Part shown: in pieces, positions 1 through 64,000 of the stretch | Layout of the letters: every line of letters starts with the position of its first letter | Numbering within the stretch: the stretch's first letter is position 1 | From: Spirochaetia bacterium | Lineage (GTDB): Bacteria > Spirochaetota > Spirochaetia > SP-2023 | Reading direction: 5' to 3' | Assembly (NCBI GenBank): GCA_965225855.1 | Contig: CBDDCK010000005.1 | Span: 672,001 to 736,000, forward strand | Length of the DNA: 64,000 bases | The notes under the pieces: model-generated | What the model was told of the DNA's origin: nothing | The model's database searches: none | Seen by the model: the letters and a program-made list of their open reading frames with translations, nothing else | Program-made: the position numbers and the translations under genes

Positions 1-14
1 ATCTACACCAGTAG

Positions 15-3000
15 GTTGCAGTTGCATACCTTTTTTCATTTCGGTTTAATGCGAGAGCCAGCACGGGCGTTACGCTCAAGGTTGCAGTTGCATACCTTTT
101 TTCATTTCGGTTTAATTACCCCAACAGCGAGTATGAAGTTTCTGCGGTTGCAGTTGCATACCTTTTTTCATTTCGGTTTAATCTAAAGACTCTAGCTCTT
201 TCTCCTTTTGCAGTTGCAGTTGCATACCTTTTTTCATTTCGGTTTAATTACTCTTTAAGTAGATCGTTATCTATACCAGTTGCAGTTGCATACCTTTTTT
301 CATTTCGGTTTAATTGTAACAACCCCCGAATGTAGGCTTGGATAGTTGCAGTTGCATACCTTTTTTCATTTCGGTTTAATAAAAGTATCGCCCAAAACAG
401 GAGCAGTCACGTTGCAGTTGCATACCTTTTTTCATTTCGGTTTAATTGGCCGGTCAAAAGGTCAGTCTCAGCCTCAGTTGCAGTTGCATACCTTTTTTCA
501 TTTCGGTTTAATTAGCAAAGCTAAAGGTAATTGGCAAGGTGGGTTGCAGTTGCATACCTTTTTTCATTTCGGTTTAATAAATCCAGAAACTAGCAGGCCT
601 TTTAGTTGGTTGCAGTTGCATACCTTTTTTCATTTCGGTTTAATTCAAGGGCCATCGTAATGCGACGAATGCGGGTTGCAGTTGCATACCTTTTTTCATT
701 TCGGTTTAATATAATTACAAAAACCCCAATACAGAAGCAGGTTGCAGTTGCATACCTTTTTTCATTTCGGTTTAATTTGAGCACGGAGAAATTAGAAGAT
801 ACAAAGGTTGCAGTTGCATACCTTTTTTCATTTCGGTTTAATTCACTCCTTACCTTAAGCAATCCTTGATTGGTTGCAGTTGCATACCTTTTTTCATTTC
901 GGTTTAATAGCCACGTTATCATGGATCGCATAAAGTTTGTTGCAGTTGCATACCTTTTTTCATTTCGGTTTAATAAGGCTGCATGCGTATAACAAGATTG
1001 CACCGTTGCAGTTGCATACCTTTTTTCATTTCGGTTTAATCTTGTTAAGCTTTTTAAGCCTATTATAAGTGTTGCAGTTGCATACCTTTTTTCATTTCGG
1101 TTTAATTCTGTATTTCAGCAATACTAGGTTTCTATTGTTGCAGTTGCATACCTTTTTTCATTTCGGTTTAATATACCTGTGATGCCGTCTGTACATTAAA
1201 ACGTTGCAGTTGCATACCTTTTTTCATTTCGGTTTAATATATAAAAAAGCATCAATAGATTCACCCTCGTTGCAGTTGCATACCTTTTTTCATTTCGGTT
1301 TAATAAATTCCACAAGGTCAAAAATTATTTGCAAGTTGCAGTTGCATACCTTTTTTCATTTCGGTTTAATAAAAAAGAAAAATCCAGAAAGAACAGGACA
1401 GTTGCAGTTGCATACCTTTTTTCATTTCGGTTTAATTACAATTATTGGCAATAATAGAGATATGCTGTTGCAGTTGCATACCTTTTTTCATTTCGGTTTA
1501 ATCAAGGCTAGCGACTTCTGCAGCCAATTTGTGTTGCAGTTGCATACCTTTTTTCATTTCGGTTTAATTTGTTAGCACTTCTGCCGCTTCTGGTATTGGT
1601 TGCAGTTGCATACCTTTTTTCATTTCGGTTTAATTATTATAGGTAGATTTGCGCAAAGAGTCAAGTTGCAGTTGCATACCTTTTTTCATTTCGGTTTAAT
1701 TGTGAAAAATAGCTCCTACATTTTTTTTCTGTTGCAGTTGCATACCTTTTTTCATTTCGGTTTAATTCATGCATAAGACGAAGACCCCACTCGAAAGTTG
1801 CAGTTGCATACCTTTTTTCATTTCGGTTTAATCAACCTTCTGAGATTGACCGGTCAACAGATGTTGCAGTTGCATACCTTTTTTCATTTCGGTTTAATTA
1901 ATATAGCAATCCATTGCTAATATTTCTAGTTGCAGTTGCATACCTTTTTTCATTTCGGTTTAATTCCACATCGGGAGATTAAATCATGCAGATAGTTGCA
2001 GTTGCATACCTTTTTTCATTTCGGTTTAATAACGGTGCTTGTAACAACCTTCTTGGCGACGTTGCAGTTGCATACCTTTTTTCATTTCGGTTTAATTTGG
2101 CTATATATAAGTAGGTTTTGGGCACTGTTGCAGTTGCATACCTTTTTTCATTTCGGTTTAATAAAAGTATCGCCTAATACAGGAGCAGTCACGTTGCAGT
2201 TGCATACCTTTTTTCATTTCGGTTTAATTTGTTTAGTTTTTCAGTCTTCACTATTATAGTTGCAGTTGCATACCTTTTTTCATTTCGGTTTAATGAAAAG
2301 GCCACCAAAACCTTCACGTGTCAAGTTGCAGTTGCATACCTTTTTTCATTTCGGTTTAATAGAAATATACAGTGGAATCAAAAGAATTAGGTTGCAGTTG
2401 CATACCTTTTTTCATTTCGGTTTAATTTCGGCCTTACGAACCTTGTCAACCTGAGCGTTGCAGTTGCATACCTTTTTTCATTTCGGTTTAATCATATTAA
2501 GGTCGCCGTACTCACCACAACAGTTGCAGTTGCATACCTTTTTTCATTTCGGTTTAATTTTTTTGTATTGGTCGATTATCTTGGTACTGTTGCAGTTGCA
2601 TACCTTTTTTCATTTCGGTTTAATTATCCTGAGATCGTTGACCGTTATCATTGTGTTGCAGTTGCATACCTTTTTTCATTTCGGTTTAATCGTTTAGTGG
2701 CAAGATCAACATCTAAACCAGTTGCAGTTGCATACCTTTTTTCATTTCGGTTTAATACATTCCGCACACGGTCATAGTCAACCTGTGTTGCAGTTGCATA
2801 CCTTTTTTCATTTCGGTTTAATCATAGGCTTGTTTTTGTTCATAGCTTAGTTGTTGCAGTTGCATACCTTTTTTCATTTCGGTTTAATTACCATCGTTGT
2901 CACCTAAAGTAGAAACATGTTGCAGTTGCATACCTTTTTTCATTTCGGTTTAATTCAATTGTGTTTTTTTGCTTGTCAAAGGCTGTTGCAGTTGCATACC

Positions 3001-3944
3001 TTTTTTCATTTCGGTTTAATCAAAGAGTCAAGCGTTTTTTGATGATTTTCGTTGCAGTTGCATACCTTTTTTCATTTCGGTTTAATAGATTTCTGGTATT
3101 CAAAAACATTCTTTCTGTTGCAGTTGCATACCTTTTTTCATTTCGGTTTAATTTAGGATCAGAAGCAATAATGCGCCTAGCAGTTGCAGTTGCATACCTT
3201 TTTTCATTTCGGTTTAATATAGGCTGAAACCGTATAACAAGATTTGCAGTTGCAGTTGCATACCTTTTTTCATTTCGGTTTAATAAAAATCAAAGCTTAT
3301 TCAGCTTCTTTAACGTTGCAGTTGCATACCTTTTTTCATTTCGGTTTAATAGCCACATTGTCGTGGATCGCATATAGTTTGTTGCAGTTGCATACCTTTT
3401 TTCATTTCGGTTTAATAGCGCTAGTGCCGTCACGGCCACCAGTAATGTTGCAGTTGCATACCTTTTTTCATTTCGGTTTAATAATTGCCACAATCCATAA
3501 ACTGGCAAACAAGTTGCAGTTGCATACCTTTTTTCATTTCGGTTTAATATGCTGATGATCTCAATAAGTTTTTGTCCTGTTGCAGTTGCATACCTTTTTT
3601 CATTTCGGTTTAATAATTGCCACAATCCATAAACTGGCAAACAAGTTGCAGTTGCATACCTTTTTTCATTTCGGTTTAATTTTTTGCTATATAAGGTAGG
3701 TTTTGACACTGTTGCAGTTGCATACCTTTTTTCATTTCGGTTTAATGACCACTGCCAACGAATCGGCAGCAATTTGGTTGCAGTTGCATACCTTTTTTCA
3801 TTTCGGTTTAATAATCTAATCTACAACAGTAGAAATTTGAAGGTTGCAGTTGCATACCTTTTTTCATTTCGGTTTAATACCTTCTCACGAGACCTCTTCG
3901 TCTCTCTTGTTGCAGTTGCATACCTTTTTTCATTTCGGTTTAAT
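15..3944 (+). CRISPR. Type II-C CRISPR array: 60 copies of a 36-bp repeat GTTGCAGTTGCATACCTTTTTTCATTTCGGTTTAAT, 59 complete 30-bp spacers; truncated at window start
   Basis: Exact 66-bp period from 15 to 3909. Orientation (+) deduced from the + strand tracrRNA, whose anti-repeat is complementary to the + strand repeat. Confidence 0.99.
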
Positions 3945-4010
3945 AGTCCCCTAGCTAAGTAGTTGTTTTCACATTGCTTAGCTAGGTATGGGCTTGAGAA
4001 AAAATGCAAT
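3945..4010. promoter_or_regulatory. Array-flanking leader-like segment with inverted repeat CCTAGCTAAG..CTTAGCTAGG
   Basis: IR at 3950-3986 next to the last repeat; homologous copy at 4556-4591. Confidence 0.6.
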
Positions 4011-4240
4011 TCAACACAGTAAAAGGGCTTGTTCTCTGGCACTTTTTTTGCTGTTATCGCGTTTGTGCTGGCTGTAGCTGCTGATGTTCGCATATTGTAT
4101 ATCCGTTATCGTTATTATATCTACCTGTCCCCCCTTCGGGGGGAGAGAGTTTTTGATTCACTCTAATAATCGCTTGCGTTGTTTATTGCCGCCAGCAAAT
4201 TTATAGTATACAGAATATTGGGCCATAGTAAAGTCTTGTT
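4011..4240 (-). pseudogene. cas2: Truncated, diverged cas2 copy (3' two-thirds) with an in-frame TGA
   Basis: Translates EQDFTMAQYSVYYKFAGGNKQRKRLLE*IKNSLPPKGGQVDIITITDIQYANISSYSQHKRDNSKKSAREQALLLC; aligns to intact cas2 about 600 bp away; stop at 4158-4160. Confidence 0.9.
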
Positions 4241-4340
4241 CCGCCTTGCTATAATATATCTCTCCGCCTTGGATCAAGGCCTTGTTCCACCTTGCTATAA
4301 TATATCTTTCCGCCTTGGATCAAGGCCTTGATCCAAGGCG
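4235..4340. repeat. Two tandem 46-bp units followed by a partial third, forming a perfect 30-bp palindrome (4311-4340)
   Basis: Units 4235-4280 and 4281-4326 each contain TGCTATAAT; CGCCTTGGATCAAGGCCTTGATCCAAGGCG is self-complementary. Confidence 0.9.
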
Positions 4341-4512
4341 CTTGTTTTTAATTACATGCCTTTAAGCAAGTTAGTGATACCAAAAAACTGGTGGCGTCTT
4401 TGATTACGCCAAAGATGGGATACCCAGCCATGAAAAATAAACCCAAACGCCCACCCAGCGTATTGTAGAAAGCCGAAAGAGCTTAAATAAACAGGGCTTG
4501 CGGCCCATCTAA

Positions 4513-4549
4513 AAATAGCTTGCATACCTTTTCTTCATTTCACTTTAAT
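4513..4549 (+). repeat. Orphan degenerate CRISPR repeat
   Basis: TTGCATACCTTTTCTTCATTTCACTTTAAT matches the 3' ~29 nt of the repeat with a few changes; followed by a copy of the array flank. Confidence 0.85.
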
Positions 4550-4613
4550 TAGTGCCCTAGCTAAGTAATTTTTTCAGATTGCTTAGCTAGGCATGGGTTT
4601 GGGAAAAGGCCAT

Positions 4614-4949
4614 TCAAAACAGTAAAAGCGGTTGTTCTCTGGCACTTTTTTTGCTGTTATCGCGTTTGTGCTGGCTGTAGCTGATGATATTGGCATATTG
4701 TATATCCGTGATTGTAATTATATCTACTTGCCCCTTCTGGGGTAGGGCACTTTTGATTAACTCTAGTAGTCGCTTGCGCTGCTCGCTTCCGCCAGCAAAT
4801 TTATAGTATACAGAGTATTGGGCCATAGTAAAGCCTTGCTCTAATAGAAACTGGCGAAAGCGCGTGGCTTCTTTGCGTTCTTGTTGTTCCACTACTGGTA
4901 GGTCAAACATTAGATATAGCCACATCACTTTGTAAGGGTTAAGGCGCAT
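4614..4949 (-). CDS. cas2: CRISPR-associated endoribonuclease Cas2
   Basis: MWLYLMFDLPV..FRQFLLEQGFTMAQYSVY motif; downstream of cas1. Confidence 0.97.
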   Translation of the reverse strand: MRLNPYKVMWLYLMFDLPVVEQQERKEATRFRQFLLEQGFTMAQYSVYYKFAGGSEQRKRLLELIKSALPQKGQVDIITITDIQYANIISYSQHKRDNSKKSAREQPLLLF

Positions 4950-5905
4950 AGTTCTACTACATCAATAGCGGTTTGCTCATCTAAGGTGATTGGCTCTAGC
5001 TTTTGTTGCTTGCCCTCTAACACCATGCAAAAGTTTTGCACATAGCGCAGCTCTTGGCGCATTAGGTAGCTTTGTTCGTTGCTGTAATCTAGTTCTTGGC
5101 GTAGTAACTGACTAAGCGCTCGCTTACTTTCGCTATTCAGTTCACGATAACCCCAATGGTAGTATAGGTGGGTAACAAAGGCGTCTACCAACGGGCGTAG
5201 GGTTTCCATAAGGTCGCTAGCTAGGCAATAGGGGTTTTGGCTGTTGCAGTGCTGTATGCCAAACGCCCCCAGTAAACCGCAGCAATTGATGGCTCGTATC
5301 ACACAACCCAGCAAAATGGTATAGCCGTAGTTGAGTAAGCCATTGGGCGGCATTGGCCCCAAACGGCGGAAGTCATCGCCAAATAGCATAGGCCAATAGC
5401 GTTGGGCAGCTGTAGCTTCTAGCATCGTGCTGTCCCCGCTTTGTACCTTTTCGGCCATCGCCAGCAGTTCATTGGCTAAGGCTTGTTCTTCATTTGCTTC
5501 TAGGCAGTGGCGATTGTCCCAACCGAAGCTGGCAGCCATTTGCAATAGCCAGGCTTGGTTGCGTATTTTGTTTTGTACCACCCCTTGCCAGAGCCGTTTC
5601 TTTTTGGGCAACTTGGCCTCTACTTGTAGCCGTACCCGTTGTTGCAAACGGCTATGGCCGTCTAATGGCAGCATGGCTACCGAAGGTAAGTAGTCCGCAC
5701 CGCACAATAGCACAGGGATATTGCGCTTAGCCAATTGGTTTAGCAACGGTGTACTGACTGTGGATTGCGGACTATTCAGCAATAGCACGCCAATACGCTC
5801 TAGGTCTACAAGGTGCTTTTGGCCATTGCGCAGTAGTTCCAGATGGCCCCGCTTTTGGTGTAGGTAGCAGCCGCTGCTTTCTACTTCTATTACTTGTTCG
5901 TACAC
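4925..5905 (-). CDS. cas1: Type II CRISPR-associated endonuclease Cas1
   Basis: EATAAQRYW, NGLLNYGYTIL, GIQH..NPYCLASDLME motifs. Confidence 0.97.
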   Translation of the reverse strand: MYEQVIEVESSGCYLHQKRGHLELLRNGQKHLVDLERIGVLLLNSPQSTVSTPLLNQLAKRNIPVLLCGADYLPSVAMLPLDGHSRLQQRVRLQVEAKLPKKKRLWQGVVQNKIRNQAWLLQMAASFGWDNRHCLEANEEQALANELLAMAEKVQSGDSTMLEATAAQRYWPMLFGDDFRRLGPMPPNGLLNYGYTILLGCVIRAINCCGLLGAFGIQHCNSQNPYCLASDLMETLRPLVDAFVTHLYYHWGYRELNSESKRALSQLLRQELDYSNEQSYLMRQELRYVQNFCMVLEGKQQKLEPITLDEQTAIDVVELCALTLTK

Positions 5906-5914
5906 AGAGGCCTA

Positions 5915-8900
5915 CTACCTATGGCGAACCCAGCCGCCGGGGCTAATGTATACCGCTTGGCATTGCATCTCGTCTCCAAAGATTTTGCTGATCACTTTGT
6001 ATTTCTGGGGGCTATTGGCTTCAATTAGGGGCCGTATATCTAATTTATCGTTTGTAGCGGAATATCCTTTCACCAAGTAGTATTGGCCATCGGCCTTACT
6101 GTACAAAGTGTCATTCTTATAAAGCCTAGTAAGGTGTTCGGCAGAATCTGGTGCTGTTTGCTCCTGCTTGCGTTGGGCTTGGTAGTAGCTAGTGAAGGTT
6201 ACTTTGTATTCTGCCTTACTACCGTTTACAGTGCGCCATATATCGCAGTAAGCATAGCCATCGGGCATGTAGTATTGTGGGCTGCTGGTTTTTGGCTGTA
6301 CTAGGGTTTGGTCTTTGGGTATGTAGCGTACCTTCTTGATGCCATGCTTTGCCCCATAGTCTTTGATGAAACTTTCCCAAGAGAGCTTCTTATCACCATC
6401 ACTTTGTTGCGCTTGGTAGGCCTCTTTTAGCCTTGTGCGCAGGCCATCATCAACTGGGCCTTGATAGCCTTGTTCCAGTGGCTCACAGTCTTTCTCTGTT
6501 ATCCCGCTTAGTAGCTTGCTGTTGACAAAGTAGCCATGCCAATAACGCAGGCCTATCTTGGGGTGTTCTAGCGCAAAGGCTTTGTGGCCTTCGTTCCATA
6601 ATTTTCCCAATGGTCCTTTTTGTGTTCTTTGTAGTAGTGCTTGGGTCTCTTGCTCTAGCTGTAGCAACTGGCCCCGTTGGGGTTTTATGGTTGCTGCTAT
6701 CTGGCGTAGTTCGCTTATCGAGCCTTGCAGTTCTTGTTGTTTCTTGCAGTTTGCTTTTGTGTTCTGGGCTTGGGCCGGGTTTGTTTCGGGCCGAGTAGCA
6801 ATATAATCCAGCAGCCAATGGGCTTGCTCTGGCCGTACCAACAATGGTAAGTTTTCACGCAGTGTTTTGCCATCTATAGCGCTAATTGCTTTGTAGATTA
6901 AACCATTCGCCGTTTCTGCAAACATCGCACTGTTATGGCTATGATCCTGTTTGTGGGACACAATGATACTGCTTACCACCGTTTCTATTTGCTGGCGTAA
7001 ACCCTGTCGTTCCCCAGCCATGCGCTGCATGGCATAGCGTTGCCTCCGCTTAGCTGTTTTCAGTTCTTCAGCTTCTTTGCCCAATAACTGGTCTTGACTA
7101 AATGCAAAGTAGCCACTCAAGCGTTTGAGCAAACTGCGGTCAATCATCGCTACCACTATCGCATCTATCGCATGGTGGCGGTGGTCATTGCGGTTTTTCT
7201 TTTTATGTTTGGGGTTCTCGTTGAGCAGACTATTGAGATTCAGGTTGTCCCGCAGCATTTCCGTTATGTGGCCATTGCTAGCCCACACTTGCGGGCAAAT
7301 AGATTGTAGATACTGCATAGCCTTACGGGCAATATAGGCGTTATCGGTAGTTTGCCTAGCCAAGAAGTGGTCATCGCTTTCATACCGTTTCATCGCTTCC
7401 GCTGTAAAGTGTTCTTGCTTGTTCTTAGGTAGGTTTCCGGTAGCTTGTTTGATTCGTTGCCAACGTTCCGCATCGTGGCCAAAAGCCTCGTAAGGGCTAC
7501 GGTCTCCCTTTTGGCGGTTGCAGGCCGTGTGGCTTAGCGTTAGGTTTGCCATACCATTATCTAAGGTACGGCTAAAGGGCAAGATATGCTCTATCTCCAC
7601 TCGGTTGTCGGGGCTAAATAAATCACTCGCAGGGATTTTTACGCCACAGTAAGGGCACTTTGCCGTAGTGTTCTTTAGGGCTAGCTCTTCATATAATTGC
7701 AGCTTGCGGCGGTCGTCCCTGCTGGGGTAGTGAATATTGTAGTTTTCCCGCAATTCTTTGTTCCGCCGCTCGTTTTGCTTTTTGTTCTCATTTTGTAGCT
7801 TGCTGATCTCGGCCTTGGCTTTGCGGCTATTCTTTAGGTCGCGCCCCAATTCAACCACCACCTCATCGGGTAGGCCATAATGGCCTATTATATCATTGAC
7901 TACCTTACGCACTTGGTTTAAGGCCACATGCACGGTTGGGTTGCCAATACGGCCATACTTAGCTTCATCACTGTTTATCTCTAAACCGGGCTTATTCTTT
8001 TGCAGCTTTTTGAGTGGGTAACATGATTCTGGCATTGCAGCACCATAATAGGGTAAAGTCGGCAGCAGCTGGCTCTTCTTCTGTTTATCGACACGCAGTT
8101 TCTGTAAATGGGTTGCACCGCCATCATCGGGGTATTGTTCCAATAAATAGTGTAGTACCTCCCGTTGCAGGCAGGCACTTAGCTCTGTCGTACCTGTCGG
8201 AAGTTCATAGGCAAATAGTGCTTGGCATTGTTGTTCACTTAGCCCCAGTTCTCTAAATGGCTGTAGCAGTTTGTCTTGCTCGTTATCCTTGGCATAGGTA
8301 AACAGCATAACCTTTTCACAAAGGCTATCTTGTTCCTCTAAGTTCAGCTTATGCCAGTGTTCTTTTCCAAAAAACTCGGGCTTTTGCATCTCTACATTGA
8401 CTACAGCACCCTCTAACTCTTCTTTACGGTTCTTTTCTAAGTTAAAGGTAATATTTTCGCTCCAGCCGAACATTTTGCGTATAGCTTTGAAGGTCATGCT
8501 TTTGCAGTTACACAGCTTATTGTAGAGCTGCAAGCGTTCTTGATTGTTTAAACTTATCTGGCTACCATGTTCATCTATCATGCGTAAGTTCAGCACGTTT
8601 TGGGCAATACGCAGCCGTTCACTACTGGGCTGGCTTTTATAGGCTCGGTCTTCATCTTCGTAGTACCAGCATTTGCCCCGTTCTGGTTTCTGTAAAGGCC
8701 GTTGATAAAATAGAATCTGCTCTAGCGTATCCCAATTGATGTTCTCAAAAGCTGGGTACTGGCTTTGCTGCTGCCTAATCGCTCTAAACTCATCGCGATA
8801 CATTTGTCTGTTGGCATAGAAATCGCCTATATCGGCCTGGGTGTTTTGCTCTCCTGCGGCTGTTGTAGCTTTGTCATTGCGGAAGCGTACACTTTGTTTT

Positions 8901-9457
8901 GCCTTTTTGCGTTGGTAGAGCCATGTACCCAAAGTAGCGTCTTGTGCCAAGGTTTGCTCCAACTTACGAATGCGCTGTAAATTGGCGCGCTCTTCCTTCT
9001 CTTTTTCTGTTGCTTTGTCTTCAGTTTTACTTTGTTTCCGATTACTTTGGTAGCCACGCCTCTGGCACAAGTGGAATAAAGCCCGCCCAAGTTCGTAAGG
9101 TTTTAGCTCTTGCTTCACCGCTAAAGAGCGCAATCGGTATGGGTCTTGTTTCATCAAGCTTGTATTTTCTGGGCTGTTGGGTGGTGGCAATAGCCCTTGT
9201 TGTTGTAGTTCTTTGGCAAATTTAGCCACGCGCCGTTTTAACCTACGTAGTCTGCGCCGACTACCTCTAGCCTCACGGCGAGCTACAGCTAACGAAGAAT
9301 CTTTTTCATCTCGACCATCACTAAATATACGCACTCCAGCCGTTTCTAACTGCTTTAGCGTATAAGTCTTTTTGTTTGCTTCTTTAGCATCTAGGCTCCA
9401 AATAGACCAGCCTATAGAATTTGTTCCTAGGTCTAAACCTAAGCGGTAAGGTTTCAT
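5915..9457 (-). CDS. cas9: Type II-C Cas9 (1180 aa), catalytic motifs intact
   Basis: RuvC-I LGLDLGTNSIGW, Arg-rich bridge helix, RuvC-II VELGRD, HNH EIEHILPFS..N..CNRQKG, RuvC-III DHRHHAIDA; no csn2 or cas4 in the operon. Confidence 0.99.
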   Translation of the reverse strand: MKPYRLGLDLGTNSIGWSIWSLDAKEANKKTYTLKQLETAGVRIFSDGRDEKDSSLAVARREARGSRRRLRRLKRRVAKFAKELQQQGLLPPPNSPENTSLMKQDPYRLRSLAVKQELKPYELGRALFHLCQRRGYQSNRKQSKTEDKATEKEKEERANLQRIRKLEQTLAQDATLGTWLYQRKKAKQSVRFRNDKATTAAGEQNTQADIGDFYANRQMYRDEFRAIRQQQSQYPAFENINWDTLEQILFYQRPLQKPERGKCWYYEDEDRAYKSQPSSERLRIAQNVLNLRMIDEHGSQISLNNQERLQLYNKLCNCKSMTFKAIRKMFGWSENITFNLEKNRKEELEGAVVNVEMQKPEFFGKEHWHKLNLEEQDSLCEKVMLFTYAKDNEQDKLLQPFRELGLSEQQCQALFAYELPTGTTELSACLQREVLHYLLEQYPDDGGATHLQKLRVDKQKKSQLLPTLPYYGAAMPESCYPLKKLQKNKPGLEINSDEAKYGRIGNPTVHVALNQVRKVVNDIIGHYGLPDEVVVELGRDLKNSRKAKAEISKLQNENKKQNERRNKELRENYNIHYPSRDDRRKLQLYEELALKNTTAKCPYCGVKIPASDLFSPDNRVEIEHILPFSRTLDNGMANLTLSHTACNRQKGDRSPYEAFGHDAERWQRIKQATGNLPKNKQEHFTAEAMKRYESDDHFLARQTTDNAYIARKAMQYLQSICPQVWASNGHITEMLRDNLNLNSLLNENPKHKKKNRNDHRHHAIDAIVVAMIDRSLLKRLSGYFAFSQDQLLGKEAEELKTAKRRQRYAMQRMAGERQGLRQQIETVVSSIIVSHKQDHSHNSAMFAETANGLIYKAISAIDGKTLRENLPLLVRPEQAHWLLDYIATRPETNPAQAQNTKANCKKQQELQGSISELRQIAATIKPQRGQLLQLEQETQALLQRTQKGPLGKLWNEGHKAFALEHPKIGLRYWHGYFVNSKLLSGITEKDCEPLEQGYQGPVDDGLRTRLKEAYQAQQSDGDKKLSWESFIKDYGAKHGIKKVRYIPKDQTLVQPKTSSPQYYMPDGYAYCDIWRTVNGSKAEYKVTFTSYYQAQRKQEQTAPDSAEHLTRLYKNDTLYSKADGQYYLVKGYSATNDKLDIRPLIEANSPQKYKVISKIFGDEMQCQAVYISPGGWVRHR

Positions 9458-9505
9458 GATAATAGCTCCTTTGGGATTATTTTATAAAAAATGTGCGATA
9501 ATTAC

Positions 9506-9534
9506 TTGTCAAAACATCGTAATTTGTATAGTAT
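9506..9534 (+). promoter_or_regulatory. Putative sigma70 promoter of tracrRNA
   Basis: TTGTCA-17 bp-TAGTAT just upstream of the anti-repeat. Confidence 0.55.
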
Positions 9535-9541
9535 AGCTTCC

Positions 9542-9665
9542 GTTGAACCGAATTGAAAACAGGTATGCTTGGGCTATACGCTTAGCTGCCAACAAGCCTT
9601 GTAAGAGGCGCAAAATTATGGCTTAACTTCAATTAGTTTCCTTTTTGAAGTTAAGCCAGTTTTTT
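9542..9665 (+). ncRNA. tracrRNA
   Basis: Anti-repeat GTTGAACCGAATTGAAAACAGGTATGC plus lower-stem AGCTGCCAAC, nexus AAGCC..GGC, 14-bp terminator stem (9619-9658) and U-tract. Confidence 0.9.
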
Positions 9666-9691
9666 ATTTCTTTTATTGAACATAAAAAATG

Positions 9692-9742
9692 GAGCTTTAA
9701 AACTTGCGCTTATGCTTATTACTTGCGGCGGTTTTAAAGCTC
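9692..9742 (-). terminator. Hairpin terminator after the osmoprotectant ABC operon
   Basis: GAGCTTTAAAAC..GTTTTAAAGCTC inverted repeat. Confidence 0.6.
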
Positions 9743-9755
9743 TTATAAAAATAAT

Positions 9756-10646
9756 TTACTGAATTAAGCCTTTCGCTTTTAGGAACTTGAATGCAACTTC
9801 CTTTGGCTCTAATCTATTTTCTTCTACATCGTAGTTCATGGCCGTCATTTCAGAATCATTGATCCTACCGCTTAATTGAGAGATAATCTCTTCTAGCTCG
9901 GGCAGACGCTCTAAAGTCTTTTGATGTACCACTGGTACAGCATAGTACGGTGGAAAAAAGTTTAAATCATCTTCAAGAATCTTCATGTCAAAACGCTTGA
10001 GTTTTGCGTCTGTAGAATAAGCATCGGTATAGTCTGCTTGCTCTTCGATAATTGCTTGGTATCTTAAACCAATTTCTAACTGTATCATTGGTTGCTCTGG
10101 TTTAAAACCGTAAGCGGCAAACATTGGCTCTGCTCCATCGCTATCACGGGCAATAAATTCACTGTCAAAGCCAGCTATTAAGTCTAAATGATTTTTCAAG
10201 TCTGAAATTTTGGTAATGCTCAATTGCTCGGCACGGGTGCGCAACATGGCAATTGCATAAGTATTGTTGAAGCCAAAGGGCTCAAATACTTTCCCTTGGT
10301 ATTCATTGCTAATTGCTTCTTGCACAATGCGCAATGTTTCATCTTGGCCAGCTTTATCTTGCTTCTTTAGGATTGCTTGATAAATAGTGCCGGTATAATC
10401 TGGATAAATATCGACATTGCCAGATTGGAATGCTTGCCATACTATAGAAGTAGTTCCCATATTGGGTTTTAAATCAACTTCAATATCACTTTTAGCTTGT
10501 ACCAGTTCTGCAAGAATATGGCTTAAAATAATATTTTCTGTGTAATTTTTAGAAGCAATAGTTACTGTTCTACTGTTCTGATTAGAATTACAAGAAGCTA
10601 TTGACAAAATAGCCGTAAATAGGACTAAAATTTTCCATTGAATCAT
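9756..10646 (-). CDS. Glycine betaine/osmoprotectant ABC transporter substrate-binding lipoprotein (OpuCC/OsmF-like)
   Basis: SKNYTE, DIYPDYTGT, GFNNTYA, FFPPY motifs; lipobox IASC; start at MIQWK behind an RBS. Confidence 0.9.
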   Translation of the reverse strand: MIQWKILVLFTAILSIASCNSNQNSRTVTIASKNYTENIILSHILAELVQAKSDIEVDLKPNMGTTSIVWQAFQSGNVDIYPDYTGTIYQAILKKQDKAGQDETLRIVQEAISNEYQGKVFEPFGFNNTYAIAMLRTRAEQLSITKISDLKNHLDLIAGFDSEFIARDSDGAEPMFAAYGFKPEQPMIQLEIGLRYQAIIEEQADYTDAYSTDAKLKRFDMKILEDDLNFFPPYYAVPVVHQKTLERLPELEEIISQLSGRINDSEMTAMNYDVEENRLEPKEVAFKFLKAKGLIQ

Positions 10647-10758
10647 AGTGATTTCCTTTCCTTTTAATAAAAAAATTGTAAACAAAAATTCATAATTCGA
10701 TGATTCATAGCAGTTATATAAAAGGCATTGTTCCTCCAGTAAATTGTATTTTGTATGC

Positions 10759-11382
10759 CTAATAACGGCTTAAGATTTTGCCACAGAAGATAAGTAGTGT
10801 ATCCAGCAAAACAGCTAGTAATGCCGATGGAATGGCTCCTGCTAAAATTAAATTGTTGTCTAGTACAGAGATTCCCCGAAAGATAAAGGTCCCTAGGGCT
10901 CCTGCTCCAATTGAGGCTACTAGCGTGGCGATACCGACACAAGTTACCGTTGCAACTCGAACGCCTGTGATAATCACCGGTAAAGCCAAGGGAATTTGTA
11001 CTTTAAATAAAATTTGCCATTTATTCATGCCCACACCAGTAGCACTTTCTATAATTGCAGGGTCAATTTGTTTTATACCAATGATCGTGTTTTGCACAAT
11101 AACCAGTAGAGAATAAATGACCAATGCGATAATGCTGGGCTTTAGTCCAATGCCTGCAATGGGAATTAAAAAGCCCAGTAGAGCAAGGCTGGGTATGGTT
11201 TGCATAATACCTAAGATATATTGTACAGGTGGTGCTGCTCTGCGAAAATGCACTAATAATAAGCCCAATGGAACACCGATCAACACGGCGATCAATACAG
11301 ATAGCACTGTAATTTGTAAATGTTCTGCTGTCCGCAGCATAACCTCATCAATATTTTTTACAAAGTAGACCCCAAAATTCAT
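10759..11382 (-). CDS. Osmoprotectant ABC transporter permease
   Basis: QTIPSLALLG and EAA-loop (ESATGVGM) motifs. Confidence 0.92.
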   Translation of the reverse strand: MNFGVYFVKNIDEVMLRTAEHLQITVLSVLIAVLIGVPLGLLLVHFRRAAPPVQYILGIMQTIPSLALLGFLIPIAGIGLKPSIIALVIYSLLVIVQNTIIGIKQIDPAIIESATGVGMNKWQILFKVQIPLALPVIITGVRVATVTCVGIATLVASIGAGALGTFIFRGISVLDNNLILAGAIPSALLAVLLDTLLIFCGKILSRY

Positions 11383-12125
11383 TCTTTGATCTCCTCTTTT
11401 AGTATGCTTAAGTGGCGTGCGATAAAACGCTCGACAAACTCATTGGCTGGTTCATGTATAATTTGTTTTTTCGTACCAATTTGAGCAATTTCTCCTCCTT
11501 CAAATAGGCAGATTCTATCACCAATAGTAAAAGCTTCATGTATATCATGAGTAACAAAAATAATGGTTTTTTGGATTAGATGTTTTACAGATGAAAATTC
11601 TTCTTGAATTTCCTCACGAGTAATTGGGTCTAAAGCCCCAAAGGGTTCGTCCATCAATATAATATCTGGGTTGCCTATTAGTGCCCGTCCTACACCAATG
11701 CGCTGGCGTTGCCCTCCGGATAATTGGCGCGGCTTGCGTTTGAGTAAACTTTTATCAATTTGCAAAAGGTTAATAATATTTTCAAGCCATTTTTTAGTCT
11801 CTTCTGGTTGCCAATTTAGCAATTTGGGAACTACGACCAAGTTATCATGAATATTCATGTGCGGAAACAAACCAATATTTTGAAAAACATAGCCGATGTT
11901 TCGGCGTAATTTTATGGGGTTCCAGTCGAGAATTGATCTCCCTTTAATTAGAATATCCCCAGAATCAAAGGGAATTAAGCGATTTATCATTTTTAGAGTA
12001 GTCGTTTTACCACAGCCGCTGCGCCCCAACAGTACTAATGTTTGGCCTTTTTCAACGTGGAATGAAACATCTCTAATAGCATGGCTCTTGCCATAAAATT
12101 TATTTACATCTTTGAGTTCTATCAT
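11379..12125 (-). CDS. Osmoprotectant ABC transporter ATP-binding protein (no CBS domains)
   Basis: GRSGCGKTT, LSGGQ, ILMDEPFGALD. Confidence 0.93.
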   Translation of the reverse strand: MIELKDVNKFYGKSHAIRDVSFHVEKGQTLVLLGRSGCGKTTTLKMINRLIPFDSGDILIKGRSILDWNPIKLRRNIGYVFQNIGLFPHMNIHDNLVVVPKLLNWQPEETKKWLENIINLLQIDKSLLKRKPRQLSGGQRQRIGVGRALIGNPDIILMDEPFGALDPITREEIQEEFSSVKHLIQKTIIFVTHDIHEAFTIGDRICLFEGGEIAQIGTKKQIIHEPANEFVERFIARHLSILKEEIKE

Positions 12126-12349
12126 AAAAAATTTTCCTTTTTAATATTAGAATTGGTATAAAAATCTTAGGGACTGCATTCTATTCTATAAGTAATATCA
12201 CAGTAAGTCTAATGCAGCAGAAAAGTTGTGCTTATTTACTTTCGTGGAACTATAGCTTTCGGTTTTAAAGGGGGTAGAGCTTCGGGGAGACAAATGCCCA
12301 AATAATAAGATAGTTCAAGCACTAGATTTTATATAGATGGACAGGACAG

Positions 12350-14194
12350 CTATATGTCTGTATCTTGGCTCTTTAAAGCTGCTAAAAAGGCACTTTGCGG
12401 CAACTCGACAGAGCCGATCATTTTCATGCGCTTTTTGCCTTCTTTTTGCTTTTCTAACAATTTCTTTTTACGTGTGATGTCCCCACCATAGCATTTGGCT
12501 GTAACATCTTTGCGCAATGCATTGATTGTTTCACGAGCGATAATGGTAGCGCCAATTGCGGCTTGGATCGGGATTTTAAACTGTTGGCGTGGTATTTCTT
12601 TACTCAATTTTTCACAAATACTTCGACCCCGCCTTTGAGCATTGGTTTTGTGTGTCAACAAGGTTAAAGCATCGACAATGTCTCCATTGATCAAAATATC
12701 CACTTTATTGAGTTCTGTTACTTGGTAGTTAAGCAGTTCGTAGTCAAAAGAAGCATAACCTCGGCTCACGGATTTTAATTTATCGTAAAAATCAAATAGT
12801 ATTTCACCAAGAGGCATTTCATAGATTAGCTCTACACGTTTTATATCCAGATAGTTCATATTTTTTTGTAGGCCACGCTTCTGGCTACAAAGTGTCATCA
12901 AACCACCCAAATAATCTTCCGGCGTGATAATACTAGCTTGAATATAGGGCTCTTCTACCATTTTAAATGTGTTGGGTTTGGGGTAGAGTGCAGGGTTATC
13001 CAAATACCATTGGCTATCGTCATTGTTAGTAATTCGGTAGCGTACGGAAGGGGCCGTTAGTAAAATGTTTAGCCCAAATTCAGTTTCCAAGCGTTCTTGG
13101 ATTACTTCCAAATGCAATAAGCCTAAAAAACCACAGCGAAAGCCAAATCCTAAGACTGCCGAGGCATCTTTTTCATAAGTCAATGAAGCATCGTTCAAAG
13201 CCAGCTTTTCCATGGCTTTAATTAAGTCGTCATAGAGATTGCTATCTACCGGATAGATGGAAGAAAATACCACAGGCTTGACTGGTTTAAAACCTGCAAG
13301 CGGTTCATCTGCTGGGTTGGCTGCCAGTGTAATGGTATCTCCTACGGTAACTTCGTTGATATTCTTTACATTGCCTATTAGGAAACCTGCTTCACCAGCG
13401 CTTAAACTAATGCTAGAAACAAGCTTGATTTGAAAATAGCCTAAATCTTCCACATCATACTCTGCTTCTTTACCTTTTTGGCCGTGCATCAAACGGAAGC
13501 GTTGGCCTTTGCGCAGTTCTCCTTGGAAAACTCGCAAATGCAACACTACACCTCTATATGGGTCGTAATGGCTATCGAAAATTAAAGCTTTTAAAGCAGC
13601 TTGGCGGTTTCCTTGTAGCGGGGCTGGGCAATGCAGAATAATTCCTTCCAGTAAATCGACAACGCCTAGACCCGTCTTAGCCGACACGGAAAATATTAAT
13701 TCGGTGTTTAATCCTAAATCTTGTTCAATTTGTGTGGTAATTGCTGGTACATCGGCACTGGGTAAATCTACTTTATTTAGTACTGGTATAATCTCTAAAT
13801 TTTGCTCTAAAGCAATGTAAAAGTTTGCCAAAGTCTGGGCTTCAATCCCTTGGGTTGCATCTACCAATAGCAATGCCCCTTCACATGAAGCAATGGCCCG
13901 CGACACTTCGTAAGAAAAATCGACATGCCCCGGTGTGTCAATAAAATTGAGGCAGTACTCTAACCCATCACCTTTTGTTTGGTACAACATGGTAACCGCT
14001 TGGGATTTAATCGTAATGCCGCGCTCGCGCTCAATATCCATGGAATCAAGCAACTGGTTTTGAAATTCTCGGTCGGAAACTAACTTGGTTTCCTGAATAA
14101 AGCGATCTGCTAAGGTTGATTTACCATGGTCAATATGTGCAATAATACAAAAGTTTCGGATTCTTTCAGAAGGAAAGGGGAATTTAGCTGCCAT
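12350..14194 (-). CDS. lepA: Translation elongation factor 4 (LepA)
   Basis: AHIDHGKSTLADR, GFRCGFLGLLH, KCYGGDITRKKKLLEKQKEGKKRMK. Confidence 0.98.
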   Translation of the reverse strand: MAAKFPFPSERIRNFCIIAHIDHGKSTLADRFIQETKLVSDREFQNQLLDSMDIERERGITIKSQAVTMLYQTKGDGLEYCLNFIDTPGHVDFSYEVSRAIASCEGALLLVDATQGIEAQTLANFYIALEQNLEIIPVLNKVDLPSADVPAITTQIEQDLGLNTELIFSVSAKTGLGVVDLLEGIILHCPAPLQGNRQAALKALIFDSHYDPYRGVVLHLRVFQGELRKGQRFRLMHGQKGKEAEYDVEDLGYFQIKLVSSISLSAGEAGFLIGNVKNINEVTVGDTITLAANPADEPLAGFKPVKPVVFSSIYPVDSNLYDDLIKAMEKLALNDASLTYEKDASAVLGFGFRCGFLGLLHLEVIQERLETEFGLNILLTAPSVRYRITNNDDSQWYLDNPALYPKPNTFKMVEEPYIQASIITPEDYLGGLMTLCSQKRGLQKNMNYLDIKRVELIYEMPLGEILFDFYDKLKSVSRGYASFDYELLNYQVTELNKVDILINGDIVDALTLLTHKTNAQRRGRSICEKLSKEIPRQQFKIPIQAAIGATIIARETINALRKDVTAKCYGGDITRKKKLLEKQKEGKKRMKMIGSVELPQSAFLAALKSQDTDI

Positions 14195-14623
14195 AATTTT
14201 ATTTCTAGTATAGTGCTCTAATGATAGATAGGCAAGCTTGATTTGATGTTTATTTTTACAACAGAATTATTCCCGTGTTGTGCTATAGTTTTGATAATTG
14301 GATTTAAGGCCAAAGAGCTTGATAGCCCGCTGCTTTAAAGATGTTGCTGTTTTTTGTTTTAATGGGGATAAAAGTTTTTCTGCTTAGTCTGTATTTATCT
14401 TCGTGTCTTATGGAAGGTGGATGGAATCCAAATAGAAACTACTATCATTTATTTTAGCACTAAAATAAAATTTCTCATCGGACTACAAGAGAATATTACT
14501 TCAAACTAGGCAGTATCTTCTTGCTGGATTAAAAGATGTTCTAACTTAGGGGCTAATTGTTTTGTTGACTAGGCCATCAACACTATAGTAAACCCAATCT
14601 TAAACCGCTATAGTCAAGGTCAT

Positions 14624-16267
14624 TTATTGGGGCTGTTGGCTGGCAAACAATTCTATTTGTGCCAAGGCTTGGGTTTTTAGCATTGCGCTGCCATTTAAGG
14701 CCCAGGCCCCAGCCTGTTGGGCCCGCTGCAAAAATATAGTAAGTGGCGGCTGGTAGATAAGGTCATAAGCCAATTGCCCTGCTGAAAACTGATATGCTGG
14801 GATAGGGTCTTCCGTGCTATTGTGTCTATGGCTCATACCTACATTAGTGGTTTGAATAATCCAATTGCAATCGCCAGAAATATTGACCCCTTGTTGTAGA
14901 GCACACACTTTCCCTATGTTGCTGACTAGCTTGGCATAGCGGAATAGAGCCTCTAGCTCTTGGGCTTTAGCTATCGTCCTGTTGTGAATCTCGCAGTCTA
15001 CCCCATAGCTGAGCAAGGCATAGACGGCTGCACGGGCGGCCCCTCCCGCGCCAATAATGGCAGCTTTTTGGCCCCGTATGGGTAATTGCTGCTGTGCGCA
15101 AAATGCGAGTAGTGGCTGCATAAAGCCTTCTATATCGGTATTATCGGCCAACCAATGGCCATTTCTCTGTTGGTAAAAGGTATTGCTAGCCCCGAGCAGG
15201 TATACGCTAGGACTGGCCTGATCGCATGCCATGGCCCTTTGGGCCAGCGTTTCCTTGTGTGGTATGGTGCATGAGAGCCCTTTAATCGGCAGTAGCTCTC
15301 GCAAGGCCAAAAAAGGCTCTAGCTTATCCACGCGGAAGCGCAAGTAGCAGGCATTCCAACCGTATTGCTGGTAAATGGGGTTGTGGAGCTGGGGCGAATG
15401 GCTGTGGGCCACTGGGTCGCCGATAACACCGTAAATAGAGGTTGCTTCGTCAATATTGCGGTAGTGGTAACTTTCTAGTAACTCCTTTAGCTGGAATTGG
15501 CCGGGCGCAATGGCTGGGGTATGGGAGCTAGTACAAAACGTCCATTCACTGCCAATATGGGCGGACAATACACGGCTTGAGCTGCCAAATTCTCCCATGG
15601 CCAGCAAAATATAGGGTGCATGGTAGGACTGTTTCATATCCATAGCAAACTGATAAAAGCGCAATAGTTCTTGGGAATTGCTTACCATCAAGGCCAGCTT
15701 CACTATGGCCTTTTGGGAAAAGTCTCTTACTAACTGCTTTAATTGCGCTACCAGTTTATGCAGCTCTTCGTTGTTGGGCAAAGCCCCAAATTCATGAAGG
15801 GATACAATTAGCTGGTCTTGTGGTAACTGCTGCAAAAGAGGCTGGGCCAGTGTTGGCTGCCGTTGCTCTACAACCCGTTGCAGTAGGTGGGCGTCTAAAT
15901 CCAAATAGGTTGGGGCTTGGGGTTGTTGGGCTTGGGCCAAAGCCAAGTAGCACTGCTCGACAATGTTTAGATATTCACCATCGGCCATAGAGTTGGGGCA
16001 GTGGCCACCGTCTTGGATTTTGCGTAGCGTTAGGATTAGTGGGACGTCAATGCTGCAATTGGCCAAATCCCAGCACAATCGCTGTAAGCTGGCTTCCAAG
16101 GCAGGTGGGTTGGTAAAGTTCAGCATAAAGTCCAGCCGTATTTCGGCTAAGTCTAGGCTTGGGTCAAAATAGTGCTGTGCTTGCTCGGCTTGTAGCTGCG
16201 CTAATGCTTCAGCTAAGGTTGCGCAGTTTAGGCATAAGCAGGCTCTATTCTTTGCGGTCGGCTGCAT
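14624..16267 (-). CDS. Bifunctional type I 3-dehydroquinase / shikimate dehydrogenase (AroD-AroE fusion)
   Basis: N-terminal EIRLD, LTLR..DGG, LLAMGEFG..SR, APGQ; C-terminal GDPVAHSHSP, TIPHK, NTD, GAGGAARA. Confidence 0.88.
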   Translation of the reverse strand: MQPTAKNRACLCLNCATLAEALAQLQAEQAQHYFDPSLDLAEIRLDFMLNFTNPPALEASLQRLCWDLANCSIDVPLILTLRKIQDGGHCPNSMADGEYLNIVEQCYLALAQAQQPQAPTYLDLDAHLLQRVVEQRQPTLAQPLLQQLPQDQLIVSLHEFGALPNNEELHKLVAQLKQLVRDFSQKAIVKLALMVSNSQELLRFYQFAMDMKQSYHAPYILLAMGEFGSSSRVLSAHIGSEWTFCTSSHTPAIAPGQFQLKELLESYHYRNIDEATSIYGVIGDPVAHSHSPQLHNPIYQQYGWNACYLRFRVDKLEPFLALRELLPIKGLSCTIPHKETLAQRAMACDQASPSVYLLGASNTFYQQRNGHWLADNTDIEGFMQPLLAFCAQQQLPIRGQKAAIIGAGGAARAAVYALLSYGVDCEIHNRTIAKAQELEALFRYAKLVSNIGKVCALQQGVNISGDCNWIIQTTNVGMSHRHNSTEDPIPAYQFSAGQLAYDLIYQPPLTIFLQRAQQAGAWALNGSAMLKTQALAQIELFASQQPQ

Positions 16268-16284
16268 TATTGTCGGCTGAACCT

Positions 16285-18165
16285 TTAGTTATTTTTCTTG
16301 CTAAAGAGTTTTTTCCAGCGTTGCTTTAGGCTAGTCTTCTGGGGTTGTTGGGCTGTATCCTTGGTAGTATCGGGGGCTGCGGGACTTGCAGGGCTAGAAA
16401 ATTTTTGCTGCTTTGGCTGGGTTGTGGTTTCTTGCCGATTGGCTTGGGTGTCTATTGGCTTGCGCTGTGCTTGTTTGGGTTCCCGCTTTTGCGTTTGGTT
16501 TAGCTGGGTTGTTTGTGGCTCTTTTTGCTGTGGTAGCCGCTGTTGTCTGTGTTTCCTTCTTTTGTGAGCAGCATCATCTGGCTTTGCCATAGCGTTAGAA
16601 GTATTGGTGCTACTATCTTGGAGGGCACCAAAATCTTCCCCATACTTTTGCTGGTAATACTTTAGGCGTTCATTTGGGTCTTTAGGTGGCATTTTGGAGG
16701 GTATTCGAGCCTCACTGTGAGCACCCTCATGTTTGCTTTTTCTAGCCGTGGTGTGGTGGTGCCGGTTGCGGTTTTCTCTACTGGAACGCTGTCGTTCGGG
16801 CTGCCTTCTCGGCTTTCTGCTGCCTCTATCTTCAAAATTCCTACTGTGGTTGGCTTGTGTTCTACGCCCTGTACTGCGTTCTGAACTCAGCTGTGTGTTG
16901 CGCTTTGCACTAAGCTCTGAATGGTTTTCAGCCTCTCGCATAGATTCTCGGCCCCTGCTGTGTCGGCTCTTTTGGGGGGTAAGGGGCCTTTGGATTAGCT
17001 CTTCTTCTGGCAACCAAGCAACTGGAACTTTATCTTCAATATAGCGTTCAATATCGGTTAAGTTGTAGACGTAGTGTTCACAGGCCAAGCTAATGGCCTT
17101 ACCATGGGCTCCGGCTCTAGCAGTGCGACCAATGCGGTGGACATAATTTTCCGCTTCATCGGGTAGGTCATAGTTGATTACCATGGGCAGGCCGTCAATA
17201 TGCAGCCCACGCGACGCAACGTCGGTGGCTACTACAAAGCGCAGTCTACCTGCTTTTAATTGCCCTAAAATATGGGTGCGCTTGGGTTGTGGTAAGTCGC
17301 CTATCAAGAGTTTTACTTGGTAACCGTTGGCCCGCAGCCGGCCTTCTACAAAACTGGCAGCTCTCTTAGTATTGCAAAAGATAATTGCAGAGCTTGGTCC
17401 ATGTTTTTGAATCAAGCTTAGCAACAGGTTGAGTTTCTCTTTTTTACTGACGTGGTATAGCTCTTGTTCCACGTTTTTAGTGGTAATCTGCTCTGGCTCA
17501 ATAATAATCTCTGCTATTAGCCCTTCGCGCATAAATTCCCAAGTGAGATTGCCCACACGGGGGCTTAAAGTTGCACTGTAAAGCATGGTCAGTCGTTCTG
17601 CTGCTGGGGGGATTTGCTTCATAAGCCAGTGAACATCTTCGATAAAGCCCATATCCAACATACGGTCGGCTTCATCGAGCACCATGATTTGCACTTGGTT
17701 TAATAATAGTTGGCCTGATTTGGCTAAGTCTATAATGCGCCCTGGAGTCCCCGTAATAATTTGCACACCGCTACTTAGTTGGGTGTGCTGCTTTTCGTAA
17801 CCGACACCGCCGTAAAATGCGGCAATTTGCAAAGGCAAAAATTGTGCTAAGAGCTTAGCCTCTTGTACTATCTGTTGCGCCAATTCGCGCGTTGGGCTTA
17901 GGATAAGCATTTTTATATCTCCAGCAAAGGAGATTTTTTGATCATCATTGGCAGAGCCCATACGGTTGCGCTGGATTAATTCTTGCACCCCGCAGAGCAT
18001 AAAGGCTGCTGTTTTGCCAGTACCGGTTTGGGATTGTGCGTAAATATCTTTACCTTCAAAATATGCTGTAAAGCTTTGAGCTTGTACTGGGGTACAATCG
18101 ACAAAGCCAATTTCAGTGATCGCTTTTTGTAGTAAAGGTTGAAAGGGAAATTCTTCAAACTTCAT
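16285..18165 (-). CDS. DEAD-box RNA helicase, RhlB-like, with a long low-complexity C-terminal tail
   Basis: QTGTGKT, PTRELA, DEAD, SAT, HRIGRTAR, ISLACE. Confidence 0.92.
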   Translation of the reverse strand: MKFEEFPFQPLLQKAITEIGFVDCTPVQAQSFTAYFEGKDIYAQSQTGTGKTAAFMLCGVQELIQRNRMGSANDDQKISFAGDIKMLILSPTRELAQQIVQEAKLLAQFLPLQIAAFYGGVGYEKQHTQLSSGVQIITGTPGRIIDLAKSGQLLLNQVQIMVLDEADRMLDMGFIEDVHWLMKQIPPAAERLTMLYSATLSPRVGNLTWEFMREGLIAEIIIEPEQITTKNVEQELYHVSKKEKLNLLLSLIQKHGPSSAIIFCNTKRAASFVEGRLRANGYQVKLLIGDLPQPKRTHILGQLKAGRLRFVVATDVASRGLHIDGLPMVINYDLPDEAENYVHRIGRTARAGAHGKAISLACEHYVYNLTDIERYIEDKVPVAWLPEEELIQRPLTPQKSRHSRGRESMREAENHSELSAKRNTQLSSERSTGRRTQANHSRNFEDRGSRKPRRQPERQRSSRENRNRHHHTTARKSKHEGAHSEARIPSKMPPKDPNERLKYYQQKYGEDFGALQDSSTNTSNAMAKPDDAAHKRRKHRQQRLPQQKEPQTTQLNQTQKREPKQAQRKPIDTQANRQETTTQPKQQKFSSPASPAAPDTTKDTAQQPQKTSLKQRWKKLFSKKNN

Positions 18166-18264
18166 GTTTTATCCTATTTGGGCAATATTTTGGTAATATA
18201 TTGCTTGCGAGTAGTGGAGTCGTCCGTGTTTTGGAACTTTTAGAATATAGAGCAGAGATTGCTA

Positions 18265-19389
18265 CTAATTGTTAAATCGAAATTGCACAATATCACCATC
18301 TTGCATAGGGTAGGTTTTGCCTTCTAAGCGCAGCTTACCTGCACTGCGTACAGCAGCCTCACTACCTGTAGTAAATAAATCTTTGCAATGGAATACCTCG
18401 GCTTTGATAAATCCTTTTTCAAAATCGGTGTGAATTTTACCTGCACACTGGAAAGCTGTTTCGCCAATGGAAAAAGTCCAAGCTCGGTTTTCTTTGCCCC
18501 CAACGGTAAAAAATGAACCTACATTCAGGCTGTGATAAGCAAGTTTTGCCAACTGTTCTAGCCCTGATTCTGCTAAACCGGATTCTTGCAAGAATAATTT
18601 TCTCTCTTTTGGCTCATCAATTTGGGCAATATCAGCTTCCAATTGGCCACAAATATTTAGCACTTCTACACTTTCTTTTTTGGCCAATTGTTGTACGGTT
18701 TGAAGCTGGGCATTGTCACAATTTTGCAGGTCTTCTTCACTGACATTGCAAAGGTAAATTTGCGGTTTTGCCGTGATTAGGTGCAATTCTCGGAAAATTT
18801 CTTGTTCTTCTTTGTTTAGTTCATTGGCTGCTAAAAACTGGCGCACTGGGTTTAGCTGGTTCAAATGGACTGCCAAGCGTTCTAAAAAAGATAGCGCAAA
18901 CACTGATTGGGCTCGTTGTTTGGCATCGTTGGCACGAATCAAACGCTGATAGCGTTCTTTTGCTTTGTCAATAATATGTATATCGGCTAAGTTTAGCTCG
19001 GTGGCGATGGTTTCAATATCGCGCTTAGCATCAATACTGCCATCAACATGGACTATATCACCATTTTCAAAACAACGCACCACATGGACAATTAGGTTGG
19101 TCTCGCGGATATTGGCCAAAAATTGGTTGCCAAGGCCTTCACCAGTTGAGGCGCCTTTTACTAGGCCAGCAATATCAACAAATTCAATTGTAGGATAGGT
19201 GATCTTTTCTGCTGGGATTATTTTGGCAATACGCTCTAGCCGAGTATCGAAAACCGGAACGATGCCTTTATTTGGTTCTATTGTACAAAATGGGTAATTT
19301 GCTGCTTCTGCGGGCGCAGCGGTTAATGCTGAAAAAATAGTAGACTTACCTACGTTTGGTAAACCTACTATACCACAATTTAATGCCAT
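18265..19389 (-). CDS. ychF: Redox-regulated ATPase YchF
   Basis: [39 protein letters not shown]. Confidence 0.97.
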
Positions 19390-19546
19390 TAGAGGTTCCT
19401 AGCCAGCTCTACTTTTGAGCTCTATTTATTGGAGAAGGGCAAAACCTGCTAATAGTATGCTGCCCCGATCGATTGCCAACAATATAACGATTTTGCCCTT
19501 TTTAATAAAAGGAGTGCTTTGTCGTTGACTATAAAAAAATTAAAAG

Positions 19547-20005
19547 TTAGGGCAGTTCTTTTAGAATGCGCTCGGCATGGCCTTTAGCTTTCACATTATA
19601 GTAGGCCTTTTTTACCAAGCCTTGTTCATCAATTACTAGTGTTGAACGGATTAGCCCTTCAGAAATTTTGCCGTAGTTATTTTTCTCACCCCAAGCACCA
19701 TAGGCTTTGATGCAAGTTTTTTCAGGGTCGGATAGTAGTAAAATTTTTAGTTGGTGCTTTTCTGTAAAGCTTTGGTGCTCAGTTACCGTGTCTGGACTAA
19801 CTCCAACAATAACTGTGTTATGAGCAGTAAATTCATTGAGCAACGCTGTAAAATCCATAGCTTCTACCGTGCAGCCGGGGGTATTATCTTTGGGGTAAAA
19901 ATACAAAACCAATTGTTTCCCCTGAAAGCTAGCCAGAGTGTAGGTTTGTCCATCGGAACCTTGGAGCGAAAAATCGGGAGCAGGGTTGTTTTCTTCAAGT
20001 CTCAT
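19547..20005 (-). CDS. bcp: Peroxiredoxin BCP (1-Cys type)
   Basis: YFYPKDNTPGCTVEA. Confidence 0.93.
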   Translation of the reverse strand: MRLEENNPAPDFSLQGSDGQTYTLASFQGKQLVLYFYPKDNTPGCTVEAMDFTALLNEFTAHNTVIVGVSPDTVTEHQSFTEKHQLKILLLSDPEKTCIKAYGAWGEKNNYGKISEGLIRSTLVIDEQGLVKKAYYNVKAKGHAERILKELP

Positions 20006-20571
20006 CGAAAAATTCCTTTAAAAGTATATACATATAAAAAAGACAGGCTAGATAGCTACGCTGGTTTAGTCAAGTAGAATTGTTTTTATAATGGGATATG
20101 GACAAGGGTTGATATATTGATGCCGGATGCGACAATTTGCCAGCTTAGTTGTGAGTACTCGATTGTTGGAATGCCTATTTTTTCTAAAGCTTTCCATACA
20201 TAGGCCCAAGATACAATTTGCGCCCAAGGCAAGGTCATACAGGCCATAACCGGCACGCCCTTTTTCGTCCCAGATCATACGCCCAGACCAATATGGGCTC
20301 TATTTTTGGCTGAATTTTTGGTTCTTGATTGCTGGCAGGCAATATATGGCATAAAAAGTTCCTTTTTTAGATTAATCCTATGTTAAGAGAAATTTTCTTA
20401 AAGTTTTTATGTGGTTTATATGCTCTATGAATATCTGAAAAAATTGTACAGCATTGAAAGAATATACATTTCCCTTCTATCCAAGTAGGCAAGATGCAAG
20501 TAGGCGGTGCAAGCTGGACTGGATAATGCTTTATAAAGCTAGTATTAAAAAAGTTGTTTTCAACAGTATGG

Positions 20572-20625
20572 CAAACAAAGAACGTACTTGAAGCTTTGTA
20601 AAAAATCCAAGTACGTTCTTTGTTT
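20572..20625 (-). terminator. Intrinsic terminator of the TRAP operon
   Basis: 18-bp IR AAACAAAGAACGTACTTG..CAAGTACGTTCTTTGTTT. Confidence 0.7.
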
Positions 20626-20644
20626 GTATAACAAAAAATCGGGT

Positions 20645-21649
20645 TTATTTTCTCAATGCATCAATTTCAGCAATGATACCATTTTGATATTTTTGTTCGT
20701 ATTCGTTCCACAACGGGCGTGTTGCATTTTGGAAGGCAGCCACATCGGCAACATCATTAAAAACCACACCTTCTTCTTTTAGTTTTTCAATAGCCATATC
20801 GGCGTCTGAACCCCAAAATTTTCTCTCAAGAGCAATAGCATTTGCGGCTTCTTCTTTGATAATCTTTTGTTCTTCCGCACTCAATTTCGCCAAAGTTTTG
20901 CCCGAAATCGCAAGTAAGTCGGGAGTCATAAAGTGCTTTGTCCAAGATACATATTTTGTAACTTCGTACAGTTTCAATGTATAGAGTGTAATAGGGCTAT
21001 TTTCCCAACCATCTAAAACGCCCTGCTCCAGTGCCGAATAAACTTCAGCCTGACCCATAGGAGTTGCGATCGCACCCATCAAATTGATGCCCTTCAATGT
21101 TATTTCCGAAGGGATAGTGCGAATTTTAAGCCCTTTTAAATCTTTAGGGCTATTGATTGGCTGGGAATTGTTCATCAAACTTCTTGCACCACCATAAAAA
21201 TAACCAAGAGGTTCAAACCCTTTTTCTCTTAATTTTTCGGCCAATATTTGACCCACTTTGCCATCTAGGGCCCGATACAAATGTTCTTCATTTTCAAAAA
21301 GAAATGCTAGTGAAAGAACTTCCATTTCTGGAACATAATTGGCATAAACTCCAGCAAATTGATTGGCCATGTCAATAGTGCCCAGCTGGACACCTTCAAC
21401 CATTTCTACATTTCCCCCAAGTTGACTATTGGGGAAAAGATCGATTTTGACTTTATTGTCTGTGCGCATTAAAACATTTTTACTCATTTGCGCTAAGGCC
21501 TTATTCATCGGATGACTTTCGGGTAGCGTATTCGTTACACGCAGCAAAGTTTCTTTAGATTGCCCACTAGAAGAACCTCTGGCAAAAAGATTCACTTGAA
21601 AGACTAAAAGGCTTGCTATAATCAAGCTGGTAAAAACCATTTTTTTCAT
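20645..21649 (-). CDS. TRAP transporter substrate-binding protein (DctP/YiaO family)
   Basis: FPNSQLG, DLKGLKIR, EVYSALEQGVLDGWEN. Confidence 0.93.
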   Translation of the reverse strand: MKKMVFTSLIIASLLVFQVNLFARGSSSGQSKETLLRVTNTLPESHPMNKALAQMSKNVLMRTDNKVKIDLFPNSQLGGNVEMVEGVQLGTIDMANQFAGVYANYVPEMEVLSLAFLFENEEHLYRALDGKVGQILAEKLREKGFEPLGYFYGGARSLMNNSQPINSPKDLKGLKIRTIPSEITLKGINLMGAIATPMGQAEVYSALEQGVLDGWENSPITLYTLKLYEVTKYVSWTKHFMTPDLLAISGKTLAKLSAEEQKIIKEEAANAIALERKFWGSDADMAIEKLKEEGVVFNDVADVAAFQNATRPLWNEYEQKYQNGIIAEIDALRK

Positions 21650-21783
21650 TATTCTAAATTCCTTAAAAAATTATTTAATACAAAAATTGACGATATTGTT
21701 TGTTTCTGCATGCTACACAAAAGCAGAATTGTTTTATAACCACTCACATAATTTGGCCTCCTCTCGATTATTTACAATCTCAT

Positions 21784-23061
21784 CTATCGCATCAGTGAAG
21801 GTATCCACAACGAAATTGCAGGTATAAAGGTAACAAAGAGTAAGACAATCACCAAAGCTCCTAAATAATATGTGTATGTTTTTAGTATTTCACTTAGGCC
21901 GGCACCCGATATTCCTGAAGCAACAAATAAAGCAATACCTACTGGCGGGGTACATTGGCCTATTGCCATATTTACAATGGCCATAACGCCAAACTGAATG
22001 GGATGAACTCCCAGCAAAGAAACGATTGGCCAAATTATTGGAATGACAATAATGGTAATAGCGGTTGGGTCTAAAAAAGTTCCCAAAATCAATAACAAAG
22101 CGTTAATCAATAAGAGAACAATCCATTTGTTATCCGATAGACTCACGATAGTTTGGGCAATTGCATCGGGAATTCTTTCTGCAGCTAAAACCCAACCGAA
22201 GGCCGATGCAGCAGCAATGGTAATTACAACCACTCCTGTTGTTTTTGCTGCATCGCAAAAAACTCGCGCTAAATCTTTAATTTTCAATTCTTTATAGACA
22301 AAAAGCCCAACGATAAGGGCATAAGCTGCTGTAACAATTGAGGCTTCTGTTGCGGTAAATATCCCTGATGTAATACCACCTACGATAATAACAACGGTCA
22401 ATAAGGCTAGAATAGAATCTAAAAACGAATAAAATTGTTCTTTTATCGGAGCTTTTTGTTCTGGTTCTATGCCTCTTTTTTTGGTTAAATAAATATTGAC
22501 AAGCATCAAAGACAAACCCATCAATACTCCGGGAATGAATCCTCCCATGAACATGCCACCAATAGAAATATTGGCTGTTACACCAAGAATAATCATGGGA
22601 ATACTGGGCGGAATAACAATGCCAATAGAGCCTGCCGTAGCCATAACGCCCGTGGCGATGTCTGAGCCATATCCTTTTTTCTTCATAGCGGGGATCAAAA
22701 TACTTCCCACCGCCGCTGTATCGGCTGCGGCAGCCCCCGATAATCCTGCAAAAAACATTGCAGCCAGAACGCTAGTATTAGCCAATCCTCCGCGAATATG
22801 GCCGACCATATTAGAAGCAAAAGTAACAAGCCTACGGGATATGCCCCCGTTTTCCATTAATCCACCGGCTAAAATAAAAAAAGGAATGGCGATTAAACTA
22901 AAACTGTTACTGGCACGAAAAATTTTTACCGAAATTGCAATCAAATCAATATCACTAAAAAATAGAATTGATAATACCGTTGAGACCAATAGGGAAAAAG
23001 AAACTGGAACCGAAAGCACTAAAAGCAAAAAGAATGACAAAAAAAGAAAGGTAATCATCAA
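21784..23061 (-). CDS. TRAP transporter large permease (DctM)
   Basis: AIPFFILAG, GGLA, IPPSIPMI, TPPVG. Confidence 0.94.
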   Translation of the reverse strand: MMITFLFLSFFLLLVLSVPVSFSLLVSTVLSILFFSDIDLIAISVKIFRASNSFSLIAIPFFILAGGLMENGGISRRLVTFASNMVGHIRGGLANTSVLAAMFFAGLSGAAAADTAAVGSILIPAMKKKGYGSDIATGVMATAGSIGIVIPPSIPMIILGVTANISIGGMFMGGFIPGVLMGLSLMLVNIYLTKKRGIEPEQKAPIKEQFYSFLDSILALLTVVIIVGGITSGIFTATEASIVTAAYALIVGLFVYKELKIKDLARVFCDAAKTTGVVVITIAAASAFGWVLAAERIPDAIAQTIVSLSDNKWIVLLLINALLLILGTFLDPTAITIIVIPIIWPIVSLLGVHPIQFGVMAIVNMAIGQCTPPVGIALFVASGISGAGLSEILKTYTYYLGALVIVLLFVTFIPAISLWIPSLMR

Positions 23062-23067
23062 GTTCTC

Positions 23068-23574
23068 CTATTCGATAATATGGCCATGTGCTGTTCCCAC
23101 CTGCTTACTGCACAAAGTTTCAAAAATTTGATAACAGGTATGGATTGCTATGAAAAATCCCGATATAGGCAAAACAATATAACCCCAAAAAAGAGAGAGT
23201 GGCAAAATATTCATCCTTTGAATTTTGTTTATGTTAGCCGCTTCTATACCGTAGATAATAAGAAAAAGAGAAAATACAAAAACTACGATATATACCAATA
23301 TTTCTGCATGTCTGCGTATTTTCAACGATAGTTTAGAAACCAAAAGATCAACGGAAAAATGTGATCGCGTGGCGATAGCAAAGCTCGTACCAATGAAACA
23401 AACCCAAGAAAAAAGATATGTTAAAAGCTCTTCAGACCAACTGATTGGGCTTTTCAACACAAAACGGGAATAAACTTGTAGTAAACCACAAATAAACATC
23501 ACGACTAATAATACCGAAATAAGGCTTTGCTCTACTTTGCAGAGGAAAGAATTAAACTTTTTGAATATTCCCAT
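23068..23574 (-). CDS. TRAP transporter small permease (DctQ)
   Basis: SR..WSEEL, HFSVD, four TM segments; start at MGIFKK. Confidence 0.9.
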   Translation of the reverse strand: MGIFKKFNSFLCKVEQSLISVLLVVMFICGLLQVYSRFVLKSPISWSEELLTYLFSWVCFIGTSFAIATRSHFSVDLLVSKLSLKIRRHAEILVYIVVFVFSLFLIIYGIEAANINKIQRMNILPLSLFWGYIVLPISGFFIAIHTCYQIFETLCSKQVGTAHGHIIE

Positions 23575-23605
23575 ATGCTCTCTTTTATTTTTGTATTGTA
23601 ATTTT

Positions 23606-24613
23606 TTAAAGCATTTGAGTAATAGAAGCCCAAATATCCTCAATCACAGGAATCCCTTGTGCCAGATTTTCACTGCGAGTTTTTATTACCCGTTCACCGG
23701 GATAGAGTATCTCATGGTTAGAGCTCACGGTTTCAGATTTTTTAATGCTTTTCAGTACCTCGTCGATAATTGTGTTTATTTCTTGGGTATTACACATAAC
23801 TGGATTTATCGCAATCAAAACTTGAGAAATACCATATTCATCTTCACATTTTGTGCCAACAGCTGTAGTTGAATTGCCGCCAGAAAGAATGGCTGCAATC
23901 AAGTCTAGTGCAATGGATAAGCTAGACCCTTTCCAAAATCCTATGGGCAGAACGCGCCAACTTTTCTCAATTTCTAAAGGGTCTTTCGTAATATTTCCCG
24001 CTAAATCAAAACCACCAGCCACGGGCAATTGCTGGCCTTTTAATTTGTATTCTTCCATTTTGCCATAGGAAAATTGAGCCATAGAACAATCAACTACTAC
24101 ATGTTCTTGGTTACTCCGAGGTACGGCCAATACAAAAGGATTATTTCCGATGTTTGGTTCTTTTCCACCCCAAGCGGGCATATTGGGCATCGTATTTGTC
24201 CAACACATACCAATCATTCCAGCATCTGCGGCCTGCCAACCATAAGAACCTCCTCGCATCCAATGATTGGTATTGTTTATGGTCACAACTCCAATCCCAT
24301 TTTCTTTAGCCAACTCTATCGCCCTATCCATTGCAGATTCAGCATTTGTGTTGCCCATAGCCAAATTGCCATTCCAGCGTTCCAAACAGCCGAAGGTCTG
24401 TGTTACAGATGGTACCGCATTGATTTTAATATAACCTTTGTCAATATAAGAAATCACTCTGGGAAAACGATTTAGACCATGTGAATAAACGCCATCACGG
24501 CTATTATCTGTAAAAAGTTTTGCACTTCGAGATGCTATTTTTTCAAAGAAACCTTTGTTGAGAAGTATTTGTTTTAAGGTTTCAAACATCTCTTGATATT
24601 GAATTCGCAGCAT
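23606..24613 (-). CDS. yiaK: 3-dehydro-L-gulonate 2-dehydrogenase (2,3-diketo-L-gulonate reductase)
   Basis: GVYSHGLNRFPR, NTNHWMRGGSYGW, IGNNP, LPIGFWKGS. Confidence 0.9.
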   Translation of the reverse strand: MLRIQYQEMFETLKQILLNKGFFEKIASRSAKLFTDNSRDGVYSHGLNRFPRVISYIDKGYIKINAVPSVTQTFGCLERWNGNLAMGNTNAESAMDRAIELAKENGIGVVTINNTNHWMRGGSYGWQAADAGMIGMCWTNTMPNMPAWGGKEPNIGNNPFVLAVPRSNQEHVVVDCSMAQFSYGKMEEYKLKGQQLPVAGGFDLAGNITKDPLEIEKSWRVLPIGFWKGSSLSIALDLIAAILSGGNSTTAVGTKCEDEYGISQVLIAINPVMCNTQEINTIIDEVLKSIKKSETVSSNHEILYPGERVIKTRSENLAQGIPVIEDIWASITQML

Positions 24614-24711
24614 GTTACTTTTTCCTTTCCTACGTTTATTTGCTTCATATCCACACATAGCTTTTTTTATTTCGATGTTAATTTTTTTAGGGTTTAGCCC
24701 CAACTATTTTT

Positions 24712-25800
24712 TCACCGTTGTACTCGACCAGATGCGTTGCCACGCATTAAAAGCTCTACTTCTTCCTTGCTGCTGTAATTAAAATCTCCGCGTATACTGT
24801 GGCATAGGCAAGAGGCTGCCACTGCAAAACGAAGTGCATCTTGCGTTTTGTATAATCCACAATTCAATGCATAAATTAACCCTGCTGCAAATGAATCGCC
24901 TCCGCCTACACGGTCCACAATATTACGGATTTCATAGGGTGCATAATGGCCTTCATTATCTAACGGGGCAAAATAAGCTTGCCCATCACTATAGAGCATT
25001 GCACCCCAATTGTTGTGGCTTGCAGAAATGCTTTCTCGCAAAGTAATAGCTATTTGAGAAATACTGGGGAAACGCTGGGTTATTTGCTTGGCAACGTTGA
25101 TATAAGCATCTTGTGCGATTTTACCTGATTCTATATTTGTTTCTGCAGCATGAAGATTTAGCACATCTGATGAGTCTTCTTCATTGGCAATGAGTACATC
25201 GACATATTGCAGCATATCGGGCATAGTTTTTTGAGCTAGCTCTTTTGGAGAAGTTCCCGGCTGCCATTGCCACAGTTTTTTGCGAAAGTTTAAATCACAG
25301 GATATGCGCAATCCATATTGTTTGGCCAATTTACAAATTTCCAGCGAATTGGTGCTCGACTGTTGCGAGAGTGCTGGGGTTATCCCGGTTATATGAAACC
25401 AGGAAGCTCCTGCAAAAATAGCCGGCCAATCAAAAGCGGTATATTCTATTAAACTAATAGCCGAATATTGGCGGTCATAAATCACTTTACTGGGACGTTG
25501 ATTGGCTCCGGATTCAACATAATAAGTACCTAAACGCCCTTTAGTGCTCACGATAAAATCTGTGTTCAACCCGATACCGCGTAGTTGCCGAGCACAAGCT
25601 TCACCCAATTCGTGGTTAGGTAAAGCGGTTACAAAACGCACTGGCTCTTTACTGAATTCAGATATAGAAACAGCTACATTGGCTTCTGCACCACCAAAAG
25701 TATAACGCAATGTTCCCGGTAAATTTTGTATAAAGCGGTGATGGCCCAAAGTATCCAAACGGCCCATTATTTCGCCAAAAGTAACAACTGTCTTACTCAT
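24712..25800 (-). CDS. kdgK: 2-dehydro-3-deoxygluconokinase (PfkB family)
   Basis: FGEIM, GGAEANVA, DLNFRKKLW, IVDRVGGGDSFAAG. Confidence 0.88.
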   Translation of the reverse strand: MSKTVVTFGEIMGRLDTLGHHRFIQNLPGTLRYTFGGAEANVAVSISEFSKEPVRFVTALPNHELGEACARQLRGIGLNTDFIVSTKGRLGTYYVESGANQRPSKVIYDRQYSAISLIEYTAFDWPAIFAGASWFHITGITPALSQQSSTNSLEICKLAKQYGLRISCDLNFRKKLWQWQPGTSPKELAQKTMPDMLQYVDVLIANEEDSSDVLNLHAAETNIESGKIAQDAYINVAKQITQRFPSISQIAITLRESISASHNNWGAMLYSDGQAYFAPLDNEGHYAPYEIRNIVDRVGGGDSFAAGLIYALNCGLYKTQDALRFAVAASCLCHSIRGDFNYSSKEEVELLMRGNASGRVQR

Positions 25801-25805
25801 AAAAG

Positions 25806-26456
25806 TTAGCTCCTAGATTCTTTATTGATAGCCATTGCTTGCTCTGTTTGCTTGTGTATTTCGCTCCAAGCTTTAGAAATTATGAGCTTGCGTGAAGCAA
25901 GCCATGAACCACCTACGGCACCAACCATCGGGCTTTGCAAATAGTTTGCCAAGTTCTCCAGATTAACCCCGCCCAGTGGGATATAACGCAAATTAAGGTG
26001 GGCGTAAGGTGCATTCAAATTCTTTAAGTATGATAGCCCACCAATGGCTTCGGCAGGGAAGTATTTTAGTAGCCGTAAATCATATTCCAAAGCTGTTTCA
26101 ATATCAGAAGCGGTCGTGATACCGGGGAAAAATGGCAGGCCAACCTTGCGGGCTGCTTCGATCACCCGGCGATTCAACCCTGGCGCAACGGCAAAGTCTG
26201 CAATTTGGGCAATTTGGGCAATTTGTTGCGAGTTTAATACGGTTCCTACACCCAAAAGCAATTCGGGATATTTTTTCTTTACCAGTTCAACGGCGGAAAT
26301 AGCATAAGGGCTTCGCAAAGCTAATTCTATGGCCTGTACCCCACCACCAACTAGAGCTTCAATGGTTGGTGCAACTTCTTCTTGTTTTTCAAACACGACA
26401 ACACAGATAATCCGGGCATCACAAATGTTGCGCACTATTTTCGCTTCTTCATTCAT
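25806..26456 (-). CDS. eda: KDPG/KHG aldolase
   Basis: GVGTVL, LKYFPAE, PLGGVN, GGSW. Confidence 0.92.
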   Translation of the reverse strand: MNEEAKIVRNICDARIICVVVFEKQEEVAPTIEALVGGGVQAIELALRSPYAISAVELVKKKYPELLLGVGTVLNSQQIAQIAQIADFAVAPGLNRRVIEAARKVGLPFFPGITTASDIETALEYDLRLLKYFPAEAIGGLSYLKNLNAPYAHLNLRYIPLGGVNLENLANYLQSPMVGAVGGSWLASRKLIISKAWSEIHKQTEQAMAINKESRS

Positions 26457-26505
26457 TACTTGTAACTCTTATCATTTATTTAGAGCATTAACCTTATGGA
26501 GGGCC

Positions 26506-26534
26506 AATGTAATACAACTTTTTTGGTTTGTCAA
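26506..26534 (-). promoter_or_regulatory. sigma70 promoter of the eda-kdgK-yiaK-TRAP operon with an overlapping palindrome
   Basis: Minus strand TTGACA-17-TACATT; TGTATTACA near-palindrome over the -10. Confidence 0.55.
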
Positions 26535-26832
26535 ATATTTTTATGAAAATTATTGCGAAAATAGTGCTGTCGTATCAATTATGGTTTTGTTGTATTGTTT
26601 TGTAAATTGGTAGGTTAAGCCCGTGTTACTCTCAAAAGATAGTCTTTATTTTATGGCGATGATTTTTGATAGGCATCAATCTATCTTTATAGTTTGATTA
26701 TTTTGTAAATACTAGAGTTTATGATAGGTCCACAACTATGGACATGATAGAGTATAAGGTATCGACATCATAAAACCTAAATTTATACCACTTGATGGAA
26801 AAACTTTAAACCTTGGTTGAGTGCAGCGTTTG

Positions 26833-28095
26833 TTAAATAACCGTATTCGCAGACAAGCGGCCACTTTTTGGGATTATCACAATACCATTGCGAACAGAAT
26901 AATCTTGGTAATCTCCATCGCGCAATTTTTCTGGCTCTAGTCCAATGCGGCAACCTGGGCCGATGTAAGCATTTTTGTCGATAATGGCGTTAGCTATTTG
27001 GCAATTTGCCCCAATACCGATATTGAAATCTTTATGGTAAAAATCGTTTCCCATGACATAGGCTTTGTGCAAGGTGCAATTCTTCTGGATAATACTGCGC
27101 ACGCCAATCAATGAAGAATGGAGTTTTATATTATTGTCGAGTACAGAACCCTCTACAACCATGCTTTTATTAATATCTGTATTGCCATTAAATACAGCAG
27201 GAGGCAGTTCTCGCCGGTAGGTAAAAAGGTTTGTCGATGGGTGGTAAAGGTTAATAGGTAAGCGCGCTTCCACTAGGGCAATATGTACATTAAAAAAGGT
27301 TTCAAAAAAACCAATATCTTCAAAAAAACCTAAGTGGGGATAAAGTAGCATTTTGTAATGCTTAGCTGCATAAGGTATTACGCCACTACCAAAATCATGG
27401 CTGCCTTTATTTAAAATATCTTTGAGGATATTGGCTTTGATTAAATAGCTTCCCATTGAACCCCAGTAAGGTTTATCGGGGGCTGCTCCACTATTAAATT
27501 CAGGCTGGTCTTGTTGTGGTTTTTCTAAAAAGTCGCGTACTTGTCCAGAAGCATCACTTTTTAAGATACCGTATTTATCGAGTTGTTTAGAACCAATCGG
27601 AGTTGCGGCAATGGTAAAATCCGAATTTTGTTCTAAATGATGGATTAACATGGCTTCCATATCCATTTCGTGAATTTGGTCGCCAGCAAGAATTAGATAG
27701 TGTTTATAAGATTTATCTCCATAGCTGCAGTAATCAAGGCTTTTTCTCACGGCATCTGCAGAGCCAAGAAACCATTGTTCCATATCATTTTGCATATGGG
27801 ATTGGTTTGCTGCCAGTATTTGGATATCGCCTTTGGTAAAGGTATCAAAACGGTAGGTGCGATTGATATGTAAATGAAGGGAGGCGGAATTATATTGGGT
27901 CAATACATATAGGTTTAATAACCCCGCATGAATGCAGCGCGAAAGCGAAATATCTACTAAGCGATAACGGCCAGCAAAGGGTACTGCTGGTTTACAGCGT
28001 TTTAATGTTAAAGGATAAAGTCGGGTACCGCGCCCTCCGCCCAAAATTAGGACGGCAATTCTTTCTTTAATTGTTTGGCAAATTAATTTATCCAT
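26833..28095 (-). CDS. glgC: Glucose-1-phosphate adenylyltransferase
   Basis: ILGGGRGTRLYPLT..KPAVP, LTQYNSASL, WFLGSADAVR, C-terminal beta-helix. Confidence 0.93.
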   Translation of the reverse strand: MDKLICQTIKERIAVLILGGGRGTRLYPLTLKRCKPAVPFAGRYRLVDISLSRCIHAGLLNLYVLTQYNSASLHLHINRTYRFDTFTKGDIQILAANQSHMQNDMEQWFLGSADAVRKSLDYCSYGDKSYKHYLILAGDQIHEMDMEAMLIHHLEQNSDFTIAATPIGSKQLDKYGILKSDASGQVRDFLEKPQQDQPEFNSGAAPDKPYWGSMGSYLIKANILKDILNKGSHDFGSGVIPYAAKHYKMLLYPHLGFFEDIGFFETFFNVHIALVEARLPINLYHPSTNLFTYRRELPPAVFNGNTDINKSMVVEGSVLDNNIKLHSSLIGVRSIIQKNCTLHKAYVMGNDFYHKDFNIGIGANCQIANAIIDKNAYIGPGCRIGLEPEKLRDGDYQDYSVRNGIVIIPKSGRLSANTVI

Positions 28096-28169
28096 AATAA
28101 CCCTTTCTTTGTGAAAATTTTATTTGTGCAATTGTTGCTTTGTCGCTCTCTTTTGTGTTTATCGATAAA

Positions 28170-28209
28170 AACAAGAGGGCTTACAGTTTTTTCTGTAAGC
28201 CCTCTTGTT
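28170..28209 (-). terminator. Intrinsic terminator downstream of fusA
   Basis: 17-bp perfect IR AACAAGAGGGCTTACAG..CTGTAAGCCCTCTTGTT. Confidence 0.8.
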
Positions 28210-28240
28210 CAGTTGGGAAAACAAATTTTCCAAACTGATA

Positions 28241-30334
28241 TTATTTATTCTTTTCGGCTCGTTTCTTCTGGTATTTTTTAATTAACTCGTCTGCAACCCC
28301 TTGGGGGACTTTAGTGTATTTTGCAAATTCCATAGAAAATTCTGCTTTACCTTGGGTTAAGGAACGCAAGTTGGTTGAATAGCCAAACATTTCTGAAAGT
28401 GGAACTTCAGCCTGAATCGTAACAATCATACCTTCTTCTTGGTTGTCAACAATCATGCCACGGCGTTGATTTAAACTACCGAGTATGGCTCCTTGAAATT
28501 CTGAAGGGCCTTGGACTTCAACCATCATCACTGGCTCAAGAATCACTGGCTTAGCTTTGGCATAAGCTTCGCGAAAAGCACCCACAGCGGCTGCTTGGAA
28601 CGCATTGTCAGAAGAATCCACAGGGTGGCTTTGTCCATCGTTAATGGTCATTCTAATACCAACAATGGGAAACCCAATAAGCGACCCTTCACTTAAACAA
28701 GCTTGGAAACCTTTATCACATGAAGGAATGTATTCGGTAGGAATCACGCCACCTTTGACTTGATTTACAAATTCGTAGTCTCTTTCTTCAAGAGGCTCCA
28801 TAACGCCGGCGACGCGGCCATATTGGCCTGAACCACCTGTTTGTTTTTTGTGGGTATAGTTAAACTCTGCTGCTGTCGAAATAGCTTCACGATAGGCAAC
28901 TTGCGGAGCACCAACGACAACTTCGGCACCGTATTCGCGCTTCATACGCTCAACATATACTTCCAGATGTAATTCACCCATTCCTTGGATAATTGTCTGG
29001 TTAGATTCGTCATCGACATAGGTGCGGAAGGTTGGGTCTTCTTTGGTAAAGCGATTGAGTGCTTTGGCCATTTTGTCCGATGCACTTTTGTCTTTCGGGG
29101 TAATGGACAACGATATAACGGGATTGGGCACATACATCGAGGTCATAGACAGGCTGTATCCTTGCTGGCAGAAGGTATCACCAGAAGCGCAGTCTATACC
29201 AAACAAACCAATAATATCACCCGGCCCCGCTGCCGAAACATCTTCGATACTATTGGAATGAATGCGCACTAGGCGCCCCACTTTAAAACGTTTTTGAGAC
29301 CGAACATTGAGAAGGTCGACACCTTTTTTGACAATTCCTTGGTAAACGCGAACATAGGTCAATTGACCGTATTGCCCGTCATCCAGCTTAAAGGCTAAAG
29401 CAACCGTTGACTTACTGGCATCGGATTCAAGCCCTACTTCAGCTTCATCTTTTTCCAAATCAAGGGCCACATTACTTACATCGCTAGGGCAGGGGAGATA
29501 GCGATCTACAGCATCGAGCAAGGGCTGAACCCCTTTATTTTTATAGGCCGAACCGACAAATACCGGACACAGTTTTAATTCGATTACAGCCTTGCGCACT
29601 ACATCATAAATTAACTCGATTGGAATTTCTTTTTCCTCAAGGATTAATTCCATTAGCTCATCAGAAAAATGGGACAATTCGTCAAGCATTTCATGACGCT
29701 TTTCTTCTGCCTCCACTTTTAAAGCTTCCGATATGCCGGCTTCGCGCACCGAGTAACGCTCATCTGCATCAAAATAAAGAGCCTTCATAGTTATTAAATC
29801 TACGCAACCTTCATGCTTATCCTCCAGTCCAATGGGGATTTGCATCATAACGGGATTGAGGTTTAGTTTATAGCGCAGCTGCTCTTTCACGCGGTATGGG
29901 TTGGCCCCTGTTCGATCACATTTATTTATAAATGCCAAGCGTGGTACATTGTAGCGTTTGAGCTGGCGATCCACGGTAATCGATTGGGACTGCACACCAG
30001 AAACAGAACACAGAACAAGGATAGCACCATCAAGCACACGCAAAGCGCGTTCAACCTCTACTGTAAAATCTACGTGTCCAGGGGTATCAATAATATTGAC
30101 AACTTTATCTTTCCACTGTACTTGGGTGGAAGCTGAAGTTATGGTAATACCACGCTCGCGCTCTAACTCCATGTGATCCATGGTAGCTCCAACCCCATCT
30201 TTACCACGAACCTCATGAATGGCGTGTATGCGCTGACAAAAAAACAAAATTCGTTCTGTTAAAGTTGTTTTACCTGAGTCAATATGCGCACTAATACCGA
30301 TATTACGCATAGTAGGTACATTAATAAGTGCCAT
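28241..30334 (-). CDS. fusA: Elongation factor G (spirochaete/mitochondrial EF-G1 type)
   Basis: [46 protein letters not shown]; not in an str operon. Confidence 0.97.
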
Positions 30335-30558
30335 GTTTAGGCGATCTCCTTTGTGAGAAACCCTAAAATATTTTATCTATATAAAGCAAAACTACTTCCG
30401 ACAAAAATTCTCAGAGCTTTCGGATATTATTATATTAGGAATAATTTCATTACCGATCAAAGCTTGTACATCATTGACTATAAGTTTTGACAAAAGAGGC
30501 ATTATTGTGGCGAAATCTGCAAGAAAAGACAAGATGGATAATAAAAAAAGGAATATGG

Positions 30559-31041
30559 TTACTTTTCTAATTTAAGATTTTTACGCAGGTTTTCTATTGG
30601 CATGCTAAAAAAATCCATATTTATTTTATTTCCTAACATTTTACAATGACCATTGATCTGGGCTCCGCTTTGAATAGACAACTGCTTTGTTAAAATATCT
30701 CCAACCAACTTGCAATTATTGCGCAAGATACTTTTCCCTTGGGCTTGAATGTTGCCCGTAATCTGGCCATAACAGTCTAATATTTGGCAATGAATATCCC
30801 CATCTACTTTTCCACTTTTGCTCAATTCTAAGTTTCCTTCACGCGCTAAGATAGAACCTTCAAGTTTGCCCGAAAAATACATATTCCCTGAAAATTCTAA
30901 TTCTCCATTGATCTGGGCACCTTCTGCAACGCGGGAGGCATTGGCACTGAGCATGCTAGATTCTGAGCCCGGCATATTAGAAGCAGCACTCAAAGCCTCT
31001 ACGATTTTTTCTTTAGGGCTACTTCTACGAAGTCTTGCCAT
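30559..31041 (-). CDS. Bactofilin (polymer-forming cytoskeletal protein)
   Basis: Repeated IxGxI beta-helix motifs, GAQINGHCKM. Confidence 0.85.
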   Translation of the reverse strand: MARLRRSSPKEKIVEALSAASNMPGSESSMLSANASRVAEGAQINGELEFSGNMYFSGKLEGSILAREGNLELSKSGKVDGDIHCQILDCYGQITGNIQAQGKSILRNNCKLVGDILTKQLSIQSGAQINGHCKMLGNKINMDFFSMPIENLRKNLKLEK

Positions 31042-31137
31042 TCCAATCTTCCCCCGAAATTCAATAGTAATTTAGCCGATTCATTAGCTTGAACTTATTA
31101 CTCATTCTTTTAGAATAAATTTATTTTACTGAAATAA

Positions 31138-31464
31138 TCAATTATTGATCGGATGAACGATAGGCCATGTCACTTGCTTGAGCTCCTTGCCCGCACGGAA
31201 TAACGGTACCCCATGGCTTTCGACAGAAGTAATCTCACCTGTTCTCGGATTACGAGCTTTCTCTTTGCCTTTTCGTGTCCGCACCTCAAAAGTACCAAAC
31301 CCCCGTAACTCGATCACTTTATCCTCTTCTAGCGCATTTTTTACGTTTTCAAAAAAATGATCCAAAATCAACTTAATATCTTTACGATCCAAGTGAACTT
31401 GTTCTTTTAGATCATTTTGAATGTGTTCAACTAGTTCGGCTTTAGTTACTTTTTCTCTTTTCAC
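31138..31464 (-). CDS. HU/IHF-family DNA-binding protein (Hbb-like)
   Basis: IELRGFGTFEVR..ARNPRTGE; adjacent to rpsT as in other spirochaetes. Confidence 0.93.
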   Translation of the reverse strand: MKREKVTKAELVEHIQNDLKEQVHLDRKDIKLILDHFFENVKNALEEDKVIELRGFGTFEVRTRKGKEKARNPRTGEITSVESHGVPLFRAGKELKQVTWPIVHPINN

Positions 31465-31480
31465 CTGAAACTCCTACAGA

Positions 31481-31753
31481 TTAGCAGTTAGAACCCAAGA
31501 CATTTAGCTTTTTGGCTAAGCGGGATTTTTTACGAGCAGAAAAATTGGGATGGTAAACTTTTTTACCTGTAGCTGTATCAATAAGTTTGGCAAACAAGCG
31601 GAATTGTAATTTAGCAGCTTCTTTGTCTCCTCTTTTCAAGGCAGCTTCAAAGATCTTTATACTGGTCCGTACACGGCTTCGAGTTATTTTGTTGCGACTA
31701 TAACGCACAAGATTTTGGCGATGACGTTTTTTTGCATTTAATGAATTAGGCAA
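31481..31753 (-). CDS. rpsT: 30S ribosomal protein S20
   Basis: PNSLNAKKRHRQN..N..SRVRT..HPNFSARKKSRL; TTG start. Confidence 0.95.
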   Translation of the reverse strand: MPNSLNAKKRHRQNLVRYSRNKITRSRVRTSIKIFEAALKRGDKEAAKLQFRLFAKLIDTATGKKVYHPNFSARKKSRLAKKLNVLGSNC

Positions 31754-31821
31754 AATAAACTCCTTAAATATTATTGTAGACAATATGCTACAATACAACT
31801 AAATAATAAATTGTGATTCAA

Positions 31822-31992
31822 TTAGAAAAAATCACTGGGTCTGCGCTCTTGTTGCTTACAAGAATCGCACTCTGCATAGTGCTTCATCTTTCCAGATGAG
31901 AAAATTGATTTCATCTTGATTTCTCCGCCACAAGAATGTAAGATCTTTTTTGTAGAAAAGCTAGCGCGAGCATTTTTACTTTGTTGAGCCAT
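31822..31992 (-). CDS. Small 56-aa putative zinc-binding protein (not in the ORF track)
   Basis: MAQQSKNARASFSTKKILHSCGGEIKMKSIFSSGKMKHYAECDSCKQQERRPSDFF; GAGGT RBS; HxC..CxxC. Confidence 0.75.
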   Translation of the reverse strand: MAQQSKNARASFSTKKILHSCGGEIKMKSIFSSGKMKHYAECDSCKQQERRPSDFF

Positions 31993-32635
31993 TTTTATAC
32001 CTCTTTTCTAATTGAATTTAATGATCATGAAAATCTACTGATGTAGCTAAGAAATTCTATGAATAGCAAATAACGATAGCAGAATATACCAATCTTTAGA
32101 AAAGCTGTCAATAACAATTGTGCCTCTGATGAAGAAATTTGAAGTGATTATCCGATTGATATGGTTATAGTCTGTATTAAAGTTAGTACTTTATCGCTAC
32201 ATTTTTTAAATTGCTATAAATAATCTTGGGTTTAAAGTTCTATTCCATTATTATCTTGTGTCATTCTACTGCGTTTTCTAGGATAGCTTTATTCTTTATT
32301 GAGTTAATCAGTATATAGATATTTTTTATAATATCTTTTATGGTACGCTCTTTGCGGCTTTTTGTATATAAATAGTATTTTTTGCCGAAAAGTAGATACT
32401 AGAGTTTTATCACTTTGCATTTTTATTTGGTATAGGCCTTTGAATCAAGGCTAGATTCTTGGTGTGAATGTTTAGTAGAGGCTTATGTTTTTTCTCTGCC
32501 TCTGAAAGTTAAGTTCGATAGGGTCGTACTGCTTTTGGGGATTTTATATATTAGAAATGTAGTAAAAATCTGGGATGCTTTCTGCTTATTACAGATTACA
32601 GAGCTTGGGCATCTTTAGGCAATAAAGGTACAAAA

Positions 32636-34642
32636 ATGATAGATGAAGAACTTTTAAAAATTCCTGGATTGGCTGAATTGATTGAAAAAGGTTCTGATAT
32701 AGGCCATCTTACATACGAGGAGGTAGAGGTTATTTTGCCTGAAGATTTTAATAGTGAACAGATGGAAGACCTTCTTAATTTGATGGGAAAAAAAGGTATT
32801 ACTGTTGAAGTTGATGCTAGAGAGCAGTTATTGACATCAGAAAATTTTGATGGAGCAGTTGATACTGAGGCTGACTTAGAAACTGAGTTGGATAGAGAAC
32901 TTGATAGTGAGGATTTAAATGATAATCTAGACGAAAATTCTACTTTGCCTTTTGCTACTCATGGAGCTTCGCTCGATGGTGATGAAGAAATTTCTGTTGA
33001 GTATGCCGATCTTTTGAGTCATGATATTGAGGCTGAAAAATTTCATAATTATGAAGGAGCGGATAACAAAGATGATATTGAAGATGAGAACAATGATGAT
33101 CTTGAAGGGGAAAGTCATCATGCATTTTTAAAGTTGCTTGTCAATCGCAGCGAAGGAAATATTGACGATCCGATTCGTTTGTATCTTCGTGAAATCGGCA
33201 AAGTTCAATTATTGCGTGCTGAACAAGAAGTTGAGCTGTCGAAAAAAATGGAAGAAGGTGAAGATATTATTAAAAATGTGCTTAGGCGTTCTGGTATGAT
33301 TATTCCAGAATTTTATAGTTTGTCTCAAAAAGCATTTTCAAAAAAAAATCAGGTTGGCGAAGAAAATATCGAGGGAAGCAAAGATATTGAAAATGGAGAA
33401 TTTTTTACAGAAAAGCGTCGCCTCAACCAATACTATAAAGAACCTTTACGGGCCATTGCTGGGCAATTAAAAAGTTATATGGAGCTAAAGGAATCGATTC
33501 TAGATAACGGTGGCGATATTTTTATCGATGAAAAATTAAAGTTGAAACGTGCACAATTACTGAAACCTATTATGCAGATGAATATCCATCAGGAAGAAAT
33601 AATTTATTTTGCAGACAAATTTATCAATTCAGCCCAGCGTATTGGGCAATATCGAATTCAACGGCGTAAAATTGAGCAACTTTTACAAATACGCAATCAC
33701 AGTGAATTGCGCCAGCTCGGTCGACGTTTGGCCAATCAAAGTAAGGCTTATATTTTAGAAAGGGAGCTCGAATTAGATACTAACCAAATTAAGAATTTGA
33801 TTCATCAAGTTCAAGTTACCGATCAATGTTTGCGTGATATAGAAATTGAGTTGGAAAGTAGAACTTCTGAAATTCTGGATATGGCTAAAGAAGTGCAATA
33901 TGGTTCGTACATGATGAAGAGTGCGAAAGACCATTTAATTCGGGCTAACTTGCGTTTGGTTGTCAGTATTGCTAAAAAATATACCAATCGAGGGTTGCAT
34001 TTTTTTGATTTGGTACAAGAGGGAAATATCGGTTTAATTAAAGCTGTAGAAAAGTTTGAATATTCAAAGGGCTTTAAGTTTTCAACCTACGCTACATGGT
34101 GGATTCGCCAAGCTATTACTCGCTCTATTTCCGATCAAGCCCGAACGATTCGGGTGCCAGTGCATATGATTGAACAGATTAATAAAGTGGTGCGTGAATC
34201 TCGTCAGTTATTGCAATTAAAAGGGTGTGAGCCCACAGATGAGGAAGTTGCAGAGCGGTTAGGTTGGCAAGTCAAGCGTGTGAAGAGTGTGAAAAGTGTT
34301 GCTCGTGAACCGATTTCTTTGGAAACGCCGATTGGTGATGATGAAGATTCTAATTTAGGGGATTTTATTGAGGATAAATCAATTATAAATCCTTCAATAG
34401 AAACGACTTATCAAGTATTAAAAGAGCAGTTAGATGATACTTTGAAGACTTTACCTGAGCGTGAGCGCGAAGTGATTAAAATGCGTTTTGGTTTAAAAGA
34501 TGGCTATGCTCTGACTTTAGAAGAAGTGGGCTTAATGTTTAATGTAACGCGTGAGCGCATTCGCCAGATTGAGGCAAAAAGTTTAAAGCGTTTGCGTGCG
34601 AAAAGGCGTTCGCGTAAGCTCTTTGATTATTTGGAAGAATAG
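32636..34642 (+). CDS. rpoD: RNA polymerase primary sigma factor
   Basis: [47 protein letters not shown]. Confidence 0.98.
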
Positions 34643-34677
34643 TATATATTCGTTTTTTGTGTATATAGGAGAACTCA

Positions 34678-35499
34678 ATGAAAGAAATATTTATTAAATT
34701 GCAGGAATTGCAAAATATCTTGTCTAATAAATATCAGTTAGAGAATGAATTAGAGGTGATTCCTCGAGCCTTAAAAATGAAAGAAGAAATTCTTAGTCAG
34801 CAGAAAAAGCAATTTATTGATTTGAATAAAGCTTATGATGCGAATCAGCACGATATTGCACAATTGCGCAATGATTTTGTCCATATTGAGGGATTGCGTC
34901 AGGAAGCGGAGCAGCGTATGGACAAGATTAAAACCCAACGTGAATATGAGGCTTTGAATAAAGAAATTAGTGAGTATTCTAGCCAAGAATTGGCTTTGCA
35001 TCGTAAGCTCCAAAATTTGGAAAGCAAAGGCCAAGAATTGACTGAAAAACTGCAATCAGAAGGGAACTCTATCCATCTCCAAGAAGCTGAAATATCTGAT
35101 GAAAAATTGCGTATAGAAATTTTAATCCAAGAAAAACAAAATGGAATTTCTGCTTTAGAAGAACAAGAAAAATATCTTGCTCCTGGAATGGACACTGAGA
35201 TGCTCTACAAATTTGATCGCATTTTGCGCAATAAAGGTGGCAGGGGTATTGTTTCTATTTCACAAGGCATTTGTAGTGGATGTTTTATGATTTTACCACA
35301 GCAGTTTATGAATGATGTGCGCTCTAATGATGATGTGTATTTTTGTCCATATTGTAGTCGAATTCTTTTCTATGATGAAGCGGCTGCTTCTGGAGAGAAA
35401 ATCGGTACTGGTGTTCTCGACTATGACAGTGGCTATCACGATGATGTAGAAGGCTTGGTTGATTTAGTTGATGATAGTGATTTTAGTGATTTTGATTGA
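34678..35499 (+). CDS. Coiled-coil C4 zinc-ribbon protein (FlgZ/CT398-like)
   Basis: Long coiled coil then CSGC..CPYCSRIL. Confidence 0.88.
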   Translation: MKEIFIKLQELQNILSNKYQLENELEVIPRALKMKEEILSQQKKQFIDLNKAYDANQHDIAQLRNDFVHIEGLRQEAEQRMDKIKTQREYEALNKEISEYSSQELALHRKLQNLESKGQELTEKLQSEGNSIHLQEAEISDEKLRIEILIQEKQNGISALEEQEKYLAPGMDTEMLYKFDRILRNKGGRGIVSISQGICSGCFMILPQQFMNDVRSNDDVYFCPYCSRILFYDEAAASGEKIGTGVLDYDSGYHDDVEGLVDLVDDSDFSDFD

Positions 35500-35557
35500 A
35501 ACTTGTAGGGGTAGGTTTTGAATCATGATTTTTGTTGAATACGGGAGAAATAAATTT

Positions 35558-35929
35558 AGGGGTAGTCCGACCTATCGCTACACAAGATTGTAGAGGAAAG
35601 TCCGGGCTTCGTAGAGAAAGATGCTGGGTAGCTCCCAGACATTCTGCTAGATTTTTGGTAGGGTGCTAGATAGTGCCACAGAAAATATACCGCTTACTAT
35701 TTTGTTGTTTTTCAATGGTTTAGTGAGTAAGGGTGCAATGGTGTGGTAAGAGCGCACCGCTCACTTGGGGTACAAGTGGGGCAGGGTAAACCTCATCTGA
35801 AGCAAGTTCAAGCAATAATGGGGCTTCTCGTCTGTTATCATTATGGGTCGATCGCATGACTTTGTTGGAGACAATAAAGTTGAGATAAATGATAGGATAG
35901 AACAGAATCCGGCTTATGGGGCTATCCCT
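35558..35929 (+). ncRNA. rnpB: RNase P RNA (type A)
   Basis: GAGGAAAGTCCGGGCT, AGTGCCACAGAAAA, GGTAAGAGCGCACC, GGTAAACC, ACAGAATCCGGCTTA; P1 pairing GGGGTAGTCC/GGGCTATCCC. Confidence 0.96.
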
Positions 35930-35980
35930 TTTTGTTTTTATTATTATCTCTAATCTTTTATTTATATTTTAGGGAATTAA

Positions 35981-36883
35981 ATGAATAGTATTCGTAAAAC
36001 ATTTTTGATATTATTTCTGATTTTGTTGCTGCTTGGTTTTATCGTTATATTGTTTGGCTATTATTATATGTTTCAGGAAGTTAGCCAGGCAGAAGGTGCA
36101 GAAATTGAAATTTTATGGAATCAAGGAAAATTGAACGATATTATTCAAATTACGGTCGATAAATTGCAAAAAGATTCGCTTAATTTTCAGTTACTGCGTT
36201 ATACCGGTTATGCATATTTTTATCTGGCTTTAGGAGAAATTGAAGAATCTAAAAGGCAGCTTAGTTTAGAAATAGCGGTAAAATATTTACGCAAAGCATT
36301 AGTGGTTGGCAGTCCTAATAAAAAAGTATTGTCTGAAATTTATTATATTTTAGGGAAAAGCTATTTTCATCGGGGACTAACTATGCTTTCGTTATCTTTG
36401 GAATATTTGCAAAAATCTATAGAGCTTGGCTATAGTGCAAAAGATAGTTTTGAATTTTTGGCCGATGCCTATTGGCGATTGGGGAAAACGCAGAAAAGTT
36501 TAGAATACTTTGAAAATTTATATCAGAATGGTAAAACCTCCGATCGTTTTTTGTTGGCATATGGTCAAAGTTTGATTGGGGCTGGAGAAAATGGACAGGC
36601 TGAAATTGTATTGCTAAATGCGCAAAAAAGTACACAAAACCAGCTACTAATGGCTGAGATTCTTTTGCAATTGGCGCAAGTTTATTACAATACGGAGCGC
36701 TGGTTGGAGGCTAGGCTTTCTTTGGAGAAATCCTTGGAGAAGAAAGAATCAGCCGATGCTCATTATCTTTTGGGGGAAGTGTATCGTGCTTTAGAACAAC
36801 CTGTGCAAGCGCGTAGAGAGTGGCGTTTAACTTTGGAACTGGATGACCAATATAAAGCGGCATTCCAACGTTTACAAGAATAG
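35981..36883 (+). CDS. Membrane-anchored TPR protein
   Basis: N-terminal TM; repeated YYILG/AHYLLG TPR motifs. Confidence 0.8.
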   Translation: MNSIRKTFLILFLILLLLGFIVILFGYYYMFQEVSQAEGAEIEILWNQGKLNDIIQITVDKLQKDSLNFQLLRYTGYAYFYLALGEIEESKRQLSLEIAVKYLRKALVVGSPNKKVLSEIYYILGKSYFHRGLTMLSLSLEYLQKSIELGYSAKDSFEFLADAYWRLGKTQKSLEYFENLYQNGKTSDRFLLAYGQSLIGAGENGQAEIVLLNAQKSTQNQLLMAEILLQLAQVYYNTERWLEARLSLEKSLEKKESADAHYLLGEVYRALEQPVQARREWRLTLELDDQYKAAFQRLQE

Positions 36884-36892
36884 GAGTAAAGA

Positions 36893-37897
36893 GTGGGACT
36901 GTTTAGTAATTTTTTCGTTGATATTGGTATAGACTTAGGTACTTGTAATACATTGATTTATGTAGCTAATAGGGGCATTGTTTGTGCTGAGCCTTCTGTG
37001 GTAGCAGTAGAGCGGGGAACGAATAACGTTGTGGCGGTAGGGGAAGGAGCTAAACGTATTTTGGGGAAAACCCCTCGTACGATCCAAGCAATTCGCCCAT
37101 TGCGAGATGGTGTGATTGCCAAATTAGATTTGACGGAAGTCATGATTAAATATTTTTTGGATCGCACGATTTCTTCGCGGCTTTTGGTAAAGCCGCGCGT
37201 TGTGATAGGGGTGCCGTATTGTATCACGGAAGTGGAGCGAAAAGCTGTAGAAGATAGTGCTACTCGTGCTGGCGTCAGTAAAGTTGAATGTGTTTATGAA
37301 TCTTTATGTGCTGCAATAGGTGCGGATATTCCCATCAATGAGCCTGCTGGCCATATGGTGTGTGATATTGGTGGTGGCACAACTGAAATTTCGGTTGTTT
37401 CTTTGGGCGATTTAGTGGTTAGTAATGCGATCCGTATTGGTGGAGACGAGTTTGATGAGGCAATTGTCAAGCATATTCGCAGTGTACATAATTTAACTAT
37501 TGGTGAACAAACAGCCGAAAAATTGAAAATGAATATTGGAAATGCATTTCCCGAAAGTACGATAGAAAAGATGGAAATTAAAGGTACCGATGCAATTACA
37601 GGGCTGCCCCGCCGTCTTGAAGTGGATTCTGTAGAAATTCGTGAATCGATTAAAGACCCGGTGAATATTATTGTTGAATGGATTAAACGCACTTTTTCCG
37701 ATACGCCACCAGAGTTAGGTGCAGATATTATCGACCGCGGGATTGTATTGACTGGCGGTGGTGCGATGCTCAAAGGTCTTTCGCGTTTAATTGCTAAGGA
37801 AACAGGTGTGCCGGTATTATTGACAAATGAACCTTTGCTCTGTGTTGCCATTGGTGCCGGTCGTTTTCATGAAATAAATCAGAAAAAAGGTTATTAG
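36893..37897 (+). CDS. mreB: Rod shape-determining protein MreB
   Basis: IGIDLGT, EPSVVA, DIGGGTTE, LTGGGA. Confidence 0.97.
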   Translation: MGLFSNFFVDIGIDLGTCNTLIYVANRGIVCAEPSVVAVERGTNNVVAVGEGAKRILGKTPRTIQAIRPLRDGVIAKLDLTEVMIKYFLDRTISSRLLVKPRVVIGVPYCITEVERKAVEDSATRAGVSKVECVYESLCAAIGADIPINEPAGHMVCDIGGGTTEISVVSLGDLVVSNAIRIGGDEFDEAIVKHIRSVHNLTIGEQTAEKLKMNIGNAFPESTIEKMEIKGTDAITGLPRRLEVDSVEIRESIKDPVNIIVEWIKRTFSDTPPELGADIIDRGIVLTGGGAMLKGLSRLIAKETGVPVLLTNEPLLCVAIGAGRFHEINQKKGY

Positions 37898-38013
37898 CCA
37901 ATATATGTAATAATTGCGATAATTGGCTGTTTTTCTATATGTTGGGTAATGCCTTCGGGCTTTGTCGTTTTGCGTTTCTTAGATTCAAAGTCGCTCATTT
38001 GGGATGTAGATAA

Positions 38014-38985
38014 GTGAGAAAATCGGGCAACATAATTGGGCAAACAAAACGGAAAACAATTGCTCCGTTTGTTGGTTATATATTGGTTTCAGCCTTATTA
38101 TTGCCCCCGATAGCGATGCGCTCGTATGGAAAGTCGCTGGAGTATTATGGAGGAATGTCGATAAATAGTATTCTCCATTTTTTTCATTCTAGCAATCAAC
38201 GGGTATTAGCTGTTTTGCAAACTGCATTTTTCCTTAACTTTTGGGAAAATAAGTATCTTGAATCCGAAGCTTATCGCAAAGAGTTGGAATTTCAGATGGT
38301 CGATTTGCAGCGCAAAGCAGAGGAAAACCGCCAGCTGCGCCAAATTCTTTCTTTAGGGAATAATATTATTTGGAAACATGTCAATGCGCAAATTATCACT
38401 CGTTCGGGAAGTATGCTACAGGATTCCATTGCAATTGATGTTGGTTTGCGAGAAAAAATTTATCAAAATGCTCCTGTAATTGGTTTTGCTAACGGTAGAT
38501 ATGGCTTAATTGGTAAAGTGCAGACCGTTGGTCAAAAGCAATCTACCGTGGTTAGTTTAGTCAATCGCTATTATCAGCTGGGGGTTACGGCTATGTTGCA
38601 AAACTCTCGTTTTCACGGAATATTGAGCAGTAACAACGGTAGATTATATCGTTTGGATTTTATCAATCGCCAAGCTTTAAACAGTATTCAGAGCGGAGAT
38701 ATGGTCATCAGTGCAGGTTCTAAAGAGTCTTTATATCCGCGCGGGATACCAATTGGTTTTGTCCAACAAATAGAAGAACTCGAATATAATGCCTCGCTGT
38801 CTTTGGTGGTCAAACCGGTAGTCGAGCTCAGTCAAGTAGAGTATGTGGCTGTACTAATAAAAGATTTATTAGAAATTAATTTGGAAGGTAATGGTGAGCA
38901 GACTGAAAAAGATGCAGTAGGGCAAGAAAAAGTTATTCAGCAAAAATTTCCCGTTCTACGTGCTCGTCGTCAACCAGCAGAGTGA
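38014..38985 (+). CDS. mreC: Rod shape-determining protein MreC
   Basis: EENRQLRQIL coil, IDVG, YPRGIPIG; operon position. Confidence 0.88.
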   Translation: MRKSGNIIGQTKRKTIAPFVGYILVSALLLPPIAMRSYGKSLEYYGGMSINSILHFFHSSNQRVLAVLQTAFFLNFWENKYLESEAYRKELEFQMVDLQRKAEENRQLRQILSLGNNIIWKHVNAQIITRSGSMLQDSIAIDVGLREKIYQNAPVIGFANGRYGLIGKVQTVGQKQSTVVSLVNRYYQLGVTAMLQNSRFHGILSSNNGRLYRLDFINRQALNSIQSGDMVISAGSKESLYPRGIPIGFVQQIEELEYNASLSLVVKPVVELSQVEYVAVLIKDLLEINLEGNGEQTEKDAVGQEKVIQQKFPVLRARRQPAE

Positions 38986-38994
38986 GTAATTGAT

Positions 38995-39501
38995 ATGCAT
39001 ACTGTTTGGTATTTTTTGATTTTGTTTGCCAGTATTATTATACAGCAAGTTTTTTTTGTTCCATTAGCTAGCTATTTATGGGCAGAGCCACTGTTGCCAA
39101 TCATTATGCTCATTATTTTGGCTACGGCAACCGGCTCTGTGTTAGCTGAAAGTTTTGGTTTTTTTGCTGGCTTACTTTGGGGTTTTGCCAAAATAGATAC
39201 TGGAATTCCTCAAGGGGTCTATCCGTTTTTGTTGACGATTATTTGTTTTATATTGGGCCGCTTTTTGTATGACCGCTTTAAAGCTCCTAAAACATTGCTT
39301 TTGGTAATTTGTACTGCGGTTGCCGTACTATTTTGGGGTTTGGGCAGTATTGCTCTGAAGATACTTTTTGTGAATGCTTATTTGCCCAGTTTGATGGAAT
39401 TTGTGCAAATCTTCTTGAGTACAATTTATTCATCTTTACTTTGCATGGTGGTGAATCCGTTAATGCGTAAATTATTAGTCCGGTGGGAATGGAATGGCTA
39501 A
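38995..39501 (+). CDS. mreD: Rod shape-determining protein MreD
   Basis: Hydrophobic, GFFAGLLW; between mreC and pbp2. Confidence 0.78.
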   Translation: MHTVWYFLILFASIIIQQVFFVPLASYLWAEPLLPIIMLIILATATGSVLAESFGFFAGLLWGFAKIDTGIPQGVYPFLLTIICFILGRFLYDRFKAPKTLLLVICTAVAVLFWGLGSIALKILFVNAYLPSLMEFVQIFLSTIYSSLLCMVVNPLMRKLLVRWEWNG

Positions 39502-41380
39502 GGGCAAAGTCGATCTTAAGGAACCCCGTTATTGGATATACATCGGATTTCTGGCTTTGTTTTTCTTTATTTGGTTTGTAAAACTGTTTCGTCTGCAAAT
39601 ATTGCAAGGGGATGTTTATACTTCTGAGGCGGTGCATATTACAGAGCGGATAGAGCGCTTAAATGCCAAGCGAGGCTTGATTTACTATAATGATGGGCAA
39701 ACGCCTATCGTCAATAATATTGATGTCTTTACGGTGTATTTGGTTCCAGCTCGTGTTCCCAGTGGTCAGTTGGAAAATGAGTTAAACTTGTTGAGTCAAA
39801 TTTTAGATATTGATCCAGAGCGATTAAAAATTCGGCTCAATAAAAGTAAGAATTTATTGCAGCCAATCGAATTAAAGCGAGATATTTCCATTGATGTCAT
39901 CAAAAAAATTGCAGAACGTAGAGATGTTTTAGTTGGGGTTAGCCATACCAGCCTCCCAGAACGTAACTTGATTGAAGATGGCTCGATAATCCATGTCGTT
40001 GGTTATGTTGGCAAAATTTCTGATTACGAGCTGGAAGTTTTATATAACGATCAATACCAAACCAATACTAGCATTGGTAAGACGGGTATTGAGCAGTATT
40101 ATGATACAATTTTGCGCGGGTATGATGGACGCCGAATTTTGACTGTCGATGCGAAGGGCAATATGCTTGATGAGCGCATTGATCCGCCAAAAACAGGTTT
40201 ATCGTTGACTCTTTCGATTGATCGCAAAATTCAAAAATTAGCCGAACAAGCTTTAGGGAACAGGATAGGTAGTGCTGTTGTCATGCGTCCGGCAACCGGC
40301 CAGATTTTAGCAATGGTCTCAACACCTTGGTATAAGCTTTCGGATTTTAAAAGTAGTGAGCGGTTTCAAAATATGATCAATGATTTGCGCAAACCGTTAT
40401 TGAATCGCACCATTCAATCTCAATATCCCCCGGCTTCAACTTTTAAGATGGTGTTGGCCAGTGCCATGTTAGCAGAGCGTAAATTTTCGCCGACCGAGTT
40501 TATTTTTGACCCAGGTTATTGGCAGCTTGGCAATCGTTTGTTTCGTTGCTGGCTGCTCACTGGCCATGGTAATGTGGATTTGATTGGTGCTATTGCTGAT
40601 TCCTGTAATATCTATTTTGGCGTGGTTGGAGTGCGCTACCTTGGGGATATTTATATTACCAGCTATGCGCGCAAATATGGTTTTGGCCAGCTTACAGGAA
40701 TTGATCTACCCGGAGAAGTGCAGGGTTTTGTGCCAAACCCTGCTTGGAAACGGCAAAGATATAATCAAGTTTGGACTAAGGGCGACACTTTAAATATTTC
40801 TATTGGTCAGGGTTTTTTGTTAGTAACCCCATTGCAAGTAGCCGTTTATACTTCGGCTATCGTCAATGATGGCATAGCGTACAAGCCCTCACTGTTGAAT
40901 AGAGTCCACAACAATACCGAAGAAAATGTTTCGGAACCGGAAATCTTATACACTATGCAGCTTGAGCCAAGTGTATTTCAACAGCTGAAATACGGCATGC
41001 GTCAAGCTGTGGTGCGCGGTACAGCACGTTCTAGCATTTACAACGGTGTGGTTGATATTGCGGCTAAGACGGGTACAGCAGAAATTGGTTTGAACAACCA
41101 TTGGCATTCTTGGTTTACTTCTTATGGGCCTTATGAAGTTGATGACCCGTTGGAGCGGGTGGTTGTTCTTACACAGGTGGAAGCAGATCCTACGGTGGCC
41201 AAGGAAAATTATGACTGGTGGGCTCCCCGTGCGGCAGATATTATTTATCGTGGTATTTTTGCTGATGAGACTTATGAAGAAGTTTGGCTCAATTACAAAA
41301 AACGGGGTGTTTGGTTTCAGCCAATGATGACTGTACCCCAACAATATCACGATAATAAACCGGCTTTAAACCACAATTAG
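39494..41380 (+). CDS. mrdA: Penicillin-binding protein 2
   Basis: RGLI, GKTGIE, PASTFK (SxxK), SCN, KTGT. Confidence 0.93.
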   Translation: MAKGKVDLKEPRYWIYIGFLALFFFIWFVKLFRLQILQGDVYTSEAVHITERIERLNAKRGLIYYNDGQTPIVNNIDVFTVYLVPARVPSGQLENELNLLSQILDIDPERLKIRLNKSKNLLQPIELKRDISIDVIKKIAERRDVLVGVSHTSLPERNLIEDGSIIHVVGYVGKISDYELEVLYNDQYQTNTSIGKTGIEQYYDTILRGYDGRRILTVDAKGNMLDERIDPPKTGLSLTLSIDRKIQKLAEQALGNRIGSAVVMRPATGQILAMVSTPWYKLSDFKSSERFQNMINDLRKPLLNRTIQSQYPPASTFKMVLASAMLAERKFSPTEFIFDPGYWQLGNRLFRCWLLTGHGNVDLIGAIADSCNIYFGVVGVRYLGDIYITSYARKYGFGQLTGIDLPGEVQGFVPNPAWKRQRYNQVWTKGDTLNISIGQGFLLVTPLQVAVYTSAIVNDGIAYKPSLLNRVHNNTEENVSEPEILYTMQLEPSVFQQLKYGMRQAVVRGTARSSIYNGVVDIAAKTGTAEIGLNNHWHSWFTSYGPYEVDDPLERVVVLTQVEADPTVAKENYDWWAPRAADIIYRGIFADETYEEVWLNYKKRGVWFQPMMTVPQQYHDNKPALNHN

Positions 41381-41398
41381 CCTCGTCTATAAATTGCT

Positions 41399-42733
41399 AT
41401 GCTGCGAAATTTACGAGAAAGCCCAATCGACATTATTTTGGTCCTATGTACGTTATTTTTATTATTTATTGGGGAGCTGTATATTTTTTCCAGTAGCATT
41501 TCGGCAGAAGGGAAGATAGAAAACTATCAGTTTGTACGCCAGTTGGTTTGGATTATTGTCGGCTTGGTGATGATGTTTTTATTTTTCCGTATCAAGTTGG
41601 ACATTCTGTTAGAATATAGTACGTCTCTTTATATTGGAGTTATTGTTGTTTTATTATTGACGGGTTTCTTGGCTTCTAGTCGCAACGGGGCAAGGGCTTG
41701 GCTGGGTTTATTTGGCTTGGGAATTCAGCCTTCTGAATTTGCCAAATTTTGTTACATTCTTTTTATAGCTCGTTATTTAGGTTTGCGCAAGCCAGAAGAG
41801 CGTGCCGGAATTGTAACCTTTTTGGTCAGTTTAGGAATTACTGCTTTGCCGATGGGCTTAGTGGTGTTTCAAGGTGATGTCGGTACAGCTTCTGTATTTG
41901 CGCCTATTTGGTTTATCAGCTTGTATGTTATGGGAGGTAATTTTTTTTTATTAAACCATTTATTTTTGTTTATTGTATTGTTTATGGTTTTGTTGTTTTT
42001 GCAAATTTGGGAACCTCACGCGGAAATAGGTAGCTTTGTTTGGAACTTAGCCCATGTTTTTACTGTGCCTCAAGTTTTTATTATTTATTTAGTTGGGCTG
42101 AGTGTGCTTTTGGTCTTAGCCATAGTAGGCCTACTGTATTTGAAATCATCACTTTATAAAGTGGCGATCAGTATTATTTTGTTATTACTTGCTGCATCGG
42201 TTGTTACTTGGTTTCTCAACTTTTGGATGAAGCCGTATATGAAAGATAGAATCGTTAGTTTTTTGAATCCCGATTTCAATAAACTTTCTTCAAGCTGGAA
42301 TTTAAACCAATCGTTGCGGGCTATTGGTTCGGGCGGTATGTGGGGCAAAGGTTACTTGAAAGGACTAATTGCCCACTATGGTTATTTGCCAGAGCAAAGT
42401 CAGAGCACGGATTTTTTATTTGCGATTATCGGGGAAGAAGGGGGGCTGTTTGTTTCTTCGTTAGTGTTTATTGCTTATTTTATTCTTATATTGCGCATGA
42501 TTTTAATCGCCCGCCTTTGTAAAGACGAAAATGATTCAGTGTCGCGCTCGATTGTGATTGGTATTTCTGCCATGTTTTTCTTTCACTTTTTGCAAAATGT
42601 TGGTATGACCATTCATTTAGTTCCGATTACAGGTATTCCTCTTTTATTGGTGTCTTATGGAGGGTCTTCGTTGATTACAGCTTTGGCCTTGTTGGGCTTA
42701 GTTTTAAATATTCATGCGAAACAGGAGACTTAA
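41399..42733 (+). CDS. rodA: SEDS peptidoglycan glycosyltransferase RodA
   Basis: IQPSEFAK, AIGSGG..GKG, TDFLFA, PITGIPL..SYGGSS. Confidence 0.93.
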   Translation: MLRNLRESPIDIILVLCTLFLLFIGELYIFSSSISAEGKIENYQFVRQLVWIIVGLVMMFLFFRIKLDILLEYSTSLYIGVIVVLLLTGFLASSRNGARAWLGLFGLGIQPSEFAKFCYILFIARYLGLRKPEERAGIVTFLVSLGITALPMGLVVFQGDVGTASVFAPIWFISLYVMGGNFFLLNHLFLFIVLFMVLLFLQIWEPHAEIGSFVWNLAHVFTVPQVFIIYLVGLSVLLVLAIVGLLYLKSSLYKVAISIILLLLAASVVTWFLNFWMKPYMKDRIVSFLNPDFNKLSSSWNLNQSLRAIGSGGMWGKGYLKGLIAHYGYLPEQSQSTDFLFAIIGEEGGLFVSSLVFIAYFILILRMILIARLCKDENDSVSRSIVIGISAMFFFHFLQNVGMTIHLVPITGIPLLLVSYGGSSLITALALLGLVLNIHAKQET

Positions 42734-42795
42734 TCCGGCTCTTCTTGAGAATTTAAGAATGGTAATCGGAGTAGCAGCATAATTGGAGATTGAAA

Positions 42796-44115
42796 ATGGA
42801 ATTAATTTATGTCGAGTTGGATCGTGAGGCCATTGCCAGCCGTTTGGGTGAGCTAGAGTATGAAAGTATTTATGAATTGGATAGGGCAGAAAAATCCAGT
42901 GCACAAGTAGAGAATCCGAAAGAGGAATTAGGTGAGGGAACAAATGGAAAATCTTCAGCGGTATCCATGTTTTTGGAATCTTTTGCTCCAGAGATCCCAT
43001 TGCCATATATTCTGCGCACTGATGGTATGGCAGGCGATGAGCTAGACTGGAATGGCATTGTCGATGGCATATTGTATGTGGCCTTGTATGAGCCCAAGCA
43101 TGAGCATAATAGTTATTACAAAGATTTTTTGTTGTCGTTGGAGCCCGAGCTACCCTATATTTTGCAAGATCGCTTGCGCAGCCAATATGAACAGCGTTTA
43201 TGGACGTATGCTCGTGATACGGTAAATTTATTATTATTTTTATTGCCCAAAGCGAATTGGCCTTTATTGGAATTGTGTTACCTCTATGAGCAGGAAGCCG
43301 AACAAGCTTTAATTGAGCAACGTTTGGCAGATTGCCGCGATTTATGGAAGCATGCGGCTTTGGTTTATAAGCAGTTGCTAGAGCAAGAAGATAGTAACGC
43401 TAAGTGTTATTTTCAGCTTGCTTACTATTACCTGCAATGCTGGGATTATCCAGCGGCTTATCGGGCATTTGTATCTTGTCAGCAATTGGCCCTTTCGCCC
43501 GAGCATCCTCTATGGGCTAAAAGCCATAACTGGCTGCAAAAATTAACTTTATTTAATATAGCAGAAGAAAATAGCGAATCTGCCAAAGCCTTGAATCTGC
43601 GTTGGGCCCAGCTTATGGATTGCTTGCTGCGGGCTATGGAAGGCAAGAAATTGGCCGAAGGTTTTGCATTGGAAAAGGAGCTATGGTTGGCCTCGCTGGA
43701 AATATTAAATGAGTTGTTGCTTGAAAATCCCAACAGTTCTTGTTTGTGGTACTTGCGCGGTTTGTGTTTACTGTATGGCCACGATGTTGCAACTTTGCGC
43801 AGTTTGAGTGAAGCGTTTAGTGAAACCAAAGGAGCTAGCCAAGCCTTTGCCAAAGCCCAGAGTTTGGGTTGGTTGGGGCCATTAGAATGGCAACAGCCTT
43901 ATTATTTGGGAGTCAGTTATTACTTAGAAGGTTCTTACCATGAAGCCAAATGTTGTTTACTGGAAGTATTACAACGCCATACCGAGCATACAGCTGCGTT
44001 ATACTGGTTGGAAAAAATTTATTCCGATTTGGAAGATTGTCGCAGTACGCAATACCAAACATTGTTGCAAGCTTTGAGCCCAGCTTTCCCGGATTTAATT
44101 CAGATGTTTATTTGA
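42796..44115 (+). CDS. Hypothetical TPR-containing protein
   Basis: Long ORF with TPR-like YFQLAYYY, WYLRG, YYLGVSYY segments. Confidence 0.65.
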   Translation: MELIYVELDREAIASRLGELEYESIYELDRAEKSSAQVENPKEELGEGTNGKSSAVSMFLESFAPEIPLPYILRTDGMAGDELDWNGIVDGILYVALYEPKHEHNSYYKDFLLSLEPELPYILQDRLRSQYEQRLWTYARDTVNLLLFLLPKANWPLLELCYLYEQEAEQALIEQRLADCRDLWKHAALVYKQLLEQEDSNAKCYFQLAYYYLQCWDYPAAYRAFVSCQQLALSPEHPLWAKSHNWLQKLTLFNIAEENSESAKALNLRWAQLMDCLLRAMEGKKLAEGFALEKELWLASLEILNELLLENPNSSCLWYLRGLCLLYGHDVATLRSLSEAFSETKGASQAFAKAQSLGWLGPLEWQQPYYLGVSYYLEGSYHEAKCCLLEVLQRHTEHTAALYWLEKIYSDLEDCRSTQYQTLLQALSPAFPDLIQMFI

Positions 44116-45149
44116 TGTTGAGAAATAGCGAAGTGAAAAAAGAGCCAGAAGATTGCCTAAAAGATTTAGGTAACTTAGATGATTTGGAAAATCTGGAAAA
44201 TTCAAAAAATGTGAAAGATAAAAATGAAGGCTGTTTTCGTTCAGGCTTTGTTGCTCTGGTTGGGCGGCCTTCTGCAGGTAAATCGACATTATTAAATACT
44301 TTGTGTGGCCAGAAAGTGGCAATTATTTCACCCAAGCCACAGACTACGCGCAATGTGATTCGCGGGATTGTCCATCGTGAAACTTACCAATTGGTCTTTT
44401 TAGATACGCCGGGATTTTCCGAAACCAAAGATTTATTGTCTAGCCATTTGCGTAATGAATTGCACAATGCTTTGCGCAAAGCCGAAGCAATATTGTATCT
44501 GCTTGATCTAAGCCGCTCCCACCATAAGGAGGCTAGAAAAGTCGATGCGGGAGAAGAACAGGGCCTTTTGGCCTTGTTGCGCGAAGTGTTAGTTAGAGAT
44601 TCTCGCCCGCTGTGTTTTGCGATGAATAAAGTTGATTTGTTGTGTGAGGCTGGCTTGCAACAGCGTGCTGCCGAATATTGGGAATTGATAAAGCAGTACT
44701 TTCCAGAAGAAAATAGTTTTTTTCAGGTGTCTGCCAAGCAAAAATATGGGACTGAAGCACTATTACAGTACCTTAGTGCGAAACTTCCAAAAGGGGGGCT
44801 GCTTTATGACGTTGATATCTATAGCGATCAAGAGCCACAGTTTCGTATTCAGGAATTGATACGTGAACAGGCTTTATCTTTTTGTGGCAAAGAATTACCG
44901 TATGCATTATATGTAGAAATTGCCGATTTAGAATACAAAGGTGAACAGCCCCAGCAAAGTTTGTGGGTTCGCGCTTTTTTGCAAGTTGAGCGAGATTCAC
45001 AGAAAGGTATTTTGGTTGGCAAAGGTGGTGAGCGTATCCGTGAAATTCGCAAGCGCAGCACACGAGCGGTGCGCAAAGAATTTGCTTGCCCGGTAGAGCT
45101 TGAATTGCAAGTTAAAGTGGATTACAAATGGCGAAGGAAAAACCGTTAG
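44115..45149 (+). CDS. era: GTPase Era
   Basis: GRPSAGKSTL, PQTTR, DTPG, NKVD, KH domain ILVGKGG; start at ATG overlapping the upstream TGA. Confidence 0.94.
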   Translation: MLRNSEVKKEPEDCLKDLGNLDDLENLENSKNVKDKNEGCFRSGFVALVGRPSAGKSTLLNTLCGQKVAIISPKPQTTRNVIRGIVHRETYQLVFLDTPGFSETKDLLSSHLRNELHNALRKAEAILYLLDLSRSHHKEARKVDAGEEQGLLALLREVLVRDSRPLCFAMNKVDLLCEAGLQQRAAEYWELIKQYFPEENSFFQVSAKQKYGTEALLQYLSAKLPKGGLLYDVDIYSDQEPQFRIQELIREQALSFCGKELPYALYVEIADLEYKGEQPQQSLWVRAFLQVERDSQKGILVGKGGERIREIRKRSTRAVRKEFACPVELELQVKVDYKWRRKNR

Positions 45150-46241
45150 ATGCGAACATCATCTGCTTCGTCTGCTGGCCCATATAACTATTTTTTTGCT
45201 TTGCCACCAGAGCGGTGGAATAATTCGCTAAATTTTTGTTATTTATTCATTTGGGATAGTGAAGGGCACTTGGCGTGCCAGACGGATATAAATCATGCCA
45301 ATTGTATTCAATCAAAAGATTTACTATCTATACTTCCTTATTTAGAGCCAAACAATTTAGACGATCGGGAGCTGAGGGCAAACTTCCAGCTTTTTGGTTT
45401 TATCAGCAACACGGGGCCAATTCGTGGCAGTGAAATTCTACAGCAACCGCAGCAGCAATCAAAAGCCCTTTGTTTTGTCAGTTCTAAGGAAGATTGTTGC
45501 CCCAAATATTTATTTAAATTAGGGGTGCGCAGTTGGCAGTCATTTAATCATTTGCTTTTGCATTGCGCAGAGTGGCAAATTGGGCTTTTAGCTAGGGCCA
45601 AAGAATTAGCTTATTTTTCTTGTGGATTGCGTTTTTGCAGTAGTTGTGGGGCTGGGTTACAATGGTTAAACAATGAATTTGGTAAAAGCTGCATGTTTTG
45701 CCAGGCTTTATTTTTTCCGCGCCAAGACCCTTCTGTGATTAGCTTAGTGTGTGAAAAAGCAACTGATGGCAGCGGGCGGGAATGGCTATTGTTGGCCCAT
45801 AATATTCGGTTTCGGGCGCATGTATATAGTTTGATTGCTGGTTTTGTCGATGCGGGTGAAACTTTGGAACAGGCTATTGTGCGCGAATGTTGGGAAGAAG
45901 CAGGGGTCTATCTGGAAGATTTGCAGTATCTATATTCGCAAGCTTGGCCCCAACCGCATTCTCTAATGGCTGGCTTTCAAGCCTACAGCAGAGGGGGTAT
46001 GGCTCAATGTCGTCCAGACGCTAAAGAAATTGTAACCTTACTGTGGCTGGAACGCAGCGATATTCGCCGTTGCTTAGAGCAGCAGAGTAGGACAAAAAAT
46101 TTTATTATGCCATTAACCGATTGTACCGAAAATTATGTCTTGAAAGGTGAATTTGAGGAAACTTCATTTTGCTTGCCACGTGTTGGCAGTATTGCCCGCA
46201 AGATGATTGAACAATGGGTTGGTTTAGAAATCGTTATATAA
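45150..46241 (+). CDS. nudC: NAD(+) diphosphatase NudC
   Basis: FCSSCG..C..C zinc site, Nudix box GFVDAGETLEQAIVRECWEEAG, SQAWPQPHSLM. Confidence 0.9.
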   Translation: MRTSSASSAGPYNYFFALPPERWNNSLNFCYLFIWDSEGHLACQTDINHANCIQSKDLLSILPYLEPNNLDDRELRANFQLFGFISNTGPIRGSEILQQPQQQSKALCFVSSKEDCCPKYLFKLGVRSWQSFNHLLLHCAEWQIGLLARAKELAYFSCGLRFCSSCGAGLQWLNNEFGKSCMFCQALFFPRQDPSVISLVCEKATDGSGREWLLLAHNIRFRAHVYSLIAGFVDAGETLEQAIVRECWEEAGVYLEDLQYLYSQAWPQPHSLMAGFQAYSRGGMAQCRPDAKEIVTLLWLERSDIRRCLEQQSRTKNFIMPLTDCTENYVLKGEFEETSFCLPRVGSIARKMIEQWVGLEIVI

Positions 46242-46261
46242 AAATAATCAAAGGAGTGGTA

Positions 46262-47140
46262 ATGAAAATACGTGATTTTTATCGCAATAAAGTGGTGGTG
46301 GTATATGGTGCTAGTGGTGGTTTGGGGGAGGCCATTTGTGCCGAGCTTTACGGTATTGTAGCGCAATTGATATTGGCTGGGCGCAATGCTGAAAAATTGC
46401 AAGCCGTGAAACAACAGCTAGAATCTCACTGTGAAGGGTCTTATCAACAAGTAAAGCAAAGGGGAAAGCAAGAAGAAAAAACGGTATTGCAAATTTGGGC
46501 ATTTAGCAGTGAGCATGCAGCGGATATGGCTGCTTTTGCTACACGGGTGAAAAATAGCGGAGCCGATGGTTTGATTATTGCTACAGGAAAAACTTTATAT
46601 CAAAGTTTTTATGATCAAAGGGAAAATATCACCGAAGCTTGGCCTCCCTATGAAGAATTGCTCTATATCAATGTGGCCAGCATTTTTCAGTTGGCAATAG
46701 CCTTACTACCGTATTTTCGCCAGCAGCAAGGGTTTTTTCATATTGCCGGTAGCTATGCTTGTTTATTTCCAGTGCCGTATCAAGCTGTATATTCAGCTAG
46801 TAAAACCGCATTGCTTTCATTTGTGCAGGCAGTTACTAAGGAACTGGAAGCAGAATTTGGGCCAAAGAATGTGCGTGGCCTTTTGAATATTTCTTTAATT
46901 GGCGGTATGGCTACCAATATGTATTACCAAAGTGGCTTGCAAAAACAATTTGCTACTTTAGAAAAACTGGTAATAGCTTCCCCTCAAAAAGTTGCTGTTG
47001 GCTTGTTGCAAGGAATTGCAAGCAGAAAGAAAGTGATTACTATCAAATGGAGAGGTTTTTTGGTGTATCATTTTGTCAGACGATTGCCAACCAGTTGGGT
47101 TAGCTATGCTTTGTTGCGTGCTTATCGCCCGAAAAAGTAG
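46262..47140 (+). CDS. Short-chain dehydrogenase/reductase
   Basis: GASGGLG, YSASK; RBS AAGGAG. Confidence 0.88.
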   Translation: MKIRDFYRNKVVVVYGASGGLGEAICAELYGIVAQLILAGRNAEKLQAVKQQLESHCEGSYQQVKQRGKQEEKTVLQIWAFSSEHAADMAAFATRVKNSGADGLIIATGKTLYQSFYDQRENITEAWPPYEELLYINVASIFQLAIALLPYFRQQQGFFHIAGSYACLFPVPYQAVYSASKTALLSFVQAVTKELEAEFGPKNVRGLLNISLIGGMATNMYYQSGLQKQFATLEKLVIASPQKVAVGLLQGIASRKKVITIKWRGFLVYHFVRRLPTSWVSYALLRAYRPKK

Positions 47141-47738
47141 CTTTAAAAATTCATGGCATATTTGCGCCAGGGGTAATTTGCCATCAAGTGCTAAGCCAAT
47201 CAACCAATTTATATAATGGCATAGTGATAAAAATGGTTAAACTAAATAGGCTCAATGCCATAAATGGGCTACTGAAGTGTAAATAAAAATCTAGCAATAC
47301 TTGTATAAGCAACATCAAACCTTCCAAAATATTCACAATTGCACTCCCTACCACTACCCCCCAAAACTTTCACAATAAAAACCAAACCATGCCCTAATTA
47401 TGTACTTTTGAAAAGTAACAATTATGGACTAGGTCGGTCCATAGTTATCGACTTGCCTCGTCTATAACTATGGATTGGTTGCTTTGATGGTTTATAGATT
47501 ACAATAATATTCAATGCAAATGGATTGGCATGGATTTTTAACCCCCAACCAACACTAATGACCTAACAAAAACACAAAAAAAGTGCCCCAAACATAAAAA
47601 AAGCACAAAAAAACTTACAAAAAGCTTACAAAAAGCTTGTATGGGCCTTGACGCAACACCCCCCCTAGCAAAATGGGGATTTACAGACTAGCCCGTATGG
47701 GTTTTGTCAATCTCAAGCCATTTTTGGAGGTATTGCTT

Positions 47739-50204
47739 ATGTATAAGCTCAAACTATTTTTATTGCCATTAGCCTGGCTACTGGCCTTTATGGCCTTGGC
47801 CTGCGCCCCGCCCGATGACGATGATGCGCCATCTTCTGGGCCGTCTTCTGGGCCTGCAATCACCAGTGCAAGCTACGATGTTGGCACGGCTATCTTAACC
47901 GTACAAGGCACGAACTTAAGTCCTACAGAAGCGCAAATCCAAACCATCGTAGTAGATGGCGTAGCCTTAGATTCCTATACTGCAGATGACGATGCCACTG
48001 GGGTAAATAGTAACGGTCTTGCAGAAGGTAAGTACCGTATTAAAAGCGATGGCACAGCGCTTTGGCTGAAACTTAAAGATGAACATAAAGCTGTTCTTGA
48101 GGCCAAGGTGGGTAGCGATGGTCTAAAAAAAGGGTTGCTTACTAGCTCTGGTGCTTGGGCGGGTTTAGATACAGCCAAAGACTTAACCGTTAGGAATATA
48201 CCCGCAGCCGAACAAGTCGATGATCAATCGCGTAAGCAAACTGAAGACGAAGAAGCTGAAGAAGACGAACAAGTCGAAGAAGCTGAAGAAGAGTCGCCTA
48301 AGCAACCTAAAGCCGAAGAGCAGTCGCCTAAGCAAGCTAAAGTCGAACAAGACGAACAAGACGAACAAGCTGAACAAGCCAAACAAGTCGAACAAGCTGC
48401 AATTACCCGTGCAAGCTACCATGTTGGCACGGCGCTGTTAACCTTGCAAGGTACTGACTTAGCTAGTGCGACCCAAGCACAAATCCAAACCATCAAAGTA
48501 TATGACCTAGTCTTAAGTTCCTATATTGCAGATGGCACAGCCACTGGGCCAGATAGTCGTGGTCTTGCAAAAGGTAAGTACCGTATGAAAAGCGATGGCA
48601 CAGCGCTTTGGCTGAAACTTACCGATCGACATAAAGCTACTCTTCAGGCCAAGCCCGGTATGGCTAACGATGGTCTAAAAAAAGGGTTGCTTAGCGTTGG
48701 CACTGGTAGTTGGGCGGGTTTAGATACAGCCAAAGCCTTAACCGTTAGTGGAAACCCCGCAATTACCGGTGCAAGCTACCATGTTGGCACGGCGCTGTTA
48801 ACTGTACAAGGTACTCACTTAGCTAGTGCGACCCAAGCACAAATCCAAACCATCAAAGTATATGACCTAGTCTTAAGTTCCTATATTGCAGATGGCACAG
48901 CCACTGGGCCAGATAGTCGTGGTCTTGCAAAAGGTAAGTACCGCCTGCATAGCGCTGGCACAGCGCTTTGGCTTTACCTTACCGATGACGATAAAGCTAC
49001 TCTGAATGGCAAGACAGGTATGGATAGCAATGGTCTAAAAGATGGGTTGCTTACTAGCACTGGTACTTGGGCGGGTTTAGATACAGCCAAAGCCTTAACC
49101 GTTAGTGGAAACCCCGCAATTACCGGTGCAAGCTACCATGTTGGCACGGCGCTGTTAACCTTGCAAGGTACTGACTTAGCTAGTGCGACCCAAGCGCAAA
49201 TCCAAACTATCACGGTAGATGGCTTAGTCTTAAGTTCCTATACTGCAGATGAGGATGCCACTGGGCCAAATAGTAACAATCTTGCAAAAGGTAAGTACCG
49301 CATTAAAAACGATGGCACAGCGATTTGGCTGAAACTTACCGATGACGATAAAGCTACTCTGAATGGCAAGGACGGTATGGATAGCAATGGTCTAAAAGAT
49401 GGGTTGCTTAGCGTTGGCACTGGTGCTTGGGCGGGTTTAGATACAGCCAAAGCCTTGGCCGTTAGTGGACACCCACCCGCAATTACCAGTGCAACCTACA
49501 ATGCTATTACAGGCGTGTTAGTGATTACAGGTACTAATTTACCAGCAGCAGTTGCAGGCTGGGACTTTAGGAAATTGAGGTTTGTCGCAGGTAATGGTGC
49601 TAAGAGTACCCCATTATTACGGCACCGAACAACTTCATATACTGACGCAGCCACAGGTTCTGCAGCAAGTGCAACAAGCTTAACGATTACTTTAAAGGGT
49701 CATGAAAAAAGGAAAGCCAGGGCTATACTGGTTAAGAATGGTGATAGTGATGCTAATGGTGCATACAACCTGGAAGCAGCAGCAGGATTTGCAGGTGGTA
49801 GCGCAGCAGACACAACCAATCCTATTACCGTTAGTGGCTATGTAAGTTCTATCAGGGACGTATACTACAATGTTAATACAGGCGTGTTATTGATTACAGG
49901 TAGCGAGTTACCGGAGACAGTTGAAGACTGGGACTTTAGTAAATTGACGATTGTATCCGTTGATGATAAGAAATACACATTACCCCAGCACGCAACCGCA
50001 GGTGAAAACACAGCCACAGGTTCTGCAGCAAGTATAACAAGCGTAACTATTACTTTAAGCGGTAGTGTAAAAGCCAAAGTCAATGCTATACTGGTTAAGG
50101 TTGGTAAAAGTGCTGATGGTTATTACAACCTTGAAGCAGCAGCAGGATTTGTAACGGGTAGTCTAGCAGACCTAAAAAATGCTATTCAAGTTGTAGATTG
50201 GTAA
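47739..50204 (+). CDS. Large surface lipoprotein with tandem ~120-aa beta-rich domains and an acidic linker
   Basis: Signal peptide with lipobox MALAC; four A-type repeats (AITxASYxVGTA..LTVSG) and two B-type repeats (..YNLEAAAGF); RBS GGAGGT. Confidence 0.85.
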   Translation: MYKLKLFLLPLAWLLAFMALACAPPDDDDAPSSGPSSGPAITSASYDVGTAILTVQGTNLSPTEAQIQTIVVDGVALDSYTADDDATGVNSNGLAEGKYRIKSDGTALWLKLKDEHKAVLEAKVGSDGLKKGLLTSSGAWAGLDTAKDLTVRNIPAAEQVDDQSRKQTEDEEAEEDEQVEEAEEESPKQPKAEEQSPKQAKVEQDEQDEQAEQAKQVEQAAITRASYHVGTALLTLQGTDLASATQAQIQTIKVYDLVLSSYIADGTATGPDSRGLAKGKYRMKSDGTALWLKLTDRHKATLQAKPGMANDGLKKGLLSVGTGSWAGLDTAKALTVSGNPAITGASYHVGTALLTVQGTHLASATQAQIQTIKVYDLVLSSYIADGTATGPDSRGLAKGKYRLHSAGTALWLYLTDDDKATLNGKTGMDSNGLKDGLLTSTGTWAGLDTAKALTVSGNPAITGASYHVGTALLTLQGTDLASATQAQIQTITVDGLVLSSYTADEDATGPNSNNLAKGKYRIKNDGTAIWLKLTDDDKATLNGKDGMDSNGLKDGLLSVGTGAWAGLDTAKALAVSGHPPAITSATYNAITGVLVITGTNLPAAVAGWDFRKLRFVAGNGAKSTPLLRHRTTSYTDAATGSAASATSLTITLKGHEKRKARAILVKNGDSDANGAYNLEAAAGFAGGSAADTTNPITVSGYVSSIRDVYYNVNTGVLLITGSELPETVEDWDFSKLTIVSVDDKKYTLPQHATAGENTATGSAASITSVTITLSGSVKAKVNAILVKVGKSADGYYNLEAAAGFVTGSLADLKNAIQVVDW
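48397..49476 (+). repeat. Three near-identical ~360-bp intragenic repeats
   Basis: GCAATTACC..GCAAGCTACCATGTTGGCACGGCGCTGTTAAC recurs near 48398, 48759 and 49116. Confidence 0.92.
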
Positions 50205-50277
50205 GTAGGGTTTGGTTGTTGCTGTAAGCAATGCTCTTGGTTGGCTTATTGTTCGCTCTTAGAGAATAGGCTTAGTG

Positions 50278-50322
50278 GGCAAGCAAGGTTTAGGCTTTAG
50301 GCCAAGCTTTGCTTGCCTTTTT
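50278..50322 (+). terminator. Intrinsic terminator after the lipoprotein gene
   Basis: GGCAAGCAAG..CTTTGCTTGCC followed by TTTTT. Confidence 0.7.
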
Positions 50323-50335
50323 GTTAGACAAATAT

Positions 50336-50482
50336 GGCTAGTAACACACTACCAAGTGGTTAGTGGGTTACGACTAGCTTGGTTTGTGGGTACTACCCGC
50401 TTGGTAGTGGAATAATTCCTGTTATGGGAATCTAGTTTTTACAATCCACTACCTTATTTGCCCTTTTTGTTGGGGCTTGGTA
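50336..50482. repeat. Palindromic ~150-bp element, copy 1 (degenerate)
   Basis: Homologous to 51186-51335; shared ACTACCCGCTTGGTAGTG and TTATGGGAATCTA. Confidence 0.8.
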
Positions 50483-50565
50483 CAACCAAACCATTGCATT
50501 GACTTTTTTAGCAAAAGTTTCGGCTAAGCCTTGACTTTGTTTATGCTTTAGGCTATATTGGGCTA

Positions 50566-51156
50566 ATGAATAATTTAGCCGAACACCATGACCAAGCCTT
50601 GATACAAGACCTAATCGAAAACCTACTAAAAGAAAATTTAGCTAAGGAAGTGCAGCGCCAACTACAAGACCAATTGGCGCAGCAACCATTGCCAGCACCC
50701 GCTAGAGCCGAAAAGCCCAATTATGGGCCCGAACTACTAGAACGCATGGTGCGGGTAGAAGAAGAGCTCAAGCACCAAAGAGAGCTGCTGCAACAAAACC
50801 AAGAAGTGCTTAAAACCTTTATGCAGCAAATGGACAAGCGCTTTGAACAAGTCGACAAGCGTTTTGAGCAAGTCGACAAGCGCTTTGAAGCTATGCAGCA
50901 AAGTATCGATAAGCGCTTTGAAGCTATGCAGCAAAGTATTGATAAGCGCTTTGAACAAGTGGATAAACGCTTTGAGCAAATGGACAAGCGTTTTGAAGCT
51001 ATGCAACAAAGTATTGACAAGCGCTTTGAAGTTATGCAACAAAACATGGACAAACGCTTTGAACAAGTGGATAAAAGGTTTTTGATGTTGCAATGGTTTA
51101 TAGGAACAGGCATTGGCCTAGTTATCGGTATCTTGGGCTTGCTTAAATTGATGTAA
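50566..51156 (+). CDS. Bdr-like coiled-coil protein with (V/I)DKRFE repeats and a C-terminal TM anchor
   Basis: Interleaved 7- and 11-aa repeats QVDKRFE / AMQQSIDKRFE; hydrophobic C-terminus. Confidence 0.82.
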   Translation: MNNLAEHHDQALIQDLIENLLKENLAKEVQRQLQDQLAQQPLPAPARAEKPNYGPELLERMVRVEEELKHQRELLQQNQEVLKTFMQQMDKRFEQVDKRFEQVDKRFEAMQQSIDKRFEAMQQSIDKRFEQVDKRFEQMDKRFEAMQQSIDKRFEVMQQNMDKRFEQVDKRFLMLQWFIGTGIGLVIGILGLLKLM

Positions 51157-51185
51157 GCCCAAGCCTTGCTTGACTTTTTTGGGGT

Positions 51186-51335
51186 AATCTGGTATCAACC
51201 CACTACTAAGCAGGTAGTGGGTTGATACCAGATTGGTTTGTTGATACTACCCGCTTGGTAGTGAAATAATTCCCTTTATGGGAATCTAATTTTTAGAATC
51301 TACTGCTTTATTTACCCTTTTTTTGGGGGTATTGT
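51186..51335. repeat. Palindromic ~150-bp element, copy 2
   Basis: 21-bp perfect IR AATCTGGTATCAACCCACTAC..GTAGTGGGTTGATACCAGATT plus two short hairpins. Confidence 0.82.
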
Positions 51336-51432
51336 AAGAAGGTAGATGAGTCGACTAAATCATTTGGAAAGTTTTTTTAAGCATATATTCTCCCTTATGA
51401 AGCGAAGTGAAGAACGATATGTAAGAATGCTG

Positions 51433-52722
51433 TTAGCGTATATTCAAAATGGCATCTTGTTTTGCTCGCAGTTGTACAATACAAGATGTTAATTGCAGCT
51501 CTACATCTTCATAAGTGATTGGCTGGTTTATGTCGATAGGTTTTTGTACAGTGGCCATACTAGCAAGGCCTAGAGGCAATAGCCCAGAACTATTTTTACA
51601 AGTATCAATCGAGCCATAGTAATTATATCCTCCGATCTCTCCAAGCTTTGTTCCCTGTTTTAAATTACGTTTTGCTAAAGTTAAGGCTTCATTGATGGGT
51701 GCTTGTTCGCTTGCTAAGCTTGTTTGGCCGTGTAAAACGCAGCGTAAAATACTGATAGGTGTTTCCAAACTGACTAAATGGTAGGGCCGATATAAAGCAT
51801 AATAGGGCCCATCTCCTAGTGCTAGATATTGAAAATCTAACAACAATTTGGGGTGGTCTACCTTAATAACAATAAAAATGCCGGGGGCAATACCGTAGGC
51901 ATAGTCTAAAATCTTTTCTTGCTTGAGAACCCCTCCATACTCTGTAGGGCAGTATACTTTAGCAATTGTTTGGGCAGTTACTTCATGGCCTTCCATGCCG
52001 CGTTGTGCTGGTGTGTAACCGATGGCATTGCCCAAGCTACACATTTCTACCATAGTTTTCGAGCCATCGACAAAGGAAGTGAGCATAGTTGGGTTCATGC
52101 GGAATCGCTTAGCTTTTGCCTGTATAGATAGGTCTTCGGCAGTCGCATGGCAAAATACACGGTTATTTTTGCCTTTACCAGCGCATATTACTTCAAAGCC
52201 TAGCGTTTGGGCAAAATCGTAGAGCTCCATAATAGAGCCAGGTTCATCGCCACTGGAAAGGGTATATACAACCCCAGCTTCTTGTGCTTTTTGCCGCAAA
52301 ATATAACCCACCGTTGCATCGGTTTCGACATTCATCTGCACAATGTGTTTGCGATTCTCAATCGCAAGCAAAGCCGTTTTCGCCCCTATTTCAGGAATAC
52401 CTGTTGCTTCGACAATAACATCCAGTTGCCCTATTGTACAAAGGGCTTCTAAGCTGGAGATAATGGCGCGCTTCCCTTCCGCTATTGCTTGGCTTGCTGT
52501 GGTATCATTATAGCAGCATTTTAACTGGGCGGTGTTGATACCGGCTGATTCAAATGCAGCCACACAAGAACTAAGGCGTTTGGAAAAGACGGCTGAAATT
52601 TTTAAGCAACCAATACGCTCACATTGGCAAATAAGACCTTCCCCCATTTGCCCTGTACCCACTAACCCTATCTGGATTGTACGCTCTTGCTTTTGCAGTG
52701 AACGTATGTCTTGTAAAAACAT
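51433..52722 (-). CDS. Homoserine dehydrogenase-like NAD(P)-dependent oxidoreductase with C-terminal SAF domain
   Basis: GLVGTGQMG, NVETDATVG, GDEPG, AGKGKNN, SFVDGSK, YRPYHL, AKRNL SAF. Confidence 0.85.
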   Translation of the reverse strand: MFLQDIRSLQKQERTIQIGLVGTGQMGEGLICQCERIGCLKISAVFSKRLSSCVAAFESAGINTAQLKCCYNDTTASQAIAEGKRAIISSLEALCTIGQLDVIVEATGIPEIGAKTALLAIENRKHIVQMNVETDATVGYILRQKAQEAGVVYTLSSGDEPGSIMELYDFAQTLGFEVICAGKGKNNRVFCHATAEDLSIQAKAKRFRMNPTMLTSFVDGSKTMVEMCSLGNAIGYTPAQRGMEGHEVTAQTIAKVYCPTEYGGVLKQEKILDYAYGIAPGIFIVIKVDHPKLLLDFQYLALGDGPYYALYRPYHLVSLETPISILRCVLHGQTSLASEQAPINEALTLAKRNLKQGTKLGEIGGYNYYGSIDTCKNSSGLLPLGLASMATVQKPIDINQPITYEDVELQLTSCIVQLRAKQDAILNIR

Positions 52723-52879
52723 ATAAGCCTTATTGTAAGAGTCAATTCAGAATTAGAACCAGAGTATATTAGAAAGCTTGAATATTCAGCAATAGATAGC
52801 AAGCATAAAAATTTTTAGGTCATAAGCAAAAAGCACAGTATTTAGCTGAACAAAATACAGTAGGTACCTATATTTTTCC

Positions 52880-53043
52880 ATATCGTTGGGAATAGTGTTT
52901 GGTCATCGTACCAAGTCCCCTGTAGATTGGTTCCCTTCAAGTCAGCTTCTCCTAAATTAGTTCCCAACGAAGTGGGCACCTTTTCAGTTTGCTTCCCGTA
53001 GGTTGGCCCATTTAAAGTAGGCTTTCTCTAAATTTATTGCCAT
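52880..53043 (-). pseudogene. Frameshifted pentapeptide-repeat gene remnant
   Basis: Across frames: INLEKAYFKWANLREAN / KGAHFVG / TNLGEADLKGTNLQGTWYDDQTLFP. Confidence 0.7.
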
Positions 53044-53280
53044 TACATTAACCTTCTTGTATTCTGGTTAAATCGTGTTGTAAGAACTGAACTAAGTTTA
53101 CATGATCGTTGTCGGTAAATACCTTTTGCAAATTCTATCAGCATCATCTACTCCTCTTTTTAATTTTTATGGGTAAACATAGGGCCAGAATATAGCATAG
53201 CCCCTATGTAAAGTAAAGTTTATTTTATCGTGTTATTTATATTGGATATATTTCTTTACTGTCCAATCTTTTCATCAAGC

Positions 53281-54279
53281 CTATGAATATGTTGTTTTTT
53301 GTAGCAATTGTCGTAGCCGTTTACCTTCGGAGTTGAGCTGTAAACCATCGTATTGATTATCGAATAAAATAGGCGGTATAAGCAATGGTGCCCAAGGGTT
53401 GGGCGGCAGCAAAAAGCCTTTTTCTAAACCTGCTTGCCACAGTCGGCTATATGCTGTATAGCTGGTTTGAGTTGTTTGCCAATACAAATAGATACCATCT
53501 AATTGCCACCTACCTTGCCATGCTCTTTGTAAAAGACTTGGCTGTGTTTCTGGAGAATTAGAGCAGGCTAGAAAGCCAATCAGCTTAGAACCTAATTCGA
53601 CAAGACGGATTCGCTCTTGGCTTTGCTGCAGTAGGCTTTCGGTTTGGCCCAATGCCAGAATAAGGGTTTCTAACTGTAAGGGGCTACATACATCGGAAGA
53701 GGGTAGGTCAGGGCCAGTAAAATGCAGCACTAAATACGGTAAAGGTAGGCTCGATAGGGCGGGGATCATTAAGCTATAGCTGGTTTGCCGTTTTTGACCT
53801 TCTTGCGATAACGGCCGCCATAGGGAAAGATTGCCACTCTTACGGCAGCGCAATAGCTCTGGCATGGAAAACTGGAGCGGGCTCATTGTTTGGTTGTTTA
53901 CACCGAGGATATCTAAACTATGGTATAAGCCAAAGCCTTTTATGGCAGGGAATAATCGCTTCAGCAGCCTGTTGAGCCTTCCTGCTTTGCTGCTGGGCAA
54001 GGCAGCGTATAAAGAGCGTGCCATAGTGTTTTTTAGCCGATTGCCAACCCCTGCTGGGCGGTAGCCGTTTAGGGCTTGGCCCGCATCTAAATACAGGTCG
54101 CAGAGTCGAGAAATCTGGCCTTTCTTCCGAGGTGCGGTGTGGACGCTAGCTAGGCGGTCAAAATATAAGTAGTAGCCACGGGCGCGTCTGAGCCGTGCTT
54201 GTGCCAATTGCTTGCGGCAATGTTCTAGGTGGCTTGTCCATTCTCTGTGATAGACAGCCCAATATTGGGAAGAAAGCAT
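53281..54279 (-). CDS. Hypothetical protein with a degenerate class-III aminotransferase-like N-terminus
   Basis: RARGYYLY..RLCDLYLDAGQALNGYRP; co-oriented right after dapA. Confidence 0.55.
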   Translation of the reverse strand: MLSSQYWAVYHREWTSHLEHCRKQLAQARLRRARGYYLYFDRLASVHTAPRKKGQISRLCDLYLDAGQALNGYRPAGVGNRLKNTMARSLYAALPSSKAGRLNRLLKRLFPAIKGFGLYHSLDILGVNNQTMSPLQFSMPELLRCRKSGNLSLWRPLSQEGQKRQTSYSLMIPALSSLPLPYLVLHFTGPDLPSSDVCSPLQLETLILALGQTESLLQQSQERIRLVELGSKLIGFLACSNSPETQPSLLQRAWQGRWQLDGIYLYWQTTQTSYTAYSRLWQAGLEKGFLLPPNPWAPLLIPPILFDNQYDGLQLNSEGKRLRQLLQKTTYS

Positions 54280-54293
54280 TGAATCATTACTGC

Positions 54294-55238
54294 CTAGTTT
54301 TTATTTATGCTTTGCTTCGCAATTGGGGCTTCACAATTACGCAGGGTCTTTAACAGCAAGTCCTGCTCGGGCTTAGCTAGTGGCCACATGGGGGGCCTTA
54401 CGTGTTGGCCAATTTGGTTTTCCAAGTACAGCAAGGTTTTTACTGCCAAAGGGTTGTTGCCTATGCTTAGCAAAGCGCGCATTAAATCCAGCCACTGGAA
54501 ATGTAGGGGCACTGCTGTTGCAATGTCCTTGCGCGCCAAGGCATTCACAAGCTCTCGCATGGCCTTGGGGCGTAAATTGCTTAGTACTGAAACCGCACCA
54601 TCGCCACCCAATAGCATGAGGTGGAAGGCTAAAGCATCATCGCCACTAAGTACGGCAAAATCGCTAGGCGTCTGGCGGATTACATCGCTAATCTGGTCTA
54701 AATCGCTGCTGGCTTCTTTTACCCCTTGGATGTTGGGGCAGGCTTCGATTAAACGCAGTAAGGTTACTGTCTCTAAGTTTACCCCGGTGCGGCCTTTAAT
54801 ATTGTAGAGTAGTATGGGGCGTTGGGTGGTCCCTGCCAAACGGCTAAAGTGGTGGAATAAGCCTTCTTGCGTGGGTTTATTGTAGTAGGGGTTTACAATC
54901 ATCATTGCATCTACGTCCAAGCGGTCGCACATGCGGGTTTCTTGTTCGGCAAAAGCCGTGTCGTTGCTGCCTGTTCCGATAATTACTTGGCACTGGGTAC
55001 CTCGGGTTTGCTCTCGCACGAAAGATACTAGGCTCTCCATTTCCTTATCATAAATCACTGGGCTTTCGCCCGTGGTGCCCATCACCACTAGGCCATCTAC
55101 TTTAGCTTCTAGCTGCTGGGCTAGCAAGCATTCTAAAGCATTATAGTCAATTTGGTTGTCATCGGTAAAAGGGGTTACCAAGGCGGTGTACAAGCCTTGA
55201 TAAAACTTTGTTTGTTTGGTTTGTGTTGTATTCATCAA
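54294..55238 (-). CDS. dapA: 4-hydroxy-tetrahydrodipicolinate synthase
   Basis: ALVTPF, GTTGES, PYYNKPTQEG, LYNI, GVKEAS, LSGDD. Confidence 0.95.
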   Translation of the reverse strand: MMNTTQTKQTKFYQGLYTALVTPFTDDNQIDYNALECLLAQQLEAKVDGLVVMGTTGESPVIYDKEMESLVSFVREQTRGTQCQVIIGTGSNDTAFAEQETRMCDRLDVDAMMIVNPYYNKPTQEGLFHHFSRLAGTTQRPILLYNIKGRTGVNLETVTLLRLIEACPNIQGVKEASSDLDQISDVIRQTPSDFAVLSGDDALAFHLMLLGGDGAVSVLSNLRPKAMRELVNALARKDIATAVPLHFQWLDLMRALLSIGNNPLAVKTLLYLENQIGQHVRPPMWPLAKPEQDLLLKTLRNCEAPIAKQSINKN

Positions 55239-55643
55239 GATACCTCCAGAGTGGCTATAGCCCTAATTTGCCAAAAAACCATGCATTGATAGTAGGCTGC
55301 CAGTATAAACAGATTATGTGCTTCGTCTAGTGGGGGAGTCGTTTCACAAAATCTCTATGTTATATTATAACTTTTCTGCTTGCTTTATATTACCCTTTAG
55401 GCATAATGCAGCCAGCCTTTTTTAAGTGTATTATCATTGCCTTAGTGCCAACCATTTTGCAGCTGCTTGATAAGGCTGTTGGGATAGCTGTTGCTATGGG
55501 TCTTATTGTGGTTCCATTTACTTTGTTCTAAAAGCAAGTGTTTCTTTTGAGCACCTTTCCCGGTTTTGTTATAGACTAAGGACTTAATTCAATTTATAGT
55601 AGGCGTACTACAACAATCAGCACAAGTTTAGAAAGGACATAAC

Positions 55644-56597
55644 TTGCTGGAAATCTTTATTATTGGCTGTGGTGGTAGCTTACCACTGCCACACCGCCAT
55701 TTATCTTCCATTATGGTGCGACGCAACGGCCAGTGCTTTTTGTTTGACTGTGGCGAGGGCACCCAAGTTTCGCTCAAAAAGCAGGGCCTGCGTTGGAAAA
55801 ACATTTCTCACATGTTTATCTCCCATATCCATGCCGACCATGTTACTGGCATTCCTGGCTTACTGATGCTCTCTTCCCAAGTGCAGCGTGTAGAGCCTCT
55901 TTACATTATGGCCCCCAAAGGGGTCTGTAATTTTGTTACCAGCATTTGTAAGAGCCTCAAAATTTATATCAATTACCCCTTTCAGTTAGAACCTATTCTC
56001 TACCGACAAGGGCTTCAATGCCTGTATGAAGATGAAGAGCTACAAATATCTTGCTTTCCTTTAGTCCATACCCAACCAACGGTTGGCTTTTTAGTGGAAG
56101 AAAAGCAACGCCCGGGCGTGTTTTCGCCCGAAGCAGCTAAAGCTTTGGAGGTGGCTTGCGGCCCATTGTGGGGTTCCTTACAGCGAGGCAAACCTGTTAC
56201 TAACCAACGTGGCGAGCAGGTAATGCCCGAACAAGTGTTGGGCGACCCTCGGCCGGGTGTGCGCTTGGCTTTTATGACTGATACACTCTACCATCAAAGT
56301 GTAAGCCAATATATCCGAGGAGTGGACTTATTGATATGTGAGGGTATGTTTGAACAAGTACTTAGTGAAAATGCCCACCAGAAAAAACACTTAACCGCCC
56401 AACAGGCTGCTTGGATTGCCAAAGATGCCAGAGCCAAACAATTGGCTCTAACACACTTTAGCCCACGCTATTTAAATCGCGAGCTCAAGGTGTTACTACA
56501 GGAAGCACAACAAGTCTTCCCCAATACGATCTTGTGCCAAGACGGTTTGAGTTTGGAGCTACAAGGCTCAGCTGATACTAGCGCGCTACCTAAATAA
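55644..56597 (+). CDS. rnz: Ribonuclease Z
   Basis: FDCGEGTQ, SHIHADHVTG, GP exosite arm, THFSPRY. Confidence 0.93.
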   Translation: MLEIFIIGCGGSLPLPHRHLSSIMVRRNGQCFLFDCGEGTQVSLKKQGLRWKNISHMFISHIHADHVTGIPGLLMLSSQVQRVEPLYIMAPKGVCNFVTSICKSLKIYINYPFQLEPILYRQGLQCLYEDEELQISCFPLVHTQPTVGFLVEEKQRPGVFSPEAAKALEVACGPLWGSLQRGKPVTNQRGEQVMPEQVLGDPRPGVRLAFMTDTLYHQSVSQYIRGVDLLICEGMFEQVLSENAHQKKHLTAQQAAWIAKDARAKQLALTHFSPRYLNRELKVLLQEAQQVFPNTILCQDGLSLELQGSADTSALPK

Positions 56598-56625
56598 ATT
56601 CCACGTTAAAAGGTAAATATATTTT

Positions 56626-56775
56626 AAGCTAAGAAAGTAAACATTTACTAGCTTTAAAAGAATATCTTTCAATCTAGGAAATCAACACTTATTAGCTTGG
56701 GAAGTGAATACTTCCTAGCTTGGGAAGTGAAAAACTACTAGGTCGGTATTAGATAAACTACTAGAGCTAAAGAAA
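56626..56775. repeat. About 6-7 degenerate 22-23-bp tandem repeats
   Basis: Units at 56626, 56649, 56671, 56693, 56716, 56739, 56762; best two share TAGCTTGGGAAGTGAA. Confidence 0.65.
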
Positions 56776-56777
56776 AA

Positions 56778-58151
56778 TCAATCTTGAGCTATTTTATCTT
56801 CATAAATGCTTTGGAACAGTTTTAAATTGCGTTCTGCGGTGTAATGGCTTTCAAAACTAGCTCTAGCCGCATGGCACATTTGCTGGTATTGTTCTGTAGT
56901 CATGCAAGTGGCGTCTTGAATGGCTGTGCTTAGGTATTGGGCAAGAGTTTGGTGCGAATGGGTTTGGGTCAAGTCTAGCTCATGTTCTGCGTGCAAGTTG
57001 CTAAAGAATGGTAGGAGTATGCCGTTGACGTTGTTCGTCAGCATTTCAGCACAAGCCCCTAAACGGAAGCTAATTACTGGCCTGCCTATGGCCAAACTCT
57101 CCACCAGTACCATAGGCATACCTTCATACCAAATAGATGGAAATACTAAGAAATGGCTTCCCTTTATAGCTTTATACATCTGCTCATAATCCAAATAGCC
57201 TAAATGCTGTATGCATAGTTTCAGCATAGGGGGCTTGTGTCTCTGCTCTTGTTCAAAGGCTGTAATCAAGCCTTTTAGCTCTTGTTCCAGCGGGCCTGAA
57301 CCTGCGATACCTATTTCTATGCGCCGTTTGCTAGCTAATCCTATAGGGTAAGTAGCTTGTTGCAAATTTTGTATGGCAGCTAATAAAATCCGTAAGCCCT
57401 TTTCCTCACTCAAACGTCCTATAAACATTAGACGCAAGCTGTCAGTCAAGCTTTGAGGCGGGCTAAATGCCCAATGGTCAAAGAGAAAGTTGGGTTTATA
57501 GACAAACTTTTCTGCAGGGAAGCCCACTTGGGTTAGTAGCTTCTTGTGTGTTGTGTTTAAATAGACAAATTTGTCTATATTCTTGTGCCAAGTACCTAAC
57601 TTTTTATGTAGCATAAGCATCAATACAGTTGCCACTGTCATAGCTAAGCTGCCTTGGTAACAGCGCGATCGTATGGCGGGCCAGAAGTGACCTACAGAAA
57701 AGCAACGCTGGCACAATGTAGCAACACGGCTTGTATGATTGCGGCCGTTTGGCCGCATTAAACACGCTTGAGGGCAATGCAAGCGGAAGTTATGTATGGT
57801 CATCACAATACGAAAGCCTTTATGGCAACTTTTCCAGCGGCCCAGAGTAATAAATACCGCTGGTGAAAACAATAAAAAGGTATTGTGGACATGTACTATA
57901 TCGGGCCCATGTTGTTGCAAGAATAGCTGCAGTTCTCTACAAAAGCTGCGGTTCCACACCATCTTTAAGAATTGCCGAAAGCGATTGAGTGATAGAAGTT
58001 CGGCATTGGAGCCAATAAACGATAGTACTTCATAATGCCTTGCGAGCAGCGTTTTCTCCTCTGCTACAACTTTGTCTTCACCGCCTTTTTGTAGGTATTC
58101 ACAATGCAGTAGCAAAACTTTCTTTTTAGCCTGAATCAAGTTTGTATCCAC
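56778..58151 (-). CDS. Glycosyltransferase family 4
   Basis: GGED, HVHN, FIGRLSEEKG, PSIWYEGMPMVLVES. Confidence 0.9.
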   Translation of the reverse strand: MDTNLIQAKKKVLLLHCEYLQKGGEDKVVAEEKTLLARHYEVLSFIGSNAELLSLNRFRQFLKMVWNRSFCRELQLFLQQHGPDIVHVHNTFLLFSPAVFITLGRWKSCHKGFRIVMTIHNFRLHCPQACLMRPNGRNHTSRVATLCQRCFSVGHFWPAIRSRCYQGSLAMTVATVLMLMLHKKLGTWHKNIDKFVYLNTTHKKLLTQVGFPAEKFVYKPNFLFDHWAFSPPQSLTDSLRLMFIGRLSEEKGLRILLAAIQNLQQATYPIGLASKRRIEIGIAGSGPLEQELKGLITAFEQEQRHKPPMLKLCIQHLGYLDYEQMYKAIKGSHFLVFPSIWYEGMPMVLVESLAIGRPVISFRLGACAEMLTNNVNGILLPFFSNLHAEHELDLTQTHSHQTLAQYLSTAIQDATCMTTEQYQQMCHAARASFESHYTAERNLKLFQSIYEDKIAQD

Positions 58152-58263
58152 CTTTGTCTGTAAGTACTGTATTCCAACATTTTTTGAATATTATATTGGT
58201 TATAGACAGTGGCATTAGCCCATTTCTGGACGAAAATTATTGTTCTTGTTATAATCCTTTAGT

Positions 58264-59328
58264 ATGCTAAGACAATGTTATACCGATGAAGTTGATAATG
58301 TTCATATCTTGCGAAGCAAGAGGTTAAAGCCTCCTAGTGAATATAGGCTTGAGGCTCCGGCCGATCCTAAATTGCTAGACCATGTTGTTCGCAGCCGCAA
58401 AACTATTGTTCGTTTGCTCAATCGTGTGGATGAACGCTTAATGTTTATCGTTGGGCCTTGTTCCATTCATGATTATGATTTGGCAATGGACTACGCCCAG
58501 AGGTTAAAGACATTATCTGATGAAGTGGCTGAATATATTTTCATTGTGATGCGGGTCTACTTTGAGAAGCCCCGCACGATTAAAGGTTGGCGAGGTTTGA
58601 TTATAGACCCGCATTTAGATGGCTCGAATAATATGGAAGATGGTCTGCTTCTAGCACGCAAGATTCTTTTGGATATTAATCGAATGGGCCTGCCTGCGGC
58701 TACAGAAGTATTAGATCCAATTGTACCACAGTTTATCAGTGATTTGATTTCTTGGGCGGCCATTGGTGCACGCACCACGGAATCACAAGTGCACCGAGAA
58801 TTGACCAGTGGCTTATCTATGCCAGTTGGTTTTAAAAATACTACAGATGGTTCTTTTGTCAATTCCCTCAACGGCATAGAGGCTGCATTGTCTGGCCATA
58901 CTTTTTTGGGCCTTGATCATGAAGGCAACCTTTGCCTGATGGAAAGTACGGGTAATAAAAATACCCACTTAATTTTGCGTGGTGGCAGCTCTGGTCCGAA
59001 TTATGATTCAGAAATAATTCAGCAAATTACTTTAGATATGGAAAATCGTAATTTACCTAGCTCTATCATTGTCGATTGCAGTCATGCCAATTCCAATAAA
59101 GATTTTTCTAAGCAACCCGATGTGTGCCGCAATGTGGTAGAACAGGTTGTTCAAGGCCAAAAATCCATACGGGGAGTTATGCTGGAAAGTAATATCCACA
59201 ACGGGCGTCAGGATTTTACTTCACAGGATAGTCTAAAATACGGTGTTTCGCTGACTGATGGCTGCATTGATTGGGATTGTACAGAACAATTGATCCGAGA
59301 TGTTTTCGATATACTTTCTAACCAGTGA
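58264..59328 (+). CDS. DAHP synthase class I (AroF/G/H family)
   Basis: GPCSIHD, RVYFEKPRT, IGARTTESQ, DCSHANS, SLTDGC. Confidence 0.95.
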   Translation: MLRQCYTDEVDNVHILRSKRLKPPSEYRLEAPADPKLLDHVVRSRKTIVRLLNRVDERLMFIVGPCSIHDYDLAMDYAQRLKTLSDEVAEYIFIVMRVYFEKPRTIKGWRGLIIDPHLDGSNNMEDGLLLARKILLDINRMGLPAATEVLDPIVPQFISDLISWAAIGARTTESQVHRELTSGLSMPVGFKNTTDGSFVNSLNGIEAALSGHTFLGLDHEGNLCLMESTGNKNTHLILRGGSSGPNYDSEIIQQITLDMENRNLPSSIIVDCSHANSNKDFSKQPDVCRNVVEQVVQGQKSIRGVMLESNIHNGRQDFTSQDSLKYGVSLTDGCIDWDCTEQLIRDVFDILSNQ

Positions 59329-59334
59329 GATTTT

Positions 59335-60825
59335 TTACAACTTATCTGAATTCTTTTGTTTAAAAGGTGCTACTATATATTCATAGGGTGCCTTTATTCG
59401 GCTCAGATGAATATATTCGTTTTGATATTTGTTTTCCAAGTAACCGTTGTCGCGCTCTACCCCAGTATCCATAACAACCAACTTAAAGATGCCGTTTTGG
59501 TCAAAATAGGGAAATAGCGCAACTTCGTGGTAGTATTGGTGCAAAGAAGGTAAGGGCGGCTCACCAAAATCACCATTAATCGCTCCCAAGTAAAAAGTCC
59601 CTGGGTTTTGAATAGCCAGCAAATACATCATTGCATTGAGGTCGGTGATAGGGTAGCCCACATTTTTTAAGTAATTAAAAAAGGGGATTTTTTGTACATC
59701 GCCTGTATAAGGTGCTAAAGGACGCTCCATTTCCAATTCTAATAATTTTTGGGCTATGGCTCTAGCCCAATCCAAGCCAAAATATGGGTCGCGAACAGAT
59801 TCTTTAGCAGAATTCCATGGATTTTCTGCACCCCGAATTTCAATTTGATGCTGTTTTAATACTTCTATATCGAGATACATTTGTTCATCAAGCCATTCTT
59901 TGCGGCTGCGATAAACACCATCGGCAACCCATTTGATAAAACCAGAACAATTAAAACCAGGTTTTTTCAAAGGTTTGCCTGTTTCAATACGCACAAAATT
60001 GCCATTGATATCCATTGCCCCATCATAGACTTCCGAAATGTTGTCTAAATATGGCCGCAACCGGTTGGGGATTTGTTCTACTAATCGCCATTCAAGAAGA
60101 GTGGGATTACTCAATAAATTATCCCACTGTATATACCTATTCGTCATTTCTAAAAATTGGCGAAAAGGCATGGTCAAAATACTATCAAAAGTAATCGAAA
60201 TAGGAGTTCGAGAATAAATTTCGCGGTTAAAAACCACAACCTCAATTTCCGAATAGCCATTATTTGTGGGAAAAATGCGAATAAAATTTTCTGCATTTCC
60301 AATGTTCTCATTTAGGAAAATTTTAATTTGGTCAATACGATTTTTTCGGGTATCGCGGCGAATGGAATAGCTACCACGGCTACTTATAGGATAATCAATC
60401 TTTCCATTATCTTGGTATGTACGATTGAGAAAAACATAATATAATTTATTGGGCTGATCATTTTTCAAGCGTATGGAAAACAACACAGGCATATTCCCAT
60501 CACGCTGATTATAAATATTGGGCGGTATTTTTAACGCTTCTGTGTAGGGGAGATAAAATAATTCTTTTAAGCGGATTCGTACATCCGTATTTTCCCTAAG
60601 ATGGTAATTGCTTTTTTGGGCATTTAAATGGGAATTTTGGTAAAATAATCTATTTGTACGCAATAGCTTATGGTTATTTTCTGTATCTAGAGAATATAGC
60701 CAATTCCCATGAAACAGTAATAGTGAAACGAAGAAAAGCCAAAAAGCCAAAACCATAGGATTATTTTGGCTTTTTGTTTTTTTTACGAGTGATTGCCACG
60801 CCAACATCATAAGTTTATTTTGCAT
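59335..60825 (-). CDS. Hypothetical exported protein
   Basis: 496-aa ORF with N-terminal hydrophobic segment; GFNCSGF motif reminiscent of NlpC/P60-like papain folds. Confidence 0.6.
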   Translation of the reverse strand: MQNKLMMLAWQSLVKKTKSQNNPMVLAFWLFFVSLLLFHGNWLYSLDTENNHKLLRTNRLFYQNSHLNAQKSNYHLRENTDVRIRLKELFYLPYTEALKIPPNIYNQRDGNMPVLFSIRLKNDQPNKLYYVFLNRTYQDNGKIDYPISSRGSYSIRRDTRKNRIDQIKIFLNENIGNAENFIRIFPTNNGYSEIEVVVFNREIYSRTPISITFDSILTMPFRQFLEMTNRYIQWDNLLSNPTLLEWRLVEQIPNRLRPYLDNISEVYDGAMDINGNFVRIETGKPLKKPGFNCSGFIKWVADGVYRSRKEWLDEQMYLDIEVLKQHQIEIRGAENPWNSAKESVRDPYFGLDWARAIAQKLLELEMERPLAPYTGDVQKIPFFNYLKNVGYPITDLNAMMYLLAIQNPGTFYLGAINGDFGEPPLPSLHQYYHEVALFPYFDQNGIFKLVVMDTGVERDNGYLENKYQNEYIHLSRIKAPYEYIVAPFKQKNSDKL

Positions 60826-60987
60826 TTTTATTTACATATTTCCTTGCATAAGGATTCATAATTGTACTCTACTGTATTATATGTCTTGTTCAAATTGTGG
60901 CAAGTTGTAATAAAGTAAGTCTTGCAGTTTATTTTCAGGTTACTTGAAAAAATGGAACAAATACAGGGGGACAAAATTACTCTAAAT

Positions 60988-61506
60988 TTATATTTCAAAT
61001 TCAAAAGTTTTTTCTTTTTCCAATAATAGCCGTTTGAGAACCAGCCCACCGCCATAGCCACCCAAACTGCCGTTTGCAGCGATGACTCTGTGGCAGGGGA
61101 TAATCAGGCTGATGGGATTTTTACTATTGGCCATACCAACAGCCCGGCAAGCTTTACGTTGGCCTATGGCTTGGGCTACATCTCGATAGGAACAAGTTTG
61201 GCCATAAGGAATCTGGCGCAGATAATCCCAAACGCGAAGCTGAAATTCACTACCTTTTAGCTCCAATGGCAAATCAAAAAATTTGCGCTGGCCATTCCAG
61301 TATTCTCTTATTTGCTGCTCTGTTTGATCCAGTATGGTTTGATAATCCCCAAAATTCATAGCTGCGGTAAATGTTTGGCCTGGGGTATGGTTTGGGAATC
61401 GTGTTTCCCTGTGCCAAGATATAGCATATAGCTTATCCTCTAATGTTGTTATGTAACAGGATACCCCGGGTTCCAATTGCAATTGTCGTTGTATAAAAAA
61501 TGCCAT
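60988..61506 (-). CDS. ogt: Methylated-DNA--protein-cysteine methyltransferase
   Basis: GSEFQ..VW, IPYG, RAVG, IPCHRVI. Confidence 0.94.
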   Translation of the reverse strand: MAFFIQRQLQLEPGVSCYITTLEDKLYAISWHRETRFPNHTPGQTFTAAMNFGDYQTILDQTEQQIREYWNGQRKFFDLPLELKGSEFQLRVWDYLRQIPYGQTCSYRDVAQAIGQRKACRAVGMANSKNPISLIIPCHRVIAANGSLGGYGGGLVLKRLLLEKEKTFEFEI

Positions 61507-61533
61507 AGAAAAGTTATAGAAAAGTTTAGGAAT

Positions 61534-63081
61534 TTAAAATTGGTAGTAGATAAAAGGAGCAACACCTTCGGGTAAAACAATTTGGATTAAAGCTACCCCA
61601 ATGGCAAAAATCAAAATTTGGGCGATGAGTGGTAGCGAGTCAAATAATTTCGTAAGCCATGTTGTGCTTCGGGAGCATACAATTTGGGGAAGGATACCTA
61701 TTGCTATTGTGAGCAAAACAATATTGGTTATACTACCAGCGTGTGAAAAATTCATACTAAACAATTTTTTAAAGTAGTTACCGGCTACAGAAAAATTGGG
61801 CGCACGGAATAAAATCCAAGTTAGTGTGATAAAATGGAAACTATAGAGCCAACCCAATAAACTGTGCAACTTAGCTTTGAACTTAGTTTGGAAGCCGTTG
61901 CGAACCGCTAGTTTTTTTTTGAAATAATGCTCTATGCTGATGGCAATTCCATGTAGTGCGCCCCATACTAAAAATGTCCAAGAAGCCCCGTGCCATAGGC
62001 CGCCTAGTAGCATCGTTACAATAATATTGATATAGTGGCTGCCTTTGCGATTGCCACCCAGCGGAATATACAAATAATCGCGCAGCCAAGTAGAGAGGGA
62101 AATATGCCAACCGCGCCAAAAGTTTTGTAGGGAATTGGCGGCATAAGGGCGGTGAAAATTTTCCATCAGTCGTATGCCACAGAGTAAACCTAAACCAATA
62201 GCGAGGTCGCTGTAGCCACTAAAATCGCAATAAATGATAGCACTATAAGCATAAGCAGCCAATAGTAACTCCAAACTAGAATAGCTAGAAGGTGCTAGAA
62301 ATATAGAGTCTGCAAAACTTGTACTCAAGATATTTGCGATAAAAGCTTTTTTGACCAGACCAACCAAAATACGGGCTAGAGCATCACTCAAATAAATATT
62401 TTGTAAATTGGGCAAGCGTTGGAATTGTGGTAAAATGCGGTGGGCTCGAATAATGGGACCAGCAATTAATTGCGGGAAAAAAGCAATATAAAGACTGTAG
62501 TCCATATACGAACTAATTTGTTGTATCTTTTTACGATAGGCATCAATTTGGAAGCTAATATTTTGAAAGGTAAAAAATGAAATTCCCAATGGTAGGATAA
62601 TTGTAACGTGGTTTAACAATAGCGGTAGACCAAAAGCATTGAGTAGAATATTGGTATTTATCAACAGCCAATTGATGTATTTAAAGAAAGTTAGGGCAGC
62701 CAAATTTAGCCCGATTATTACGATTAGAATAAATGTAGCTAAATTTTGTAATTTTTGTATTTGCTGATTTTGGTTATTCAGTTCTTGAATTTGTTGAGAA
62801 TGTTTCAAGCTGGGCAGCTCTTTTTGCCTGATTTTTTGGATATGGTAAATTTTCATTAACACCCAGGCAAACAAATAATTGACTACAGTTGAACCGATGA
62901 GTACAGGTAAAAAACGCCAGTCCCAAATACCATAAAAAATATAGCTGGCAAGTAGTAGGATAAACTTGCGCAAGTGGTTGGCGAGCTTGGGCCCTAAAAA
63001 AATACGGCTGCTAACAGATAGCCAATAAAGTAGTAAAGTAGCAACAAAAAAAATTGCAAACGATATAGTCGGGAATAACAT
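61534..63081 (-). CDS. MBOAT O-acyltransferase (AlgI/DltB-like)
   Basis: LPLGISFFTFQ, FFPQLIAGPI, DFSGYSD, FWRGWHISLS, GLWHGA. Confidence 0.93.
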   Translation of the reverse strand: MLFPTISFAIFFVATLLLYWLSVSSRIFLGPKLANHLRKFILLLASYIFYGIWDWRFLPVLIGSTVVNYLFAWVLMKIYHIQKIRQKELPSLKHSQQIQELNNQNQQIQKLQNLATFILIVIIGLNLAALTFFKYINWLLINTNILLNAFGLPLLLNHVTIILPLGISFFTFQNISFQIDAYRKKIQQISSYMDYSLYIAFFPQLIAGPIIRAHRILPQFQRLPNLQNIYLSDALARILVGLVKKAFIANILSTSFADSIFLAPSSYSSLELLLAAYAYSAIIYCDFSGYSDLAIGLGLLCGIRLMENFHRPYAANSLQNFWRGWHISLSTWLRDYLYIPLGGNRKGSHYINIIVTMLLGGLWHGASWTFLVWGALHGIAISIEHYFKKKLAVRNGFQTKFKAKLHSLLGWLYSFHFITLTWILFRAPNFSVAGNYFKKLFSMNFSHAGSITNIVLLTIAIGILPQIVCSRSTTWLTKLFDSLPLIAQILIFAIGVALIQIVLPEGVAPFIYYQF

Positions 63082-63159
63082 TTAAAAACCAATTAATGCA
63101 ATTTCTTTATCAAGTGATAGCATATGCATGTCTTGCAAGCCTCGATAATAATTTTTCAG

Positions 63160-63589
63160 TGGCAATTGGAATATGGCTAGATAAATGGTCAATAATATAC
63201 TACAACTAGTTCTGAATGGGCGTAGAGCTTTTCCAAAAATCTGGATAGTATAAATCGCAACTATCGAGGAAAGTAATGTATTTGCCTTTGGCATTTTGTA
63301 TTGCAATATTGGCTGGGATTTCAACTGCTTCTTCTTTGCTATTTTGTTTCTTTTTGAATGGAATGACGCTAATACGCTCATCCGATTGAGCAAAGGATTG
63401 GACAATTCTCAATGATGAATCGGTAGAACCATTATCGACTAAAATTAGTTCCCAATTGTCAAAACTTTGTTGTTGGACTGATTGCAGGTTACCTTCCAAG
63501 TACTTTTCTGTATTGTCGATTGGTACAATTACCGAAATTGCCACGGGCTTTACGGACTCTATGGGGGCGTATTTGTTGCTCATTATCAC
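63160..63589 (-). pseudogene. Truncated/frameshifted GT2 glycosyltransferase
   Basis: ISVIVP, ELILVDNGSTD, AKGKYITFLDS. One extra T in a T5 run near 63235 would restore PDFLEKLY, but a stop follows soon. Confidence 0.7.
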
Positions 63590-64000
63590 GTTATAATACA
63601 GAAAAATCTAACTCTGTAAATAATAGCAACTATTTTCTATATTATAAGCAAAATTGAATATCTTGATTAAGTAGTATTGCCATGCGGCAAGTTTAATGTT
63701 GGGCTTTTCAGATGATGATTGAATAGCTGCATCAAGAATATGGGCTCATGCATCTCTACCATTTTATCTATAGCACAACAAGATTTGTATAAGGTGTTGT
63801 AATATCCAATTTGTTTGGCTTATCATTTACCATAGCAACTATCAATTTTTTATATTCACTTTACCATCCCAATAACAAGCCATATCTTGCTTTAGGTATT
63901 TAGCCAATCTTCCGACTAATGCTACGCAGCAAAAATAAAGTTTAGGATACTGTTAAAGTATTCTTTAACCGCAGATTTTTGATAGTTTTGGTCGGTTTGT

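Follow-up and report, generated by a model that had tools for sequence, protein, structure and literature searches.

Spacers pointing to gokushovirus-like Microviridae in a long type II-C CRISPR array of a spirochaete

The DNA analysed here, a 64,000-nucleotide stretch of a spirochaete chromosome (the window), covers the cas-proximal portion of a type II-C CRISPR array with 201 spacers in all, and a share of the spacers very probably comes from gokushovirus-like Microviridae that repeatedly injected their DNA into this lineage. Judging from these spacers, the bacterium has likely been infected by Microviridae. At least nine (about 9-10) of the 59 spacers in the window are tied to microviruses, and about 47 of the 59 match neither a microvirus, nor the mimic described below, nor the host itself. 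The window sequence is present in three sequencing runs of one sample.

Table 1. CRISPR-Cas features in the window (window positions) and the readings of selected spacers
Feature	Position	Strand	Description
CRISPR array, cas-proximal part	15..3944	+	36-nt repeat in 60 identical copies, with 59 intervening 30-nt spacers
Spacer 1	51..80	+	Reverse complement LERNARAGSR, major capsid motif; peptide score 48
Spacer 5	315..344	+	30/30 copy of host CCA-adding/poly(A) polymerase-family gene, C5:265252-265281; flank without the proposed PAM
Spacer 6 (variant twin spacer 33, 2163-2192)	381..410	+	VTAPVLGDTF, C-terminal capsid site
Spacer 14 (variant twin spacer 51, 3351-3380)	909..938	+	KLYAIHDNVA, resembles VP5/ORF5-type N-terminus
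Spacer 20	1305..1334	+	30/30 copy of host chorismate-binding enzyme gene, C5:1025630-1025659; flank without the proposed PAM
Spacer 27	1767..1796	+	FEWGLRLMH (frame 1), replication initiator site
Spacer 38	2493..2522	+	CCGEYGDLNM, replication initiator site
Spacer 47	3087..3116	+	RKNVFEYQKS, pilot/minor capsid (VP2-type); borderline
Spacer 52	3417..3446	+	ITGGRDGTSA, capsid motif
Spacer 58	3813..3842	+	Reverse complement of Cas12a-repeat 3' part plus fixed 6-nt tail
Degenerate repeat copy near cas2 end	4520..4549	+	
cas2	4614..4949	-	Pfam CRISPR_Cas2, E 5.8e-13
cas1	4925..5905	-	Pfam Cas_Cas1, E 1.3e-26; sole cas1 found in genome
cas9	5915..9457	-	1180 aa; Pfam RuvC_III, HNH_4, Cas9_a
Predicted tracrRNA	9541..9672	+	Promoter-like site, anti-repeat, hairpin, T-run; ends predicted

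The window opens inside a spacer, with its first repeat at 15 and its last at 3909-3944, and carries 59 of the 201 spacers of an array whose 202 repeats, all identical, span C5:662644-675944 on the same contig. A sequence-only reading of this DNA had counted 59 spacers and given coordinates and reverse-complement translations for several of them, and all of these proved exact on re-count. Near the cas2 end, the DNA that follows a degenerate repeat copy (4545-4841) duplicates the DNA that follows the last true repeat (3939-4241). The gene set at 4614-9457, namely cas2, cas1 and cas9, is that of type II-C, csn2 and cas4 being absent from the locus among the scanned ORFs of at least 80 aa; glycine-betaine ABC transporter genes lie on one side of the cas9 locus and the array on the other. 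The predicted tracrRNA is preceded by a promoter-like pair, TTGTCA-17-TAGTAT, at 9506-9534; its anti-repeat at 9543-9568 is complementary to the repeat at 23 of 26 positions (duplex -35.7 kcal/mol), and a hairpin and a T-run follow, ending near 9672. A search of positions 3900-10000 against Rfam gave no match above the gathering score. By its sequence, the locus is a complete type II-C CRISPR-Cas system, comprising a predicted tracrRNA, cas9, cas1 and cas2. With the tracrRNA predicted on the plus strand, the crRNAs would carry the plus-strand spacer followed by the repeat.

This organization is similar to that of Neisseria-type II-C loci, which likewise combine cas9, cas1 and cas2 without a further cas gene inside or next to the set and have repeats of 36 nt, spacers of 30 nt, a tracrRNA adjoining cas9, and a crRNA strand opposite to that of the cas genes. 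The best PDB relatives of the Cas9 are the ~1082-aa Cas9 chains 8ja0, 6kc8 and 6jdq (E 3e-54), which we take to be N. meningitidis Cas9. However, the spirochaete protein is about 100 aa longer, its best-scoring stretch covers only the middle of the protein (residues ~502-790), and the array is very long.

The microviral signal was measured by a peptide scan in which the 457 unique spacers of this array and of a second, Cas12a-associated array in the genome were compared with the coding-strand ORFs of 92 microvirus loci. At a score of at least 42, the scan returned 12 spacers, against 0 for reversed and 1 for shuffled peptides, so that the spacers as a set do better than shuffled ones, the comparison named in the sequence-only reading as a possible refutation; the counts were 8 against 0 and 0 at a score of at least 46, and 23 against 5 (reversed) and 1 (shuffled) at a score of at least 38. 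With host ORFs as a control library, 4 matches reached a score of at least 42, so that on this control the excess is 12 to 4 and the signal is clean only at a score of at least 46 (8 against 1); exact self-derived spacers in the arrays may account for these 4 matches. In the two arrays together, about 20 unique spacers have a capsid ORF (Phage_F) as their best match, in the coding frame, and in the alignment the capsid matches fall on successive conserved motifs in the right order and frame. Nucleotide matches to capsid genes, ungapped or by BLAST, reach 27/30, 26/27, 26/29, 26/29, 23/24 and 22/23.

The five motifs that had been assigned to the capsid, Rep and VP5 proteins from the sequence alone each fell on the protein and at the place named; LERNARAGSR is strong taken by itself, CCGEYGDLNM is borderline, and the other three lie below the decoy-clean threshold. 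At the nucleotide level, spacer 1 matches the capsid gene of bajarodmic virus 567 at 27/30 positions and that of locus L212 at 26/29. Spacer 52 scores 43 against ITGGEDGTAA at residue 94 of a capsid protein and shares 19/20 nt with L241 and 23/30 with L167. The VTAPVLGDTF spacer matches the capsid gene of MW202567 at 24/25 nt, and of its eight best peptide hits, six cluster at a single site of the capsid protein, around residue 460-478. Among the replication initiator matches, spacer 27 pairs with REWSIRIMH at Rep residue 43 (score 35, below the decoy-clean threshold), the Cas9 spacers A9_021 and A9_028 match residue 38 of two other Rep proteins (scores 35-37), and spacer 38 (score 38, borderline) pairs with ACGEYGDEGL, a stretch of the protein annotated as Rep in bajarodmic virus 187, its sister A9_018 reading AAGEYGDLN (Rep, score 38). 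Pilot-protein matches were found for A9_128, A12_264 and spacer 47, the last with QKKVFEYQKE (score 38), and spacer 14 has as its best match KLYTVYDSVA at residue 8 of an 86-aa VP5-labelled ORF (score 36, below the decoy-clean threshold). Taken singly, the Rep, pilot and VP5 matches mostly lie near the noise threshold. The spacer pairs 6/33 and 14/51 are near-identical and differ at synonymous sites, and would reflect repeated sampling of diverged phage variants.

A blastn comparison of the window array with INPHARED (50,697 phage records) gave 23 weak hits, seven of them to Microviridae and six of these seven in capsid genes; this comparison, of the kind proposed in the sequence-only reading, yielded no exact protospacer. 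Protospacers matching at 28/30 or better were not found in INPHARED (blastn), in IMG/VR (five degenerate-pattern scans and two scans with a capsid protein or capsid alignment) or in JGI metagenome contigs, and the capsid scans of IMG/VR recovered relatives without near-exact protospacers. Therefore, we infer the phage and do not have it in hand; the searched collections, in which we found no microvirus genome with several of these protospacers together, may lack the phage itself. The back-translated LERNARAGS pattern occurs at 2 loci in IMG/VR and 5 in JGI metagenome contigs, and the degenerate patterns for VTAPVLGDTF and KLYAIHDNVA at 0 loci each in IMG/VR. A single IMG/VR locus with the CGEYGDLNM pattern was set aside as not close (54% GC). 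The loci found by pattern in IMG/VR and JGI gave no nucleotide matches to other spacers. To test globally for an antisense microvirus origin, A/T skew was measured over all Cas9 spacers; T-rich and A-rich ones were equal in number, 79 each, so most of them need not derive from microvirus coding strands.

Assignment of the host to Spirochaetota, already proposed from the sequence alone, is supported by the LepA protein encoded on the same 2-Mb contig (window 12350-14194). Its best 31 matches are Treponema, Spirochaetaceae and Spirochaetia records at 62-68% identity, compared with at most 61% for other phyla on this one marker. Of 401 genomes sampled from the phylum, 3 have a Phage_F capsid gene. 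In one of them, G095, a VP5-capsid-Rep block lies on a 59.5-kb contig, and in another, G181, a capsid-Rep block lies on a 115-kb contig; since ABC-transporter, sugar-nucleotide and riboflavin genes flank these blocks, both are integrated prophages. The Cas12a-array spacer A12_029 matches the capsid gene of the G095 prophage at 26/29. As a single query in IMG/VR, the G095 capsid protein found no match, and its alignment found relatives at only 32-46% identity; reads of four sequencing runs compared with this prophage at 80% likeness gave only stray pieces of 18-38 nt. The presence of integrated microvirus prophages in two spirochaete genomes, together with exact host-gene copies in the array, by which it evidently samples non-viral DNA, would suit an origin of the spacers in microvirus-like prophages or in defective integrated elements, encountered when related spirochaetes take up or exchange DNA and not through productive attack. 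We consider such an origin improbable: the window's own genome has no Phage_F gene, and therefore no resident microvirus prophage, and at least four microvirus genes and diverged variants of the same sites were sampled, the pattern that a phage population met many times over should leave.

The same genome contains a second array of 323 repeats and 322 spacers, located 67 nt from a cas12a gene whose 1568-aa ORF carries the Pfam domains RuvC_1, REC1, cas_Cpf1_2nd and NUC, which identifies it as type V-A. The two systems lie about 400 kb apart on one 2.03-Mb contig. An adaptation cas1 belonging to the Cas12a system was not found, the 94%-complete genome giving one Cas_Cas1 match (type II). Like the Cas9 array, the Cas12a array also targets the microvirus capsid gene. 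Spacer 1 of the Cas9 array and A12_176 of the Cas12a array share, on opposite strands, a 13-nt overlap containing a single mismatch, and their joined reading is LERNARAGSRYTEF; by sequence, both CRISPR systems are directed at one capsid site. The suggestion of a phage-host system countered by Cas9 is supported by the microvirus spacers of the Cas9 array and needs to be widened beyond Cas9, since the Cas12a array targets the same capsid gene. It is conceivable that the CRISPR locus was acquired horizontally together with its spacers and that the encounters with microviruses took place in another host, given that CRISPR loci move between lineages and that the duplication of about 300 nt and the stranded degenerate repeat at the cas2-proximal flank show the locus to have been rearranged. 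However, two unrelated systems on one 2.03-Mb contig both carry microvirus spacers, two of which overlap at a single site of the capsid gene, the 202 repeats of the Cas9 array do not differ from one another, and the exact copies of this genome's genes indicate that spacers were acquired while the locus resided in this genome, which together make such a transfer very improbable. An explanation of the resemblances by chance similarity between short peptides is scarcely credible, for although ten-residue peptides are short and three of the five motifs lie below the decoy-clean threshold, decoys and shuffles fail to reproduce the signal (12 against 0-1 at a score of at least 42), conserved motifs of one protein are matched in the right order and frame, nucleotide matches extend to 27/30, and microviruses account for 7 of the 23 weak hits in the phage database.

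If DNA of gokushovirus-like Microviridae was repeatedly injected into this lineage and spacers were captured from it, Cas9 with its crRNA and tracrRNA would cut the double-stranded replicative form beside an NNRRTC-like PAM. A PAM resembling NNRRTC is suggested by the flanks ACGATC, AAGATC and AAGGTC derived from overlapping spacers and by AAAATC and GAAATC in relatives; the flanks ATCGTG (A9_007/133, derived by overlap) and CAGTTT (A9_170) do not fit it. To our knowledge, no characterised Cas9 has an NNRRTC-like PAM. The Cas9 spacers that could be assigned are biased in strand, 13 minus against 1 plus (binomial p 0.0018; some of the 14 are variants of one site and not independent), compared with 5 against 2 for Cas12a, so that all but one of these 14 Cas9 guides would pair with the coding strand of the phage, which in microviruses is the packaged strand. 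PAM frequency was rejected as the cause of this bias, the ratios on microvirus coding strands being 1.08 for GAT:ATC and 1.10 for GAYY:RRTC. Because these 13 guides face the coding strand, the Cas9 may also engage phage ssDNA or mRNA. Cleavage of ssDNA and RNA is known for II-C Cas9 enzymes, and the 13:1 bias raises the question as to whether this capability has been turned on an ssDNA phage.

Protospacers on the host chromosome, which the sequence-only reading had listed as evidence against its view, were found for two of the 59 window spacers, both exact copies of host housekeeping genes (spacers 5 and 20), beside at least nine microviral ones. Since the proposed PAM is missing at their targets, as it is at all six exact self-targets in the genome, these two self-spacers are probably harmless.

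Spacer 58 resembles a small-RNA gene in the Capybara microvirus Cap1_SP_161, and the Cas12a-repeat mimic occurs in microvirus genomes. The spacer was not copied from the Cas12a array of the host itself. In the Cap1_SP_161 element, a promoter-like pair is combined with the 3' part of one Cas12a repeat, a short tail resembling a spacer, and a hairpin with a T-run; the 6-8 nt of the tail known from spacers showed no match near the cas12a start by eye. In its sequence, the element appears to share its architecture with the RNA anti-CRISPRs (Racr, PMC10651486) and the viral crRNA-like RNAs (Cracr, bioRxiv 10.1101/2024.10.29.618823) described against type V-A. The main texts of both papers do not mention Microviridae, and the 219 candidates of the Cracr survey comprise 202 Caudoviricetes, 16 plasmids and 1 Megaviricetes (bioRxiv 10.1101/2024.10.29.618823). 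This raises the question as to whether microviruses of 4-5 kb can afford a putative RNA anti-CRISPR gene. One could go further and picture spirochaetes as genuine hosts of a divergent gokushovirus-like branch engaged in a two-system arms race, in which nearly all Cas9 guides face the packaged strand because Cas9 also attacks ssDNA or mRNA, and in which the microviruses answer Cas12a with a crRNA-mimic gene that is itself a target of the Cas9 array; taken whole, we regard this as possible and rather unlikely.

Microviridae rank among the most common phages of the gut and the environment, and most of them have no known host. The statement in the sequence-only reading that spirochaetes are not an established host group is upheld with a qualification. 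Kirchberger et al. 2022 (PMC9239249), the principal survey of the family, dismiss associations between Spirochaetes and microviruses, in their passages on hosts, as binning artefacts, each being a single contig in a fragmented MAG, but a passage of a 2024 virome paper has Treponema among the computationally predicted microvirus hosts (PMC11281440). In those same passages, Kirchberger, Martinez and Ochman 2022 (PMC9239249) assigned hosts, as we do, by CRISPR spacers and prophages; in contrast to the contigs they set aside, the array here lies on a 2-Mb contig with a spirochaetal LepA, and the prophages lie inside contigs of 59.5 kb and 115 kb. A close parallel is provided by the I-C, I-F and II-B arrays of Legionella pneumophila (bioRxiv 10.1101/2021.03.08.434514), where, in the passages concerned, several CRISPR types repeatedly sample Gokushovirinae/Microviridae and the target is likewise deduced from spacers with no isolated phage. 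The present case differs from the Legionella arrays in its host phylum, and the strand and orientation passages of that study report no strand bias (bioRxiv 10.1101/2021.03.08.434514). What is new here is thus the host phylum of microvirus-targeting arrays, Spirochaetota. The link to spirochaetes rests on the array on its 2-Mb contig, on two independent CRISPR systems directed at one capsid site, and on integrated prophages in two other spirochaete genomes. It would add a bacterial phylum to the likely host range of the Microviridae, and may indicate what to look for when phages are to be isolated from spirochaetes such as the relatives of Treponema.

The proposal, made in the sequence-only reading, that spacers of this array derive from Microviridae stands, as peptide matches exceed those of decoys and sites in capsid, Rep and VP5 genes were found; the spacer translations on which it drew were every one exact. 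When the window array was compared by blastn with 50,697 phage records, all matches were weak (E 0.03-4), and seven of the 23 records were Microviridae, with six of these seven matches lying in annotated major capsid genes. Among the latter, spacer 1 agreed with bajarodmic virus 567 at 27/30 nt and spacer 6 with MW202567 at 24/25 nt. From a further 71 IMG/VR loci came matches at 26/27, 23/24, 22/23 and 26/29 nt, each antisense with respect to the capsid gene.

At the peptide level, all stop-free frames of the 457 unique spacers from the Cas9 and Cas12a arrays were slid over the coding-strand ORFs of 92 microvirus loci (four GenBank records, contigs from IMG/VR and JGI, two spirochaete prophages and one circular contig), the ORFs being labelled via blastp against annotated proteins. 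Scores of at least 38 were reached by 23 spacers versus five reversed and one shuffled, scores of at least 42 by 12 versus none and one, and scores of at least 46 by eight versus none in either decoy set. Host ORFs, used as a control library (181,170 aa versus 228,773 aa for the microviruses), gave four matches at 42 or more, one at 46 or more and none at 48 or more; exact self-derived spacers in both arrays may account for these four. When eight capsid proteins were aligned, the capsid matches clustered on successive conserved blocks rather than being scattered, and the corresponding spacer peptides read RSVFDLSHS, LWDQWEDFI, ITGGRDGTSA, AYNLIYNEY, KEFYRDQNLF, QTRCWGKDYF, LERNARAGSR, AGSRYTEF, TPQGTMAGHG, AGHGLSVGS, GYQGRWDEYR, TTYDYWHLG and VTAPVLGDTF. 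Rep was matched by CCGEYGDLNM, AAGEYGDLN, FEWGLRLMH, RSTEWGLRL and KEWMHRIER, the VP5 N-terminus by KLYAIHDNVA, and the pilot protein by further spacer peptides. Cas9 spacer 1 and spacer A12_176 of the Cas12a array lie on opposite strands and share a 13-nt overlap with a single mismatch, giving the joint reading LERNARAGSRYTEF.

Microvirus genes were sampled across the whole Cas9 array, from spacer 7 through spacer 200 of 201. Within the window, nine of the 59 spacers are microviral when the borderline spacer 47 is included, spacers 5 and 20 are self-derived, spacer 58 is a special case, and the other 47 carry no assignment. Synonymous differences separate the members of pairs such as 6/33 and 14/51, which we read as diverged variants sampled repeatedly. 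Many Cas9 spacers are probably of other origin, since the Cas9 spacers overall show no A/T skew (79 versus 79) although A exceeds T on microvirus coding strands (0.338 versus 0.256). The best protospacer agreed at 27/30, with none better in the phage records, IMG/VR or JGI contigs searched, and no single locus in these collections held several near-exact protospacers; the phage is therefore deduced from conserved gene segments. The sequencing runs containing this genome are metagenome-like, with millions of contigs, and yielded nothing usable when compared with the nearest prophage.

Features of the CRISPR loci, assigned spacers and spirochaete prophages (window positions unless a contig or locus is named; C5, the 2.03-Mb contig; G095 and G181, other spirochaete genomes; L174 and L175, their microvirus loci)
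Feature	Position	Strand	Remarks
CRISPR array, window part	first repeat at 15, last 3909-3944		59 spacers, every one 30 nt
Full Cas9 array	C5:662644-675944		202 identical repeats, 201 spacers, 171 unique
cas2	4614-4949	minus	Pfam
cas1	4925-5905	minus	Pfam
cas9, 1180 aa	5915-9457	minus	Pfam
Promoter-like pair TTGTCA-17-TAGTAT	9506-9534	plus	upstream of cas9
Anti-repeat, 26 nt	9543-9568	plus	23/26 complementary to repeat; duplex -35.7 kcal/mol
GC-rich hairpin, then T-run	end near 9672	plus	
Spacers 1, 6, 33, 52			microviral, capsid
Spacers 27, 38			microviral, Rep
Spacers 14, 51			microviral, VP5
Spacer 47			microviral, pilot, borderline
Spacer 5	315-344		30/30 to host's own CCA-adding-enzyme-family gene
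Spacer 20	1305-1334		30/30 to host's own chorismate-binding-enzyme gene
cas12a, 1568 aa, and array	C5:1069567-1094684		323 repeats, 322 spacers; array upstream of cas12a, same orientation
G095 prophage	L174 (G095:C4:34000-52000), ~6990-11700		ORF5/VP5 - capsid - two unknown ORFs - Rep
G181 prophage	L175 (G181:C14:23000-41000), ~7000-12000		capsid-Rep

The window, C5:672001-736000, starts within a spacer and contains 60 perfect copies of one 36-nt repeat. The cas genes adjoin the array and, as glycine-betaine ABC transporter genes come next after cas2, cas1 and cas9, the gene set is that of type II-C; the locus is apparently complete. Among solved structures, this Cas9 is nearest to 8ja0, 6kc8 and 6jdq (E 3e-54), each a chain of about 1082 aa, which we take to be Neisseria meningitidis Cas9. 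The promoter-like pair, the anti-repeat and the hairpin with its T-run together have the layout of a predicted tracrRNA, and because this RNA would pair with plus-strand repeat transcripts, the Cas9 guides are predicted to carry the spacers in plus-strand reading. The junction between array and cas genes is duplicated or rearranged: the flank past the last repeat (3939-4241) is an 83-90% identical copy of 4545-4841, a stretch that takes in the 3' end of cas2 and follows a degenerate repeat left isolated beside cas2 (4520-4549), and a 46-nt tandem pair lies at 4230-4321. Spacers are also duplicated in tandem blocks in both arrays, e.g., at C5:664726-665350, with one two-spacer unit repeated four to five times; 52 spacer sequences are present in more than one copy (maximum five). 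Such blocks reflect either true recombination among the repeats or an artefact of assembling so long and perfect an array.

Where a second spacer overlaps a first, it supplies the flank of the first. The flanks ACGATC, AAGATC and AAGGTC obtained in this way, together with AAAATC and GAAATC at homologous sites in relatives, suggest NNRRTC as the Cas9 PAM; two further overlap-derived flanks, ATCGTG and CAGTTT, are off this pattern. With both strands handled identically, Cas9 spacers scoring at least 38 on labelled microvirus proteins were antisense in 13 cases and sense in one (binomial p 0.0018), several of these 14 being variants of one site, so that about 11-12 sites are independent. The counts were 18 versus two at a score of at least 35, and for Cas12a spacers five to two (at least 38) and six to five (at least 35). 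Taken with the predicted crRNA strand, this bias would make the Cas9 guides complementary to the phage coding strand. In microviruses the coding strand is the packaged strand. Microvirus genes all face one direction, as described in PMC9239249, and some Cas9s, II-C enzymes among them, cut ssDNA and RNA, as described in PMC5796797, which cites Ma et al. (2015) and Zhang et al. (2015). We would ascribe the bias to selection of guides that may, in addition, act on single-stranded phage DNA, incoming or progeny, or on mRNA, although an acquisition bias is possible. PAM frequency offers no explanation, the ratios on microvirus coding strands being 1.08 for GAT:ATC and 1.10 for GAYY:RRTC.

Exact protospacers on the host chromosome, which the sequence-only reading had set against a microviral origin, were found for window spacers 5 and 20, and the microviral reading is retained. 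Exact self-copies also occur in A9_003, 023, 126 and 129 of the full Cas9 array and in A12_021, 275 and 276, and their sources in both arrays are housekeeping genes and a dispersed repeat. The flanks of these nine exactly self-matching spacers show neither the inferred Cas9 PAM nor a T-rich Cas12a PAM; the lack of an NNRRTC motif at the targets of all six Cas9 spacers would explain why these are tolerated. The dispersed repeat, matched by A9_129 and A12_276, is present in dozens to more than 100 copies, often about 360-600 nt apart, at many sites on contigs C1-C5 (e.g., C5:173533, 1297433 and 1707121).

The only cas1 found in this 94%-complete assembly is the type II-C one, and the 322-spacer Cas12a array may gain its spacers in trans, or its adaptation genes may have been lost. 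Spacer 58 (3813-3842) and full-array spacers 66 and 67 (C5:666965-667060) contain a 19-nt 3' part of the Cas12a repeat and a shared 5-nt tail; spacers 66 and 67 are identical and opposite in orientation to spacer 58. Their 5' sides are unlike the host repeat, so the host's Cas12a array is not their source. The same repeat part (19-22 nt) occurs in sense orientation outside annotated genes in the Capybara microviruses Cap1_SP_161 (22/22) and Cap1_SP_223 (20/21), and also in a cattle Microviridae record (19/20) and three Leptospira LE1-type phage records (19/19). In Cap1_SP_161 (L004, coding-strand 2207) a promoter-like pair, TTGACA and TATCTT 17 nt apart, precedes the repeat part by 6 nt; a 19-nt tail follows, and then a terminator hairpin with T-run. 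It shares this build with type V-A RNA anti-CRISPRs (PMC10651486; bioRxiv 10.1101/2024.10.29.618823) and, by this analogy, resembles a gene encoding an RNA anti-CRISPR or crRNA mimic. Microviridae are absent from the main texts of both papers.

The assignment of the host to spirochaetes by gene context agrees with one marker, LepA (window 12350-14194, same 2.03-Mb contig), which is 62-68% identical to Treponema, Spirochaetaceae, Spirochaetales and Spirochaetia records. Spirochaete-titled records make up the top 31 matches listed, other phyla reach at most 61%, and no close relative is among the matches listed. The host's own family has no other genome among the 30 families listed in the phylum sample (31 further families pooled). 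Of 401 genomes sampled from the whole phylum, three proved to have a Phage_F capsid gene, whereas none was found in the window's own genome. Two of these carry integrated gokushovirus-like prophages: the G095 block lies within a 59.5-kb contig, flanked by oligopeptide ABC-transporter and sugar-nucleotide genes, and the G181 block within a 115-kb contig, where amino-acid transporter, riboflavin and acetyl-CoA carboxylase genes are its neighbours. Both genomes belong to one genus and are small (1.4-1.5 Mb) and low in GC, and the best relatives found in IMG/VR share only 32-46% identity with the prophage capsid proteins. The G095 capsid gene matches Cas12a spacers A12_029 at 26/29 and A12_027 at 24/29. 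The third, G249, is represented by a 5,744-nt contig whose 55-nt terminal repeat marks a circular genome, and this contig may have entered the bin from another organism.

That CRISPR arrays keep a record of microviruses is well established and not a new kind of finding: Legionella I-C, I-F and II-B arrays are described as doing so (bioRxiv 10.1101/2021.03.08.434514), and in a large set of microviruses about 20% have CRISPR-based host calls (PMC9239249). Kirchberger et al. count Spirochaetes among the associations resting, "upon close inspection", on single contigs in fragmented MAGs (PMC9239249), and a lemur virome study of 2024 includes Treponema in the predicted hosts of some microviruses (PMC11281440). 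The latter is the one relevant claim found in the spirochaete-microvirus literature searched, and supplementary tables of both papers may name those genomes that are linked to spirochaetes. The novelty is the host group, the spirochaetes. Both the initial observation and its interpretation hold, and what results is good support for a new host link, of microviruses to spirochaetes, within a type of record already known, accompanied by two testable extras.

Follow-up and report, generated by a model that had tools for sequence, protein, structure and literature searches.

The type II-C CRISPR-Cas systems of Neisseria meningitidis and Campylobacter jejuni have a cas9-cas1-cas2 operon without csn2 or cas4 and a tracrRNA gene that lies upstream of cas9 and is divergent from it. 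Their arrays consist of 36-nt repeats, which start with GTTG and end with AAT, and 30-nt spacers, the array reads toward the cas genes and the PAM begins at position 5. Type II-C Cas9s reportedly cut single-stranded DNA (ssDNA) in vitro in a PAM-independent manner, in work attributed to Ma et al. and Zhang et al. (both 2015), and such cutting is said to have been published for the N. meningitidis enzyme as well. Cas9 enzymes are not known to target ssDNA in vivo. In microviruses, the coding strand is the packaged (+) single strand.

Strand preferences of natural spacers have been described for dsDNA phages. In streptococci, most of the II-A spacers anneal to the template strand (Clarke et al. 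2018, bioRxiv 10.1101/300962), and in Flavobacterium columnare only ~0.32 of the absolute II-C spacers were mRNA-complementary (Hoikkala et al. 2021, PMC8092290). For another class 2 effector, LbCas12a, Marino et al. 2022 (PMC9226536) report no action on ssDNA in cells. Literature searches returned no report of the antisense bias described below, nor of a natural spacer bias or an in vivo role of Cas9 ssDNA cutting against ssDNA phages.

We analysed a 64,000-nt stretch of DNA from a Spirochaetia bacterium (the window; positions are counted from its first nucleotide), in which the following features were found:

1..3944, + strand: the cas-proximal 60 repeats of the type II-C array (repeat GTTGCAGTTGCATACCTTTTTTCATTTCGGTTTAAT, spacers of 30 nt)
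4128..4144, + strand: terminator-like hairpin 3′ of the last repeat, which fits array transcription from the + strand
4614..4949, - strand: cas2 (Pfam PF09827, TIGR01573)
4925..5905, - strand: cas1 of the type II (NMENI) kind (TIGR03639 cas1_NMENI, 239 bits)
5915..9457, - strand: cas9, 1180 aa, with HNH and RuvC domains (TIGR01865, Pfam HNH_4, RuvC_III)
9506..9668, + strand: predicted tracrRNA gene with a promoter-like site, an anti-repeat and a terminator hairpin

Between 4614 and 9457 the ORF list holds cas9, cas1 and cas2 only, and neither csn2 (II-A) nor cas4 (II-B) was detected in the operon by ORF list or Pfam. No extra ORF of at least 80 aa with a Cas family lies between the array and the genes for the ABC transporter. 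The Cas9 scored 533.5 bits against TIGR01865 (cut-off 100). With Cas9 nuclease domains, cas1, cas2 and an anti-repeat tracrRNA all present, the locus is classified from its sequence as a type II-C CRISPR-Cas system. It resembles the N. meningitidis and C. jejuni systems in its operon, the place and direction of its tracrRNA gene, the lengths of its repeats and spacers and the ends of the repeat, the array direction and a PAM beginning at position 5. It departs from them in its Cas9, which at 1180 aa exceeds theirs in length and is only distantly related, and in the huge size of its array, with 202 identical repeats. The best solved-structure matches to the Cas9 were Cas9s of 1082-1092 aa, chains that we take to be N. 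meningitidis Cas9, and the top match reached 188 bits over the nuclease core. A further difference is that the genome (94% complete) also carries another cas9-cas2 locus as well as a cas12a whose array has 323 repeats, and that the cas1 at 4925..5905 was the single one found in it. Two Cas9 arrays and the Cas12a array apparently share this one Cas1.

The part of the array in the window comprises 60 identical 36-nt repeats (15-3944) and 59 complete 30-nt spacers. The array continues for 9.4 kb past the left window edge, and the whole array (G000:C5:662644-675944) has 202 identical repeats and 201 spacers, 171 of which are unique; the window holds the last 60 of the 202 repeats. The original prediction, made from the sequence of the window, placed the crRNA on the + strand on account of the tracrRNA, and this was borne out. 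The anti-repeat (9546-9568) matches the repeat in 21 of its 23 nucleotides, the promoter-like site lies at 9506-9534, and the terminator is a 14-bp hairpin followed by a U-run that ends near 9665 (fold -41.4 kcal/mol, z -4.59). Because all three are on the + strand, the crRNA is predicted to be read from this strand. A tracrRNA with terminator confirmed the crRNA strand at three loci.

When searching GenBank phages, IMG/VR and JGI metagenomes, we found no exact or near-exact protospacer with a PAM; the best nucleotide matches of the spacers were 26/27 and 27/30, and the whole array gave weak matches only against GenBank phages. Since no near-identical phage was present in these collections, the spacers were mapped as peptides onto the sense ORFs of 129 related microvirus genomes, with a main threshold of at least 25 bits. 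At this threshold 19 of the 171 unique spacers matched, compared to ~2.2 for shuffled spacers, and nearly all of the mapped spacers correspond to conserved capsid motifs. Together with nucleotide matches to annotated capsid genes, these peptide matches assign part of the spacers to a Microviridae origin. A wobble-degenerate search for the pattern VTAPVLGDTF returned 0 contigs in IMG/VR. Three metagenome contigs with this pattern were discarded; they have 60-67% G+C, are not microviral and match no spacer. With blastn-short, the 21 relatives first taken from IMG/VR yielded chiefly noise. A Cas9 query against the genome contigs collection found no relative, and the relatives came from another genome search.

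Within the window, the following spacers could be oriented, all of them on the + strand:

51..80, +: S143, antisense; its reverse complement encodes LERNARAGSR, a conserved microvirus major capsid motif (33.3 bits)
381..410, +: S148, antisense; VTAPVLGDTF in the reverse frame, 24/25 nt to the annotated capsid CDS of MW202567
909..938, +: S156, antisense; KLYAIHDNVA in the reverse frame (26.1 bits)
975..1004, +: S157, antisense; LVIRMQP in the reverse frame (24.8 bits), same capsid site as S191
1041..1070, +: S158, antisense; NRLKKLNK in the reverse frame (25.7 bits), a variant of S006
1767..1796, +: S169, the sole sense call in the window, doubtful; SCIRRRPH (26.5 bits) in a non-capsid ORF
2163..2192, +: S175, antisense; a synonymous variant of S148
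2493..2522, +: S180, antisense; CGEYGDLN in the reverse frame (29.9 bits), same site as S018
3087..3116, +: S189, antisense; KNVFEYQK in the reverse frame (26.5 bits)
3219..3248, +: S191, antisense; LVIRFQP in the reverse frame (26.5 bits)
3351..3380, +: S193, antisense; a synonymous variant of S156 (26.1 bits)
3417..3446, +: S194, weakly antisense; ITGGRDGTS in the reverse frame (24.4 bits, close to noise)

At the threshold of at least 25 bits, peptide mapping gave seven antisense spacers (starting at 51, 909, 1041, 2493, 3087, 3219 and 3351) versus one sense spacer. S143 also matches GenBank microviruses at 27/30 nt, antisense to the annotated capsid CDS. As a peptide, S148 reaches no more than 21.4 bits. 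Further antisense evidence came from blastn-short for the spacers at 183 and 2823. S148 and S175 differ by two nucleotides and no amino acids in frame R0, and S156 and S193 by four nucleotides and no amino acids. In five variant pairs an analysis of synonymous differences favoured the reverse frames; we use it as support only, because two frames with common wobble positions are inseparable. A test of three-base periodicity on the 171 unique spacers showed no clear excess (A versus T, 25 versus 18 at ≥7/10) and was set aside as uninformative, since most spacers are not derived from microviruses.

According to the original prediction all microvirus-like spacers are antisense to the phage coding strand, which holds nearly throughout the window (7:1) and fails for the array as a whole. 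Over the 171 unique spacers, the ratio of antisense to sense was 16:3 at ≥25 bits, 12:2 at ≥26 and 7:1 at ≥28. Shuffled spacers gave at most 1.2 matches per orientation at ≥25 bits, so that about one match each way is expected by chance in this array. Several of the mapped spacers are variants of one site, and counted by distinct sites the ratio is 13:3 (p=0.021). S080 is a solid sense spacer: it encodes RSVFDLSH, and 25/26 nt agree with an annotated capsid gene on its coding strand. S065 and S064 overlap, on opposite strands, with S092 and with the window spacer at 2031, which makes S065 a probable sense spacer against that capsid site. The sense spacers, S080 together with the probable ones S065 and S064, are clustered at positions 41-80 of the 201 spacers. 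Nine further spacers had been read in the original prediction as open frames on the reverse strand. The reading stood for those at 3417 (24.4 bits) and 2427 (23.1 bits, noise level), which came out antisense; 2691 was frame-ambiguous and 645, 2031, 2295, 2757, 2889 and 3153 gave nothing.

The same orientation was observed in other Cas9 arrays. The second Cas9 array of this genome (53 unique spacers) showed 4:0 at ≥25 bits, 3:0 at ≥26 and 3:0 at ≥28, and by blastn-short the ratios were 5:1 for the type II-C array in the window and 3:0 for the second one. We also surveyed 18 oriented II-C arrays with 565 unique spacers from other genomes of the same class. At ≥25 bits the ratio was 28:7, compared to 6.0 and 6.3 for shuffled spacers; it was 21:6 at ≥26 (shuffles 2.7 and 2.7) and 13:2 at ≥28 (shuffles 0 and 0). 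An antisense lean was found in six of six survey loci with matches of at least 26 bits; none leaned sense and one stood at 1:1. When all Cas9 arrays except the one in the window were pooled, the ratio was 22:7 at ≥28 bits (p=0.008). No bias was seen, on the other hand, in the Cas12a array of the genome studied here (285 unique spacers, 4:4 at ≥25 bits), and the contrast to the Cas9 array is built on 8 Cas12a spacers (Fisher p=0.053). An opposite result was obtained for the orthologous array of a sibling species (G003), with 4 antisense versus 8 sense spacers at ≥25 bits (Fisher p=0.007 compared to our array). The Cas9 of G003 is 49% identical to the one studied here and has a similar inferred PAM, and the second array of G003 also leans antisense. 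The antisense orientation of microvirus spacers is therefore a strong bias and no rule: the 4:8 ratio in G003, the sense spacers and the small numbers all count against a simple general rule.

The original prediction had left two kinds of cause side by side, selection for guides that pair with ssDNA or mRNA, and a skew in acquisition or PAM distribution. Our comparisons lean to the first. As the likeliest cause we infer that guides pairing with the (+) single strand of the phage are selectively favoured. Acquisition would probably draw on either strand of the double-stranded replicative form, at any site with a suitable PAM. Guides able to pair with infecting and progeny (+) ssDNA as well could then direct Cas9 to cut ssDNA without a PAM, and hosts with such guides would survive better and hold these spacers longer. 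The in vitro ssDNA cutting mentioned above is the biochemical activity that this selection would need; it is test-tube work, whereas our data concern natural spacer orientation in genomes. We tentatively propose that the anti-microvirus crRNAs of this locus, mostly complementary to the packaged (+) coding strand, owe their bias to selection at interference, a reading to which we give a little less than an even chance. The broader claim is more speculative: it is possible that II-C Cas9 fights microviruses mainly by destroying the (+) ssDNA genome, that PAM-independent 'DNase H-like' cutting is a real form of immunity, and that this has left a 3-4:1 antisense footprint across the class, opposite to the template bias on dsDNA phages.

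If reproducible, the antisense footprint would be the first genomic hint that Cas9 ssDNA cutting matters in nature. Cutting of ssDNA (and RNA) by Cas9 is known from the test tube, the answer for Cas12a in cells was negative, and through the footprint the role of the Cas9 activity becomes directly testable. If true, the proposal would influence the interpretation of spacer-protospacer data, both in predicting the hosts of ssDNA phages and in inferring PAMs, and it would be relevant to applying compact II-C Cas9s to ssDNA targets.

A lopsided composition of the coding strand could make PAM sites commoner on the complementary strand, with spacers simply following PAM availability. The coding strands of the mapped protospacers are indeed T-rich and C-poor (T 0.335, A 0.251, G 0.242, C 0.173), and a PAM skew of 2:1 to 3:1 is given for streptococcal phages (10.1101/300962). 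The PAMs that we inferred have T at position 5 (present Cas9), GG at positions 6-7 (second Cas9) or C at position 5 or 6 (relatives); they come from the flanks of diverged relatives in place of true protospacers, so they could be incomplete and a longer, skewed PAM is possible. The same inference recovered TTTV for the Cas12a array. Flank extension from overlapping spacers of three arrays gave 5 usable 3′ flanks, too few for a PAM. On the 129 genomes, the expected antisense fraction was 0.54 for N4T (0.46 in T-rich genomes), 0.41 for N5GG (0.38) and 0.53 for N4C or N5C (0.57), the last being a modest antisense excess. Protospacer orientation, set against PAM density on the relatives' genomes in place of true phage flanks, was thus biased and not evenly split, with an observed antisense share of ~0.76-0.87 versus the 0.38-0.57 predicted by the four inferred PAMs. 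Because these PAMs predict 38-57% antisense, PAM skew by itself does not appear to account for the bias. Moreover, a GG PAM predicts a sense bias, yet the second Cas9 array is 4:0 antisense, and the G003 array has a similar PAM and the opposite direction. The Cas12a array roughly tracks its own PAM density. We therefore consider PAM availability an unlikely cause.

The bias could also precede selection, if Cas9-dependent choice of prespacers on rolling-circle intermediates were strand-specific. Type II Cas9 picks PAM-flanked prespacers (PMC12477760), and the Cas9 arrays are biased and the Cas12a array unbiased despite a common integrase, as such a choice would predict. No mechanism is known, however, by which Cas9 would read a PAM strand-specifically; PAM-bearing (+) ssDNA as the source should give sense spacers, and the G003 array lacks an antisense bias. 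A bias in the supply of prespacers as such is unlikely, because the three arrays depend on one cas1 and the Cas12a array is 4:4. Taken as a whole, acquisition asymmetry seems to us rather unlikely to be the explanation.

Guides in the observed orientation are complementary to mRNA and to the non-template strand, so they might bind or cut phage mRNA, as some Cas9s reportedly target RNA (Strutt 2018), or Cas9 might form a stable block to RNA polymerase and the rolling-circle replisome. DsDNA phages should show the same effects, yet II-A and II-C spacers there favour the template strand, and a 61-guide test on lambda found no consistent strand effect (PMC12455587). Our array is like those of Clarke et al. 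2018 and Hoikkala et al. 2021 in that natural Cas9 spacers are strand-biased on phages with one-way genes. It is unlike them in that the crRNAs anneal to the coding strand, theirs mostly to the template strand, and in that PAM density does not seem to explain the bias. Since Cas9 spacers against dsDNA phages lean oppositely, the microvirus-specific feature would be the single-stranded phage strand and not transcription. This comparison argues against effects on mRNA or transcription as the main cause, which we regard as improbable.

That the lean is a sampling accident is very improbable: the mapped spacers of our array number 19, several of them one-site variants (13:3 by distinct sites), one orthologous array is reversed and the two survey arrays with most matches come from one genus, so that burst-acquired related spacers and non-independent genomes could mislead, yet the lean was present in every survey locus with matches at ≥26 bits, returned in the unrelated second Cas9 array and in the second array of G003, and persisted in the pooled 22:7 without our array.

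Selection on pairing with (+) ssDNA poses for Cas9 the question that Marino et al. 2022 (PMC9226536) asked of Cas12a, namely whether the ssDNA activity of a class 2 effector is put to use in immunity. The unbiased Cas12a array agrees with their negative result; theirs concerned another effector and was an experimental test on M13. Collateral ssDNA cutting by Cas12a as the reason for the unbiased Cas12a array was dropped, as that report describes no detectable role in cells.

Six exact self-targets were considered as a source for the PAM and rejected, none of them having T at position 5; they more likely persist for want of a PAM. Within the window, the spacer at 3813 corresponds to a Cas12a repeat and to no phage, and those at 315 and 1305 are exact self-matches.

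The left edge of the window cuts through a CRISPR array, of which 60 identical 36-nt repeats lie inside the window at 15-3944 with 59 complete 30-nt spacers between them. The full array (discovery array) occupies C5:662644-675944 on the contig, where the window is C5:672001-736000, and comprises 202 identical repeats. Of its 201 spacers (S001-S201) only 171 are unique because of segmental duplications inside the array; in the duplicated blocks, one spacer occurs five times and one four times. No degenerate terminal repeat was found at either end. The features downstream of the array are (window coordinates):

4614-4949, minus strand, cas2
4925-5905, minus strand, cas1
5915-9457, minus strand, cas9 (1180 aa)
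9506-9534, plus strand, promoter-like site preceding the anti-repeat
9546-9568, plus strand, anti-repeat (21/23 positions match the repeat)
3' of the anti-repeat, plus strand, tracrRNA terminator (14-bp hairpin and U-run, -41.4 kcal/mol, z -4.59)

The cas9-cas1-cas2 locus contains neither csn2 nor cas4 and therefore has a type II-C layout. The nearest solved Cas9 chains have 1082-1092 aa (8ja0, 6kc8, 6jdq and 6jdv) and are presumably those of Neisseria meningitidis. The stretch separating the array from cas2 (window 4086-4244 and 4520-4541) harbours a cas2-like fragment interrupted by a TGA (PF09827, 29 bits), a partial, degenerate copy of the repeat that agrees at 21 of 22 positions with one gap, and a 46-bp tandem repeat (4235-4335). 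They look like remnants left by a rearrangement or by a former end of the locus.

None of 200 shuffles was as stable as the tracrRNA terminator hairpin, and terminator-like hairpins also lie on the plus strand beyond the last repeat of the array. Since anti-repeat, promoter-like site and terminators are all on the plus strand, the crRNAs carry the plus-strand spacer sequence, as the original prediction had stated.

No near-identical phage for the discovery-array spacers was found in the GenBank phages, IMG/VR or metagenomes searched. GenBank phages gave weak matches only, the best being 27/30 and 25/26 nt in microvirus capsid genes. One degenerate pattern had no match in IMG/VR, and the metagenome contigs that matched it were unrelated, high-GC sequences and were rejected. 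For mapping, unique spacers were translated in six frames and the peptides compared (blastp-short) with sense-strand ORFs of 129 related microvirus genomes (IMG/VR, 4-7 kb), each turned with the capsid gene on the plus strand; spacers shuffled five-fold served as control. Shuffles scored equally in both orientations, so both strands are treated alike, and the Cas12a array of this genome and the G003-A array of the sibling species (G003) were unbiased or sense-leaning.

Only 19 of the 171 unique spacers were placed at ≥25 bits, with 16 antisense (the crRNA pairs with the microvirus coding strand) and 3 sense (shuffles 1.0 and 1.2). Antisense:sense was 12:2 at ≥26 bits and 7:1 at ≥28 bits, and for the window's own spacers 7:1, 6:1 and 2:0 at the three thresholds. 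When same-site variants were collapsed, 13:3 remained (p=0.021). In the reverse frame, three variant spacer pairs differ by 2 (381/2163), 4 (909/3351) and 6 nt (S007/S133) without any amino-acid change. GenBank annotation of the capsid genes agrees with these calls, giving antisense for the spacers at 51 and 381 and sense for S080. The claim that all microvirus spacers are antisense thus holds as a strong lean and fails as a rule, S080 being a genuine sense spacer. S065 and S064 are probably sense as well, and overlap antisense spacers on the opposite strand. Most of the nine further antisense candidates proposed earlier were not verified, and three-base periodicity over all discovery-array spacers showed no clear excess (25 versus 18). 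The sense spacers S041 (doubtful), S064, S065 and S080 cluster at S041-S080, left of the window, hinting at a distinct episode or at one phage lineage with different behaviour.

In the same genome a second Cas9 locus (L115:7118-11186), with cas2 and without cas1, encodes a 1242-aa Cas9 and has an array of 58 exact repeats, whose strand was set by a 27/27 anti-repeat, promoter-like site and terminator on the plus strand (L115:11246-11410). Peptide mapping of this array gave 4:0 at ≥25 bits, and nucleotide matches 24-26 nt long gave 3:0. The genome's cas12a (1568-aa protein; L116:3567-8273) has an array of 323 repeats spanning 20 kb, which gave 4:4 at ≥25 bits, and 5 antisense and 3 sense by nucleotide matches. 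One capsid site is even matched antisense by the second Cas9 array (AYNFIYNEY) and sense by the Cas12a array (AYNLIYNEY).

A Cas9 match (E≤1e-30) was present in 42 of 401 sampled genomes of the class, this genome and its sibling included. From the other 40 we took 32 loci, setting aside 8 whose matches were short or weak. TRF detected arrays in 22 of the 32; 18 were oriented by their homologous GTT...AAT/ACT repeat and 4, one containing N, were omitted. The strand of the array of a more distant relative (G094) was likewise set by the tracrRNA test (L207:18640-18735). The 18 oriented arrays (565 unique spacers) gave 28:7 at ≥25 bits (shuffles 6.0 and 6.3), 21:6 at ≥26 (2.7 and 2.7) and 13:2 at ≥28 (0 and 0). 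The six survey loci with matches at ≥26 bits had 3:0, 2:0, 1:0, 8:2, 6:3 and 1:1. In the sibling, a second type II array gave 4:0 and the orthologous II-C array (Cas9 49% identical, 72 spacers; L174:7529-12242) 4:8. The latter, rich in microvirus spacers, is an exception, although the PAM inferred for it (C at position 6) is similar. The antisense bias is real, recurrent and specific to Cas9 arrays; given this exception and the sense spacers it is a tendency, whatever the cause.

PAM-independent cutting of ssDNA has been published for II-C Cas9s, and in Microviridae the coding strand is also the single strand that is packaged, infects the cell and forms the progeny genomes. This special feature suggests, as the most economical though still tentative explanation, selection for guides pairing with the packaged strand. 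Guides able to pair with the single strand would be favoured, and PAM-independent ssDNA cutting would be the activity used.

A skewed, incompletely known PAM is a rather unlikely alternative. PAMs were inferred from flanks of mapped sites in relatives' genomes, not from observed protospacers. The window Cas9 favours T at position 5 (0.60; C there 0.04), the second Cas9 GG at positions 6-7 (0.75 and 0.84), and relatives' Cas9s T or C at position 5 or C at position 6; as a positive control, Cas12a flanks gave TTT at -4 to -2 (0.40, 0.51 and 0.45). The coding strands from which the mapped protospacers derive are T-rich and C-poor. Over the 129 genomes the predicted antisense fraction was 0.54 for N4T (0.46 on T-rich genomes), 0.41 for N5GG (0.38 on T-rich) and 0.53-0.57 for N4C or N5C. 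The proposed check against PAM density per strand thus gave 0.38-0.57, below the observed 16/19 (p=0.006 against 0.54), a good argument and not a final one, since the PAMs are inferred.

Slightly less likely still is an acquisition asymmetry dependent on Cas9. The only cas1 found in this 94%-complete assembly is that at window 4925-5905, with no cas1, cas2 or cas4 near cas12a, so that three arrays differing in PAM apparently all depend on one Cas1 integrase for their spacers. Neither the inferred PAM density nor the shared integrase accounts for the bias.

RNA or roadblock effects are improbable. Cas9 spacers on double-stranded phages lean in the opposite direction. Clarke et al. (bioRxiv 10.1101/300962) report that streptococcal spacers mostly anneal to the template strand, and explain this by a PAM skew of 2-3:1 together with displacement of Cas9 by RNA polymerase. 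In Flavobacterium columnare II-C only ~0.32 of absolute phage spacers are mRNA-complementary, and PAMs gave no explanation (Hoikkala et al., PMC8092290). For 61 guides against lambda no consistent strand effect was seen (PMC12455587), and Marino et al. (PMC9226536) report no ssDNA targeting in cells by LbCas12a. Full-text literature searches outside subscription journals found no description of a Cas9-spacer strand bias on Microviridae. Sampling is the least probable source of the bias, as all Cas9 arrays gave 29:8 at ≥28 bits (p=0.00075), and 22:7 without the discovery array (p=0.008).

Several minor observations were made at these loci. In G094 (L207:12818-12992) the array is transcribed away from the cas genes, a polarity relative to cas9 reversed from that of the window, with degenerate repeats at its upstream, cas-proximal end. 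The sibling has a further CRISPR-like array of another type (L178:14564-15908; 37-nt repeat, ~35-nt spacers) near a weak Cas9-like match. In the window's own genome, the second Cas9 array is flanked at L115:704-3305 by genes for an IS1595-family transposase and an N6/N4 DNA methylase, and orphan single copies of its repeat lie at C5:896071 and C5:1152785.

Six spacers match elsewhere in the genome exactly (30/30; window 315-344 and 1305-1334, S003, S023, S126 and S129). All six target sites lack T at the inferred PAM position 5, a possible reason for their tolerance. S129 matches a repeated element that is present as exact 30-nt copies at eight places, with numerous near-identical copies across all five contigs. 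Three different II-C spacers resemble the Cas12a repeat: S200 (window 3813-3842; 19/19 nt to the genome's own V-A repeats), S066 (S066/S067 at C5 ~666965-667095; up to 25/27, in the orientation opposite to S200) and S142 (tail at window 1-14; 14/15 to S200). By sequence they look like spacers from a foreign Cas12a array, and one CRISPR system may thus target the repeats of another.
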